Shown here one piece after another: positions 1-64,000 of a DNA stretch of 64,000 nt; the first letter of the stretch is position 1, and each line of letters opens with the position of its first letter. This DNA comes from Malacoraja senta. Lineage: Eukaryota. The notes under the pieces are model-generated. The model searched no databases, was not told where the DNA came from, and worked only from the letters and a program-made list of their open reading frames with translations. The position numbers were made by a program, and so were the translations under genes. The stretch is taken from contig CM075993.1 in the NCBI GenBank assembly GCA_038087875.1, positions 4,528,001-4,592,000 of the forward strand, written 5' to 3'.

Positions 1-72
1 GACACGTAAAACTGACGTGTCAGGGACAGTTTCTTCCCAGCTGTTACCAAGGTCCCTTCTTCAGACCGCAAC

Positions 73-410
73 TTCCCTCCACAGATGCTGCCTGACCCGC
101 TGTCTATCTTTATTGAGGATCACACCTTGACCTCTAGCAGCCAGTCCTGGCACAAAATGTCATCTATATATATTCCCGCCACAGATGCTGCCTGACCCAC
201 TGTCTATTTTAACGAGTGTTACACCATACCCACAACAGCCAGTCCTGGCCCAAATGTAGTCCATATATTTCCCTCCACACAGATGCTGCTTATCTTTGAC
301 AACATGTCCACCAGCAGCCAGTCCTGGCCCACAATATCTATATATATTTCCCTCCACCCGATGCTGCTGTTTAATGAGGGTCAGACCATGACCTTCAGCA
401 CAGCCCTGGA
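73..410. repeat. Degenerate tandem array, 3-4 units of ~80-100 bp
   Basis: Recurring TTCCCTCCACAGATGCTGC...CAGCCAGTCCTGGC.CA.AAT.T..TATAT. Confidence 0.7.
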
Positions 411-498
411 GTCAGGACCATTGCAATGCGCTCGGTGTGAAATAAGTTCGGGGAGCAGCGCTCTCCCGCTCGCTTCCAGGCTGCATTGTGGCCGGTGC

Positions 499-698
499 NN
501 NNNNNNNNNNNNNNNNNNNNNNNNNNNNNNNNNNNNNNNNNNNNNNNNNNNNNNNNNNNNNNNNNNNNNNNNNNNNNNNNNNNNNNNNNNNNNNNNNNNN
601 NNNNNNNNNNNNNNNNNNNNNNNNNNNNNNNNNNNNNNNNNNNNNNNNNNNNNNNNNNNNNNNNNNNNNNNNNNNNNNNNNNNNNNNNNNNNNNNNNN
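499..698. other. Assembly gap (200 N)
   Basis: Run of N; the length is probably nominal. Confidence 0.99.
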
Positions 699-1446
699 TA
701 AGCGGAAACCGGGTTAACTGGATATTTAAACAAAATGTTACATTTCTTAATCTAATAAAGAAAACGAGTTCCTGTTTTTTTTTAATCATTCCACACAACC
801 GCAACGGAAGGTCACTTGTTTATTGAAAGAGATTTTTTTTTTAAAAGGGGAGAGAAAACTAGACGGAGACACATTGGGCCCAAGTAGAAAGTCAATAATA
901 TTTCCATCGCTGCGGACTGTGTAGAGACAAGAGTGGCAGGGCCTCGGGGTGAGGGGACAAAAAACAGGAGGGGGGAGGGAGAATTTCTGTGAGTCCATCA
1001 CAGATTTCTTTACAGTCCTTGGATTGCGTGTAGTAATCCCAACACCTTGCGGCGGAGATTACACCGGTGCGTGCGGTTAGTTTAGAATGAATATCAGGGA
1101 AATGCAAGCAATCTTTAGCAGAGCTTGTTCATTTATTAGCGGGTGGAAAAGGGCATAAACAAAGATGTCGTTCTAGTTAAGACTTGAACGAAGTACTCTG
1201 CTGAAATAACACTTGATTCGTTGGGTCCCTGCTGCAAATATATATTCTGTTATTTTAAATATACGAGCAATGGTGCATCTGGGGGCAAATGAGGCAGCAA
1301 TTTAGCGAGCGGCAGAGATTCAGCCAGGAATCAGCTTTACCGGAGCTAATACAGTAACAGGAAATATCTCGGGGACTCAAAGCCCCGTGAACAGCAGTAT
1401 GTTGCAAATATGTGATATGATCAGATGGAGCCCGGTTGAAAGGCGT

Positions 1447-1616
1447 TCTCGCTCGCTCTCTCCCTCTCCCTCTCTCCCTCTCTCCTCTCCCTCTCCACCC
1501 CCCCCCTCTCTCTCGCTCTCTCCCTCTCCCTCTCTCCCTCCCTCTCTCCTCTCCCTCTCCACCCCCCCCCTCTCTCTCGCTCTCTCCCTCTCCCTCTCAC
1601 TCCCCGTCTCCTCCCT

Positions 1617-1680
<64 letters not shown>
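1447..1680. repeat. CT-rich tract ending in a (CT)n microsatellite
   Basis: Seen directly. Confidence 0.97.
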
Positions 1681-1683
<3 letters not shown>

Positions 1684-2975
1684 TTATAATCCATTAAAAA
1701 GGAGCGGCGTGCGTTTAGTGCAGGAGAGGTGGTTTTATTGGGAATAAACAGTTTATTTAGACGGGCGTCACACAGAGGAGAAAGGGGCCACGATTGTTAT
1801 CCTCCATTCAACACGCTGTATTATGTAACACCATGCTTCCCTATCAGTCTGGGGAGCGGTTATCCTGGAATAGCTGCTAAATATATTTTCAGGGGTTTTA
1901 TGAAATAATATTCAGCGCCTGTGAGTTGGGCTCTGTTTATATTGCAACAATAACAAGTCTGTCACTGCAGTGTTGCTGGTGACCTCTATGTATCTAGAAT
2001 CAAACATCTCCAATCTAACAAGTAAATCAAATACCCTATACCTGTTCAATGAATGTTATTTATCAGACTAGAGAGTGGTCCTGAACTACTATCTACCCCA
2101 TTGCTGACCCTCGGACTATCTTTGACTGGCTTTATCTTTAACAGAGGACAACAGAGGAGGATGACTGAACTTTGGTGCCTTCTCTCACAGTGGGAAACTT
2201 TGATTCCGCTGTGTGGGGATGTCTATGTTAAAGTCCATCGTGTTCTGTGCTCTTTATTATTTGTATGGCTGTATGGTGACCACACATTTCACTGTACCAA
2301 TTGGTACATGTGACAATAAATGTGTCTTGTCTTGTCACACTAGATGTTATTCCATTTATCATATATCTGTACACTGTGGATGGCTCAATTGTAATCATGT
2401 ATCGTCTTTCTGCTGACTGGTTAGCACGCAACATAAGCTTTTCCCTGTACCTCGGTACATGTGACATTAAACTCAACTCAAACTCAGATCATTAGATGAT
2501 TATATTGTAGTTTTTAAAACGTTGTATAATGCCGGAAGGGATGTTGAAAGATTATACGACAAGCCTGTGATATTGTTCAAAACATTCAATGTTTTAAATA
2601 CGCGAGGGTGAAACAGTTTAATGCACAAATATGTAATGGCAATAGTCCCATCAAGAGGAGGACGGATCTGGAGAGTTTTGATGGTTTTAGTCTTTGTGGA
2701 AGGATAGTTGTTTGGTAACAACCTTGATCGGACTTTGCTGGCTTTACCTTGCACTAAAAGCTACTCCCTTATCATGTATTTGTACGCTGTGAATGGCTCT
2801 GTTGTAATCATGTATTGTCTTTCTGCTGACTGGATAGCGCCCAACAAAAGCTTTTCACTGTACCTCAGCGCACGTGAGAATAAACTAAACAATGTCTTGA
2901 GATCTTCCCTCCCCTCTCGATGTGGAGGGGAGAGTTGTGACAAGGTTGGTCACCGTTGCCCTTGTCTTCCCACAG

Positions 2976-3143
2976 AGCCTGCAGGGGTTGACCGGGACAC
3001 CAATGGTAGCCGCCAGCCCCATCCGACACGACGGCTCCATGCAAGGCAATGCTGTGGAGGTCCAGTCGTACCAGCCACCTTGGAAAGCACTCAGTGAGTT
3101 TGCACTCCAGAGTGACCTGGATCAGCCAGCCTTCCAGCAACTG
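2976..3143 (+). CDS. ISL2: ISL2 (Islet-2 LIM homeobox) penultimate coding exon, Lhx3/4-binding region; 56 codons, phase 0/0
   Basis: Acceptor cttcccacag|AGC and donor CTG|gtgagt. Translates [56 protein letters not shown]. The residues SLQGL, KALSEF and SDLDQ are Isl2-type rather than Isl1-type (NIQGM, KVLSDF, SDIDQ). Confidence 0.95.
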
Positions 3144-4079
3144 GTGAGTGTGGGCTCGAGCTGCAAGGAGGGAGGGTAAGGCTCACTAATGCAAACCAGG
3201 TGAGCTTCTAACTACAGCTAGAGGGCTTGGTAAACATCACATATATACCATGTGTTATGTATGCATAGCATGAGTGGCAGATACAGCATAAAATATCTTC
3301 AGGATATGTTCCTGTAAGGTATGAATGCATGGTCTTGTCTATCGATCTGCATTTATAAAGCTTGTGTCAAATATTTTTGGACTTATTATTAGATGCAGGG
3401 TTCTGAAATTCTAATATATATGACTGTCAGATAAAATACAGGGCAATTTGTTTTCTGTTCTTGTAGCTTCATACTAGAGCCAACATCATCTATAACTGGG
3501 TGAAAATTTGAAGCATTAAAATGGGGGCGGCTTCACTTGACACCCAGCTTAAAACTAACACGTCTGCTTTGAGAAGGAACAATATTTCTACATAGTTGCA
3601 GTCTGTACCCCTGTCCCGTTTTATTCGAGGGCTAGTGGGAACTGGTGTAAACTGTGAGTTGCCTGATTCCCATTTCTTTTGCACAAAGGTGTGGTGGGTG
3701 GCTGGAACACACTCCAGGGGTGGTGGTTGAGCCAGGTACTGTAGTGGCATTTAATGGGCGTTCGGACAGGCACATGGATATGCAGGGACACGGAAGGATA
3801 TGGGGTCTGTGCAGGTTGATAAGAGATGGCTTCATGTTCAGCACGGACATGGTGGGCCGAAGGGCCTGTTGTAAAATGTTCTATTTTGCTTTGGTATCAA
3901 TGGAGCTATTACTTGGAGGTAACTCTGGAAAGATCGAATATTCTAGTGCAGGGTGTGGGGAAACGTGGTGTACGTTTGCAGAGGTGTCTTCCCTTGTCCC
4001 CAACACCACGCCATGTTGCCAGGCACTCGTCACAATAATCTCTAACAGTGGTTCCTTCTGACATTATCACATCATGGGC

Positions 4080-4121
<42 letters not shown>

Positions 4122-4233
4122 GGCTAATAGTATACACCTCAGCATGGACAGCCCTGGAATCATTAATTAAGAGGAGCCAGATATATAGAAGCACAAGACC
4201 ATGCCCGTGCACTCTCTATTGTCCCTGGGTGGA

Positions 4234-4700
4234 AACATAGAAAATAGGTGCAGGAGTAGGCCATTCGGCCCTTCGAGCCTGCACCGCCATTCAATATGAT
4301 CATGGCTGATCATCCAACTCAGTATCCTGTACCTGCTTTCTCTCCATACCCCCTGATCCCTTTAGCCACAAGGGCCACATCTACAGTAACTCCCTCTTAA
4401 ATATAGCCAATGAACTGGCCTCAACTACATTCTGTGGCAGAGAATTCCAGAGATTCACCACTCTCTGTGTAAAAAATGTTTTTCTCATCTCAGTCCTAAA
4501 GGATTTCCCCTTTATCCTTAAACTGTGACCCCTTGTTCTGGACTCCCCCAACATCGGGAATGATCTTCCTGCATCTAGCCTGTCCAACCCTTAAGAATTT
4601 TGTAAGTTTCTATAAGATCCCCCCTCAGTCTTCTAAATTCCAGCGAGTACAAGCCAAGCCTATCCAGTCTTTCCTCATATGAAAGTCCTGACATCCCAGG
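4234..4700 (-). mobile_element. CR1-clade LINE 3' fragment
   Basis: - strand peptides PGMSGLSYEERLDRLGLYSLEFRRLRGDLIETYKILKG and SRTRGHSLRIKG...FFTQRVVNLWNSLP; (TTTCTATG) tail. Confidence 0.88.
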
Positions 4701-5550
4701 TTCACACTGAGTGCTCATCGGATCCAAGCCAAGCTCTGCCTCATTTGGACACCATGGTGTGGTGGGGTTTGGAGAATATGCAATATAATGCCTATCATCA
4801 CTGTGCCCTCGGCCCAACTTGCCCACGCCAGCCACCATGTCCCAGCTACACTAGTCCCGCTGGCCTGCATTTGATCCATATCCCTCCAAACCAGTCCTAT
4901 CCATGTACCTGTGTAACTGACATACTAACCAGGGACACAATATGATGCATTCACTCCGATGTCTGACCAATCCCTTCCCATCAGTCTGACAGCTCAGAAA
5001 TTATGAAAAAATGATCAACTGTAAATCCTTGCCTTTTAGCCCTTATTTTCCAGCAGTCAGTAACCACAACGACCCAATTCAGCAGATGTAGACACAAAGT
5101 GTAACTCAGCAGGTGCTTCTTCAGGGTCCAGAACCAAAACGTCACTCATCCTTCTCCTCCAGAGATGCTGCCTGACTCGCTGAGTTACTCCAGCACTTTG
5201 TGTCTATCTTTGATACGAACCCTCATCTGCAGTTCTTTGTTTCTATGCATTTCAGCAAATTGTTTTGATAATTGATTGTTAGGGGATGTAGGATTAAATG
5301 GGTACTACATGGAACCTCCATATTAGAAACATTTTAAATATTTAAATATAATATCCGACAATTTATGGTCATTATCTGTCAGCAGTCCATTCACAAAAAT
5401 ATATATATATATGTGCACACAGTTAATAATTAGACATTTTATGCAGTGTATACAGAGAGGTTATGATGTATATAATTATGTTCATGCTTTTCTTTGTATC
5501 TGTAAAATATCGAAATTATTAATATGTATATGTAGTCTATTTCCAAATAT

Positions 5551-5761
5551 GTAGGAAGGAACTCCGGATGCTGGTTTACACCAAAGATAGACACAGAATG
5601 CTGGAGTAATTCAGCGGGGCAGCATCTCTCGAGAGAAGGAATGGGTAACGTTTCGGGTCTGGTCTGAAGAAGGGTCTCGACCCGAAGCAACACCCATTCC
5701 TTCTCTCCAGAGATGCTGCCTGTCCCACTGAGTTACGCCAGTATTTTGTGTCTATCTTCGG
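5551..5761. mobile_element. Palindromic (fold-back) Penelope-terminus element
   Basis: Two inverted copies of the GATAGACACAAAATGCTGGAGTAACTCAGCGGG...AGCATCTCTGGAGA repeat, flanked by duplicated TATTTCCAAATAT. Confidence 0.75.
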
Positions 5762-6129
5762 TATTTCCAAATATATTTGGAATGTGGCTTCATATAGAAC
5801 ATAGCACCGTGCAGGAACAGGCCGTTCTGCCCACAATGTCAGTGCAAAACATGATGCCAAGATAAACTAATCTTATCTGTTTACATAAGATCCATATCCC
5901 TTCATTCCTTGCTCTACGATTAGACAGAAAGCTTTAAAACATCTTAAGATGAAAGTTCAGAGAAAAGTGCAAAAAATCCCAATCATAGCATCTAACAATG
6001 TGGGTGGTGCTGCATTGGTGTCAGGTCAACTTCATGGGCTTGTAGATGGCCTTTCCATGGCTATACCATGTTCTTGTCCACCATCAGTATCAAGAATTCT
6101 ATCATTGTATATCTTCCCCACAATTCAGG

Positions 6130-6432
6130 TGTCACGGTGGCGCTGTGGTAGAGTTCTGCCTTATGGTGCCAGAGACCTGGGTTCGATCCTGACAACGGGT
6201 GCTTGTCGGTATTTACTTTGTATGTTCTCCCTGTGACCTGCGTGGGTTTTCTCTGGGATCTCCAGTTTTCTCCCACACTCCAAAAACGTAGAGGTTTGTA
6301 GGTTAATTAGCTTGGTATAATTGTAAATTGTCCCTAGTGTGTGTAGGATAGTGTTTGTGTGCAGGGATCGCTGGTCAGTACGGACTCGGTGGGCCAAAGG
6401 GCCTGTTTCCTCACTGTATCTAAACTAAATTA
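6130..6432 (+). mobile_element. tRNA-derived V-SINE (HE1-like)
   Basis: Head with box A/B (GGTTCGATCC), V-domain TGTTCTCCCTGTGACCTGCGTGGGTTTT...CCCACACTCCAAA, and a CR1-like tail GGGCC.AAGGGCCTGTTTCC...TAAACTAAA. Confidence 0.8.
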
Positions 6433-6547
6433 GACTCAACAACATTCCATTGAAAACAGTCAATGGTTGACGAGGGATCATTCATGGGAAACAAACATCG
6501 CTCTCAGCAAAATATCCCAACGTCCACATGGAAAAGCATCCTCAAGT

Positions 6548-6880
6548 TAGACAATAGACAATAGGTGCAGGAGTAGGCCATTTGGCCCTTCGAGCCAGCA
6601 CCGCCATTCAATGTGATCATGGCTGATCATCCCTAATCAGTACCCCGTTCCTGCCTTCTCCCATATCCCTGACGCCGCTATCTTTGAGCCCTATTTAGCT
6701 CTCTCTTGAAAGCATCCAGAGAACTGGCCTCCACCGCTCTCTGAGGCAGAGAATTCCACAGACTCACCACTCTCTGTGGGAAAAAGTGTTTCCCTCGTCT
6801 CCGTTCTAAATGGCTTACCCCTTATTCTTAAACTGTGGCCCCTGGTTCTGGACTCCCCAACATCGGCAACATGTTTCCAG
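6548..6880 (-). mobile_element. CR1-clade LINE 3' fragment
   Basis: GESRTRGHSLRIRGKPFRTE and a (TATTGTC)n tail. A shorter copy lies at 10512-10727. Confidence 0.82.
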
Positions 6881-7611
6881 TTCCCACTGATTAACGGGAG
6901 GGACATGGAAGAAAAGCAAATGTACCTTTAGGACTCGGACGCTGGTCTGTGAGGTTTCAGCATAGTGCTGCAAGGCAGAGAATCAGGGATTACGTACAGA
7001 TGCCAAGAATGAAGTTTAACAACCTTCATCCTCACTGTCTGCAGCATATTCTTGGCATCTCATGGCAGGAAAAGCTTCCAACTTAACAGACCTCTCAGAA
7101 ACAAAAACGTAAATCATCCCAGCATTAATAAAGCAAAAGAAATTGTGTTATGCTGCACAGGATGAAAGATGACCTCATCCCCAACTCTGATCCACACAGG
7201 GTCGTGCCCCAAGTAGGAAGACCACTTGGGTGTCCAAACCTCCAACTTACCAAAAGAGATATGAAAGCCCTAAATGTTGGTTCAAAGTTAGACACTGCAG
7301 TTGATGAGGGAAGGAATGGTGACATTGACGGAGGTTGGGATAAGCCAGCAAGATCAGTGCTTCTAATAACTCCATAGCACAAACCAGTACCATAGGCATG
7401 GCTGTAGAATGATAAATCACCCAACATAATTTGCCAAAGACATCTTTAGTTGCGGCATGTGGTAGACCCCGTAAAAGGCAAAGAAGTGGCTTATTTATCC
7501 ATCAATTGGAATTTAGTGCATGAAGCCATTTGAAGAAAGCCTAACATCCATCCACTCCAGGAGATGGCAGGGTATCAACCAACGCATCAACTCATCGGCA
7601 CAGATTAGGTT

Positions 7612-7940
7612 TTTAGTTTAGTTTAGAGATACAGCATGGAAACAGGCCCTTCGGCCCACCGTGTCCATGCCGACCATCGATCACCCGTTCACACTCGTTC
7701 TACGTTACCCACTTCCTCATCCAATCCCTTACACACTCGGGGCAATTTACAGAGGTCCAATTCACCCGCAAACCCGCAGGTCTTCGTGATGTGGGAGGAA
7801 ACCAGAGCACCTGGAGGAAACCCACGGGGTCACTCACAAGGAGAACATGCAAACTCCGCACAGGCACAGCACTCGAGGTCAGGATTGAACCTGAGTCTCT
7901 GGAGCTGTGGGGCAGCATCTCCGCCAGCTGCACCACTGTC
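7612..7940 (-). mobile_element. V-SINE (HE1-like)
   Basis: Reverse-complement copy of the 6130-6432 family. Confidence 0.75.
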
Positions 7941-8290
7941 AGATGCAATATAAATTGTAGTATATTTCTGCATACATATATTTATATACAGGATACACTG
8001 ACAACATCCCTGAACAATAGTGTAACTGGCGCTATCTATCTGTATACAATACTTGGTATGAAGAATGTGCAGTATATATTTGTATGCTATATGAACATGT
8101 GAGCTATATCCCAGTACAATATATTTCTGAATGGTGTGGATGTAAACATGTAGAAGCAAATAGACTTGCATTTACAAACTCTGTGTCATGTCAGTAGAAC
8201 CTCCTAAAGTCAAGGAATTGCTTCCAGCATTGTTGTTTTAAGAAAGTGTTTTGCTTGCCTTGGGCATTAGCCAAGACACTGGATGAAGTA

Positions 8291-8498
8291 GGATGCAGAT
8301 GCTGGTTTAAATCGAAGGTCGACACAAAAAGCTGGAGTAACTCAGCGGACAGGCAGCATCTCTGGAGAGAAGGAATGGGTGACATTTCGGGTCGAGACGT
8401 CATTGAGTCTGAAGAAGGGCCTCGACCCGAAACATCACCCATCCCTTCTCTCCAGAGATGCTGCCTGTCCCGCTGAGTTACTCCAGCTTTTTGTGCCT
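8291..8498. mobile_element. Palindromic Penelope-terminus element
   Basis: Inverted arms around CTGAAGAAGGG at 8409, flanked by duplicated ACACTGGATGAAGT. Confidence 0.78.
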
Positions 8499-9514
8499 AC
8501 ACTGGATGAAGTCCTATGTTCTTTTAGGCTCATAGAAAGTGCCTCAGAATAGGAACTCACCTAAAATATGCTGGTACGGCACCTCCACAGCACCGCACTG
8601 ATTGATCAAAGTGAACAATAGGTTAAATTCTGTAGCATCAAGGAGGCTCACATTAAACGGAGAGCGGGTAGCGATGTCGGGGCAAGAGGCACACAGGCAA
8701 GTAAATGCAGATTTTGCTGAGATACACAGCTTCTGAAAATCTTTACTGTCAACCCTTGTGTTACAACAGAGCCAGTACAGGAAATTAACCCTAAGTGAAA
8801 GCACAGATCAAGAAACAAAGATTGAGTCACGGAATAGATATTTGCTCTTACAGAATTTACGTGGGGCGAAAAGAAAAATGAAATAAGCGCAAAATGCAAA
8901 AGGAATAACAATTTTCTCCATTTTGGTCAAGGGTTTGTGTGACGGAAAATCAGGATGCGGGCTCTTTCCCAGGAACGCAACCCTTCCGTGACACATGGGT
9001 GTAGAATTAGAGAGTTACATGGCAGGGAAACAGGCCCTTCAGCCCAACTCGGCCATGCCGACCAAGACGCACATCTAAGCTAGTCCCATTTGCCCATATC
9101 CCTCTAAACCTTTCCTATCCATGCATCTGTCCAAGTATCTTTTTAAATTGTTATTGCACCTGCCTCAACTACAGTACTTCCTCTGGCAGCTCGTTCCATA
9201 TACCCATGTGTGAAAATGTTGCCCATTGGGTTCCTATCATGTGTGTACTATATCAATCCGCTGGCACTCCTCATTGCAGGCTGGTGAACAGTGTGATGTC
9301 GCTGTACATGCCTGATGGATGTACACTAATAACACACAAACATAGTTGCCCATTCAACTATCCCATGAGTTCAATGGTAAATCTTAACTTCACCAAACAA
9401 CCTCTCTGGCCCTGAAAATTAATGCTTAAAGTCATGTAGTCCCATTCCATCTGATTTTTTCATTTTAATTGGATATTTAAAAACAAAGAAATGACACCTC
9501 TGGCCGTGTTTACG

Positions 9515-9686
9515 AAGGAACTGCAGATGCTGCAAAATCTAAGGTAGACAAAAGTGCTGGAGAGACTCAGCGGGTGCAGCGACATCTATGGAGCGAAGGA
9601 AATAGGCAACGTTTCGGGACGAAACGTTGCCTATTTCCTTCGCTCCATAGATGCTGCTGCACCCGCTGAGTTTCTCCAGCACTTTT
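9515..9686. mobile_element. Palindromic Penelope-terminus element (second subfamily)
   Basis: Arms GCTGGAGAAACTCAGCGGGTGCAGC...GGAAATAGGCAACGTTTCG and its reverse complement. GACACC(T/C)CTGGCC occurs on both sides. Confidence 0.75.
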
Positions 9687-9715
9687 GACACCCCTGGCCT
9701 CTGTAAATTGCCCCT

Positions 9716-10026
9716 AGTTTAGTTTAATTTAGTTTTGAGATACAGCACGGAAAAAGGCCCTTTGGCCCACCGAGTCTACGCCGACCAGCGATCTCTGCGC
9801 ACTAACACAATCCTGCACACTCTAGGGACAGTTTACAATTTTACCAAGCCAATCTGCCTTCAAACTTGTACGTCTTTGGAGTGTGGGAGGAAACTGGAGA
9901 GCCCGGAGGAAACCCACGCAGGTCACGGGGAGAACGTACAAACCTCGTACAGACGGCGCCCGTAGTCAGGAACGAATCTGGGTCTCTGGTGCTTTAAGGC
10001 AGCAACTCTACCGCTGCGCCACCATG
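9716..10026 (-). mobile_element. V-SINE (HE1-like)
   Basis: Full-length reverse copy with a (TTTAG)n end. Confidence 0.8.
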
Positions 10027-11960
10027 TTGCCAAAGTGTATCAAAAGTATGATGACATTGAACTAGTGTGAATGGGTGATCGATGGGCAACGTGGCCAGAA
10101 GGACCTGTTTCCATACTGTATCTCAAAAATAAACAAAACTTTTTTTTAGTTTCTTTCCTACCTCCCACATTTAACTTTATATATCAAATAAACCAATCTT
10201 TCTCTCACTGTCTCCCTCTGTCTGGATGGACGTTGATTTCATTCCTGTCCGGGCTAAGTAGTCGTTTTCCAGTCTGACTGTTTATGTGGGTTCTCAGTCG
10301 TTCCTTCCAACTCCTCGGATTCCACATATTCTGTGGGGAGAGCGCTGGGCTTTGTTTTTAGAGTGAGCTGAGAGGAACTATTATGTCCATAGCAAGTGTA
10401 ATAAATAGTGTGTAAAACATGTACATTGTTTATAATCCAATTTCAATCACATCATGTAATGGAAGATATTAGTAAGAGTTGGATGAGCATAGACGGAGCC
10501 TTTCTCCATTTACAATAGACAATAGGTGCAGGAGTAGGCCATTTGGCCCTTCGAGCCAGCACCGCCATTCAATGTGATCATGGCTGATCATCCCCAATCA
10601 GTACCCCGTTCCTGCCTTCTCCCCATATCCCCTGACTCCGCTATCTTTAAGAGCCCTATCTAGCTCTCTCTTGAAAGCATCCAGAGAACCGGCCTCCACC
10701 GCCCTCATGAGGCAGAGAATTCCACACACATTTAGGATGGAGTTTTTGTTTAGTTTTTAGAGATGCAGCATAGAAACAGGCCCTTTGGCCCACCGATTTC
10801 ATGCCGACCATTAATCACCCGTTCATGGTAGTTTTCTGTTTTCCCACTATCTCATCCACTCCCCTACACATGAGGGGAAAATTTACAGTGGCCAATTAAC
10901 CTACAAACCCGCACGTCTTTAAGATGTGGGGGGGGGGGAAACTGTTGAGTGCTGACCATACAATAACGGATGCCTTGCACCATTATAAAGAGCCAAAGAT
11001 TTTATTTACATGACTATACACTTGCACGTTCTACTTACACTAAAGGAATCCAGTAAGCAGTGATAACTGAAAAGCTAGTGGGCGAAACTATGACTCATGA
11101 AATGTGTGACACTAATCTACAGAAACTGGAGAACCCGGAGAAAACCCAAGTGGTCACAGGGAGAACATGCAAACTCCACACATATGTCAGGATCGAACCC
11201 GGGTCTCTGGCGCTGTGAGGCAGCGTCACTGTGCTGAGTTTAGACGCAGGCTTTCTTCATTGTAGCGGAGTGTGCCGTTCCCCCGACATCCTTGCCCCAG
11301 ATTCTCCCTTTAGTGTTTGAGATCAAGTGAAGCAGTCAGAATATGGAAAATAAAAATATCTAAACGTGGCCACGAGGAGATGATAAATCTAGTTGGGGAA
11401 TCAGGGGCGAGAGGCTTCACCTCAAGGAGACACAGTCTCAGGTGAAAGCTACTGCACATGCCTTGACTTTGGAGATTTGCCACGAGATATTTAATTAAGG
11501 ATCCAGTACCAAAGCCTATTAACTATTTATCCATTCTTAGACATGGCTTTCTTTATACTTAACATTGAAGGAGGAGGCGATTAGAATAAACTTTAAATAA
11601 TACATTTAGTAGCTTAGCTAATGCGGAGTTCTTGAGTATTTCCCACCTCTCTGTGAGTATTTGTTTTATTTAATCAAGAGGCTGCAATTGACTTTGAATA
11701 CGTAACAGATGATGCAGGCATGGTACCAGTGTTTATTGTGTTCACTCCAGGTGTGCCAGCAGGTTTTACTATCTGACTTAAAGCGTGTTAAGTGTATAAT
11801 TTGTGAATCCGAATGACTCTCATAAAACAAGGGGAAGTGATCAGTTAACAGGGATTTTAATATTCCATGGCTTCTTTGTTGAATTACCTGTGAACACTCT
11901 GGATTTTAACAGCGCCTGCACGCTTTTTAGGATTTACAAGCCACATGCTCCAAAAATACC

Positions 11961-12862
11961 AGGGTGATCTTATAGAGTATATATAAGATCATGAGGGAAT
12001 AGATAGGGTGAATGCACAGTTTATATTTAAGAAGGAACTGCAGATGCTGGAAAATCGAAGGTTGACAAAAATGCTGGAGGAACTCAGCGGGTGAGGCAGC
12101 ATCTATGGAGCAAAGGAATAGGTGACGTTTCGGGTCGAGACCCTTCTTCAGAATGCACAGAGTCTTTTTCCCAGAGTTGGGGAATCAAGAACCAGAAGAC
12201 CTGGGTTTAAGGCGAGGGGGGGGGGGGGGAGATTTCATAGGAACTTGAGGGGCAACTTTTTCACTCAGAGTGTGGTGGTGGGTGTATGGAACGAGCTGCC
12301 AGAGGAGGACACAGTGCTGGAGAAGCTGGATGGGTCAGGCAGCAGGAAGGTCACATCCTGATACATAGCCTATCCATGTTCTCCTGAGATGCTGCTTGAC
12401 CTGCTGAGTTACTCCAGCACATTTGTCAGCTCGCATCTCAGTTCCTTGGGGGCACCACTGGAGAGAAGGAATGGGTGACGTTTCGGGTCAAGACCCTTCT
12501 TCAGCTTTTTGTATCGATCTTCGGTTTAAACCAGCACCTGCAGTTCCTTCCTACACATCTTAGTTCCTTGTCTCTATATACCAGAGGAGGTAGTTGAGGC
12601 AGGGACCATAACAACATTGAAACGATGTTTGGACAGGTACATGGATAGGACAGGTTTAGAGGGAATGTGTAGGGAGGAACTGCAGATGCTGGTTTACACC
12701 GAAGACAGACACAAAATGCTGGAGTAACTCAGCGGGACAGGCATCATCTCTGGAGGGAAGGAATGGGTGAATTTTCGGGTCGAGGGATATGGGCCAGTGG
12801 GACTCATTTGGATGGGACGAGTTGAGGCGAAGAGCGATTCTCTGCGGTCTGACTCTGTGACT
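11961..12862 (+). mobile_element. CR1 3' fragment interrupted by at least three nested Penelope-terminus insertions
   Basis: CR1 pieces rejoin across duplicated AATGCACAG (12011/12152), CCAGAGGAG (12299/12581) and GAGGGA (12659/12782). Confidence 0.75.
12124..12151 (-). ncRNA. Minimal hammerhead ribozyme motif in a Penelope-like terminus
   Basis: Same 28-mer. Another copy with a loop variant lies at 12477-12504. Confidence 0.68.
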
Positions 12863-12879
12863 TTGCGGTTTTCCCGCAG

Positions 12880-12995
12880 GTATCTTTTTCGGAATCGGGT
12901 TCCTTGCCGAACTCGTCTGGAAGTGATGTGACTTCTCTGTCCTCGCAGTTACCGACACCCCGAACAGCATGGTGCCCAGCCCGGTGGAGACGTGA
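12880..12995 (+). CDS. ISL2: ISL2 terminal coding exon ([38 protein letters not shown]), with an apparent 1-nt deletion at ~12952-12953
   Basis: Acceptor ttttcccgcag|GTA. The first 24 codons match the ISL2 C-terminus, and the remaining [16 protein letters not shown] (stop 12993-12995) lies in the shifted frame. Length is 116 nt instead of 117. Confidence 0.93.
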
Positions 12996-13828
12996 GCAGC
13001 GAGTCGCCCTCGGGTCCGGTCGGTCCGTCCGTCCGTCCGCCGCATGTTCCCACATAACCCCGCATGAACAGAGCGAATCTCCGGGCAACAAGAACGACCG
13101 CTCCCCGCTATGGGTTTTCCACACACTCGTCTCTCTGCAGCAGGAGGCTCGCAAAGACTGCCAAACACCAAGAAGAAGAAAAAAAACGCACATGGATTTT
13201 TGTTCTGTAAAAAAAAACTGCCACGACTGAACTCTTCGCTCAACTCACGAGTTGTAAATATTTTACATCGAAGCCAAATTAGGTTTTTAGGACTCAAGAA
13301 AACGGTGAAAAAGAGGAGAGAGGGGCGCCAGTGTCTGATGTTCGCATCATCCGACGGGCGAGAAGGGAAAATGGATGTGTTTGTTGTTTTTATTGGTGCA
13401 CAAGACTGTTGGGACTTCACTTCTCTCGACTCTGGCTGGAAAAGTTTCGCACCTCGTCGGAAGTTGTGATAACGGGCCGTCTCTCACCGAGTCTCCCCAC
13501 ACTCTCCTCCCACCCCTTGAGTTTCAATCCCTCTCTCACTCCGCCCATCCCTAGAGAGAGGGAGATAGGGAGAGAGAGAGACTCGCCCCCCCTCCTCATT
13601 ACTTCACCTTGGTTAAAACAGCATGACTGGAAGAAAAAAAAGAATATCATTGTCGATTCCCCTCCACCCATCCCCGATACATGTTGTAAAGTATATATGT
13701 ACCAATGTCAACGGTGGTGGAACCACACCACCACCCCCCCCCCCCACACACACACACACACACACACACCCCACCCCTTAACGGAGTAAGTTATTGCTAT
13801 TTATTGTAAGAACCGCAATTGAAACTGG

Positions 13829-13852
13829 ATTAAAATATTTGATCTTAATAAA
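13829..13852 (+). promoter_or_regulatory. Candidate ISL2 polyadenylation signals (ATTAAA 13829-13834, AATAAA 13847-13852), giving a 3'UTR of ~0.87 kb
   Basis: Hexamers at the end of a mostly repeat-free stretch after the stop codon, followed by a GT-rich segment and then transposon sequence. Confidence 0.6.
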
Positions 13853-14124
13853 GAAAATAATTGTCAACTGTGCACGTTCTAGGTTGTGTAGAAGGTTGGA
13901 ACCCCCCCCCCCCCCGCAGGAGGTAGACACAAAGTAACTCGGGTCAGACGGCATCTTTGGAGAAAAGGAATGGGTGATGTTTCGAGTCGAGACCCTTCTT
14001 CAGACCAGTACAGAACCGGCACTGGCTTTACAGCGGTTAGCGTGTTTGTTTCCTCAGGCGCTACTCAACCCGACTGGTTAATGTGTAGGTACGAACTGCA
14101 GATGCTGCTTTAAACCGAAGATAG

Positions 14125-14555
14125 AAACATAGAAAATAGGTGCAGGAGTAGGCCATTCGGCCCTTCGAGCCTGCACCGCCATTCAATATGATCATGGCTC
14201 ATCATCCAACTCGGTATCCTGTACCTGCCTTCTCTCCATAACCCCCTGATCCCTTTAGCCACAAGGGCCACATCTAACTCCCTCTTAAATATAGCCAATG
14301 AACTGGCCTCAACTACTTTCTGTGGCAGAGAATTTCACAGATTCACCACTTTCTGTGTGAATTTTTTTTCTCATCTCGGTCCTAAAGACTTCCCCTTTAT
14401 CCTTAAACTGTGACCCCTTGTTCTGGACTTCCCCAGCATCGGGAACAATCTTCCTGCATCTAGCCTGTCCAACCCCTTAAGAATTTTGTAAGTTTCTATA
14501 AGATTCCCCCTCAATCTTCTAAATTCTAGCGAGTACAAGCCGAGTCTATCCAGTC
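14125..14555 (-). mobile_element. CR1-clade LINE 3' fragment nested in a Penelope terminus
   Basis: Very similar to 4234-4700. GAAGATAG occurs on both sides. Confidence 0.85.
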
Positions 14556-14626
14556 ACAGAAGATAGACACAAAAAGCTGAAGTAACTCAGCGGGACAGGC
14601 AGCATCTCTGGAGGGAAGGAATGGGT

Positions 14627-14654
14627 GACGTTTCGGGTCGAGACCCTTCTTCAG
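14627..14654 (-). ncRNA. Minimal hammerhead ribozyme motif in a Penelope-like terminus
   Basis: - strand CUGAAGA-A-GGGU(CUCG)ACCC-GAAA-CGUC: intact core, 4-bp helix II, palindromic ACGU helix III, GUC site. Activity untested. Confidence 0.7.
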
Positions 14655-15404
14655 ACTGTAAATAGTCTTGGAGTAAGAGCTAGATTGTAAAATAACTATG
14701 CATCTTGCATCTTAAATATCCTGCGACCGAAATGAAAGACATTCATATAATATTCGGCCAATTCACTTTGAGAAAGCCGGGTCTCTCTGCACGACAAAAT
14801 CTGAGATTAGGAACTAAATACGGCCCGTTTCGTAGTGAAGATAGACAGAAAAAGCTGGAGTAACTCAGCGGGACTGGCAGCATCTCTGGAGGGAAGGAAT
14901 GGGTGACGTTTCGGGTTGAGACCCTTCTTTGCCCATCCACAGCAGAAACCCAGATAATTAAACAGAGACAACGCCAGCCACAATATGATGGCTCTGATCC
15001 TTGCAGGGCTCTGATCGGAAGAGTTTAACGTCCAAGTTGTGGGCACGATATTTCCTTGGGGACTGCTGGAAATGACAGACGAGTTGCAAACAGGAGGTTG
15101 AGAAAACGCAACTGCGATTTCCCAGTAAAACTCTTGCTGTTATACGGGACGGCCGAGCTGTAAATCAGCGGGGAATGTTTATGGGTGACAACTCGGCCTG
15201 GGTCAATGGGACACCGCAGGGTAGCAGCCCCGCGCGTTCACCGTACAGTATCTACACGGCAATTAATACATTAAGATTAATGCATGCAGATGTTATAAAA
15301 GGAGCTGCGTACCACACACGCCGAGCCTTATAACAGGCTGCCCTCCACTCCACTAGGAAATATCAATCATATCCGTTCACTTGCAGGCAATGTGTTTATA
15401 GACA

Positions 15405-15628
15405 GAAGATAGACACAAAAATCTGGAGTAACTCAGCGGGTCAGGCAGCATCTCTGGAGAGAAGGAATGGGTGACGTTTCGGGTCGAGACCCTTCTTCAG
15501 ACCCAGGGTCTCGACCCGAAATATCACCCATTCCTTCTCTCCAGAGATGCTGCTGCCTGTCCCGCTGAGTTACTCCAGCTTTTTGTGTCTACCTTCGGTT
15601 TAAACCAGCATCTGCAGTTCCTTCCTAC
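15405..15628. mobile_element. Palindromic Penelope-terminus element
   Basis: ~95-bp inverted arms centred near 15500-15505. Confidence 0.78.
15473..15500 (-). ncRNA. Minimal hammerhead ribozyme motif in a Penelope-like terminus
   Basis: Same 28-mer as 14627-14654. Confidence 0.7.
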
Positions 15629-16829
15629 ATATTTATAGAACGATTCCACTGAACAGATAAATGTGCGCTGATTTTTTGTCTTCATACTTACTATATATAG
15701 CTGTAATATATGTTACATGTATCTGTCTGTGAGGGGGGTTTGGTCCAGGTAAATATTTACTAAATGTTACGCTTAGTTGGGTCAGATTGTTACCATCAAT
15801 GGGAATGCGTGGAAATGCGATACCATGATTTTGAATTCCCTTCTTCTTCGACAAATAACTGGGATCAGGTATCCACTGCATCTTGATCTCTCGTTCATTG
15901 GAAACAGACACGGTCCTTTCTGAACGCGCTGGGAGCTAGCTGTCGGTTACACTATCCCCCACAAACAATAATGTTGGATTCCATTTCACTTTCCACAAGG
16001 ATCGGGGGTAAACTAAACAATTCGTTGGTAAATGGGTAAATTTCAGATTCGTTTATTATCATTTTTTTTTAAACATCAAAACTAAACTAACCCCAACGTG
16101 CTTTATAACATTTTATGCGTTTCACAATATTTTTTACCAACCTGGGTAAGGCATAAAAAATAATCTCAGCCTCACCGGACCTTTGCCATTTCTAATGGCA
16201 TGACTTATATCGGCTTAATTATCAGTTGTAACCAAAGATACTAGGTCTTTTGTTGTAACTAATGTTATATATTGCATAAAAGGACACAAAGTAACTCAGC
16301 GGCTCCGGCAGCATCTCTAGAGACCATGGATTGGTGACGTTTTGGGTCGGGGCCCTTCTTCAGTTACTCCAGCACTTTGTATCTTTTTTTGTGTAAACCG
16401 GCATCTGCAGTTCCTTGTTTGCATTTTGTACATAACATAATGTAGAAGAATTAAATACAGAATTCGTTTTTTGGAATGTCCTACAATTGGGGTGGACGTT
16501 AGCGTTGCTGTATAACCCAGTCAGGATGCCTTTACTAACTTCAGTCAACCTTAATGCTGTGATTTGGGGACATTAGTCAAATGTGTAAATTTTCCAGTTT
16601 GTTTTTCGGTATTGGGTGAGCTCGGCTTTCATCCTCCCGAACAAAATGTAAACATGACAAAAGGTGTTCGCCGGGTTAGTTCACCCCGGGAGGCGGGAGG
16701 CGGGACGCAGCGTCGGCGCGACCCCCTCCCCGAGCACATCCCGGGCAGAGACCGGCACCTGCCCCGAGGCCCAGCCCGAGCGGAGCTCTTGCCAAGGCCG
16801 CTCACTATTGGTGCAGGTAATAGGGTTAT

Positions 16830-16832
16830 AAC

Positions 16833-16867
<35 letters not shown>

Positions 16868-17129
16868 TCGGCCACGCACAACACACACACACACACATCA
16901 CACTCGGGGACATCCACATACACGTACATCACTTAGAAACACACACACATACGCACCACACTCAGACACCTACAGTACACACAAACACACACACCACAAT
17001 CAGATACACATACACACTCGAGCACACGCATGCACACACACACCACATTCACACACACTCACACACATACATCTACACACACACACACACACACACATAC
17101 ACACACCACACACCACACACACACACACA

Positions 17130-17170
<41 letters not shown>

Positions 17171-17249
17171 ACACACCACACACACATACAACACACACAT
17201 ACACATACAACACACACACACATACATCTACACACACACACACACATAC

Positions 17250-17294
<45 letters not shown>

Positions 17295-17324
17295 CATACA
17301 TCTACACACACACACACACACACG

Positions 17325-17376
<52 letters not shown>

Positions 17377-17397
17377 CATCTACACACACACGCACAC
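16830..17397. repeat. Compound (CA)n microsatellite
   Basis: Seen directly. Confidence 0.97.
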
Positions 17398-18289
17398 AAA
17401 ACCTGCGGCATTCGGAGGGTTTTTTCACTCCGTGTTCGGTTTTCCAGCAAGGCTCTTAGACTTTAAGCGTTGGTAAAGAACCGAAAGCCAACGTTAAACT
17501 AGCGCCTGGCCTCCCCGTGAAGGAGAAGGTGGAGTGAGTGAGGAGATGACTGTAACTGTAACCCCTGTCACAGCTTGACACTGGCTTGTTCTGGGACACA
17601 ACTAGTGTCTGGATCCTTCATCGCCTCTGCACTTAAACTACGTTTTATTTAAGAAATCACGTCTCATGTTCCGCACTGCATCTCCCTGCGTTACACCGCG
17701 CTCCGCGGCCTTTTAAAACGGAGCCCATTTTATTCGCCACAGTTCAAATACTTTTTTTTTTCATGGCTTGGAAATTAACTGGTTTAATGTCGGAACGGGA
17801 CAGGCAGGGGCTCGAGTTTCGGTAACATTTGCAATTTAATTTAAACTAAATTTAATTTAAATGTAGCCGGTGCCTTGGCCCCCAATCCTTGCACCAGGAG
17901 CTGCGTTGAGTGATCTTTGGAAGATCGGGAGCTAATACAAGAAATAAATGAGATTTCGTGGAACTGGTGAACGAGCGCAGATTTAATGCTATAATTTAGC
18001 CGAACAACGAAGTCTCATTTATTATCTTCAACTTAATCTAGGAAATGCTTTATTATCTAAAATAATCGTTTTTTTTTGTTGGTGACATCTCAAATTAATA
18101 TACAGTGAATATGAACAGATTCATATTCTAGCAGTGTCAGAAATCCATACTCACACACACACAGGCCGCCAGTGATATTACGCAGCAGCGTCGATATCAA
18201 ATGAGTTCCACCCAACTTGAATAATGTCGAATTATCAATTTACCACCCCGGTTGTGATGGCCAATGTCATTATATACGTTGTGGCGTCC

Positions 18290-18690
18290 AGTGGTATGAA
18301 TATCCATTCCTCTAACTTCAAGTAGCCCCTGCATCCCCCCCACCACCACTTTCCACCCCATCTCTCTCCACTCCCCCCTCTCAAATTCGCACCAGGTTCT
18401 TGTTCTCACCTAGCAAGCAGCCTCTATCATCGTTACTTTTTTGCATATCATTCATTCATTTGTTCCATATCTCTCTACATCACTGCCCATATCTCTCATT
18501 ACCCCTTTCCCCTGACTCTCAGCTCTGAAGAAGGGTCTCGATCCGAAAGTACACAAAAATGCTGGAGAAACTCAGCGGGTGCAGCAGCATCTATGGAGCG
18601 AAGGGTCTCGATCTGAAACGTCACCCATTCCTTTCTCTCCAGAGATGCTGCCTGTCCCGCTGAGTTACTCCAGCGCTTTGTGTCTATCTT
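18290..18690 (+). mobile_element. Penelope-like element 3' fragment with a nested second terminus
   Basis: Begins SGMNIHSSNFK* (same ORF end as at 63.8 kb), then a pyrimidine-rich 3'UTR, CTGAAGAAGGGTCTCG at 18525 and the standard tail. Confidence 0.7.
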
Positions 18691-19851
18691 CCACTCAAAA
18701 CACATAGCCAACTTCCCCGCTTCATTGGAAAGTACGGATTGTTCTAGAGATTGCACTTAAAGGAGTAAGTATGGCGGGTTGTAGAGGTTATATAAGGAGC
18801 CACAGCATGGAAACAGGCCGTTCGGCCCGTCGAGTAAGTGCGCATCATCAGCGAACTATTTACACTCATCCTTTCTTTAACTTGTCCCCACACCCCCATC
18901 AACTCTATTAGTTCCCCATGTACCATAACACTATTTCAGTACTATAGTAACACTTAAAATACATTTGGACAAGGACTAGGAATAGTTCAGAGGAATATGG
19001 ACCAAACTCAGAAGGTAGAGTCAGTGGGCCGGGCAGCTTCATACAGCATGGAAACAGGCCCTTCGGCCCAACTTGCCCACACCGAAAAGGAATAGGCGAT
19101 GTTTCGGGTCGGGACCCTTCTTCAAATTTAGAGTCAGGGGAGAGGGAATCTCGGACAGGTGGGGCTAGTGTAGACGAGGCATCTTGGTGGGCATGGGCAA
19201 GTTGGGCCGAAAGGCCTGTTTCCGAGCAGTGTGACTATGACTCAAATCCCTGCCAGATTCTAACTCTCACCCACACCCTGGGGGTAATTTTTAAAGAGGC
19301 CAAATAACCAAACGTCTTTGGGATGTGGGAGGAAACTGGAGCATCCGAGGGAAACCCACGCAGTCACAGGGAGAACGTGTAAACTCCACACAGATAGCCC
19401 CCGAGGTCAGGATCGAACCCGTCCTCGCTGGAGCCATGAGGCAGCAGTGGGGGGTGGGGGGGGGGGGTAGCGGGAGAGTATGTTGTGGACAAGAGTGCGC
19501 CACAACCACAAGCCGCCCCCAGGGTAGTTCTGGAGGATCAGCGGCGGTGTCCGATCTAAACGCCAGTCCTCGGCGAGTTACTGCCTAACATCGCAGGGCA
19601 GTTCACACTGTGGAAAGGAAATGCGGATAAATCGCTTATGATAATAAATGCATTTTATGCCGGGCTCAACCAGGCCTGGCGATAATTTAGAATCGCTCGT
19701 GTTTGTCGCTGATGTGTTTGGTCCTTTGAATTCTTCCCGGTATCAACATCCCAGTGTGTGACACTGACAGGCCAAATCAGTTTGTGCCATTCCCGTCCGT
19801 ACGCCGACCTCTGGGAGAGGCTAAATGTCCAGTAATTTCACCATCACCAGC

Positions 19852-20128
19852 GTGTGTGTCTGTCTATGCGTGTCTGCATCTGTGTGTGTTTGTGTGTGTG
19901 TGCCTGTATATGTCAGTATCGGTGTGTCTATCTATGTGTGTGTGTGTGTGCGTGTGTGCCTGCACCTGCGTGTATTTGTAGGTGTGTGTATCTGTATATA
20001 AGTGTTTGTGTGTATATATATATTTGTGTGTGCGTGTGTGTATATGTACATGCATGCGTGTCTGTGTATGTATGTGTGTATACCTGTATTTGTGTATATT
20101 TGGATGTGTGTGTGTCTGTTTATGGGCG

Positions 20129-20165
<37 letters not shown>

Positions 20166-20187
20166 GTGTGTGTATGTGTGTGTGTGC

Positions 20188-20224
<37 letters not shown>
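19852..20224. repeat. Compound (TG)n microsatellite
   Basis: Seen directly. Confidence 0.97.
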
Positions 20225-20225
<1 letters not shown>

Positions 20226-20699
20226 CAGACTAGGGCACAGACCGACAATTCCGGTCTAAAATATGAAGACATTCAGAGTGCCCCGGCTGCTTTGGATGTG
20301 TCCCCCCGAGGGCCGTGGACATTCAGACTTTCAAAACTGAGGATCATAGAGCGAGGGGAAGCCACACTAATTCCAGTGTGGAGGGAGAGGGGAGAGCAGG
20401 AGGGAGGGTGGGTCACCCATGGCAGACGGGGGTGGAAGGGCCGAGTTGCCAGCTCCCTGGCCTTGTGTTCTTGTTACTGTGATGTGGGCCAGTTGGGCCG
20501 AAGGGCCTGTTTCCACACTGTATCACCCTGTGACTCAAAACTCGCCACTTCCTTTACACCGCTTGGCATTTACACCGAGCCAGCGTGAGTGAGTTTCGTT
20601 GTGTTTGCGGGGACGCGACACAGACGCGTGGGCGTAAGGTCTCTTTATTCGGGCATTCTCTTCCTGCGTTTATATTCGGAATACTTCTTTCTGCCTAAC

Positions 20700-20887
20700 T
20701 GTGTGTGTGTGTGTGTGTGTGTGTATGTCTGTGCGTGGGTGTGAGTGGGAGAGAGAGAGACAGAGCGAGAGAGAGAGGGAAAGAGCGAGATGGAGAGAGG
20801 GGAAGAGCGAGAGAGAGGGGGGTGGAGAAAGAGGAGAAGAGAGGGAGAGAGAGAGAGGGTGTGTGTGTGAGAAAGAGAGAGGGGGGG
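20700..20887. repeat. (GT)n followed by a GA-rich tract
   Basis: Seen directly. Confidence 0.95.
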
Positions 20888-21435
20888 ATCGGTACTTGCG
20901 ACTTCCTTGCCTGTTGAGTTTCACTTGTTTAGTGTATGTCTAGACAAAGTAGGGCGATTGGCGGCTGCTTATCTCTTTCTGGCATCACCTGCAAACTATA
21001 CATTGAATCAGAACCACAACAAACCACCGTTTGTTAGCTGCGGGTTCCACTGGACCTAGCCTAGCGTGTCCTGGTTTATTTTTGTTTTCAGACAGACAGT
21101 TCTGCCTATCCGCGACCAGGGAAGGACACTGACTGTTGATGGTGATATTGACCGCGGGAGAATTGCAAGCGACCACCGCCGCAGGTCATTGAAGTGACCC
21201 GGTCAATCTTTCAAAGCTTCACAGAAAGTGTAACATCTTAAACTTCAGCTCTTAACAAAGTGTTACCCAGGCTTCGGCCAAAAAACGAGATGAAGGGAAT
21301 AACTGTGAAGACACCTGAGCCAGTGAAGCGTGTAACAAACTGTGTTTTATTCTAAACTGAGTGTTCAATTTGTAACCGATTAAAAGCTACACTTAGTTCC
21401 TTCTACAGCCTTTGTTAGAATGTAAAATGTTATAG

Positions 21436-21706
21436 AAGGAACTGCAGATGCTGGGAAATCGGAGGTAGACAAAAGTGCTGGAGAAACTCAGCGGGTGCAG
21501 CAGCATCTATGGAGCGAAGGAAATAGGCAACGTTTCGGCCCGAAACCCTTCCGGGTTTCGTCCCGAAACGTTGCCTATTTCCTTCAGGGTTTCGTCCCGA
21601 AACGTTGCCTATTTCCTTCAGGGTTTCGGGCCGAAACGTTGCCTATCTCCTTCGCTCCATAGATGCTGCTGCACCCGCTGAGTTTCTCCAGCATTTTTGT
21701 GTACCT
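21436..21706. mobile_element. Palindromic Penelope-terminus element with an internal 34-bp tandem unit
   Basis: Inverted arms. GGGTTTCG..CCGAAACGTTGCCTAT.TCCTTC starts at 21553, 21587 and 21621. Confidence 0.78.
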
Positions 21707-23519
21707 TTGTTAAAATGTATCGGTGTACTTTTCGCTACAGTTCTGAATCGGCGCCGCACTCGTTCGAGTTAACTCCCCGCCGGGGTATTACAAAAATGTG
21801 ACGAGAAATCTGTCAGGACACAGTCGTAATCAAAGATTATAGAGCTCTTTGCTCTTAATACGCACTGGTACCTAAACTCACCTAGGTCACACAAATGGGA
21901 AATCAGTTTGCTGAGTTCTAGCTCGAGTACGCGAGAAATAGATACATACAGATCGGAAACAAATGGACACTGTGACATTTACTGAGGCTCACAAAACAGG
22001 GCTACGAAACGGTAACGATTTTGATCACAATTGTTAAAACAAGTCGTTACATTTAAATGTGATTATGGGATGTATTTGAGCTGGTTAGCTTTTGCGAAAG
22101 TGTGTCGATTCTACAGCGCTGTAAAACGGGTGGTTTGACCAACGTTCGTGAAAAGAATCGTGTGGAATTTACTAAATCTCACTCCCACGATATTCGTCAA
22201 ATACATTTATGTTTTTTTCGTGTTGAATTCCACGTTGCAGGTTTCCCGTGTGCTCAGTAAAGAGAGGTGAGGGAAGAAAATGTGGGCCCTCTGAATACCC
22301 CGCTCGCTATTCAGCTCTCGTTGTTCGAATAGGGAGGGATACTGAGTAACAAAAACTTGCAGATGAAAGTCACAAACTAGCAAAGACCCGTGGTAGATTG
22401 GTTCTGGCCTAGAGGAGAAATTCAATTAAACGTCGTGTTATCAATTTCCAGAAGTAAAAATAAAAATAAATATATCCACGAATTTGCTAAATTACTACAG
22501 TAAACTACTCGAAACCACAAATTGTCACCAAAGAGTTTTGAGGTTAAGTATATTGGAAAATTGGTGCAGCCTGTCCGCTTTCTTAGTTGAAATGTAAAAC
22601 ATTAAATACAAAATTAAAGAGTTATGGTGCAACATCGATAATGTTTCTTGACATTTTGAACATTATTAAAACACGAAGCGTAAACAGGATCAGTGCCCGG
22701 GGTTACTACATGAAATATAAGCAGCTATGCGCACTCTATGTTGCAAGCCTACGGCGCAAGCCGCATCAAATATGGATTACTGAGAGTAATATCAATGCAA
22801 ATGAAATATGAACGTGCTAATGGAATGACGAGCAACCTCCGATTGATTGCTTAAACCATAATCAATAGTTATTTTATTGGCCACGATTAAAATTCAGCCC
22901 TTATTATCTTCCCCGAATAGAATAGTCTGTTGCTGTAGAAATACAACAACTTGTAAAGTTTCTTAGTAGCCTTCTCCGGGGGTTCACAAAAATTCCTCAG
23001 AAAAACAAAACAGAAAATCTCCAGACACACGAAGTAATATTATGCGGCCTTTAATGAGAGGCGATGAATGAAGGGGGAGGGGGTCGATTGTTATTTTTGA
23101 AATGCCTTTTACTTTCCATTAGTATTTCACGTACAGCGCCCTCAAACACGTGCAGTTAATGGGCATGTGTCATCCGTGTTAGCTATGGTTACATTGATTA
23201 CCAGCAAGTACACAGGTGATATCCATTCTAGGATTTTTTTTTTAAACTTGGGGCACATTGAATTTCCCGTGAAGTCCAGAGACTGGAGTCTGATTTTGCA
23301 GGAAATAAAGGAATCCGGATTGCAGATAGTGCAAGCAGCTCAGGAAAATGTCAAGTGTTAGTCCATTGGCGTCAAATAAAGCAATCCCCACCTCCCCTCT
23401 TCCCTCTCACCCAAACACAAACACACACACACACACACACCTTACCCCACCGAACCGGTACCTTCCGGCGTGTGAGTACAGGCCAGAGAATGACAGATTG
23501 CAGTCAAGCGATTTTACAA

Positions 23520-23830
23520 TTTAAACTTTTAAAAGTTGATTTAATATATTTACATCTTATATCAAAAGTTCAAAATTTGATTTTACATATTTACATCTTA
23601 TATTAAACGTTTAGTAATGGCATTTACACATCGGTATCTTATAATTGTTAACGTTTTAAAAGTTGATTTTATATATTTACATCTTATATTAAACGTTTAA
23701 AAGTTGGCTTTACACATTGGCATCTTAGAATATCTAACTAAAGTTGATTTTCTATTTTTACATCTTATAATTAACTAAGGCTAATTTTTCATATTTACAT
23801 CTCATAGTATTTAGCGTTTGAAAGATAATT
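23520..23830. repeat. AT-rich degenerate minisatellite (~35-45-bp unit)
   Basis: About 8 recurrences of AAAAGTTGATTT..TATATTTACATCTTATA...AACGTTT. Confidence 0.75.
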
Positions 23831-24142
23831 GAGAAACGACTCAACGAACTGTGCAGCGCGGTGCACAATTGGCGCTTTAGAATTTCAATCCAATCTCGGA
23901 TAGCAGAGATTTAAAGGTGGACATATCTTACGACGTTACAAGCTACTAATGGTGTCGTGAAGCGGAGAAACACGGCACACAGATGTCCACTCAAGCTCCC
24001 TCGAACTACAACCCGGACCATAAAGATATGAGAGTATGGACGGTGGAATATATAACAAACCAAAATAAAGCGTTGGAAGAATTTAACCTCGCCTTACACC
24101 TTTACCTCCGCAGATGCTGCCTGGATAGCTGAGTTGTGTGTG

Positions 24143-24362
24143 AAGGAACTGATGGTTTAAACCGAAGATAGACACAAAATGCTGGAGTAACTTAGCGGGA
24201 CAGGCAGCATCTCTGGAGAGAAGGAAAGGGTGAAGTTTCGGGTGGAGACCCTTCTTCAGACGTTAAAGTAAAATTATTTTGAAGGGTCTCGACCCGAAAC
24301 GTCACCAATTACTTCTCTCCAGAGATGCTGCCTGTCCTGCTGAGTTACTCCAGCATTTTGTG
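24143..24362. mobile_element. Palindromic Penelope-terminus element
   Basis: Inverted arms separated by a ~20-bp AT-rich spacer. Confidence 0.72.
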
Positions 24363-27106
24363 GCTAGCTGAGTTCTGCCAGCCTTCTATTTTCTATTCTA
24401 CAAAGCATGGGGTTTTATGATCTGAGCCGACACGTTGGTAAGTATGCGGTGGAGAATCTCTGGCCAGAGATTTTCTGGTGAACCTGAAGCGTGTGAGTGA
24501 GTGAGCGCCGGGGCAGCTGAACACAAACATTTCACCTTAACGTCTCAAGACGGGTCTCAACCCGAAACGTCACCTATTCATTTTTTCCAGAGATGCTGCC
24601 TGACCCGCTGAGTTACTCCAGCATTTTGTGTCTATCTTCACTTTAATTTCACTTTGCCAACATTTTAACTTAAGGTCATAAGTGATAGGAGAAGAATTAG
24701 GCCAATCGGCCCATCGTCTACACCGCCATTCAATCATGGCTGATCTATCTCTCCCTCCCAACCCCATTCTCCTGCCTTCTCCCCATAACCCCTGACACCC
24801 GTACTAATCAAGAATCTATCTATCTCTGCCTTAAATATATCCACTGACTTGGCCTCCACAGCCTTCTGTGGCAATTCTACCAGATTCACCACCCTCACTT
24901 TCCACCAACATCAAGAGTCAAGAGTCGTGTACAGTCAATGAAATTCCTACCTGCTGCAGCTTATCAGACCCATCAACACACAGACAATATGTAATAATCA
25001 ATATCACAATAAATTAACAATCAGTAATACTAGGTAACCTTCACACTGAAGTGCGAGCAAAATCACAGTTCACGGAAGACCGTGACGTGCCATCCCACCC
25101 TGACCCTAATAGGAAATATTCGCTTCCATTGCTCGGGTATTTACATTAAATCTTCTCCCTTGTTCACACAACAGTTACACCCGAAATAAACGGAGCAACG
25201 AAACTTGCAGGAAGGAACTGCAGATGCTGGTTTACACCGAAGATAGACACAACATGCCGGAGTAACTCAGCGGGACAGGCAGCATCTCTGGGTGGAAGGA
25301 ATGGGTCATGTTTCAGGTCGAGACCCTTCTTCAGACTGAGAGTCAGGGGAGAGGGAGACACGGAGATATGGAAGGGTAAGGTGTGAAAACGAGTGATCAA
25401 ATGGGACGAAGTTCAAGGACAATGTAGAGGAGGAATCACAGAGCGAGAGAGGGTGTTGCAGCACTCACGACGGAGGAAGAACTTGACACACCTTGAGGAG
25501 ATTTCGCAGTGGAGCAGATGAAATGTATAGGAAGGAACTTAACTTGTGTAACTCGCCCCATTATTAATTTAACGCATAGATTCCGTTGGTGAATGCAAAT
25601 TGCTTCACTCTTATAGTCATTACATCCTGTAATGCCGGGCAATGGCGTTCAAATATGTCAAAGAGTCGACACCACGTTCAGAGTAAAGCATCAATAGGCC
25701 GATATTGATGCACCATTTGGCATTGATATTGGTTTAGGTGTATTATTCTAACCTGTACCGTGATACAATGAGTTTTCCACGCACAAGTACAACAGGTAGT
25801 GCAAACGAGCAAAGAAACAGCACACAGAATATAGTTACTGCTACAGAGAAAGTGCAGAGAAAAAAAGTGCAAGGGTGCAAAGAGGTAGACTGGGGGATCT
25901 GTAATCTATCTTTAGCTTATGTGACTGAAGAAGGGTTCCAATTTGAAAAGTCACCCATCCATGTACTCCAGGGATGCAATCTGACCCGCTAAGTTACTCC
26001 AGCATTCTGTGTTTTTCCTTATGAGAGGTCTGTTCAATAGTCTGATATCAGCGGGGAAGCAGCTATTACTGAATCTGGCAGTATGGGTTTTCAAGCTTTT
26101 CCTATCATCTGCACCGCGGGAGATGGGAGAAAAGGGAATGACCAGATGTGAGTGATCGTGCATTCTGAGGCAGCGAAACTGGAGTTGATGTTGGGGAATC
26201 TGATCTGTGTGATGGACTGGGCTACATCCACAACTCTCTGCAATTTCTGTATAGAAAAGAACTGCAGATGCTGGTTTAAACCGAAAATAGACACAAAAAG
26301 TTGGAGTAACTCGGCAGGTCAGGCAGTATCTCTGGAGAAAAGCAATAGGTGATGTTTTGGGTCCAGACCCTTCTTCAGACTTGTGGTCTTGGGCAGAGCT
26401 GTTGTCAAATCCAATTGTGATGCATTCCAATGGGATGCTTTCAGTGGTGTAACTGTTAGTAAGAGGCACCAAAATGCTGGAGTAACTCAACAAGACAGGC
26501 AGCATCTCTGGAGGGAAGGAATGGGTGATGTTTCGGGTCAAGGTCCTTCTTCAGACTGAGAGTCAGGGGAGAGGGAGACTAGAAATATGGAAGGGAGACA
26601 AAAATGCTGGAGAAACTCAGCGGTTGAGGCAGCATCTATGGAGCGAAGGAAATAGGCAACGTTTCGGGCCGAAAGCCTTCAAGGAAATAGGACAGCATCT
26701 GCAGTTCCTTCTTGAACACTAGAGATATGGAAGGGTAAGATCTATCTTTCTCTCTCAACCCCATCCTCCTGCCTTCTTCCCATAACCGCTGGCACTCGCA
26801 CTAATGAAGAATATATCTATCTCTGTTTTTATAATATCAATTGACATCCTCAACAGCCTCATGTTGCAATGATTGCAATGAACTGTCTCTTGATCTCACA
26901 CCCTTCAGTCTCCCTTTCACTTACTCCATCCTCCCCTCCTCACCTGTATCCACCTACCAATTTTACTCAAGAGTTCAGCATCTGCATCTCCTTGTGTCTC
27001 CATGTCTCTCCAGGAGGTTATTTTTAACTTTGCACGGTCAGAGTTGAAAGGGACACAAAGGGGTATCCGATAAGGGGAGAAGAGGGGGATGAAATGTAAA
27101 GCTGGA

Positions 27107-27623
27107 AGCCTAAAACTTACAACAAGCCAAAATAAATTTCCTTGATTGTAGTATAATAATTGGGGAAAAAGTAATATTCAAATTTTGGAAAAACCCAACA
27201 ACCCCCACAATTAAAATGTGGATTATGGAGATGTCTGAGACCTTACACTTGGAAAAAATTAGACTTGTCTTAATTGACAAACCATTTATTGATTTTCTGA
27301 AAGGGTAAATTGGTCCAGCACGGAAACTTGACTGAAACTTGAATCCAGGATTGGATGAATAATTATACTTTATAATCTACGGACCTATCTCCAAAATTGT
27401 ATTATTGGTAATTTATCCTATTTTTTCTTCGCTTTCTCCCCCCCTTCTTTCTATAAAAAAAAATAAACAAATCGAAGCTGTGTTAATATGTAATTGATAA
27501 ACGAGAACCCCAGCTATTTTGATAGCTGGGATCCCAGCTGTTAACAATATGTAATTGATAAACAAATTGTGTTTTGATTACGATATGTATATGCTTCTAA
27601 TAAAAATATTAAAAAGAAAAAAA
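27107..27623 (+). mobile_element. 5'-truncated L1 of a related subfamily (ORF2 C-terminal remnant, 3'UTR, A-rich tail)
   Basis: TSD GAAATGTAAAGCTGGA at 27091-27106 and 27624-27639. Encodes KFWKNPTTPTIKMWIMEMSETLHLEKIRL, versus KFWKGPTTPTIKMWIIEMTETLNVERIRL in the ORF2 at 55 kb. Confidence 0.9.
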
Positions 27624-28182
27624 GAAATGTAAAGCTGGAGGGCGGGATATGGGAGGGAGGTTAAATGGGGTGTATAAGGAGAGGCAGGTTGGGGTACGCG
27701 TTGCATCAAAGGGGGTACAAAGGGGGTGATCTCCCCCCCCACCTTCACTTTACACAAACTAGTTTTTTCAGCTATTCATTTAAACCGCTGCAGCTCACAT
27801 GTATTAAGCCTCTGTAAATCGCCCCTAGTGTGTAGGGAGTGGACCACACAAAGTGGGCTAACTCACGTTGAACTAGTGTGAATGGGCGATTGATGGCTGT
27901 GTGATCTGTCGTTTTCACACCTTACCCTTCCATATCTCTCGACTCCCTGACTCTCAGCCTGAAGAAGTGTCCCGACCCGAAACGTCACCCATTCCGTCTC
28001 TCCAGAGATGCTGCCTGTCCCGCTGAGAGTTACTCCAACTTTTTGTGTCAGTCTTCGGTTGGGCAGAAGGGGCCTGTTTCCACTCAGCGTCGAATTGCAA
28101 AGTTGCCTTGATGCTGTGTTATGTTTTTGACGAGTTACTGAGGTTTGAAAGCTGAAGCCGATTCGCAGGTTATTCCGTTTTA

Positions 28183-28421
28183 AGAAGGAACTGCAGATGC
28201 TGGAAAATCGGAGGTAGACAAAAGTGCTGGAGAAACTCAGCGGGTGCAGCAGCATCTATGGAGCGAAGGAAATAGGCAACGTTTCGGCCCGAAACCCTTC
28301 TGGGTTTCGTCCCGAAACGTTGCCTATTTCCTTCAGGGTTTCGGGACGAAACGTTGCCTATTTCCTTCGCTCCATAGATGCTGCTGCACCCGCTGAGTTT
28401 CTCCAGCACGTTTGTCTACCT
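28183..28421. mobile_element. Palindromic Penelope-terminus element (two 34-bp units)
   Basis: Nearly the same sequence as 21436-21706 with one unit fewer. Confidence 0.78.
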
Positions 28422-28573
28422 TTACAGTTTATACCCCTTGGAGGCGGCTAAAAGGCGGCAGTGGACAAAGTTAGACGGCAGGGCAGGATTGTAATCACCT
28501 CCGGGACGCAACTGAAATACAGATATTCTGCAGAGTGTAGCGTGAGCAACAAAGTTCTTAGTACCAGTGTTAA

Positions 28574-28780
28574 AGAAGGAACTGCAGATGCTGGAAAATC
28601 GAAGGTACACAAAAATGCTGGAGAAACTCAGCGGGTGCAGCAGCATCTATGGAGCGAAGGAAATAGGCAACGTTTCGGGCCAAAACCCTTCGAAGGGTTT
28701 CGGCCCGAAACGTTGCCTATTTCCTTCGTTCCATAGATGCTGCTGCACCCACTGAGTTTCTCCAGCATTTTTGTGTACCT
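28574..28780. mobile_element. Palindromic Penelope-terminus element
   Basis: Inverted arms. TTGTAATCACCTCCG occurs ~85 bp upstream and again immediately downstream. Confidence 0.75.
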
Positions 28781-31700
28781 TTGTAATCACCTCCGCTCTG
28801 TTTACACGAGTTAAACTATCACCGAGTTGTAACCCGACACGGTCGGGAGTTTTGGTAAGGAACTACCTGCATATTTTAAAATATTTTCAATTCGCATTAA
28901 CAACCCCCCCCCCCCCCCTCCCAACATTGACAAACTACCGACGCGAAGCACAAAGTTCCACAAACGATGATAGCTGAAGCACAGCGGCAGCGATCCCCAC
29001 CCAGCCTCACTGGGACTGTACTAGCCCGAGTATCAGACACGATAGCTGTGAATCGCACGGGAGAATCTTTTAAACCAAGACAGAAAATGCCGATCGGAGC
29101 GGCCTGCGTCTGATCCCGGACGGCAAAACTCGAGAAGTATTTCTGCCGAAGGGTGGTGAACTAAAACTGTGTGTGAGTTGTGCTCCGTTTCGCGTTCGGG
29201 ACCGGTGGGGTGGAGTCCCAAGTTCGGCGCAGCAGAGGCGCTCGGAGCGCCCGGCTGCCCGGGGTAAACCTCACCGCCTCGCCCCAGGACGTTTCGAAGG
29301 TGCAGAGCTGTGTAGGGAGGAACAGCAGATGCCGGTTTAAACCGAAGATAGACACACAGGCACAAAAAAAGCTGGAGTAACTCAGCGGGGACAGAGTATA
29401 CACGTGGAACTGCAGGCGCTGGAATCTTCAGTAAAACACAAAGTGCTGGAGGAACTCAAAAACAGCGTCTGTGGAGGGAATGGACGGGCGAGTGTTGGGG
29501 TCGGGACCCTTCTCCGGACTCTCGCTTAAGATAGACACAAAATGCTGGAGCAACTCGGCGGGATCTCTGGAGAGAAGGAATGGGTGACGTTTCGGGTCGA
29601 GGTCGAGACCCTTCTTCAGACTTGTTATTCCTTCTCTCCAGAGATGCTGCCCGACCCGCTGAGTTACTCCAGCATTTTGTGTCTATCTTCGGTGTAAACC
29701 AGCATCCGCAGTTCCTTCCTGCACACGAGCTCTCTCGCTATTCTGACCAAAACACCATTCTCCCAACAACACCAGCAGCCGAGGATTTTGCCACGACCAC
29801 ATTGACTGCCACTGGGAGTTTGCTGGGTGACAAGAATCGCCAAACCTGTACAAGAGCGATGCGGTTCTTCAATATCATTAAATCCCTCTCCCCAGAGGAC
29901 GTGGCAGGCGCAATACTAATTACGGATCTTTATATTCAGTGGGTGGAAGGAATCGCTTCTCCATCTAGTTCTTCTAGACTAGTTTCGGCTCCGTTCTTGT
30001 GTTCTGTCCGCACAACCGGCCCCCCGGTTCGGTTCGGGGGACGGTCTCGAAACCGAAACGTCACCTGTTCCCTTTTCTCCAGAGCCGCTGCCTGTCCCGC
30101 TGTGTTACTCCAGCTTTTTTGTGTCTATCTGCAGTCGGGAATCGCGTCAGCTCCGCAAGGGAACCAAGCAATGGAGAATGGAGAATCTTCCAACACATGT
30201 CCGGCCGCTGGCAACGCGGCGCCGGGTTCAGTCCGGATTAGGAGTGACCGCCCGCTTTACCAAAGGTCGCATTCACAACTTTAACACCTCCGCCTCTCTC
30301 CGTCTTCATATCAGTTTTGTAGCCACCAGCACTAGTCTAGCGCACTAATAATTAGATATAGAGATACAAGAAACTGCAGATGCTGGTTTATTTTTTAAAA
30401 ACTCAGCGGGTCAGGCAGCATCTCTGGAGAACGTGGATGGGTGATGTTTCGGGTCGGGACCTTACTCCAGACAATTAGTGATTACTAACCCACATACGGA
30501 TCAGTCTGAAGAAGGGTTTCGGCCAGAAACGTTGCCTATATCCTTCGCTGCATAGATGCTGCCTCACCCGCTGAGTTTCTCCAGCATTTTTGTCTCCCTT
30601 CGATTTTCCAGCACCTGCAGTTCCTTCTTAATTACGTGTTTTAATCCTCTTTTGGTTGAAGGGAGCGGAGCGATTTCAATTCCTGGAAAGCGAGGTTCCT
30701 CCAGTTTGGACCAAGTCCAGTTTGAAACAGTCCCTCTCTCGGCTTCAGTTTGAAAGAGTTGGTTCACCGTACAATGCAGAAACCGCCGACGAGCTGAACG
30801 ACAGACAACTCAGATGTTTTAAGGCGGATATGGAAACTGTATAAATCCATCTCTCCCCCCTATTGTAAAAAAACAATTTTATTCTCTGAGAGGACTTTCC
30901 GTTTGAACCGAGGAGCGGAGGAAGACGTATCAAATCGCAAGAAACTCGGCGCATTTCGGGTGAAGCCATCAACTTTCCAGGGCGATTTTTTAACGTTGAC
31001 CTCTGCGTTTCTGTTTCCTCTAAAGACCCCCCGGTAGCTTCAATGCACGCACTCCCCAAATTTCGCCAGACTGCCCTGATCATTTCACAGCGCCAATATT
31101 ATACCGCTAGCAGTTGGGGTGTGAGATAGATTCCCCGCGTCCAACTGTGGACCTCACCTCCCCAGTTAAGCCCAGGCTCGTCACCCAGGGAGGTATCTAA
31201 AGATTAGTTTCCTGGGTTTGTATTCACTCTCTGACAATAAATATCCCACTAACCCCGGAGGCTCGAAGAGATCGCTTCAGATCTCTGCCGAATATTTAAA
31301 ATTCCCTGACCACCCCTTATTTTTTATTCCAATCCTGACTTCAACTGAAATAGACACAAAATGCTGGAACTGAAGAAGGGTCTCGACCTGAAAGGTCACT
31401 CATTCCTTTTCTCCAGAGAGTCACTCCAGCATTCTGTGTCTATCTTCGGTGTAAACCAGCATCTGCAGTTCCCTCCTACACATCTATCTGGGTTCTGAAC
31501 CCTGGAATCCAACCCCTGAAGTTCCCTGTGCTCACATCTCTATTACATAGCTGGAAGTTCACACATTTGACCTCCTTGCGTCAAATTTTCACCAACATTC
31601 CTGTTAATTACCAAATGCCTATTTTATTATTTTAACAGTGTCGCATCACTCACTGCGAATAGTACAATATTGGTCATGCAGTTTTCTAAACCAGCCTCTG

Positions 31701-32114
31701 TTGTTCCTCGTAGCTGCTTTTCAATATTGGTATTGAATAGTCCTGCGTTTAAAAAAATAAGAACGTCTATGTTAAGTGTAACTGAAGGAACTGCAAATTC
31801 TGGTTTAAACCGAATAGACACAAAGATAGACAGGGTCTGCCCGAAATATCACCTATTCCATTTCTCCAGAGTTGCTGTCTGACCTGCTGAGTTACTCCAG
31901 CATTTTGTGTTTATCTAATGTCTATATTAAGATAGCTATGCTCAGCACAACTAAGATAACAGAAGAATTTGACAGGTAGCTAGAGAGAAATTATTTATAT
32001 TCCATAGCCAAAGGTTTGACAACCAGAGAAGTTAACTGATTGGCAAAAGAATAAGGGAGGAAATCAAGGGATTCATCATGTAGGTGGATGGAAGCAAATT
32101 CAACTGTTACTGAT

Positions 32115-32478
32115 TGTGTATAAGATTATGAGAGGAATAGATCGGGTAGATGCACAGAGTCTCTTGCCCAGTGTAGGTGAATTGAGGACCAGAGGACATA
32201 GGTTTAAGGTGAAGGGGGAAAGAGTTAATAGGAATCTGAGGGGTAACTCTTTCACACAAAGGGTAGTGGTGGGTGTATGGAACAAGCTGCCAGAGGAGGT
32301 AGTTGAGGCTGGGACTATCCCAATGTTTAAGAAACAGTTAGACAGGTACATGGATAGGACAGGCTTGGCGAGATATGGACCAAACATGGGCAGGTGGGAC
32401 TAGTGTAGCTGGGACAAGTTGGCTGGTGTGGGCAAGTTGGGCTGAAGGGCCTGTTTCCACTCTGTATGATTCTATGCT
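32115..32478 (+). mobile_element. CR1-clade LINE 3' fragment
   Basis: YKIMRGIDRVDAQSLLPSVGELRTRGHRFKVKGE...FTQRVV.GVWNKLPEEVVEAGTI..FKKQLDRYM. Confidence 0.88.
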
Positions 32479-33443
32479 ACTTTAAAAGGAAAATAAATTG
32501 TCCAGAGATAAATATTTAAGGTTCCAGGAGAAAGTGCTGAGAAACGGAAATGACCATCTTTGGTCATATGGCCAAATGACCATCATGCATGACCACATTA
32601 AATGGCGGTGCTGGCTCTAAAGGGCCGAACGATCTACTCCTGCACCTATTGTCTATTTTGCAGAAATCCTGTACAGGCTGGATGGGCTGAATGGACTATT
32701 TTCTTCTATAAGAGTTATTCCCTGTGATCAAGTCATTACTCTGCACCACTTCCAGCTTAAAGTCACAGTATTTGCACTGGAAACACTCACACAGGTGATC
32801 TGAACGATGTGTTGACATAAAAACTATAAAAACTTTGATTGTAAACATGTTGCTTCCACCATCTATAAACAGTCATTTACTGTATGTGTAATATTTTTGT
32901 CAATATGCCTTTGTTCCCAACTTCTGCCCCTCCTTTCCCCCAGATGCAAATGTTACTTAGTCATAGTCAAGAGAGCGATACAGCATGGAAACAGGCCCTT
33001 CGGCGTATCAAGTCCATGCTGACTATCATTCACCAGTTCACTCATCTAATCCTAATTTAATCTCTCCATATTGTCATCAACTCCCCTTAGATTCGACCAC
33101 TCAGCTGCACAGTAGGGGCAATATACTTTTACAGAGGCCAATTAACCGACCAACCTGTATTTTTTTAGGGGCTGTGTGGGAAACTGGAGCACCTAGAGGT
33201 AGCCCACGTGGTTCTAGGGAGAACGTGCAAACTCCACACAGACAGCAGCCAAGGTTAGGGTTGTGGGGCTCTACAGGGTGCAACACTTTGACAGGTGTGT
33301 GCAAATGCATCCCTCTATTCCTCTCTCCATGTGTAATGTGATAAATAAGCTTAGGCTGGGTGCCCAGCTGTATTGGAAGGTAGACAAAAGTGCTGGAGAA
33401 ACTCAGCGGGTGCGGCAGCATCTATGGAGCGAAGGAAATAGGC

Positions 33444-33471
33444 AACGTTTCGGGCCGAAACCCTTCTTCAG
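33444..33471 (-). ncRNA. Minimal hammerhead ribozyme motif, second subfamily (UUCG-capped helix II, GUU site)
   Basis: - strand CUGAAGA-A-GGGU(UUCG)GCCC-GAAA-CGUU. The element is flanked by a duplicated CAGCTGTATTGGAA (~33365 and ~33469). Confidence 0.62.
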
Positions 33472-33552
33472 CTGTATTGGAATCTGAGCCAAGCATGAGA
33501 CCTCTCCTCCTTCAACTTTGCCAGAGAGTGGGTTGACAGCCTCTCAAGGAGA

Positions 33553-33852
33553 GTTTAGTTTAGAGATACAGCATGGAAACAGGCCCTTTCGCCGACCAGC
33601 GATCCCTGCATATTAACACTATCCTATACCCATTGGGGACATTTTTTACATTTACCAAGAAATTAACCTACAAACCTGCACGTCTTTGGAGTGTGGGAGG
33701 AAACCGAAGATCTCGGAGAAAAGCCACGCAGGTCACGGGGAGAACGTACAAACTCCATACAGACAGCACCCGTAGTCGGGATCAAACCCGGGTCTCTGGC
33801 GCTGCATTTGCTGTAAGGCACCAACTCTACCGCTGTGCCACCATGCCGCCCG
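33553..33852 (-). mobile_element. V-SINE (HE1-like)
   Basis: Full-length reverse copy. Further copies at ~10745-11230, 19270-19445 and 32980-33270. Confidence 0.8.
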
Positions 33853-34809
33853 TATAAGATAAATTATAATATTTGACCGGATTTTTGTGTTTTACTGTGT
33901 GTTCTTCCTCCCAGATTTAATTCCCTCTTATATTTGATCCATTTTTTCTTGAGATTAAATGCTGGAAATAGAGTGAGGAAAATTCAGTCCAATGTGTCTG
34001 CCACTTCCCTTTAAACTAATTAATCCCACACACCGCCCTTTCCCTATCGTGTGAAATATTGCCCTTTATCCAATTCCAAAGGGTCTTTAACCCAACGTGC
34101 TCTCTCTTTCCATAGATGCTGACTGACTGGCTGAGTTCTTCTTGCATTTTCCTCTTTTTATTTTACCCCTCGATCCAATCATGTAAGTCACCATTGGATC
34201 TGCTTCTAGTATGCAGATCACAACTATTCACTGTATGAAGAATAACTTACCTCGTAGACACCATCTCTGGAGAAAATGGATAGGTGACTTTTCAGGCCAG
34301 GACCCTTCTTCAGATTTTCAATGTTCTCCAGAAATGCTGCCTGACCAACTGAGTTACTCCAGCATTTTGTGAGTATTAGGTATAAACCAGCATCTGCAGT
34401 TCCTTTTTATTACATTGAAACTTATCTTCTACCCGGATCTTCATTTGACAACCTTAATTCTGTCCCTCTTGCCATGAAACAGTTTCCCCTTCGTTACGCC
34501 AACATAACAAACAGTGGCGAGCGTAGGCCATTTTGTTCCTGGACTGCCCACACTGCCATTCAATTAGACCATTGCTGATCTTTTACCTCAGAGCCACAGT
34601 CCTGCATCACGCTAATATTCCTTGATAAGCTCAGAGAAGTCTGAGATATTTTCTCTTCCATTTCAATCATGAAGGCTTTTTTTCATTTTAATGCACTTAT
34701 TCCTCTTTTCATTGAACCTGTATACTACCTGTACTCAAGGTTCTTGTTGTCAGCCTACTTGATATCAGTTCTACTTGGCATTAAACAGTGGTTCATCAGT
34801 CCACCTTAT

Positions 34810-35525
34810 TCATAAGTTATAGGAGCAGACAGGCCATTTGGCCCATCAAGTCTCCTCTGCCATTCAATCATGGCTGATCTATCTTTCCCTCCCGATCCTA
34901 TTCTCCTGCCTTCTCCCCATAACCCGACACCCGTACTAATCAAGAATCTGTCAATCTCCCCCTTAAAAATATCCATTGACTTGGCCTTCGCAGCCGTATG
35001 TGGCAATGAACTCCACAGATTCACCACCCTCTGACTGAAGAAATTCCTCCTCATTTCCTTTCTGAAGGTACCTCCTTTTATTCTGAGGCTATGTTGAGGG
35101 TTCTTCCTCACAATGGCGGGGTAGATTTTCAGCACATTTACAGTAAAAAAATCCAGCTTAGTTTATTAATTGGCTGACTTTTGTGGGAATGTGATTTGTG
35201 GTAGTTCCTGCCATGGAATGCAACAGAGACAGAGTCATAGAGCGTGGAAACAGGCCATTCGGCCCATTTGGACCACATGTCCCAGCTACACTAGTCCCAC
35301 CTGCCTGCGTTTGTCCCATATCCTTCCAAACCTGACCTATCCATGTACATGTATCTGTTTCTTAGACGTTGGGATAGTCCCTGCCTCAACTACCTCCTAT
35401 GGCAGCTCGTTCCACACAACCACCACCCTTTGTGTTAAAACGTTACCCCTCAGATTTCTATTAAATCTTTTCCCCGTCACCTTAAACCTATATCCTCTGA
35501 CTCCTCGATTCCCCTACTCTGGGAA
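34810..35525 (-). mobile_element. Two adjacent CR1 3' fragments (34810-35090, 35230-35525)
   Basis: HSLRIKGGTFRKEMRRNFFSQRVVNLWSSLP, plus a reverse copy of the 32.1-kb family. Confidence 0.8.
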
Positions 35526-35750
35526 AGTCTGGAGACTCTGGAGATCCTGAACTTCGAGATGGGAAGATTGTTAAGTGTGCGAGGATTGGATAGTCCAATT
35601 CTTTAAAAATGCTTTGAGTACATAATTGAATCCTTTTCTCTGTTCACCTGGTTAATTTCCTCTCATACTGAGAGGATTTTACAAGAATGTTGCCAGGACT
35701 CAAGTTTGAGCTAGAGGGGGAGGTTGAGGAGGCTATGAGTTTATTCCTGA

Positions 35751-36243
35751 AGGGGCTGTCCCACTTGGGCGACCTAATTAGCGAGTTTAGAAGAGTTTCA
35801 AAAAATGTCATGTTGAAGACCTCCTTCAACTATGTTGAAGACTAGCTTCGACTAACTACGACTAGCTTCGGGAAAATTGGACAGTGGAGAGTGAAGACGA
35901 CCTCCTTCGACTTCCCTTCGACTATGATGAAGACTATCTACGACTACCTTCCACTACCCTCGATTACCTACGACTAACATGCCGACCTACTACGACTAAA
36001 CCTACGAGTAAAAAAAGTATAGATTTATTCCACGGCGACCTTTTTTTACTCGCGGGCATTTTACAACATGTTGAAAAATACGCCGCGACCTAGCTGAGGC
36101 CTTGAGAACACGGAGACTACTCTCGAGCATGAAGGAGAGTTACAAAGACCTCCTACTACCTCGTGTCGACCATGCTGCGAGTATGAGTCGAGGCCAAACT
36201 CGCCAGAATTCGCGGATTAAGTCACCCAAGTGGGCCCGCCCCT
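35751..36243. mobile_element. Non-autonomous DNA transposon (MITE, PIF/Harbinger-like) inserted in a CR1 fragment
   Basis: Imperfect ~28-bp TIRs AGGGGCTGTCCCACTTGGGCGACCTAAT / ATTAAGTCACCCAAGTGGGCCCGCCCCT; 3-bp flanks TGA/TTA; internal CGACTA-like microrepeats. A partial relative lies at 49310-49450. Confidence 0.72.
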
Positions 36244-36460
36244 TTAGAGCACAGGATATGGTTACCACACAATATGGTTGACTAGTTAATGTCCTATGTA
36301 ATGGTGGTACAGCACATCATGGCAGAGTAACTAGGTTAAACACGTTGCTTCACATTTTGTGCATCGAGTCTTTGCAGTTCATCCATGTTTGGGATTAACA
36401 CATGGAGATCAACAACGCACATTCCACAATTCACATAGATGCAGATGAAAAATAAATAAT

Positions 36461-36466
36461 TTTATT
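36461..36466 (-). promoter_or_regulatory. Candidate SCAPER polyadenylation signal (AATAAA)
   Basis: TTTATT on +, ~310 nt past the SCAPER stop, at the end of an AT-rich unique stretch. Confidence 0.55.
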
Positions 36467-36777
36467 GTGTCACCAGTGAATTTGAGCCACCAACCGACTT
36501 CTAATAAATAAAATTAATTTATGCAATCCCAAAGGGACTGCTGTATCATCCTAACAAACAAAAAACAAAATGGATTATTCTCTATGCACATAAGCTAGAA
36601 AGGTTCACTTAAAAAATTGTCAAAAAGTGATTACAATGAAGATCTTATATACAACAGGTACTATGTACAATTTGTGCAAATCATACGAGTATGTTCTGAA
36701 ACATAATATCATTGAATGAGTTACAAGACTAACTGTTAAATCAACTTTTTTTTTAGCGTTGAGCATCCACCCCCCCC

Positions 36778-36884
36778 TTAGCAAATTGCCTCTTTCTGCA
36801 GGAAGAATTTCCGGGCGTCTTCCCACATCTCACGGGGAAACCGGTTGGAGAATTCAAGGTAGTCTTGACCTCCAGGAGCTCCGA
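36778..36884 (-). CDS. SCAPER: SCAPER terminal coding exon ((V)GAPGGQDYLEFSNRFPREMWEDARKFFLQKEAIC*)
   Basis: On -: acceptor ctctcatttcag|TC, phase 1, TAA stop at 36780-36778. Matches the SCAPER end motif QDYLELANRFP..AWEEARQFFL.KE. Confidence 0.92.
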
Positions 36885-37143
36885 CTGAAATGAGAGGACC
36901 ACATTGAATTGTTAAAGCCAACATTGTTGTACCTTGGGGCTTGTGACATCACCTCAGTCAGGACTGAGAGTGGAGAGGGTAGGTGGCGAGAGGGCGAGTG
37001 GCGATTCGGAGCCAGTAGGTGATCGATGGACCAAAGGGCTGAAGGATGATGGAGCCAGGTTGGGGAGGTGGGGTTGTGGGTGGCGTGGAGTTGGGAGACA
37101 GAAGCGGGAGGCGAACTGCAGAGAATAAATCTGAGATACACAC

Positions 37144-37195
37144 CTGTCTGGTGAGAAGTCTTATTGTCCGTCTGACTTGAACTCTGCGAAAAATC
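37144..37195 (-). CDS. SCAPER: SCAPER penultimate coding exon (52 nt; DFSQSSSQTDNKTSHQT + 1 nt)
   Basis: On -: acceptor gttttcttag|GAT, donor G|gtgtgt. Phase 0/1 fits both neighbouring exons. Corresponds to the short linker DLAQTPGQAENQPYQPK in human. Confidence 0.85.
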
Positions 37196-37653
37196 CTAAG
37201 AAAACACAATATTGTCATTATATTCTTTATGCATTTTTATTTAATCTTTTACTCGTTTCTTTCTACTTTTTCCATTCTGCCCATTTTTGATATCCTAGAC
37301 TACATACTTGTAGAAGTATTGCAATTAATACAATAATTGCATTTGGCATGACACTGTGTAGAAGCAAAATAGCATAGTATAAAGCAGAATGCAGAAACAA
37401 GGAACTGCAGATGCTGGTTTACCCAAAAGGACACAAAGTGCTGGAGAAACTCAGCGGGTCAAGTAGTATCTCTGGAGAACATGAATTGGTTTAAGCCAGC
37501 TCCTGCAGTTCCTTCCTGCACATAAATGACTGAGATGGTGTGAGGAGAGGATAAGCTATCTGTGTGAGATAATGCTTTACAGAGAATTCAGTAAAACCCT
37601 GAACATAATTACATTGTGGTGAACACGAAAGAGCGGCAGACATGCACGTTTAC

Positions 37654-37845
37654 CTGGATAAAGGTGGCCAGCAGAATGCAGCTCATCTCCTGCTCCAGGA
37701 TGATCTTGTTCTGCCGGTTGTTGTAACAAGCCGTGATCAGTGTTGGGAACAGGACTTTGATCAGACGCTGGTCACTGAAGTATTGGAAAGGCAGCTGGCA
37801 AAGCTTCTGCAGCACCGTGGGATGTCGGCCTGACTGAACTGTCAC
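37654..37845 (-). CDS. SCAPER: SCAPER third-to-last coding exon (64 codons)
   Basis: On -: acceptor ctttctttcag|GTG, donor CAG|gtaaac. Translates VTVQSGRHPTVLQKLCQLPFQYFSDQRLIKVLFPTLITACYNNRQNKIILEQEMSCILLATFIQ, near-identical to the recalled vertebrate SCAPER C-terminal region. Confidence 0.95.
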
Positions 37846-40800
37846 CTGAAAGAAAGCAGTTCATAAAATAGTTTTAAAAAATCAGCAGGAGAATTAATAA
37901 TATACAAACTTCGTTGATTGGATTTATTATATACACATCATGCCCGCAATTACTCTCCCCATGAGCACTATTGCCAGAGAGCCTCTGTTTTCTATCTTCT
38001 CTGCCTCGTAGCCCGGACTAGACGGAAACTCTTCATGCTCGAGTCGACCATTTCTCATGTTGTAGTTGGCCTCACGGTTTCAGAAGTACACCAGGAACAG
38101 CAATTCATATTACCTAAATGGAGAGTTTGCCGAGCTCGGAGATGCATGATTTAAAAGAGGACAAACAGAACGTTATCATTTATTGCCAGGGGAACTGAAC
38201 ATCAAAGCAGAAGTTTGTGCTTCAGTTAGACAGGGCATTGGTGAGCGCATATCTGGAGGACTGTGTGTAGGTGACCAAAAAATGTCGATCGTGTTAAAAA
38301 AAAAGCACGCACAAATTCTGGTGCAATGATATAGGGGGTGAACGTGGTGAAAATGCACATGATACCAGCAGCTTCAGAAGACAAATAGGTTAATTTCAAC
38401 AGTAGACACAAAATGCTGGAGTAAATGCTGGACAGTTGGCATCTCTGGAGAGAAGGAATGTGTGACGTTTTGGGTCGAGACCTTTAGATGGCAACTGGGT
38501 TTCACAACTCTTTACATAATTTACCTACCTGTAATATTTCTATCTTTATCATCTCAACCATGAGCTGTTTGGCAATTCCTGTCGCTTTGAGTGTGTGCTG
38601 CCTCTTACATGTAAACCCATTTGTGTTGTTGCTTTATTAAAGTGGTTAGGACAGATTAGTACAGCACACAGCTACAAGCGGGCATGTCCTTACCTTGCGC
38701 TGTTTAGCACCGTGTCAATGGCAACAAAATGGGACACGAGACAACGCAGATGCCAGAGTAGGGAAGTGGTTACCTCCAAATGACCGCTTCAGTGGAAGAA
38801 AGGTCAGAGGTCACGCATGACATGGCAGAGGAAACAGCTCTGGAATGTCCCATTCTGCGGTACAATAACCTTTAAACAGCCCTGGGCCATGAAAGGCATT
38901 TGCGGCAATCGTTCCACTAGCTGTTGCAAGAGTTCCAATTCCTTATTCTTAATTAAATGAATTATTGTTCATCTGATAGTCAGCAGAGTCGTATTCTGGG
39001 TGAGGCATGGAAAATTAATCAGCTTTTCTTATCTCAATTGCTATTCTAGTACATGTTGGGAATTCACCTGTCAGGTGAGAACAAATAGGACAGATTCCTT
39101 CTCTCCAGAGACGCTGCCTGCCCCGCTGAGTTACTCCAGCTTTCGGTTTAAACCAGCATCTGCAGTTCCTTCCTACAAATAGGAAAGCTGTGATGCTTTG
39201 CACAGTCAAATATCGGTGAGACATTCATCTTCGAGGCTTATATTTAAAAAATGGCTATTTGAGTAACTTACTAGAGTCCTGCTAACACTTCTGTAAATGG
39301 ACCCTTCAAGAATTCTGATGAAGGATTTTCAACCAGAAACATTAATTCTGTTTCTTTTTCCACAGATGCTGCCTGACCTCCTGAGTGTTTCCAGCATTTT
39401 CAGATTTTACCTCAACTAAATTCTGAGCCTTCAAATCAATGATGAGAACATTAAAGAGTGTTGGTGTTTATTTATTGCTTTTCCCAGTTATTCCATGTTC
39501 AGATATATTGTTCCATTTCACCGCCCACCTACCAAGTAAATCGGGAGCCATCTGACCAGTCACTGATTGCAATACTTAATACGTATTTTACACAAACAAC
39601 ACTGAACTGTTGTTAAAAGGATTCACAATCCTATGGGAATCTTTGTGCATTTCAGATTGGATTTCAGGATGTTCAGATATTTGATCCCAATTTTCTTAGT
39701 GATAATATGGACAATTGAATGACTTTTTGTATCAAGTAGAGTTTGCTTATTCCCTGGCAAGGAGATGATGTGTTCTAACTCTTACTCTAACTTCTACATG
39801 GTAAACCTTGCAGCTCCTTGGCAGCAGCCAAACTAACTTCAGCCTGTCTTTTCTTATCGTGCACGTGCGACAAGCAGAGCTTTTAAAATGCCAGAGATGC
39901 ATTTTCACTCTCTTTTAAGATCAGAATTGCAGGAAATAACACTGGGAAATAAGATTCTGAGAATCGGGCACTGGGAAATTGAACGCAAAAGGTAAAGGAA
40001 AATCGGTACAAGTCATTGATAGACTGCAGCTGGGATTCTAAGTAGTCTGTGTACAGTTTTTCTACACACTTTCTGGGAGGCTGAACAGACAATTTGTGGA
40101 ACTGGTCAAAGGATTCACGATAAAGCCCACAAAAGAGTCATTGCTCTTGGATTATTTCATGAACATTTTATGACTCCTTTCAGAAAAGTGACCTTCGTGA
40201 ACCTGAAAAAAATCTTTCCAGTGTGCCTTCCCCTCGCCTCCAACCTTTTAGCAGCCAAGTTGACCGAACCTAATGATGCATGAATAGCCTTGGTCTCCAA
40301 AGGCACAGCGGTACCCAATTAAACTCCTGTTCCTTCCCCCTCGACCCACCAAATGTAGCATTAGTTTTCTGCATGAAGAATACCTGTTCTACAGAGATTT
40401 TACTGCAGTCTATGTTAAAAAGCAAGCAGCGTTCGAAAAGCGAAAAGAGGTGGCGTTGGAGGCTGGTGTTGGGCATGTGTTGGGGGGGGGGGGGAAGGGA
40501 AGGTGGTGTTGGGCATGTGGTGGGGGGGGGGAAGGGAGAGAGGACTTCAAAAAAATTCCAGCAATGTCGCCATTCACTTTTCTTATCACTTCTCTCATCA
40601 GCTCAGCAGAGTCCAAGAGTAAGACTGTTTAGACTAATGGGACTTGTCATAAAGCAGGCCAAGTTTACAGAGAGACTCGCGCACATTAAGAAATGAAGCA
40701 ATACCACTAATGGAACCTTGCTGTGCCCACATCCTGTTAGTTCTACAGAACCTTTTCAATCAAGTCATTAAATTCAACTAACTGATATTAAAATCAAATC

Positions 40801-41584
40801 ACTCCCAGGTTAGGTTGATTACCAATGAACAATAAGGAAACATAAATTCCCCAGGAGCAGTCTTTCTTCAGCCTGGGAGGTAGGCAGGGCCAGGCCTGGA
40901 GGAGCAGTAAAACTGCAGCTCGCGATTGTAAATTGTGGATTGGCAAAGCACAACCTTTCCAGGCGTAGCCACTCACACTGACTACCACCCAAATTAAAGC
41001 CAGAGGTGCTGCACGAAACAAAGGGGCCTGTGACAACATAAATTTCAGGGCTTTACAAGATTTCTTTCAAAGGATTTTTAACAGCTGCTGCGGAATATAC
41101 GGGCCCACTGATCATGTACTTGAGTTGTAAGAATGCAAGTAAACAAATCCAAGTTTCAGGCACGAGGGCGAGAGTCCCGCTGCCAAGGGTTGTAAAATAT
41201 AGCCAGCAACAATATGTGACACACGACTTAACGCTGCATACTGTGCAAGACACTGACGACAGTGATTTACGGTGCGAGATTAAAGGGGAGCGCACAGTGA
41301 GAGAGAAAAAAATGACATCCAACGTACTGAAGAAAAGATGAAATCAGAAATCTGGCAAGATCAGTGCTCTGAATCAGTTGGAAAACGAACACAGTGTTGA
41401 GACAGGTTCAGGTGGCATAACAAGGGATTAAAAACACTCAGAGAAAATACTACCAGCTATGGCAGGAAAGAATAAGATAACATCTTAGCAGGGATCCTTC
41501 ATCAGAAATGGTTTAAAGCCATTCGATTTTTCAATCATATATTTCCACCGCTTTGCATTTTGTTTGTCCTGTGGGCTACAGCAT

Positions 41585-41835
41585 TAAAAGACCCCAGGAC
41601 ACTATTTTGAAGTAGAACAGTGAGTGCACTGGATTATGTTTATCCCTCCACCGACATTGCTAGAACAGATTATCTGGATGTTATTAAATGTCATTTATTG
41701 GGGCTAGCTGTGCACAAATTGGCTGCCATGTTTCCTACACTATAACACTGAACGTGCTTCAGAAGTAGTTAATTGGCTGTAAAGTGCTTTGGGGCATCCT
41801 GAGATCATGATAGACATTCAATAAATGCAAGTTAA
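41585..41835 (+). mobile_element. Old DeuSINE (SacSINE1/AmnSINE-like) remnant
   Basis: TATCCCTC..C.ACAT...AACAGATTATCTGG...GCTGTGCACAAATTGGCTGCCATGTTTCCTACA...TTGGCTGTAAAGTGCTTTGGG.CATCCTGAG...ATAAATGCAAG, matching the recalled consensus. Confidence 0.65.
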
Positions 41836-42424
41836 AAAAAAAAATAAAGTACGAAACAAAAATGGAGAAAAATATACAATTAAAATGCAAGCGTCGCAAA
41901 GTCAAAATGAAGTGATTTCCCCCCCCCAGTAAATTATGAGTTGGTTTGGCGTTTTCAATAGTGGGTTCAGAATGTGCCAGGAAATAATGAAACATTGAAT
42001 ATTTTGCATTTTTCATTGTTGAATAAACAGTGTTGTTACTAACCAAATAGTAGTCAGTCATACAGCACGGAAACAGTGCCTTCAGACCAACTGGTCTATG
42101 CCGACCAAGATATGCATCAATATTTGTCTGCATTTGACCAACACCCTCCTTTTCTTTTGTATCCATAAACTTGTCCAAATGTCCCCTAAATGTTGTTATT
42201 GTACCTGTTATTGTTGTCTTGGTTTAAAAAGTGTATGCCTTTCAAATTAGAGAATTACTGGATTAAAAAAAAAAAATGTTGGTATTAACGATGCAAGCTT
42301 CACATGGATTTATCAGATAAACTCTGGTTTCATCGTTGATGTTGGGTGCCAGCCTTTGCCTTGTGTGTAACACTCTAGTCAGAACACTGGAGGTCCCCCA
42401 CTAATCCTTGGCCTCATTCTCCGC

Positions 42425-42937
42425 CTTTAAAACTTTTTCTAATCTCTTAACTCGACGGAGATGCGAATTTTTCCCGTTTCGTATGACCGTCCGCACTGCG
42501 GCCTAACATCGAGGAGTTGGCGGCCTTTGCTAGAGACCGACTTCGAGAGAGACTTTAACATCGCGGAGCTCGCGATCCCTTTGCCAGAGATCGACCTCTA
42601 AGCTCTACCGTGGGTGCCTGCGGACTTTAACATGGTGGAGCCCGCGCTCTCTGGTCAGAGACCGACTTCGGAAACTCCAAGCCGCAGGAGCTTCGACCAC
42701 CCGCACGGATGGTTCGACTGCCCCGACCGCGGGAGAAAAATGAGGGAAGATAAGTAGACTTTATTGCCTTCCATCACAGTGAGGAATGTGGGGAATCCGC
42801 TGTGGTGGATGTTTATGTTAACTTTTATGTAGTTGTGTGTCTAGTTGCTTTTTTTTTGTATGGCCGTATGGTAATTAGCATATCACTGTACCTTAATTGG
42901 TACACGTGACAATAAAAGACCTTTGAAACCTTTGAAA
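42425..42937 (+). mobile_element. CpG-rich non-LTR element 3' end with internal degenerate repeats and a (CCTTTGAAA)2 tail
   Basis: Recurring TAACATCG.GGAG...AGAGA.CGAC.TC units. The end CACTGTACC...GGTACACGTGACAATAAA is shared with 2175-2335. Confidence 0.6.
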
Positions 42938-44309
42938 TGTTTCACAAAACCTTCTTGCTATAGTAGACAATTGAACTCTTGTTCCAATATCTCATATATT
43001 TTGTCTAAGTATCGAAGCATGAGATGTTGACTTCAATGGCAAGGCCATCAGCATGTATTGTCCATTTCTAACTGTGCTCAAATAGATGACGATGAAACAG
43101 CCCCTGAAACCCTGTTTGGTTAGTTTATTACTGTCATGTGAACTGAGGTACAGTGACATGTATTGCCTGCTATGCACTCAAAGAAAAGACCGTACATGAA
43201 TTCAATCAAGCCGTCCACGGTGCACAGATAAAGACAACAACATTCAGTGCAAGATATAATATTGAAGTCCGATAAGTCCAATTAAAGTGTGCTTTGAGGC
43301 AAGGTATTTAAGGCTTATTACCCATTGTTCCCTGTAACCCTGCTCATTCACCCGAGCCATTGTGAACCTCCTCTCTGAACCCAACCTGTTTAGTCCTGTA
43401 AGGATTTTATAGTTTTCTACCTGCCATTCCTCTTAATCTACACCTTGTTGATGCACTCACTCCCCTTATGTCAGTCTCATTGTCCAAGTATATATTTAAT
43501 AAATGTTTAATGCACTCCCTTCATTTTAAAAACATCCTATACCTGAGAGTAAAATTGCACTTAAAACTTAATAGAACTTACCAAGCATGTACTGCTGCAC
43601 AAATATATCCATACTCCTGTACTCAAATTGTCCAGCGGTGAAGGCCAACATACCATCAGGCTTCCTATCTACTTACTGTATCTCAATGCTTGCTGTCGGT
43701 GTACATGGACAAACTGGTTTGAACAAACCACTCCTTTTCCTAATTCATCACCATTCAGATAATAATCTATATTTTTTTTTAAACCAAAGTGGATAACCTC
43801 ACATTGGTACATATTACAATGCATCAATTATGCATTTGCCTACTGATCTAAATTGTCGAAGCCATATTGGAGCTCCTTTTTTTAATCTTCCTCACAGATC
43901 ACATTTCACCCCAGTTTTGTGTTGTCTCTCAACTTGTAAATTTTACATGTAAGGACACGAAGTGCTGGAGTAACTCAGCAGTTGAGGCAGCATCTATGGA
44001 GAACATGGTTTCGAGTCAGGGCCCTTCTTCAGACTGATTACCTCTGATCAGTCTGAAGAACTGTCTCGACCAACTCCAGCACTTTGTGTCCTTTTGTGTA
44101 TTAACCAGCTTCGGCCGTTCTGTGTTTCTACAAAGAACTGAAGATGCTGGTATACAAAAAGTATTACATTTAGTTCCCTCATCCAGCCAATGGACATAAA
44201 TTGTAAATAGATGTGGTCCGAGCACTGATCCTCACGACACTCCACCGGTCATCCACTGCCATCTGGAGAGAGGTCCATTTATCCCTACCCTCCATTTCCT
44301 GTCCACCAG

Positions 44310-44520
44310 CCAATTTTACATTTACCAAGCCAATTAACCTACAGACCTGTACGTCTTTGGAGTGTGGGAGGAAACCGAAGATCTCGGAGAATGCTCAACG
44401 CAGGTTACGGGGAGAACGTACAAATTCTGTACATACAGCACCCTTGGTCGGGATCGAACCCGGGTCTCTGGCGCTGTATTCGCTGTAAGGCAGCAACTCT
44501 ACCGCTGCGCCACCGTGACC
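44310..44520 (-). mobile_element. V-SINE (HE1-like), 5' part
   Basis: Reverse head plus V-domain. An oppositely oriented copy lies at ~44785-45060. Confidence 0.75.
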
Positions 44521-47500
44521 GCCCAGAGATGCTGTCTGACCCGCTGAGTTACTCCAGCTTTTTGTGTCAATCTTTGGTTTAAACAAGCATCTGCAGTTCC
44601 TTCTGACACAAATAGAAAAAGGCTGCAGTTCCTCACATATTTAAATTCTATGACTTTGCTCTGGCATTTTAAATGGAAAAGAAATCTCAAATTTCCTTTA
44701 AATACCGTAAGGATGAGAGTGGCTTTTGTATATTTAGAGCTGCAATCAAAGTGGCACAGCAAGTATTAACCTAAACTAAACTAGTAAAGCTGCTGCCTCA
44801 CAGCTCCAGAGACCCGGTTGAAAGCTGATCTTGGGTGCTGTCTGTGTATGGAGTTTGCATGTTCTTCCTGTGACTGTGTGGGTTTCCTCTGAGTGCTCCG
44901 GTTTCCTTCCACATCCCAAAGATGCGCGGATTTGGATTTGTAGGTTAAATGGCCTCCGTAAATTGCCCCTGGTATGTAGGGAAGGTGGGATAACATGGAA
45001 CTAGTGTGACGTTCGGAGTGGGCTTGGTGGACAAAGGGCTCGTTTCCATGCTGAATCTTTTAATCAATTCAATCCATCGGCCAACCTTGTCTCTGGCCAG
45101 GCAAAAGGCCACAAAGTGCTGAAGTACTTCAGCAGGTCAGGCAGCATTTCTGAAGAACATGGATAAGTGATGTTTCAGAACGAGACCCTTCTTCAGACAC
45201 TTCAGTTTGTAACGCTCAAGCAGTTGGATTGACATTTCTAATGTCAAATAAGAATAGCAGACTTTACCACAGTGGTAGTTAAATAGGGATATTACTGTTG
45301 GTTCCTGTTGTGGGCATTTATTTGCAATTTAAAAGATAAAATGATATTGTTGCGTGAAATATTACCGGAGCTTTTCATGGGCCTGTCCAAATACTGCTAA
45401 GGGCACTAGTGCCAACTCTGATCTCGTGATGGGATCAATTTAACCAAATCTGGCAATCCCAGCGAGCAGTGCACATTTACTAGATGTGCGTTCAGGTCGC
45501 CATCTCCCAACGTGACCTCTGGGAATCAGAAAAAAAAGGTAAAGTGAGCTCGAAGGTCATTTTGGGAAGTGTGTTTCCTCACGGAAAGCTACACTGGTCA
45601 TTAAGAAAGCCTCTAAGCGAAGATCTTCAATGAAATGGCACCTCCCAATGGCCTCATTATTTTCACTACACTCTTCTCTCACTGTTATTACCAGCAATGT
45701 TTTCGTTAGCCAGCTTTCAATCCTCTGGTTACTAATTCTGTGTTTACTCATTAAGGTTGTGACAGCTGAATATTTCACCCTGCCAACTATTGTGGGAAGC
45801 CATGCCATTGCACATCCTGTGTAAGCCCACTCCGGCACTTATCTCAATTAGACACCCGTCTGTGGCTGATTTGCAAGAGATCAGTGCTGGATCATTACTT
45901 GGTGCAGCAGCCAGTTGCCCAGAATCAGAGAGATTCCTCTGGATCAGTTAACAGATCAAAACATTTGATTGTGCTTGGGTTTGGCCAAAGAGGAAAGTTG
46001 ATGCTGAATATAATGCCTCACAAACAGCAGCAACTCTATCATGTGTCTAATGGGCTTGAGATTTAAATAAAAAATCTTGGCAGTACATAGTGACGCAGTT
46101 TAATCAACTAGGAGACATACAATTTGCATCAGGCACTGGCACAGAAATCCCACTTTATAGGCCATATTTTCCTTTTACTTTCTCCCTTTACTAATTAAAA
46201 GATTAGTAGGGAATTTCTGTGCTTTTTAAAGGATGGAAAACAGAGAGATGTTACATTGGATATAGAGCTACATTGAAGAATAAGACGCAAGCACTGCAAA
46301 AGAATGTAAGGAGGTTAATTAATCAGGCAGGGTAGGTAGCAACAATCTGGGAGCACAGAGTTATCAACTTTAGACAGAAGATGTTAAAAGCAGAATTATG
46401 TTTTTCAAAGCTAAGTAACTCGTAAATGTTGTGGATTGGGGAGGTAAGTGTTCTTATCTATGAATCAGAAAGTTACTCTGATAATATAGCAAACAAACTG
46501 GAATTCAAAAGAAATGTTATTGGAAGAGGACTTAACGGAATGATGTCATGCGTCATGCAATAGATTAGGTTTTGGTGAATCTACATCCTTTCCCCTAACT
46601 CAGTCTGAGGAAGGGTCTCGACCCAAAGCGTTCTCTCCAGAGATGCTGCCTGTCCTGCTGAGTTACTCCAGCATTTTGGGTCTATCTTAGGTTTGGGAAT
46701 CTACATCTAAGTAATAGTTTTGGTCTCCTTACTTAGGAAAGGAGATATCTGCTTTAGAAGTTTAGTTGTAATGGTAAATTACTCTATTCCTGTGTCGAAA
46801 GAACGTGGAATGTGCTTTTATTTTCCAGAGATAAATAAAACTATATTGAATATAAATAAAACTGTATTGAAACAATATTTTTTTAAGAGGGCTTGAATCT
46901 ATCGGCTGCAGGGATCTGATATTGACTCAGATAAGGACCCAACCTTAGGGCTGAGATGTGAAGAAACGTCTTCACTGAGTGTGTTATGAATGTTCAATTC
47001 TTATCCTAGCAAATTCAACAGTGTGTATACTCAAGACTGATGTAGCAAACCTTACGGCGTCAAGAAATTCAGAGATTATGAACATTAATTTAAGGATACT
47101 GTGAATTAGGAAATTGATTACAAAATTCTGCCAGTCTATGATTTTGGATTATGTTATATCCTGGTTGCATTGTTTACCTGTTTTCTCAGGAAAAGGCTGT
47201 AAATATATAGAGAGATTAGCACTGAATCTAGGGTCAAATTAATAGTCCACTGACAATTTGTAAGTGCAGGCTGAGGTAAGGGTAGCTTGTCACGCTGCTT
47301 TGAGTCAGGTTTCAAAGGTGGTCTGAAGATTTGACAGACGAATCAGGTTTTTACTTCCACTTCCAGATGTTGAGCAGATAATAGCCTTTTGCCAAAACCT
47401 GCAGAGTGTACGCATTGCGCAAAGTGGGAGAGCTTTGGATTGAATAATAAAAAAACGACCCACCTTCTGCATATTGAAGCACGTGCTAATATGGCATAGG

Positions 47501-48144
47501 AAGGAACTCTAGATGCTGGTTTAAACCGAAAATAGACACAAAAAACTGGAGTAACTCAGCGGATAGAAACAAAAAGTTGGAGAAACTCAGCAGAGAGACA
47601 CAACCCAAGCATCCTCTTTCTCTCCATCTTCCCCCACCCAAGTCGTACCAGCTTCAAAGTCGTCTTGTTTGTCATTGTCTGTACTCGTTCTCACCTAAGC
47701 CACAGCCAACAATGGCCTGTTTCCTTTATCATCGTTACTTTTTTGCATCTTTCATTCATATGTTCTATATCTCTCTCCATCACCGTCTATATCTCTCTTT
47801 TCCCATTCCCCTGACTCTCAGTCTGAAGAAGGGTCTCGTCACCTTTTCCTTCTCTCCAGAGATGCTGCCTGACCCGCTGAGTTACTCCAGCTTTTTGTGT
47901 CTATGTGGTAATATGGCATTGCTTCTGCGTTACCTAGGAGATTTCTATGCAACTTATTGTAACCTCTTCCTTTTTCCAAATTGGATTTGCAGATTTCAGT
48001 TATTAAATTTAAATGGAGATTGGGGTGAGGGAGGGGAGAAAAGGGATGGTGGGGTACATGTCAGTCATATATCCATCGTCTATCCAATGTAGAGTGATGT
48101 TTAAAAGAATTTGGCTGTCTTCAGCATTAATACAGGACTGTGGT

Positions 48145-48787
48145 CAAAAAGGCTTTTGGTACATTGGCCTTCATCAGTCAGAGTATTGAGTTTAGAAGTT
48201 GGGAGGTCATGTTGCAGTTGAAAAAATACGTTGGTGAGACTGCTTTTATGAGTATTGTGTTCAGTCTGGGCACCATGTTATAGGAAATATGTTGTCAAGC
48301 TGGAAAAGGTACAGAGAAGATTTACGAGGATGTTGCCAGGACTAGAGGGTCTAAGCTATAGGGAGAGGTTGAGTAGGCTTGGACTCTATTCCCTGGAGCA
48401 CAGGGGGATGAGGGGTGATCTTATAGAGGTGTATAAAATCATGAGAGGAATGCATCGGGTAGATGCATAGTCTCTTGCCCAGAGTAGATGAATCGAGGAC
48501 CAGAGGACATTGGTTTAAGGTGAAGGGGAAAATATTTAATAGATATCTGAGGGGTTACTTTTTCACACATAGGGTGGTTGGTTTATGGAACAAGCTGCCA
48601 ATGGAGGTGGTTGAGGCTGGGACTATCCCAACGTTTAAGTAGTAGTTAGACAGGTACATTGATAGGACAGGTTTGGAAAGATATAGACCAAACGTAAGCT
48701 GGTGGGACTAGTGTAGCTGGGACATGTTGGCCAGTATGGACAATGTGGGCCGAAGGGCCTGTTTTTACACTATATCACTCCATGACT
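48145..48787 (+). mobile_element. CR1-clade LINE 3' fragment
   Basis: WAPCYRKYVVKLEKVQRRFTRMLPGLEGLSYRERLSRLGLYSLE..MRGDLIEVYKIMRG, with stops. Another copy lies at 51147-51420 (-). Confidence 0.88.
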
Positions 48788-49819
48788 GCATTGGACTCTA
48801 TTTGAATAGGACAATAAATAAGCAATGGGATGTCAGTGACTGTTAAGTGTAAGCGTGGCAAGCTGCTGTCAATGAACCACCTGGCAAACTCCTGCCTTTA
48901 ACTCTCATATCAAAGGGGGTGTACAGAAATTCATCTCATCAGTCCACTTTACCATCCATTGCACATCAAAACTCAACATACATTTATGACAAGCATTTTA
49001 CTCCTTTATCGTCTGCCCAAGTTACAGTAAATGAAAGTGGCAGCAATAGATCAGATTTTTTTTGGACATTTTTTGCATTTACATTGCAACCTCTTTTGAC
49101 TGTTCTAGAAACTGGGCAGGCAATCTGCTGCAAAATTTTTCCATGGCTGTCTATAACCAGAGCTAATTGTTTTTCCATGAATAGCTAGCTAATTTTCTCC
49201 CTTATTGAGTACGTCAGATCAATCTTGACAGTGAATGATAGAAAGTTGCTTCACTGGAAACCACCTAGCCTATCTTGTCTAAGTAGCCAAGGAGTTTTCT
49301 TGCCCATAATTCACGATCTTTTTTACTCGTGGACATTTTGCGAGTACCTATGACTAGCATCACGACCTGCTACGACCTCGTGACAACCATGCTGTCAAGG
49401 GCAAACTCGGCAGAGGTCGGGAATTAGGTCGTGAAAGTGGGACAGGCCCTTTAGTATGTTTTAAATTCTGCTTCTATCATCCTTTCCACCTACAAGTTAA
49501 ATACCCAGAACAACTTCTGGCAAAAATAATTCTCCTTTCCCAATTCTTTTTTAAGGAGTGACATGGTTTTGGTCCATTTTAAGTGCCGCACATCCTGCAC
49601 CTGTATCTTTCCCTCATTACATGCAGATCCACAAATGGAGACAATTATATTCAATCATTTTTTGGAGTATGGGTTTTTGCAATTAGGCTTGCGATTATTA
49701 TTGGCATGCGTACCACGGTATAATGAAAAACTTGGTTTTGCATGCTATCCAATCAGTTCAGATAGCAATATACTTAAATACAATCAAGTCAAACTCAAGT
49801 ACAATGGATAGAGTGTGTA

Positions 49820-50053
49820 TGAAAGAACTGCAGATGCTGGGTTAAATCGAAGATAGACACAAAATGCTGGAGTAACACAGCGGGACAGGCAGCATCTCCG
49901 GAGTGAAGGAACGGGTGATGTTTCGGGTCGAGACCCTTCTTCAATGATTTTTAAGATTCAATTCTTTGACGAAGAAGGGTCTAGACCCGAAACATCACCC
50001 ATTCCTTCTCTCCAGACATGCCGCCTGTCCCGCTGAGTTACTCCAGTATTTTG
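49820..50053. mobile_element. Palindromic Penelope-terminus element
   Basis: Inverted arms with a ~25-bp spacer, inserted in a Rex1-type tail. Confidence 0.72.
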
Positions 50054-50779
50054 TACAATAGGCAGAGCAAAGGGGAAGATACAGAGTGCAGAATTTAGCT
50101 CTCTGTGTTGTGGTGCATCGGTTCCAGAGACCTTATCTTTCTGCTGTATCTTTCTGCTTTGTTTATTTATAATCCACTCTTCTTGTAAAGATCATTTGCA
50201 AACATCTACGTCTAATATAGAATATTACAATGATTAGCTAAAATTAACAGAAAATGCTCTTGAGTAATTCAATTTTATTTTTGGTGATTTGCATTTTTTT
50301 TTTAAATGCTGCCATAGCCTCAAAAAACTTCTCTCCTCCAATGCGCACACAGATGCCAGATGCAACGTAGAAAGCAATTTATTAATGCTCAAAATTTTCT
50401 TTGAAGACTATGTATATCAGGGGTTAATGTCAATGGAAGGAATCTTTCATACTTGTGGTGGATAGTTTTGCTTTAAAGATAGAAGATCTGCATTATTTCC
50501 TCCCGTACGTACATAAACAGAACCCGAGGCAGAGGCACTGAATCAGCAGAAAATATCACAGGACTGGCCTATTTCTTGCTCTCAGGTCAATTCTACATTG
50601 CTTTATAGTTTCCACCAGTGCTTACATTAGCGCTGAGATGCAAAGGCTGTTCCAAAACCTCCAATCGTGAGCCTTGCGTAACCTTTTGAAACTCTGACAA
50701 ATATTTCTCCAGCGCGCAACTGACAAGATTAAAACCCCTTTACTTGGAATAGGAAGAAGATGAAAGAAAAACAGTCAAT

Positions 50780-51070
50780 GGCATTTGTATAGCATCTCTC
50801 AATCCTTATTAGGACATCTTCAAGCACTTTTCAACTAATGTAGTATTTCTGTAGTTTAGTCACTGTGGGAAAGTGCAGCAGACTACTCAAATTTCTGTAA
50901 AATCCCATATATTCATGAAAGACCTCTGCTTAAAAACTGAAAATGGCACCTCTGACAATGCAGCATACCCACAGTAAGGAACTAAAGTACTTGTCTAGTC
51001 TTTAATACTGATACGATTTGAATCGATACCCTTCTGATGCTGACAAGAATATGTTACCAACTGAGTTACA
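50780..51070 (-). mobile_element. Old DeuSINE-like remnant
   Basis: Degenerate reverse copy of the 41.6-kb element, plus a tRNA-like head (GATTTGAATC...TTCTGA...ACCAACTGAG). Another remnant lies at ~62130-62500. Confidence 0.5.
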
Positions 51071-53314
51071 TATGGGTACAGATCAATAAGTAAAATTAAG
51101 CAAAATGTAAGTGCAAAGTCAAATAAAATAATGGTACTTCATATTAGAGTCATGGAGTGATACAGTGTGGAAACAGGCCCTTCAACCTAACTTGCCCACA
51201 CCGGCCAACATGTCCCAACTCCACTAGTCCCACCTGCCAGCATTTGTTCCATACCCCTCCAAACCTATCCTAACCATGTACCTGCCTAACTGTTTCTTAA
51301 ATGCTGGCAGCTTGTTCCATACATCCACCACCCTTTGTGTGAAAAAGTCACCCCTCAGATTCCTATTAAATCTATTCCCCTTCACCTTAAACCTATGTCC
51401 TCTGGTCCTCGATTCACCTCCATTGTAACTGTATTTTACAACAGTACTAAATATCTACAGGTTACTCGGAGTGTCAATCTGAGATGCCTTCTGTGAATAA
51501 AGCTGAGATTGTGTAAACCAATGCAGATAAAATCATGAGACAAATCAATTATATGGGCCATTTTAGCTGAGCGAGAGGCACGCACAGCCCTGGAAAGTAA
51601 CTACAGGGAACCCTCATGAACATTTTGTCTCAATGGCTGAAGGGTGGTGGTAACATTGCTCCAACTTGTTGCCCTCAGTAGGATCAAGCAATTCGAGCAG
51701 GAGATTGTTCTGTGGTCTGCTTCTTCACTGGGCAATGGAGATAGCAACCATCAACAGCACTCTACACCTCGCACTCGTTTGGCTATCACTGCTTTGACTG
51801 ATCAATTCTCACAATTTGAAAAATGAGCTAACCACACTATTCTTTACTCCAGCAGGGACATGAAAAAGTGTCGTTTTTAGTTGCCAGCTGAGATCAAGGG
51901 CAACACAGCAAGTACCCTGCAACACTTTTACAAATTAACAATCTGTATTTTTTTTCCCCCTTTATGAATATGCAAAGGCCACCAATTCCCACCGTGGTCA
52001 TTCTTACTAACTTAATTCCAGTCCTGAACAAAAGTGGATTCATCTGTCATTCCTGTAATTTAATCATTTCAGCTTCATCCAATTATCCAATATAATATGC
52101 AAATGAAATGGACAATTGGCGTTGCATACTAATTGCATTCATCAGAATAATTAAATCAGAGTGGAAAGTTTAACTGAACAATCATAAAACCTAAGCAGGT
52201 TCTTTAATTAAGGCTACAAAAATTTAATTAGGGACTGTAATCTGGCCTTAAAATGCTGAAGAACTCCAGTGCGATAAGGAACATTACTCTTATTATCAAG
52301 TTTCCCTTCTGAGGCCCTACTTACCATCTTGGGATATCTATCAGACATCTGTAAGATAACCAACTGTGGCAGATTGTAGCCAATTTATCAGCACAGTGAA
52401 GCTTGCTTACTAGCTAATTACGCAGTATTCCAAAGATGCTGGTGTAATAATCCCAGGACCACTGTGGGATTTCAGGCTCTGCTACCTAACAACAAATCCG
52501 TACCAGTTGAACAGAAATGATGAAGGTGAGATTAAAAAAATCTCTGATAGAAGCCATTGGCTCAATGGTTGTGTTATGTGGATTGGGAATGGCATCATTT
52601 CCAAAAAAATTAACCAGCAAACCCTGGGAAGAAAAATTCTGTTCCATTCGTTTACGCACAGATTATGCAGAAACTCGGGTTTCTCTGCACTACATTGCTG
52701 CATTTTGATGAGTAGACAGCAATTTAATCAATACGAGATGTCCAGTCATCAAGCACCTCCTTTACCCTGCAAAATCTTTGAACACATCACCTCACAAATC
52801 CTTGCCCAGAACTCCCTGCCTCAATATTTCCAATTTAATTTTGACACCCACCCACCACTGAACAGAAGTCACAAATGGCATTCAATGACACTGTTGTGTC
52901 TTCACCTCTTCAGTGGCTGCTGATGCTTCATTTCCAGCTGAAAAGAATTATCCTTACTAGGTTTTAATTGCAAATTTATGACCCAAACATATCCACTAAC
53001 AGGCCCCATCTCGAGGCTTTACATTATATCTGTAGGCATTTATTGATTTGTCCTCAAACCCGTAGTCAATAATCCATCTTCTTAGGCAGTCCCTTGGGAA
53101 TCCAAGACCACTTGCTTCCACTTCAGCTTTGTGAGTTCTGAGGCGACTGATAAGGTCAATGGGGAAACCACAGACATTTACCACAGGTAATGTTGTCGGA
53201 GCCTGATGGGCAGACTGTTGGTAGCTTGTGAGACCCTCTGGTGCTGCTACAGTTTATGCTTTTATGCCCTTGTGGCATTAATATTACCAATGATCTGTCG
53301 TCAACCAACTGTAT

Positions 53315-53942
53315 TGAACCAACAGCCAAGGCGGCACACCAATGTCTTTATTTCATGAGACAGAGAAAACTCAGCATGTCTCCAATGTCTCTTACACACC
53401 ACAGAATCACCGTAGACCACCACAGCTTGGTGTGGGAACAGTTCGGCCCCAGACTGCAATAAATTACAGAGAGTTATAGATGTGGCCCAGTCCATCAGAC
53501 AGACCAGACTTCCCACCATTTACACTTCACGCTGCCTCAAAAAAGCAGGCAACATAATCAAAGTCTTTGTCCCACTCCGGTAATTCCTTCTTCTCCCCGC
53601 TCCCTTCTGGCAGAAGGTACAGAAGCTAGAAAGCACGCCCCACCAGACACAGGAATAACTTCTTCCCCTCTGTTATCAGGCTCCTTTGGAGCGCACTTCC
53701 ATAAGCTAGGGTTCTGTCTGATTCACATCAACCCCATTGTAGACATAGGACTCTATCCATGGTGTGCACTGATGTGCTGCAATACTAAGAACTATATTCT
53801 GCACTCTGTATCTTCCCCTTTGTTCTACCTATTGTACTGGAGTTTGACTTGATTGTATTTATGTATAGAATTATATGATCTGATTGGTTAGCATGCAAAG
53901 CATAGGTTATCACTATACCTCGCTGACAATAATAAACCTATT
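53315..53942 (+). mobile_element. Rex1/Babar-like LINE 3' fragment, degenerate
   Basis: AKAAHQCLYF.R.RKLSMS and KLQRVIDVAQSI remnants; tail ...GACAATAATAAACC. Related pieces at 25715-26460 (-), 2030-2890 (+) and 49690-50130 (-). Confidence 0.65.
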
Positions 53943-55333
53943 CTGAAGTTTACACAGGGCGTCAGTGTACTGCTGAAGCATGGATTCGAATGCTCCTTCT
54001 CTCTTTTGAGTAGTCAGACCACAGATACTCAGAGTCAGAGCTGCAATTGTTCAAGAATGCGTTGATCTTTTTCCTTTACCAGCCTGGTAATTTTTTCTCA
54101 TTACACAGGTTGGAAGAGTCTTAGTTTTGAGAGTCTTGTGTTAGGCTTGTAAATTACATGACCTGCCATGAAGACTGAAGAAGGGTCCCGACCTGAATCG
54201 TCACCTATCCTTTATCTCCAGAGATGCTGCCTGACCCGCTGAGTCACTCCAGCACTTTGTGTCTATTTTTTTTGTAAACCAGTATTCCATTACTCATCAG
54301 TTTGAAAAAAATCCAAGAGCCACGCTAACAACTACACATAATAAATGGTCAATGCAGAAATAGAAATCATGAGACAATATATAAATATATTAAAATACCA
54401 ATTTCATATTAGGCTGTAAACAGTAAGTAATAATTGTATGACTCCCCACATAATGATGGCAAATTATATGGATATGGGGATCTTTCTGACTGGGATGATA
54501 AAAGTGGATGGAATAACCACTCTTTGGATAAGACCGTTTGAAACAAAATACTAATAACAGAATCGGAAATGAAAGTGGGCAATGGTTGAAAGACAATATG
54601 AAAATATTTGGTTAGAAAATGAAAAAAGTACTTGCTGTGCTTTCTTACACCCTAATTTTGTCTGAAGTGGTTGGAAAGTCTGGTCCCATATGCATCAAAT
54701 GGCTTTAAAGCCATTTCACCCACAGCTAACCCACACTTCCACCGGTTTCTTTAATAACATATTGGCCTTAACCCAGCAGCTCGGGTCATAATGCCACGAT
54801 AGTTGTCGTGAGCATTCTGATGGCCTGTAGATTATTAATTGTACTTGAGTTTGCCACTCAATCACATAACAATAATGTTATGAGCTCTTTTTATGTTGTT
54901 AAATGTTTCTTGGCTGATGCACCTTTAAATGTTCGAAACTAGAGGAAGTATCTCATTAAACAGCTTTTTTTTTTTTTTTAATTAATATTTTTTTATTGGA
55001 GATGCGTACACAACCTAGTTACATCATTACAGTCTTACAGTCTTACATTTTTAAATTGATAATATTGTTAAATATTATTACAATGTCTCCAATACTTTTT
55101 GCTTTTTTTTTTTTTAAACTAAATAGAACTAAAGAGAAAGATGAAGTAAAGAAAGAAAAGAAAGAGAAGAGAAACAAATAATAATAATAAAACAAAAAAA
55201 AACCAAAAAAACAAAAAAATTGAGAAAAGATAGTTAAAGGAGAATGGAAAAATTTATTAAAATAGAAAACTTCATTCGAGATATATTCGTACATTTCTAG
55301 ATATAGCATTTCATCCATTCTTTAGCCCGGGTG

Positions 55334-58300
55334 TTAGTCAGGTTCCTGTGCTGAACTGTTCTGACCCTTTAGGTAATCAATAAAAGGAGACCATGTTCCA
55401 ATGAATAATTCCTGTTTGTCCAACAGGGAGAGTCTGATTCTTTCCACGTTTAAGGTCTCCGTCATTTCTATAATCCACATTTTGATTGTGGGGGTCGTAG
55501 GGCCTTTCCAAAATTTTAGAATTAATTTTTTTCCTGTTATTAAACTATAATCAATAAAGTTTCTTTGTGTTGTTCTAAATGTTTGATTTAATTCTAATAT
55601 TCCAAGTATTATTAATTTTGGGTCTGGGTCCAATTGTGTGCTGGTTACTTTAGATATTAAACTGAAAATATTTACCCAGAATTGTTTAATTTTTATACAG
55701 TTTGCAAACATATGAGATAAGGTAGCTTCTAAATGTTGACATTTATCACATATAGGTGAGATATGTTGAAAAATTTTATGTAGTTTTGTTTTAGAATAAT
55801 GTAACCTATGTATTACTTTAAATTGTATTAGAGAATGTCTGGCGTTTAATGAACATTGATGTATGTGTTGCAAACTTTCTTCCCAAGTATCTTTCGTTAT
55901 TATTTGATTTAATTCTTTTTCCCATGTTTGTCTGTGTAAGTCCGTCGATGGAATGTCACTGTCTAATAAGATATTATATATATATGATATTAATTTTTCT
56001 GTATTAGGATGTTTGTTCCAACATTCATCAAGAATTTCTGAATTTCTAATTCTAAAATTTTGAGTATTTGATTTTACGTAATCTCTAAGTTGAAGATATC
56101 TGAAGTAATCATTTCCTCGAAGTCCGTAAGTCTGTTGCAACTCCTGAAATGTCAGAAAAGTGCCTTCGTTGTAAAGTTGTCCCATATTTTTAATTCCATA
56201 ATTCTTCCATTGTGTAAAACCCCCGTCCAACCATGAAGGCTTAAACAAAGGGTTATTCACAATTGGAAGAAAAAGTGATAAATTATCTAATTTTAATGTC
56301 TTTTTTAATTGTTTCCAAATTCGTATAGCACTAAATATTATAGGGTTTTCCCTATAAATTTTTTTGTTTAATTTAGACGTAGCAAATAAAATCGAACCGA
56401 TATCAAAAGGTAAACAATCTTCCTTTTCCATTTTTAACCAGTCTGGTTGATGATCTATTTCTTCCAACCAGAAATTCATATTTTTAATATTAACTGCCCA
56501 GAAATAAAACAAAAAGTTGGGTAAAACCAAGCCTCCATTTATTTTTGATTTACACAAATGTCTTTTGTTTATCCTATGATTCTTATAATCCCAGATAAAA
56601 TCATTAACAATAGAGTCCAGTTTTTTAAAAAAGGTTTTTGCCAGATATATCGGTAATGTCTGAAACAGGTATAATATTTGCGGTAAAAAAATCATTTTTA
56701 TGGCATTAATTTTGCCTACCATTGAGATAGGAAGTGTTTTCCAGTATTGAATATTCTTATGTAGTTTATTTAGTAATGGTGGAAAATTTGCTTTAAATAA
56801 TGATGTATATTTCTTAGTTATATAAATACCTAGATATTTAAATTTTTCCTTTACTATTTTAAATGGATATTGTTGTATTATCTGTTTGTTATGTTCCCTT
56901 ATTGGCATAATTTCACTTTTATTCCAATTTATTCTGTATCCTGAAAGTGAACCAAATTGGGTTATTAGCTTTAATAAGTTTGGAATACTAATTTCTGGTT
57001 TTGTAATATAAATTAATACATCATCTGCATATAGAGAAATCTTATTCACTGTGTCCTTTGTGTTATATCCGTGTATTTCCGGATGCCCCCTGACTCTTTC
57101 TGCAAGTGGCTCAATAGCGAGCGCAAATAATAATGGAGATAACGGGCATCCTTGTCTACAACCTCTAGATAGACTAAATTTAGATGACAACCTTTGGTTT
57201 GTAAATATTCTAGCCGTGGGATTTGTATATAACAGTTTTATCCATGTACAGAATTTCTCCCCTAACTGCATATTTTCCATCACCGAAAATAAATAAGACC
57301 ATTCGACCTGATCAAATGCTTTTTCAGCGTCAAGTGAGATTATTGCTAGATCTTCATTAATATTTCTCTTGGAATATATAATATTAAATAATCTTCTTAG
57401 GTTATAATATGAGTACCGTTTCTGAATAAAGCCTGTTTGATCAGGGTGTATTAATTTATTCATCATTGTACTTAATCTATTCGCTAGTATTTTAGTTAAT
57501 ATTTTCTGATCTGTATTTAAAAGTGCGATTGCTCTATATGATCCCGGGTCTTCCAGATCTTTATCAGCTTTAGGAATAAGTGTTATTATAGATTCATTTA
57601 AGGTGTCTGGAAGTTTCTGTTGAGTATAGATATACTCGTACAACCTTTGTAAACGTGGACAAAGCAAGTCATGAAATTTTTTATAAAATTCGGAGCCTAA
57701 ACCATCTGGTCCTACTGCTTTCCCATTTTTTAAAGAGCCGATTGACTCCTCAATATCTTTTATGGTAATCTCCCTTTCTAATAATTCTCTATCGTTTGAA
57801 TCTAAACCTTTTAAATTACATTTTAGTAAAAAATCTGCTATTCCTTCTGATTGTCCTACGGTTTTAGTTGAATAAAGGTTATGATAGTATTGGAGAAATC
57901 TATCATTTATGTCCTTGGGCATTTTTAATAATTCTCCTGTCTCTGTTCTAATTTTATGAATTATTTTTTCCCCTTCCATTTTTCGTAACTGACGTGCTAA
58001 TAGTTTTTGTGGTTTGTCTCCAAATTCAAAATGTAATTGTTTGGTTTTTTGATAAAGTTTTATTACTTGTTCTGAATACATTTTATTTAATTTATATTTC
58101 AATACAGCAATTTTATTATGTTTTAAAATAGATGGCGTTCTCGCATTTTCTATATCTAGTTGCTTGATTTCCCTTTCCAATGTTTGTTGTTTAATCCTGT
58201 TCTCTTTATTATAAAATGCTTGAGCGGAAATCAATGTACCACGAACAAACGCTTTAAACGTTTCCCACATAAGAGAAGTAGGTGTGTCAGGGTTGTCATT

Positions 58301-59149
58301 TACCTCAAAAAATATTTGAATCTGTTTAATAATATATTCCTGGCATGATCTTTCGTTCAAAATTTGTGGGTTAAATCTCCAATATGTTTGTTTCTCGGAC
58401 ATTCCATTTAATTTAATCATGAATGTTACAGGTGCGTGATCTGAGATTATAATGTTATGGTATTTTGAATTATAAATAAATGGGATAAACCTAGAGTCAA
58501 CCAAAAAATAATCTATTCTTGAGTATGTTTTATGTACTGGTGAGTAAAATGAGTATTCCCGTCCAGTTGGGTTTTCTATTCTCCAGACATCTTTAATATT
58601 AGTGGTATTAATAAATGAATTTAAAAATACACTTGATTGAGATTTTACTTTTTTTTGCCTTGAAGATCTATCTAAGTATGAATCTAATGTACAGTTAAAG
58701 TCTCCTCCAATTATTAATTTATATTGTGTAAATTCAGGAATTTTGTTAAATGTTTTATTAAAAAACATGGGGTTATCAAAGTTAGGCCCATATACATTAA
58801 GAAGAATCACTTTTTCTCCATTTAACTCTCCTACTAATATAATATATCTACCATCTATATCCACTATTGTTGAAGAGTTCGTAAAATGTATTCCTTTACG
58901 AATTAGTATTGCAACTCCTCTGGATTTATGGGAAAAAGAGGAATGATATGATTCAGCGATCCACTTTGCTTTAAGTCTATGTTGGGATTCCTTTTTAAGG
59001 TGCGTTTCTTGGAGGAATATTATATCTGTTTTGATTAGGTTTAGATGTGCCAAAACTTTACCTCTCTTAATTGGTTCATTGATTCCCTTGACATTCCAGC
59101 TACAAAATGTTATTCCCTGGCCCCCTCTTGTCATATTAACATCTTGCAT
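55334..59149 (-). CDS. L1 ORF2p: APE endonuclease + reverse transcriptase + C-terminal CCHC, 1271 aa, uninterrupted
   Basis: APE motifs SWNVKG, LQETH, GGDFN, SRIDY, SDH. RT motifs GPDG, DAEKAFD, RQGCPLSPLLF, YADD, YLG. Zinc knuckle CDKCQHLEATLSHMFANC. Confidence 0.97.
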   Translation of the reverse strand: MQDVNMTRGGQGITFCSWNVKGINEPIKRGKVLAHLNLIKTDIIFLQETHLKKESQHRLKAKWIAESYHSSFSHKSRGVAILIRKGIHFTNSSTIVDIDGRYIILVGELNGEKVILLNVYGPNFDNPMFFNKTFNKIPEFTQYKLIIGGDFNCTLDSYLDRSSRQKKVKSQSSVFLNSFINTTNIKDVWRIENPTGREYSFYSPVHKTYSRIDYFLVDSRFIPFIYNSKYHNIIISDHAPVTFMIKLNGMSEKQTYWRFNPQILNERSCQEYIIKQIQIFFEVNDNPDTPTSLMWETFKAFVRGTLISAQAFYNKENRIKQQTLEREIKQLDIENARTPSILKHNKIAVLKYKLNKMYSEQVIKLYQKTKQLHFEFGDKPQKLLARQLRKMEGEKIIHKIRTETGELLKMPKDINDRFLQYYHNLYSTKTVGQSEGIADFLLKCNLKGLDSNDRELLEREITIKDIEESIGSLKNGKAVGPDGLGSEFYKKFHDLLCPRLQRLYEYIYTQQKLPDTLNESIITLIPKADKDLEDPGSYRAIALLNTDQKILTKILANRLSTMMNKLIHPDQTGFIQKRYSYYNLRRLFNIIYSKRNINEDLAIISLDAEKAFDQVEWSYLFSVMENMQLGEKFCTWIKLLYTNPTARIFTNQRLSSKFSLSRGCRQGCPLSPLLFALAIEPLAERVRGHPEIHGYNTKDTVNKISLYADDVLIYITKPEISIPNLLKLITQFGSLSGYRINWNKSEIMPIREHNKQIIQQYPFKIVKEKFKYLGIYITKKYTSLFKANFPPLLNKLHKNIQYWKTLPISMVGKINAIKMIFLPQILYLFQTLPIYLAKTFFKKLDSIVNDFIWDYKNHRINKRHLCKSKINGGLVLPNFLFYFWAVNIKNMNFWLEEIDHQPDWLKMEKEDCLPFDIGSILFATSKLNKKIYRENPIIFSAIRIWKQLKKTLKLDNLSLFLPIVNNPLFKPSWLDGGFTQWKNYGIKNMGQLYNEGTFLTFQELQQTYGLRGNDYFRYLQLRDYVKSNTQNFRIRNSEILDECWNKHPNTEKLISYIYNILLDSDIPSTDLHRQTWEKELNQIITKDTWEESLQHIHQCSLNARHSLIQFKVIHRLHYSKTKLHKIFQHISPICDKCQHLEATLSHMFANCIKIKQFWVNIFSLISKVTSTQLDPDPKLIILGILELNQTFRTTQRNFIDYSLITGKKLILKFWKGPTTPTIKMWIIEMTETLNVERIRLSLLDKQELFIGTWSPFIDYLKGQNSSAQEPD

Positions 59150-60244
59150 ATTGTTTCTAAGGTGGTCTATAGCCGAGCAGAGAGTACAACACGTAGAACC
59201 TGATCCTGCTACCGAGCTTCAGACAGATGAATATAAAATCATATACATCGCTCTTCCGAACACATCTCCTTGTATTAGACTTGTTTTTCCATTCAAACGT
59301 TGAGTTATAAAAATATTTAAAGTGAAAGAAGTGATAGAGTTGATTAGTAAAGGGTGAAAGAAAAATAACTACATCTACAATTAGTGTAGTTAGTGATAGC
59401 CACACTAACGTGGCTAGAATTCTAAAGACTTCCGTAGCCTTTGTAAAAAAAAAAATTCCCAGCTCCGTGCCCGAAGAAAAAAAAAAAAGATTATTTCTAA
59501 CATTCAAATAACTTCTTTGGGAGTAACAAACTTATATACATACCCATACCTACACACACACACCATACATACATATAAATATGTATATATACCCATGTGC
59601 GTACATTTACAAGCACGTATCCCTGCAGACAAACTCAAGAACAGCAAAAATTCACAACGTTATTGTTCTCTACATGTTATATTATTTTCTTCGCTAAATC
59701 TATAAATTTAATTTTGATTTGAAAATCAAAGAGGAAAACCGTCAAGTTTTATTATGACCTAGGCAAATTTACCTCTTGCATATCCTCTTATATAATCTAA
59801 GTATGTAATTCATCTCTACCTTAATCAAAGACTATTAATTATTAATCATTGTTATCCATCAATACAGTATTAAATTTTTATGAGAGAAGTTAATGTTAAT
59901 AATTTTAGTAGTAATGTGGATATTAAATAAGTATTAGTTGTAGTTAGGTGTGAGTATACAGATTATAACAATGACTAGTAAAATTAATAAAATAAAAAAA
60001 TAAACAATACAAAGATCCCGATTTTCTCCAATGTTCTCCGTCCATTTCGGTTTTCGAATGGCCTTAAAGCTCTTAAAAGAACTTTAAAGGTCTTCCGGTG
60101 GCGCTATGGAGGCTTGAGTCCAGCGCCAACTAGCTCCGTGCCGAAGAAAACTGAAACGGGAGAAAAATCGGGTCTTACCTGCAGCGATCGCGATCTGAAA
60201 GGCTGCCTGCCGCGTGACGTTATCAGGAGTGCGACTTGGACGGT

Positions 60245-61282
60245 ATGTCGACACAACGTTCTCCCCCTCCCCGTGGGATACAAAAAAAAACCGGTAAAGG
60301 GAAACCCCCTCCGATGGAAGAGGAAGGCCCAACTGAGGCCTCGGCCTCAGGTACAATGACTGCCCAGGAAGAGCCCCCGAAGAAAACAAAACAGAAAAAG
60401 ACTGAAATGGATGATCTTAAAGCTTTTCTTACTGCCGAATTGAAAACCTTTGGAGAGAATTTTAAAGAAGAGCTTTACTCTTTTAAGGTAGATTTTAAAG
60501 CAGAAATGCTTTCTACCGTTCAAGAAATACTGGAAGTCTGGAAGAGGTCAAGGGAGGAGGAGGACAAGGAACAGATGGAAGAGCTGGAAGTAAGGATCGC
60601 TTCGGTGGAAGCGAGCGTTAAAATGGAGGTGGACCCCATTCATCAAGAACTCGATCAACATAGAACAGCAATAACTGAACTTGAGAAATGGGCGGCGACA
60701 AGTGCGGAAACTGTAGGTCGACTCATTAATGAAAACCAACGCCTCTCCGAAATGGTGATCAAATTAAGTGATAAATGTACCGATTTGGAGGGACGTCAAA
60801 GACGTATGAACCTAAGAATTGTAGGGGTGAAAGAAGGAAGTGAGAAGGATATGGGCACTCGGGATTTTGTGGCAGACCTATTACAAAAAGCCTTAAAATT
60901 GGATTACAAACCTTCACTCGGTCGAGCTCATAGAGCGCAGCGACGTCGTACACAAGATGAAGCCCACCCAAGACAAATCATCGTAAAGGTACAACTGGAT
61001 CATGAATTTGACGATATAATGAGGAAAACTGTTCAAGGCGGACAGCTCCTTTTTAAAGGGGTGAGATTCAGTATTTACCGAGATTATCCGGCAGAAGTCT
61101 TCAAGAAAAGAGCGCTGTTCACTGAGACAAAAAGAATACTGAAGAATATACCGGGTTTGAGATACGGCCTGCTTTATCCCGCAAGACTAAGAGTCTCCTT
61201 CAAATCTAAGGAGCTATTTTTTACAGACCACGAAAAAGCACTGGAATACGCCAAAGAAACCGAGAACTTGACCGTAGACTGA
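60245..61282 (+). CDS. L1 ORF1p (coiled coil, RRM, CTD), 345 aa from the first ATG, inverted relative to ORF2
   Basis: Heptad-rich N-terminal half, then DLEGRQRRMNLRIVGVKEG, RAHR and YPARL, the typical L1 ORF1p signatures. Confidence 0.93.
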   Translation: MSTQRSPPPRGIQKKTGKGKPPPMEEEGPTEASASGTMTAQEEPPKKTKQKKTEMDDLKAFLTAELKTFGENFKEELYSFKVDFKAEMLSTVQEILEVWKRSREEEDKEQMEELEVRIASVEASVKMEVDPIHQELDQHRTAITELEKWAATSAETVGRLINENQRLSEMVIKLSDKCTDLEGRQRRMNLRIVGVKEGSEKDMGTRDFVADLLQKALKLDYKPSLGRAHRAQRRRTQDEAHPRQIIVKVQLDHEFDDIMRKTVQGGQLLFKGVRFSIYRDYPAEVFKKRALFTETKRILKNIPGLRYGLLYPARLRVSFKSKELFFTDHEKALEYAKETENLTVD

Positions 61283-61596
61283 AGAATTTACTTTACGTCT
61301 TAGGAGTCAAGGACTAACAGGACCTCATTAAACAGCTTAATGGTCTATTTTGATATTGGTTTGGAAAGGTCTCTAATATGCACCTGGTGCTTTGCTTTAA
61401 ACATGCTCGATGTTTCAGATGTACCTGGAACGAACAGGTGGGGGAAACAATCTCCTTGTATATCCATTTGATACAGGCTTCTTCTAATATTGTTTGAAGG
61501 CAATATCCCTCAGGGGATAAATACAGTGCCTAATGGTGTATGATTTACCTGTTCAAACCAAGAAGGTACGAGGTTTGGTCTCTGATTCGTGCTAAC

Positions 61597-62035
61597 CATA
61601 TTTGGGCACCATATCTGAGGAAAGATGTGCTGGCCCTGGAGAGGGTCCAGAGGAGGTTTACAGGAATGATTCCAGGAATGAGTCGGTTAACCTATGGTGA
61701 GCGTTTGACGACACTGGGCCTGTACTCGCTGGAGTTTGGAAGAATAAGGGGGGACCTCATTGAAATGTACCGAAAAGTGCAAGGTTTGATTAGAGTGGAT
61801 GTGGAGAGGATGTTTCCACTAGTGGGAGAGTCTAGGACTAGAGGTTATAACCTCAGAGTTAAAGGACGTTCTTTTAGGAATTTCTTTAGTCAGAGGGTGG
61901 TGAAGGCTGTGGAGGCCAAGTCAATGGATAATCTCTGCCATTAAAAATATCCACTAACTTAGCTTCCACAGCCTTCTGTGGCAAAGAATTCCACAGATTC
62001 ACCACCTTCTGACTAAAGAAATTTCTCCTCATCTC
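61597..62035 (+). mobile_element. CR1 fragment with a short inverted piece (61940-62035)
   Basis: WAPYLRKDVLALERVQRRFTGMIPGMSRLTYGERL..LGLYSLEF.RIRGDLIE. Confidence 0.82.
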
Positions 62036-62400
62036 CTGTATTTGCCTGGCTATTTTACTACCAATAACTGTGGTAAACATCTTATAGAAACACACTTTAT
62101 TCAATATTCATGGATAGATGAAACAAAATATTTGCATTTATGGCCTTTGAAAACTTTAGGATATTGCAAAACATGATACCCAAAGAAGTACCTTTGTGAT
62201 GTAGGAAATGTGGTGGCCAAAATAAGTACAACACAAAGACCAATGTAAAAATGACCATGTGAGTTGATTTTACGTGATATTTATGAAGGCATAACTGTTG
62301 CCTGGGTCACAGGGATTAATCTCGCTGCTTTGCTTTGAAATAATACCAAGGAAGCACGAGCTGATAGAGCCTCAGTTTGATGTCTTATCCAAAGATCTCC

Positions 62401-62684
62401 ACCGTCAGAAGAATAGAACTTTCTTGCTGATACCATGGGACATTTTTGGTACTCAAGTCTCTGGAATGGCAGTGAACTCTCAACCTCAGGATAGGAAAGG
62501 CTATGGGTAAGAAAGATTAAGAGGGATATGTGTCATATGGGAACCGTCAGAAGAATAGAACTTTCTTGCTGATACCATGGGACATTTTTGGTACTCAAGT
62601 CTCTGGAATGGCAGTGAACTCTCAACCTCAGGATAGGAAAGGCTATGGGTAAGAAAGATTAAGAGGGATATGTGTCATATGGGA
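62401..62684. repeat. Perfect 142-bp tandem duplication (62401-62542, 62543-62684)
   Basis: Both units run ACCGTCAGAAGAATAG...GTGTCATATGGGA with no differences seen. Confidence 0.95.
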
Positions 62685-63584
62685 TGCGTTTCAATGGGGC
62701 ATCTTGGCCAAGTTGGGTCGAAGTTGTGTTGTATAACTCTAGGATTCCGACGAGAGGCACAAGTAATAACCACAGAGCTACAGCTAAAACAATCTGCCAA
62801 TCCCAAGAGGGATCCAGGATGAGAACCATGGTTATGTTTCTTACCCGAAGACCACACTAAATCTCGGCCCATAGCTGGCCAAGATTGGCTATCTCTATGA
62901 GGAATGTGCAACGCCTATGCACAGGGCCTTCGAGACTTGATTCTCTCAAAGCTATAATTTCTGAAAAGCTTTTTAGAAGATTAAAGGCTCAGAACAAGGA
63001 GTGAGTGGTAAGTGGGGGAAAAAATAAACTTTTGAATCTACCAAATTCATAAGCCATGCTGCAGCAGTGAATCTGCAGCTACAATACAATTAATCAAACT
63101 CGGAAATTTCTGAGACAACTTAAATTAACAGGTAATGGAATTTTTAAAAAACATGGAACAAAAACTAACTTTCAAGTGTTATTTGGCTCAATCTGTCCTT
63201 TCATCTGCACTTTTGCACTGCTCACCATTATTCTCAACACTAATCTGAGGCAAGAACATCGGGTTCCCTATTTAGTTTCACTAAAATTACAGTTCTCTAT
63301 TTCCCAATGTTTCCATTTTGTTGAAACCAGCCCACTGATTAATTAATCCCGTCAGAAACCACGATGTTTAAAAAAAAAAAAAATTTGAACTTCAAGGCAC
63401 ATGGCTGGAAAAGTGTCTAACCAGCATCCTTCATCCAAAAAAAAGCGAGACAAAGACTGAGGGACGGAACACAAGCCACAAGGAAGGAATTGGGGAAGAA
63501 AATTGACAGCATCTGCCTCATTTCTCTTGGATTTTTTAAAACTACCCCAAGGCGATGGACACCTAAACTGGATTTGAATCAAGG

Positions 63585-63938
63585 GTACACAAAAAAATGC
63601 TGGAGAAACTCAGCGGGTGCAGCAGCATCTATGGAGCGAAGGAAATAGGCAACGTTTCGGGCCAAAACCCTTCTTCAGACTGATGGGGGGTGGAGAGAAG
63701 AAAGGAAAAAGGCAGAGGAGGAGCCCGAGGGCTGAGGAAGGGGAGGAGACAGCAAGGGCTAACAGAATTGGGAGAATTCAATGTTCATGCCCCCAGGATG
63801 CAGACTCCCCAAGCGGAATATGAGGTGATGTTCCTCCAATTTCCGGTGTTGCTCGCTCTGGCCATGGAGGAGACACAGGATAGAGAGGTCGGATACGGAA
63901 TGGGAGGGGGAGTTGAAGTGCTGAGCCACCGGGAGGTC
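63585..63938 (-). mobile_element. Penelope-like element 3' fragment: GIY-YIG endonuclease C-terminus (63938-63759), 3'UTR, hammerhead motif and terminal repeat
   Basis: The - strand reads DLPVAQHFNSPSHSVSDLSILCLLHGQSEQHRKLEEHHLIFRLGSLHPGGMNIEFSQFC*, the PVA.HF...H / R..LE...I..L....P.G.N pattern of PLE endonucleases. It is followed by CTGAAGAAGGGTTTTGGCCCGAAACGTT. Confidence 0.85.
63651..63678 (-). ncRNA. Minimal hammerhead ribozyme motif downstream of the PLE GIY-YIG fragment
   Basis: - strand CUGAAGA-A-GGGU(UUUG)GCCC-GAAA-CGUU, ~80 nt after the ORF stop. Confidence 0.62.
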
Positions 63939-64000
63939 GTTCCTCGGTCTACTGTCAAGAGATACCTTGAATTATCGTTCTGGATTTGCCTTGACCATAT

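What the first reader, a model, noticed from the sequence alone, without database searches (positions are those of the whole stretch)
54952..61338. Complete young L1 split into divergent ORF1 and ORF2 by a gap-free twin-priming inversion
Seen: one 15-bp TSD (CTCATTAAACAGCTT) encloses an intact 1271-aa ORF2 on - and an intact ORF1 on +, head to head. The ORF1 segment ends ...CTAACAGGACCT (GACCT 61321-61325), running into the TSD. The ORF2-side segment begins GACCTTTAAAGTTC on - (AGGTC at 60088-60092). The pieces therefore rejoin without loss as ...AACAGGACCTTTAAAG... The RNA there (CT-TTAAA) resembles the TSD end (CTCATTAAA), and the internal junction shares a GGTC microhomology with the putative 5' end GGTCTTCCGGTGGCGC. 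Known: this is the twin-priming signature, described mainly for mammalian L1 and usually accompanied by 5' truncation. Inference: a near-lossless example in a cartilaginous fish would point to an old L1 mechanism. It leaves a 5'UTR-driven ORF1-only unit firing antisense into SCAPER and a promoterless ORF2 in SCAPER sense.
Basis: partly seen in the sequence, partly recalled or inferred. Interest (0 to 1): 0.85.

Follow-up and report, generated by a model that had tools for sequence, protein, structure and literature searches.

The report
Twin-primed, 5'-complete skate L1 insertion
One L1 jumping-gene insertion, likely in a skate, has its two intact genes pointing away from each other inside a single pair of target duplications, likely because it was copied from both cut ends at once (twin priming), a known process that I found described almost only for mammalian L1.

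Summary
Observation confirmed. One perfect 15-bp target-site duplication encloses an intact L1 ORF2 with 3'UTR and poly(A) on the minus strand and an intact L1 ORF1 on plus, head to head. The ORF1 piece starts with the conserved fish/lizard L1 5' terminus, so it is 5'-complete within about 3 nt. The closest named ORF1 and SCAPER relatives are from skates. The geometry fits twin priming with the break in the inter-ORF region (0.85). 'Gap-free' is supported only by a 5-nt overlap (31 of 5051 control positions; about 0.7), and small overlaps are ordinary in human twin-priming products. No read support and no collinear sister copy were obtained. New and unexplained: the 5'UTR is 19/20 complementary to a site about 300 nt before ORF2 in the inferred native RNA (0 of 2000 shuffles), predicting a helix that loops out ORF1. 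Verdict: new member of a known kind, with a worthwhile side lead.

The parts
54952..54966 (.). Target-site duplication, copy at the element's 3' end (last 2 nt shared with the poly(A) tail)
54965..54979 (-). Pure 15-nt poly(A) tail; canonical poly(A) signal at 54997-54992
54980..55333 (-). 3'UTR, about 353 nt, 24% GC, U-rich
55334..59149 (-). Intact L1 ORF2, 1271 aa (APE endonuclease, reverse transcriptase, CCHC)
59150..60092 (-). ORF2-side part of the inferred inter-ORF region, 943 nt, 31% GC, 19 ATGs
59427..59480 (+). Copy of both conserved 5'-end motifs on the strand opposite ORF2; complementary to the 5'UTR in the inferred native RNA (19/20 at about 59461-59480)
60088..60092 (.). Internal inversion junction: start of the non-inverted piece meets the element's 5' terminus
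60089..60244 (+). 5'UTR, 156 nt, 58% GC, CpG o/e 1.18; conserved start CTTCCGG at 60092, AGCTCC at +44 (60132), predicted hairpin 60099-60128
60245..61282 (+). Intact L1 ORF1, 345 aa
61283..61325 (+). First 43 nt of the inferred inter-ORF region; last 2 nt shared with the TSD (inferred internal priming site)
61324..61338 (.). Target-site duplication, copy at the element's 5' side; contains a variant poly(A) hexamer on + at 61327
36781..37845 (-). Host context: last three coding exons of SCAPER

Best explanation
This is one L1 insertion with intact ORF1 and ORF2 in opposite orientations inside a single 15-bp target duplication, likely made by twin priming of one full-length L1 RNA. Inferred steps: the endonuclease nicked at a TT/AA site; the first nick primed on the poly(A) tail and copied about 5.1 kb, through ORF2 and most of the inter-ORF region; the second nick's 3' overhang primed about 43 nt after the ORF1 stop and copied about 1.24 kb to the RNA's 5' end; the two cDNA ends were joined on 1-4 nt of homology with about 3 nt duplicated. 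The copy would be unable to retrotranspose on its own, since ORF2 is cut off from the 5' promoter, and would leave a promoter-ORF1 unit antisense to SCAPER.
For: Single perfect TSD around both pieces, unique in the window. Poly(A) tail and signal at one TSD, TT/AA nick context at the other. The inverted piece touches the TSD with its inter-ORF end and the internal junction with its 5' end, the order twin priming predicts (model as described in PMC2912911 and the 2024.08.27.596794 preprint). The start of the ORF1 piece shares 13 nt with the start of zebrafish L1-6 and has AGCTCC at the same +44 position (consensus statement). [quoted passage not shown] The 5-nt overlap at the boundaries is reached by 0 of 901 inter-ORF and 31 of 5051 element positions. 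A second L1 remnant in the window has a 16-bp TSD, the long overhang that PMC4245944 argues twin priming needs. A related fish-type L1 contig has ORF1 and ORF2 sequence on one strand (L001; two adjacent copies, so weak).
Against: No collinear sister copy was seen (no genome held; searches gave none of this family) and no reads were laid (one search gave no data). Primer pairing is weak: 2 nt exact, duplex -1.9 kcal/mol, gapped similarity matched by 17 of 1254 positions. The inferred 981-nt inter-ORF region is longer than the zebrafish range of 311-730. Two similarities sit awkwardly across the internal junction: 12 nt on its ORF2 side match the flank of the inter-ORF motif copy at 10/12 (0 of 885 inter-ORF, 15 of 4125 other positions; post hoc), and 60012-60055 (-) resembles the 5'UTR at 60146-60176 (0-10 of 1500 position-restricted shuffles, but 5-121 of 128 window tiles score as high). 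In cell culture 5' inversions arose almost only with human L1 in human cells.
Confidence: 0.85

Rival explanations
1. An ordinary full-length insertion whose first 1.24 kb was inverted later by DNA repair.
For: Both pieces are complete, which a simple inversion would also give; both junctions carry only short homologies.
Against: The outer breakpoint would have to fall within about 2 nt of the TSD boundary by chance, which twin priming gives by construction. The 5'UTR/inter-ORF repeat that could drive recombination is not at either breakpoint. Both ORFs intact implies little time: in simulation 31 of 300 copies stay intact at 0.5% decay and 0 of 300 at 1% with indels (my assumed rates).
Confidence: 0.05
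2. A natively divergent L1 family, with ORF1 and ORF2 transcribed from a central bidirectional region and the whole unit mobilised from a minus-strand RNA.
For: Similarity to the inter-ORF motif copy runs across the junction (10/12) and weak inverted arms flank the junction almost symmetrically, as if the junction were old. Both ORFs are intact.
Against: The minus-strand RNA would have to start at 61323, which has none of the conserved 5' motifs, while a normal L1 5' terminus sits at the junction. The only nearby poly(A) hexamer for ORF1 is in the host-derived TSD. The 5-nt overlap would be chance. The published vertebrate L1 families are described as dicistronic on one strand.
Confidence: 0.04
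3. Two different L1 RNA molecules served as templates at the two nicks (a dual-template variant); the product looks the same.
For: Dual priming has been proposed for other L1 structures (PMC2837659); sequence alone cannot count the RNAs.
Against: The two pieces appear to meet at the same RNA position, expected on one RNA and unlikely on two.
Confidence: 0.03
4. Assembly artefact (chimeric join of L1 repeats).
For: No reads were laid; the window is a scaffold with a 200-N gap elsewhere.
Against: Junction homologies are 5 nt or less, too short to mislead an assembler (inference), and an artefact would not be expected to produce a TSD-bounded, 5'-complete, overlap-consistent structure.
Confidence: 0.03

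Closest known systems
5'-inverted (twin-primed) human L1 insertions (Ostertag and Kazazian 2001, known here only through citing papers)
   Same: One TSD of about 15 bp, poly(A)-bearing non-inverted 3' piece, inverted 5' piece against the TSD, short homologies at both junctions, small overlap at the break. In humans 18-31% of L1 insertions are 5'-inverted; 132 of 287 have the two cDNA ends within 20 bp and 54 of those 132 overlap; 283 of 1703 tumour cases carry a junction duplication.
   Different: Human cases are typically also 5'-deleted and short (median 5' break at 4.5 kb, junction at 5.15 kb; germline median total 1363 bp). Here both cDNAs are long, the 5' terminus is kept, the break is in a long inter-ORF region so both ORFs survive, and the host is likely a skate.
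Non-mammalian vertebrate L1 with short 5'UTR and long inter-ORF region (zebrafish L1-6, L1-16B; lizard L1_AC15; Boissinot and Sookdeo 2016, PMC5381506)
   Same: 5' terminus motif and AGCTCC at about +44, 5'UTR about 160 nt, long T-rich inter-ORF region, GC-richer ORF1, T-rich 3'UTR.
   Different: This copy is split and inverted. That paper found no shared RNA structure among inter-ORF regions and the passages I read do not mention 5'UTR/inter-ORF complementarity.
ORF1-only genes derived from L1 (L1TD1 in mammals; recalled, not tested)
   Same: An intact ORF1 under its own promoter, separated from ORF2.
   Different: No evidence here of expression, fixation or selection; this copy looks recent. 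The L1TD1-like name on the skate hit P0001 is a source annotation, not evidence of domestication.

Membership tests
L1 clade non-LTR retrotransposon | ORF2 with APE endonuclease, reverse transcriptase and C-terminal CCHC | tested here: met
L1 clade non-LTR retrotransposon | ORF1 homologous to L1 ORF1p | tested here: met
   human ORF1p 2ykp E 1.3e-5 over residues 144-332; fish and skate relatives; Pfam gave no L1 family
L1 clade non-LTR retrotransposon | 3' poly(A) tail after a poly(A) signal; TSD of about 15 bp at a TT/AAAA-like nick | tested here: met
   (first four positions of the nick consensus match)
L1 clade non-LTR retrotransposon | Conserved vertebrate L1 5' terminus | tested here: met
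   third letter differs from the published consensus or belongs to the other piece
Retrotransposition-competent (dicistronic) L1 copy | 5'UTR, ORF1 and ORF2 collinear on one strand | tested here: not met
   ORF1 on +, ORF2 on -; not filed as an active copy
Twin-priming (5'-inverted) insertion | One TSD pair encloses an inverted 5' piece and a non-inverted poly(A)-bearing 3' piece | tested here: met
Twin-priming (5'-inverted) insertion | Microhomology between the TSD end and the start of the inverted cDNA | tested here: met
   2 nt exact; gapped similarity reached by 17 of 1254 positions; weak duplex. Human cases mostly show 2-5 nt
Twin-priming (5'-inverted) insertion | The two cDNAs start and end at neighbouring positions of the native RNA | tested here: inconclusive
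   5-nt overlap, 31 of 5051 control positions; native sequence not available
Twin-priming (5'-inverted) insertion | Microhomology at the internal inversion junction | tested here: inconclusive
   1 to 4 nt depending on the native third letter
Twin-priming (5'-inverted) insertion | Source family is collinear (sister copies) | not testable with these tools
   no genome held; collection scans gave no copy of this family
Twin-priming (5'-inverted) insertion | Junctions present in raw reads; empty site exists | not tested
   one search returned no data

The most novel reading that the evidence does not exclude
Skate (perhaps fish-wide) L1 RNA folds a long-range 5'UTR/inter-ORF three-way junction of about 20 bp plus a second short helix, which loops out ORF1, controls ORF2 translation or reverse-transcriptase passage, and favours twin priming in the inter-ORF region with capture of the true 5' end. 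Twin priming would then be an ancestral jawed-vertebrate L1 pathway that cleanly produces promoter-ORF1-only genes.
Probability: 0.2. Interest if true: 0.78.

Novelty: new member of a known kind. Interest (0 to 1): 0.48.

Why it matters
Cell-culture work tied 5' inversion to human L1 in human cells (PMC4245944), and my searches found no report of it for L1 in fish or cartilaginous fish. A clear skate case suggests the pathway is older than mammals and makes a genome-wide count in sharks and rays an easy test. Because the break falls in the long inter-ORF region, it shows a direct route from an active L1 to a promoter-ORF1-only unit. The 5'UTR/inter-ORF complementarity bears on the open question of how ORF2 is translated in L1 elements with long inter-ORF regions and is testable by covariation. 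Against this: it is a single, probably dead insertion, and the mechanism itself is textbook.

Tried and rejected
Own genome: none held. Sequencing runs: 24 listed, 2 hold half or more of the words (0.71 and 0.64, one study, possibly the source), the rest are small shares, and no RNA holder was listed; none was laid (one search gave no data), so none counts as evidence. Sister copies: metagenome scan 1 locus of 91 stretches (L001, 46%); viral scans 0 of 33 and 1 of 85 (L002, ORF2 fragment, 39%); genome scan 57 loci at 25-41% identity; only L001 of 59 loci carries ORF1-like sequence, and it lacks an inter-ORF region. Best ORF2 relative is 55% identical, so this family was not found in the protein collection. 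Earlier findings: nothing. Rfam on 59100-61400: 4 matches, all far below gathering score, rejected as low complexity or chance. Published consensus file is cut to about 400 nt per sequence, so inter-ORF regions of zebrafish and frog could not be checked for the complement; the 0 and 2 counts for reversed motifs there are no evidence. Recombination between the 5'UTR and its inter-ORF complement as the cause of the inversion: rejected, breakpoints are not in the repeat. Strong primer annealing: not supported. In-frame SCAPER-ORF2 fusion: 0 of 6 AG sites in phase 0, judged against the phase-0 acceptor at 37845 and assuming that is the next exon. Literature searches did not force the term 'twin priming' and were uninformative.
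Full report
What is there. Two identical 15-mers at 54952-54966 and 61324-61338, the only copies in the window, enclose 6357 bp. Reading the minus strand, the element's sense, the order is: TSD; the reverse complement of a piece that holds 43 nt of post-ORF1 sequence, ORF1 and the 5'UTR; a junction at 60088-60092; 943 nt of non-coding sequence; ORF2; a 353-nt 3'UTR with a canonical poly(A) signal; a 15-nt A run; TSD. ORF2 (1271 aa) has endonuclease and reverse transcriptase domains, YADD and CCHC and matches human L1 ORF2p at E 7.6e-181. ORF1 (345 aa) has no L1 Pfam hit but matches human ORF1p at E 1.3e-5, and its best named relatives are from skates at 72% and 53%. The host gene end is 94-98% identical to skate SCAPER, so the host is likely a skate. 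The last three SCAPER coding exons lie on minus at 37845-36781 and no earlier exon was found in the window, so the element is inferred to lie in the preceding intron, 17 kb from the acceptor.

Is the ORF1 piece 5'-complete? Yes, within about 3 nt. Boissinot and Sookdeo (PMC5381506; passages, section 9 and supplement parts 6-7 of 7 read) give GGACTTCCGGTT for zebrafish and GACTTCCGGTG for lizard starts, and a GAGCTCCG motif about 40 bp in for frog. The window has CTTCCGG at 60092 and AGCTCCG at 60132, that is +44 from 60089, the same position as AGCTCC in zebrafish L1-6, whose start shares 13 nt with this one (read by eye). [quoted passage not shown] The same source undercuts the GGTC microhomology: the held text has GACTTCCG 18 times and GTCTTCCG never (only about 400 nt per sequence are held). 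The T at 60091 may come from the ORF2-side cDNA, leaving 3 of 4 pairs or a single base. A TCTTCCG at 59252-59258 that pairs with the 5' end in the model fold keeps the other reading open.

Do the pieces rejoin without loss? The last 5 nt of the ORF1 piece equal the first 5 of the ORF2 piece, but 2 of the 5 are also TSD. With boundary slack allowed, an overlap of 5 or more arises at 0 of 901 inter-ORF positions and 31 of 5051 element positions. That is suggestive, not proof; I put near-losslessness at about 0.7. The second primer pairs weakly: -1.9 kcal/mol, with a gapped similarity reached by 17 of 1254 sampled positions. Human 5'-inverted L1s mostly show 2-5 nt there (PMC2912911, passages), so weak pairing is normal.

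Mechanism. Shown: geometry, TSD, tail, nick context, intact ORFs, 5' motifs. Inferred: nick at a TT/AA site; first cDNA from the tail for about 5.1 kb; second cDNA from the other overhang, primed just after ORF1, for about 1.24 kb to the 5' end; joining on 1-4 nt with about 3 nt duplicated. A second, 5'-truncated L1 remnant at about 27107-27623 (79% identical over 149 nt) has a 16-bp TSD, so this host's L1s make the long overhang that PMC4245944 (passages) proposes twin priming needs. The copy looks recent: perfect TSD, pure tail, CpG o/e 1.18, 0.86 and 0.60 in 5'UTR, ORF1 and ORF2 against 0.41 in flanking host DNA, and in a neutral-decay simulation with my own assumed rates both ORFs stayed open in 31 of 300 trials at 0.5% and 0 of 300 at 1% with indels, 39 of 300 at 1% without.

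What could not be shown. No genome is held, no reads were laid, and four collection scans gave no copy of this family. The two decisive checks, read support and a collinear sister copy, are therefore open. L001 shows ORF2 followed by a fish-type 5' end and ORF1 on one strand, two adjacent copies without an inter-ORF region.

Consequences for the host. ORF2 has lost the 5' promoter. None of the 6 AG sites in the 23 open codons before its ATG is in phase 0, the phase of the SCAPER acceptor at 37845, so an in-frame fusion there is not available. Its poly(A) signal is in SCAPER sense and could truncate transcripts (inference). The promoter-ORF1 unit points antisense to SCAPER; a variant poly(A) hexamer lies 45 nt after its stop inside the TSD, followed by U/GU-rich sequence, so a short ORF1-only mRNA is possible. 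Such hexamers are common (4 in the next 2.7 kb), and no expression was tested.

An unexpected feature. The 5'UTR at 60132-60150 matches 59461-59480 at 19 of 20; 0 of 2000 dinucleotide shuffles and 0 of 128 window tiles score as high. The first 5' motif also has a copy at 59427-59434. In the inferred native RNA these are complements of the 5' end, about 300 nt before ORF2. Co-folding gives a three-way junction in which the inter-ORF site pairs with both flanks of the 5'UTR hairpin and skips the hairpin (interaction -26.9 kcal/mol; the best of 141 tiles are the two overlapping this site, the next is -14.7). In a 2.2-kb model RNA most pairs of the long helix have probability 0.9 or more, while the first nine bases prefer 59250-59258. 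Readings: long-range RNA pairing (my preferred, about 0.45), an antisense promoter reusing the same two core motifs (about 0.3), or a relic duplication (about 0.25). One sequence gives no covariation, so this is a prediction. The inversion puts both copies on one strand and abolishes the pairing. Two weaker similarities near the junction (10/12 on its ORF2 side; 60012-60055 against 60146-60176, not significant against window tiles) remain unexplained and are the main support for the natively divergent rival.

Comparison with what is known. 5' inversion is common in human L1: 30.9% of 2068, 18-22% in PMC12016303 (passages and section 8), 1047 cases in PMC12350158 (passages). Ends within 20 bp occur in 132 of 287 and overlaps in 54 of those; duplications in 283 of 1703 (preprint 2024.08.27.596794, passages). 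So the gap-free aspect is ordinary. Less ordinary are the retained 5' terminus, the survival of both ORFs and the host. In culture, 5' inversion appeared only with human L1 in human cells, bar one zebrafish Nimb-2 insert in chicken cells. I found no report for L1 of fish or cartilaginous fish in the listings of searches, and none on 5'UTR/inter-ORF pairing in 26 and 67; the library lacks most subscription papers, Ostertag and Kazazian 2001 was not held, and two recalled surveys (Kojima and Okada 2009; Ichiyanagi and Okada 2008) were not read and may already cover this. PMC2837659 and the 2025.02.02.635956 preprint were read as passages; PMC5389967 and PMC6007223 mention twin priming only in references. 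Preprint supplements were not seen and could list 5'-complete inverted human copies.

Verdict. The value lies in the likely taxonomic extension and the 5'UTR/inter-ORF complementarity.

Noticed in passing
window 59427-59480 versus 60089-60150: Copy of both conserved 5'-end motifs in the inter-ORF region, complementary to the 5'UTR in the inferred native RNA (19/20; 0 of 2000 shuffles); predicted three-way junction.
   Followed up: partly
window 60012-60055 (-) versus 60146-60176 (+): Weak direct similarity between the start of the ORF2-side piece and the 5'UTR, giving inverted arms nearly symmetrical about the junction; not significant against window tiles.
   Followed up: partly
window 60077-60094 and 59416-59427: The internal junction lies at the edge of an imperfect 18-nt palindrome (16/18), and its 12 ORF2-side bases match the flank of the inter-ORF motif copy at 10/12.
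   Followed up: partly
window 27091-27639: Older 5'-truncated L1 3' end on + with poly(A) and a 16-bp TSD; 57% amino-acid identity to the ORF2 C-terminus.
   Followed up: partly
window 59890-59996: Long imperfect AT-rich inverted repeat in the inter-ORF region (64% over 112 columns, E 5e-4), a possible hairpin.
   Followed up: no
window 61876-62026: Nested inverted repeats (29 nt, 93% and 86%) in a decayed repeat just outside the element, a fold-back structure.
   Followed up: no
L001:2150-3013: A fish-type L1 5' end with ORF1 sits directly after the ORF2 C-terminal part of another L1 on the same strand, a likely nested or tandem insertion.
   Followed up: partly
L006-L056 (CAXXMW01 contigs): Many near-identical, regularly spaced L1/Tx1-like ORF2 copies (25% identity) on contigs filed under a bacterial MAG; likely a tandemly arrayed, site-specific element of a eukaryotic host.
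   Followed up: no
L002:5001-6164: An isolated L1 reverse-transcriptase fragment (39%) in a 211-kb contig of the viral collection.
   Followed up: no
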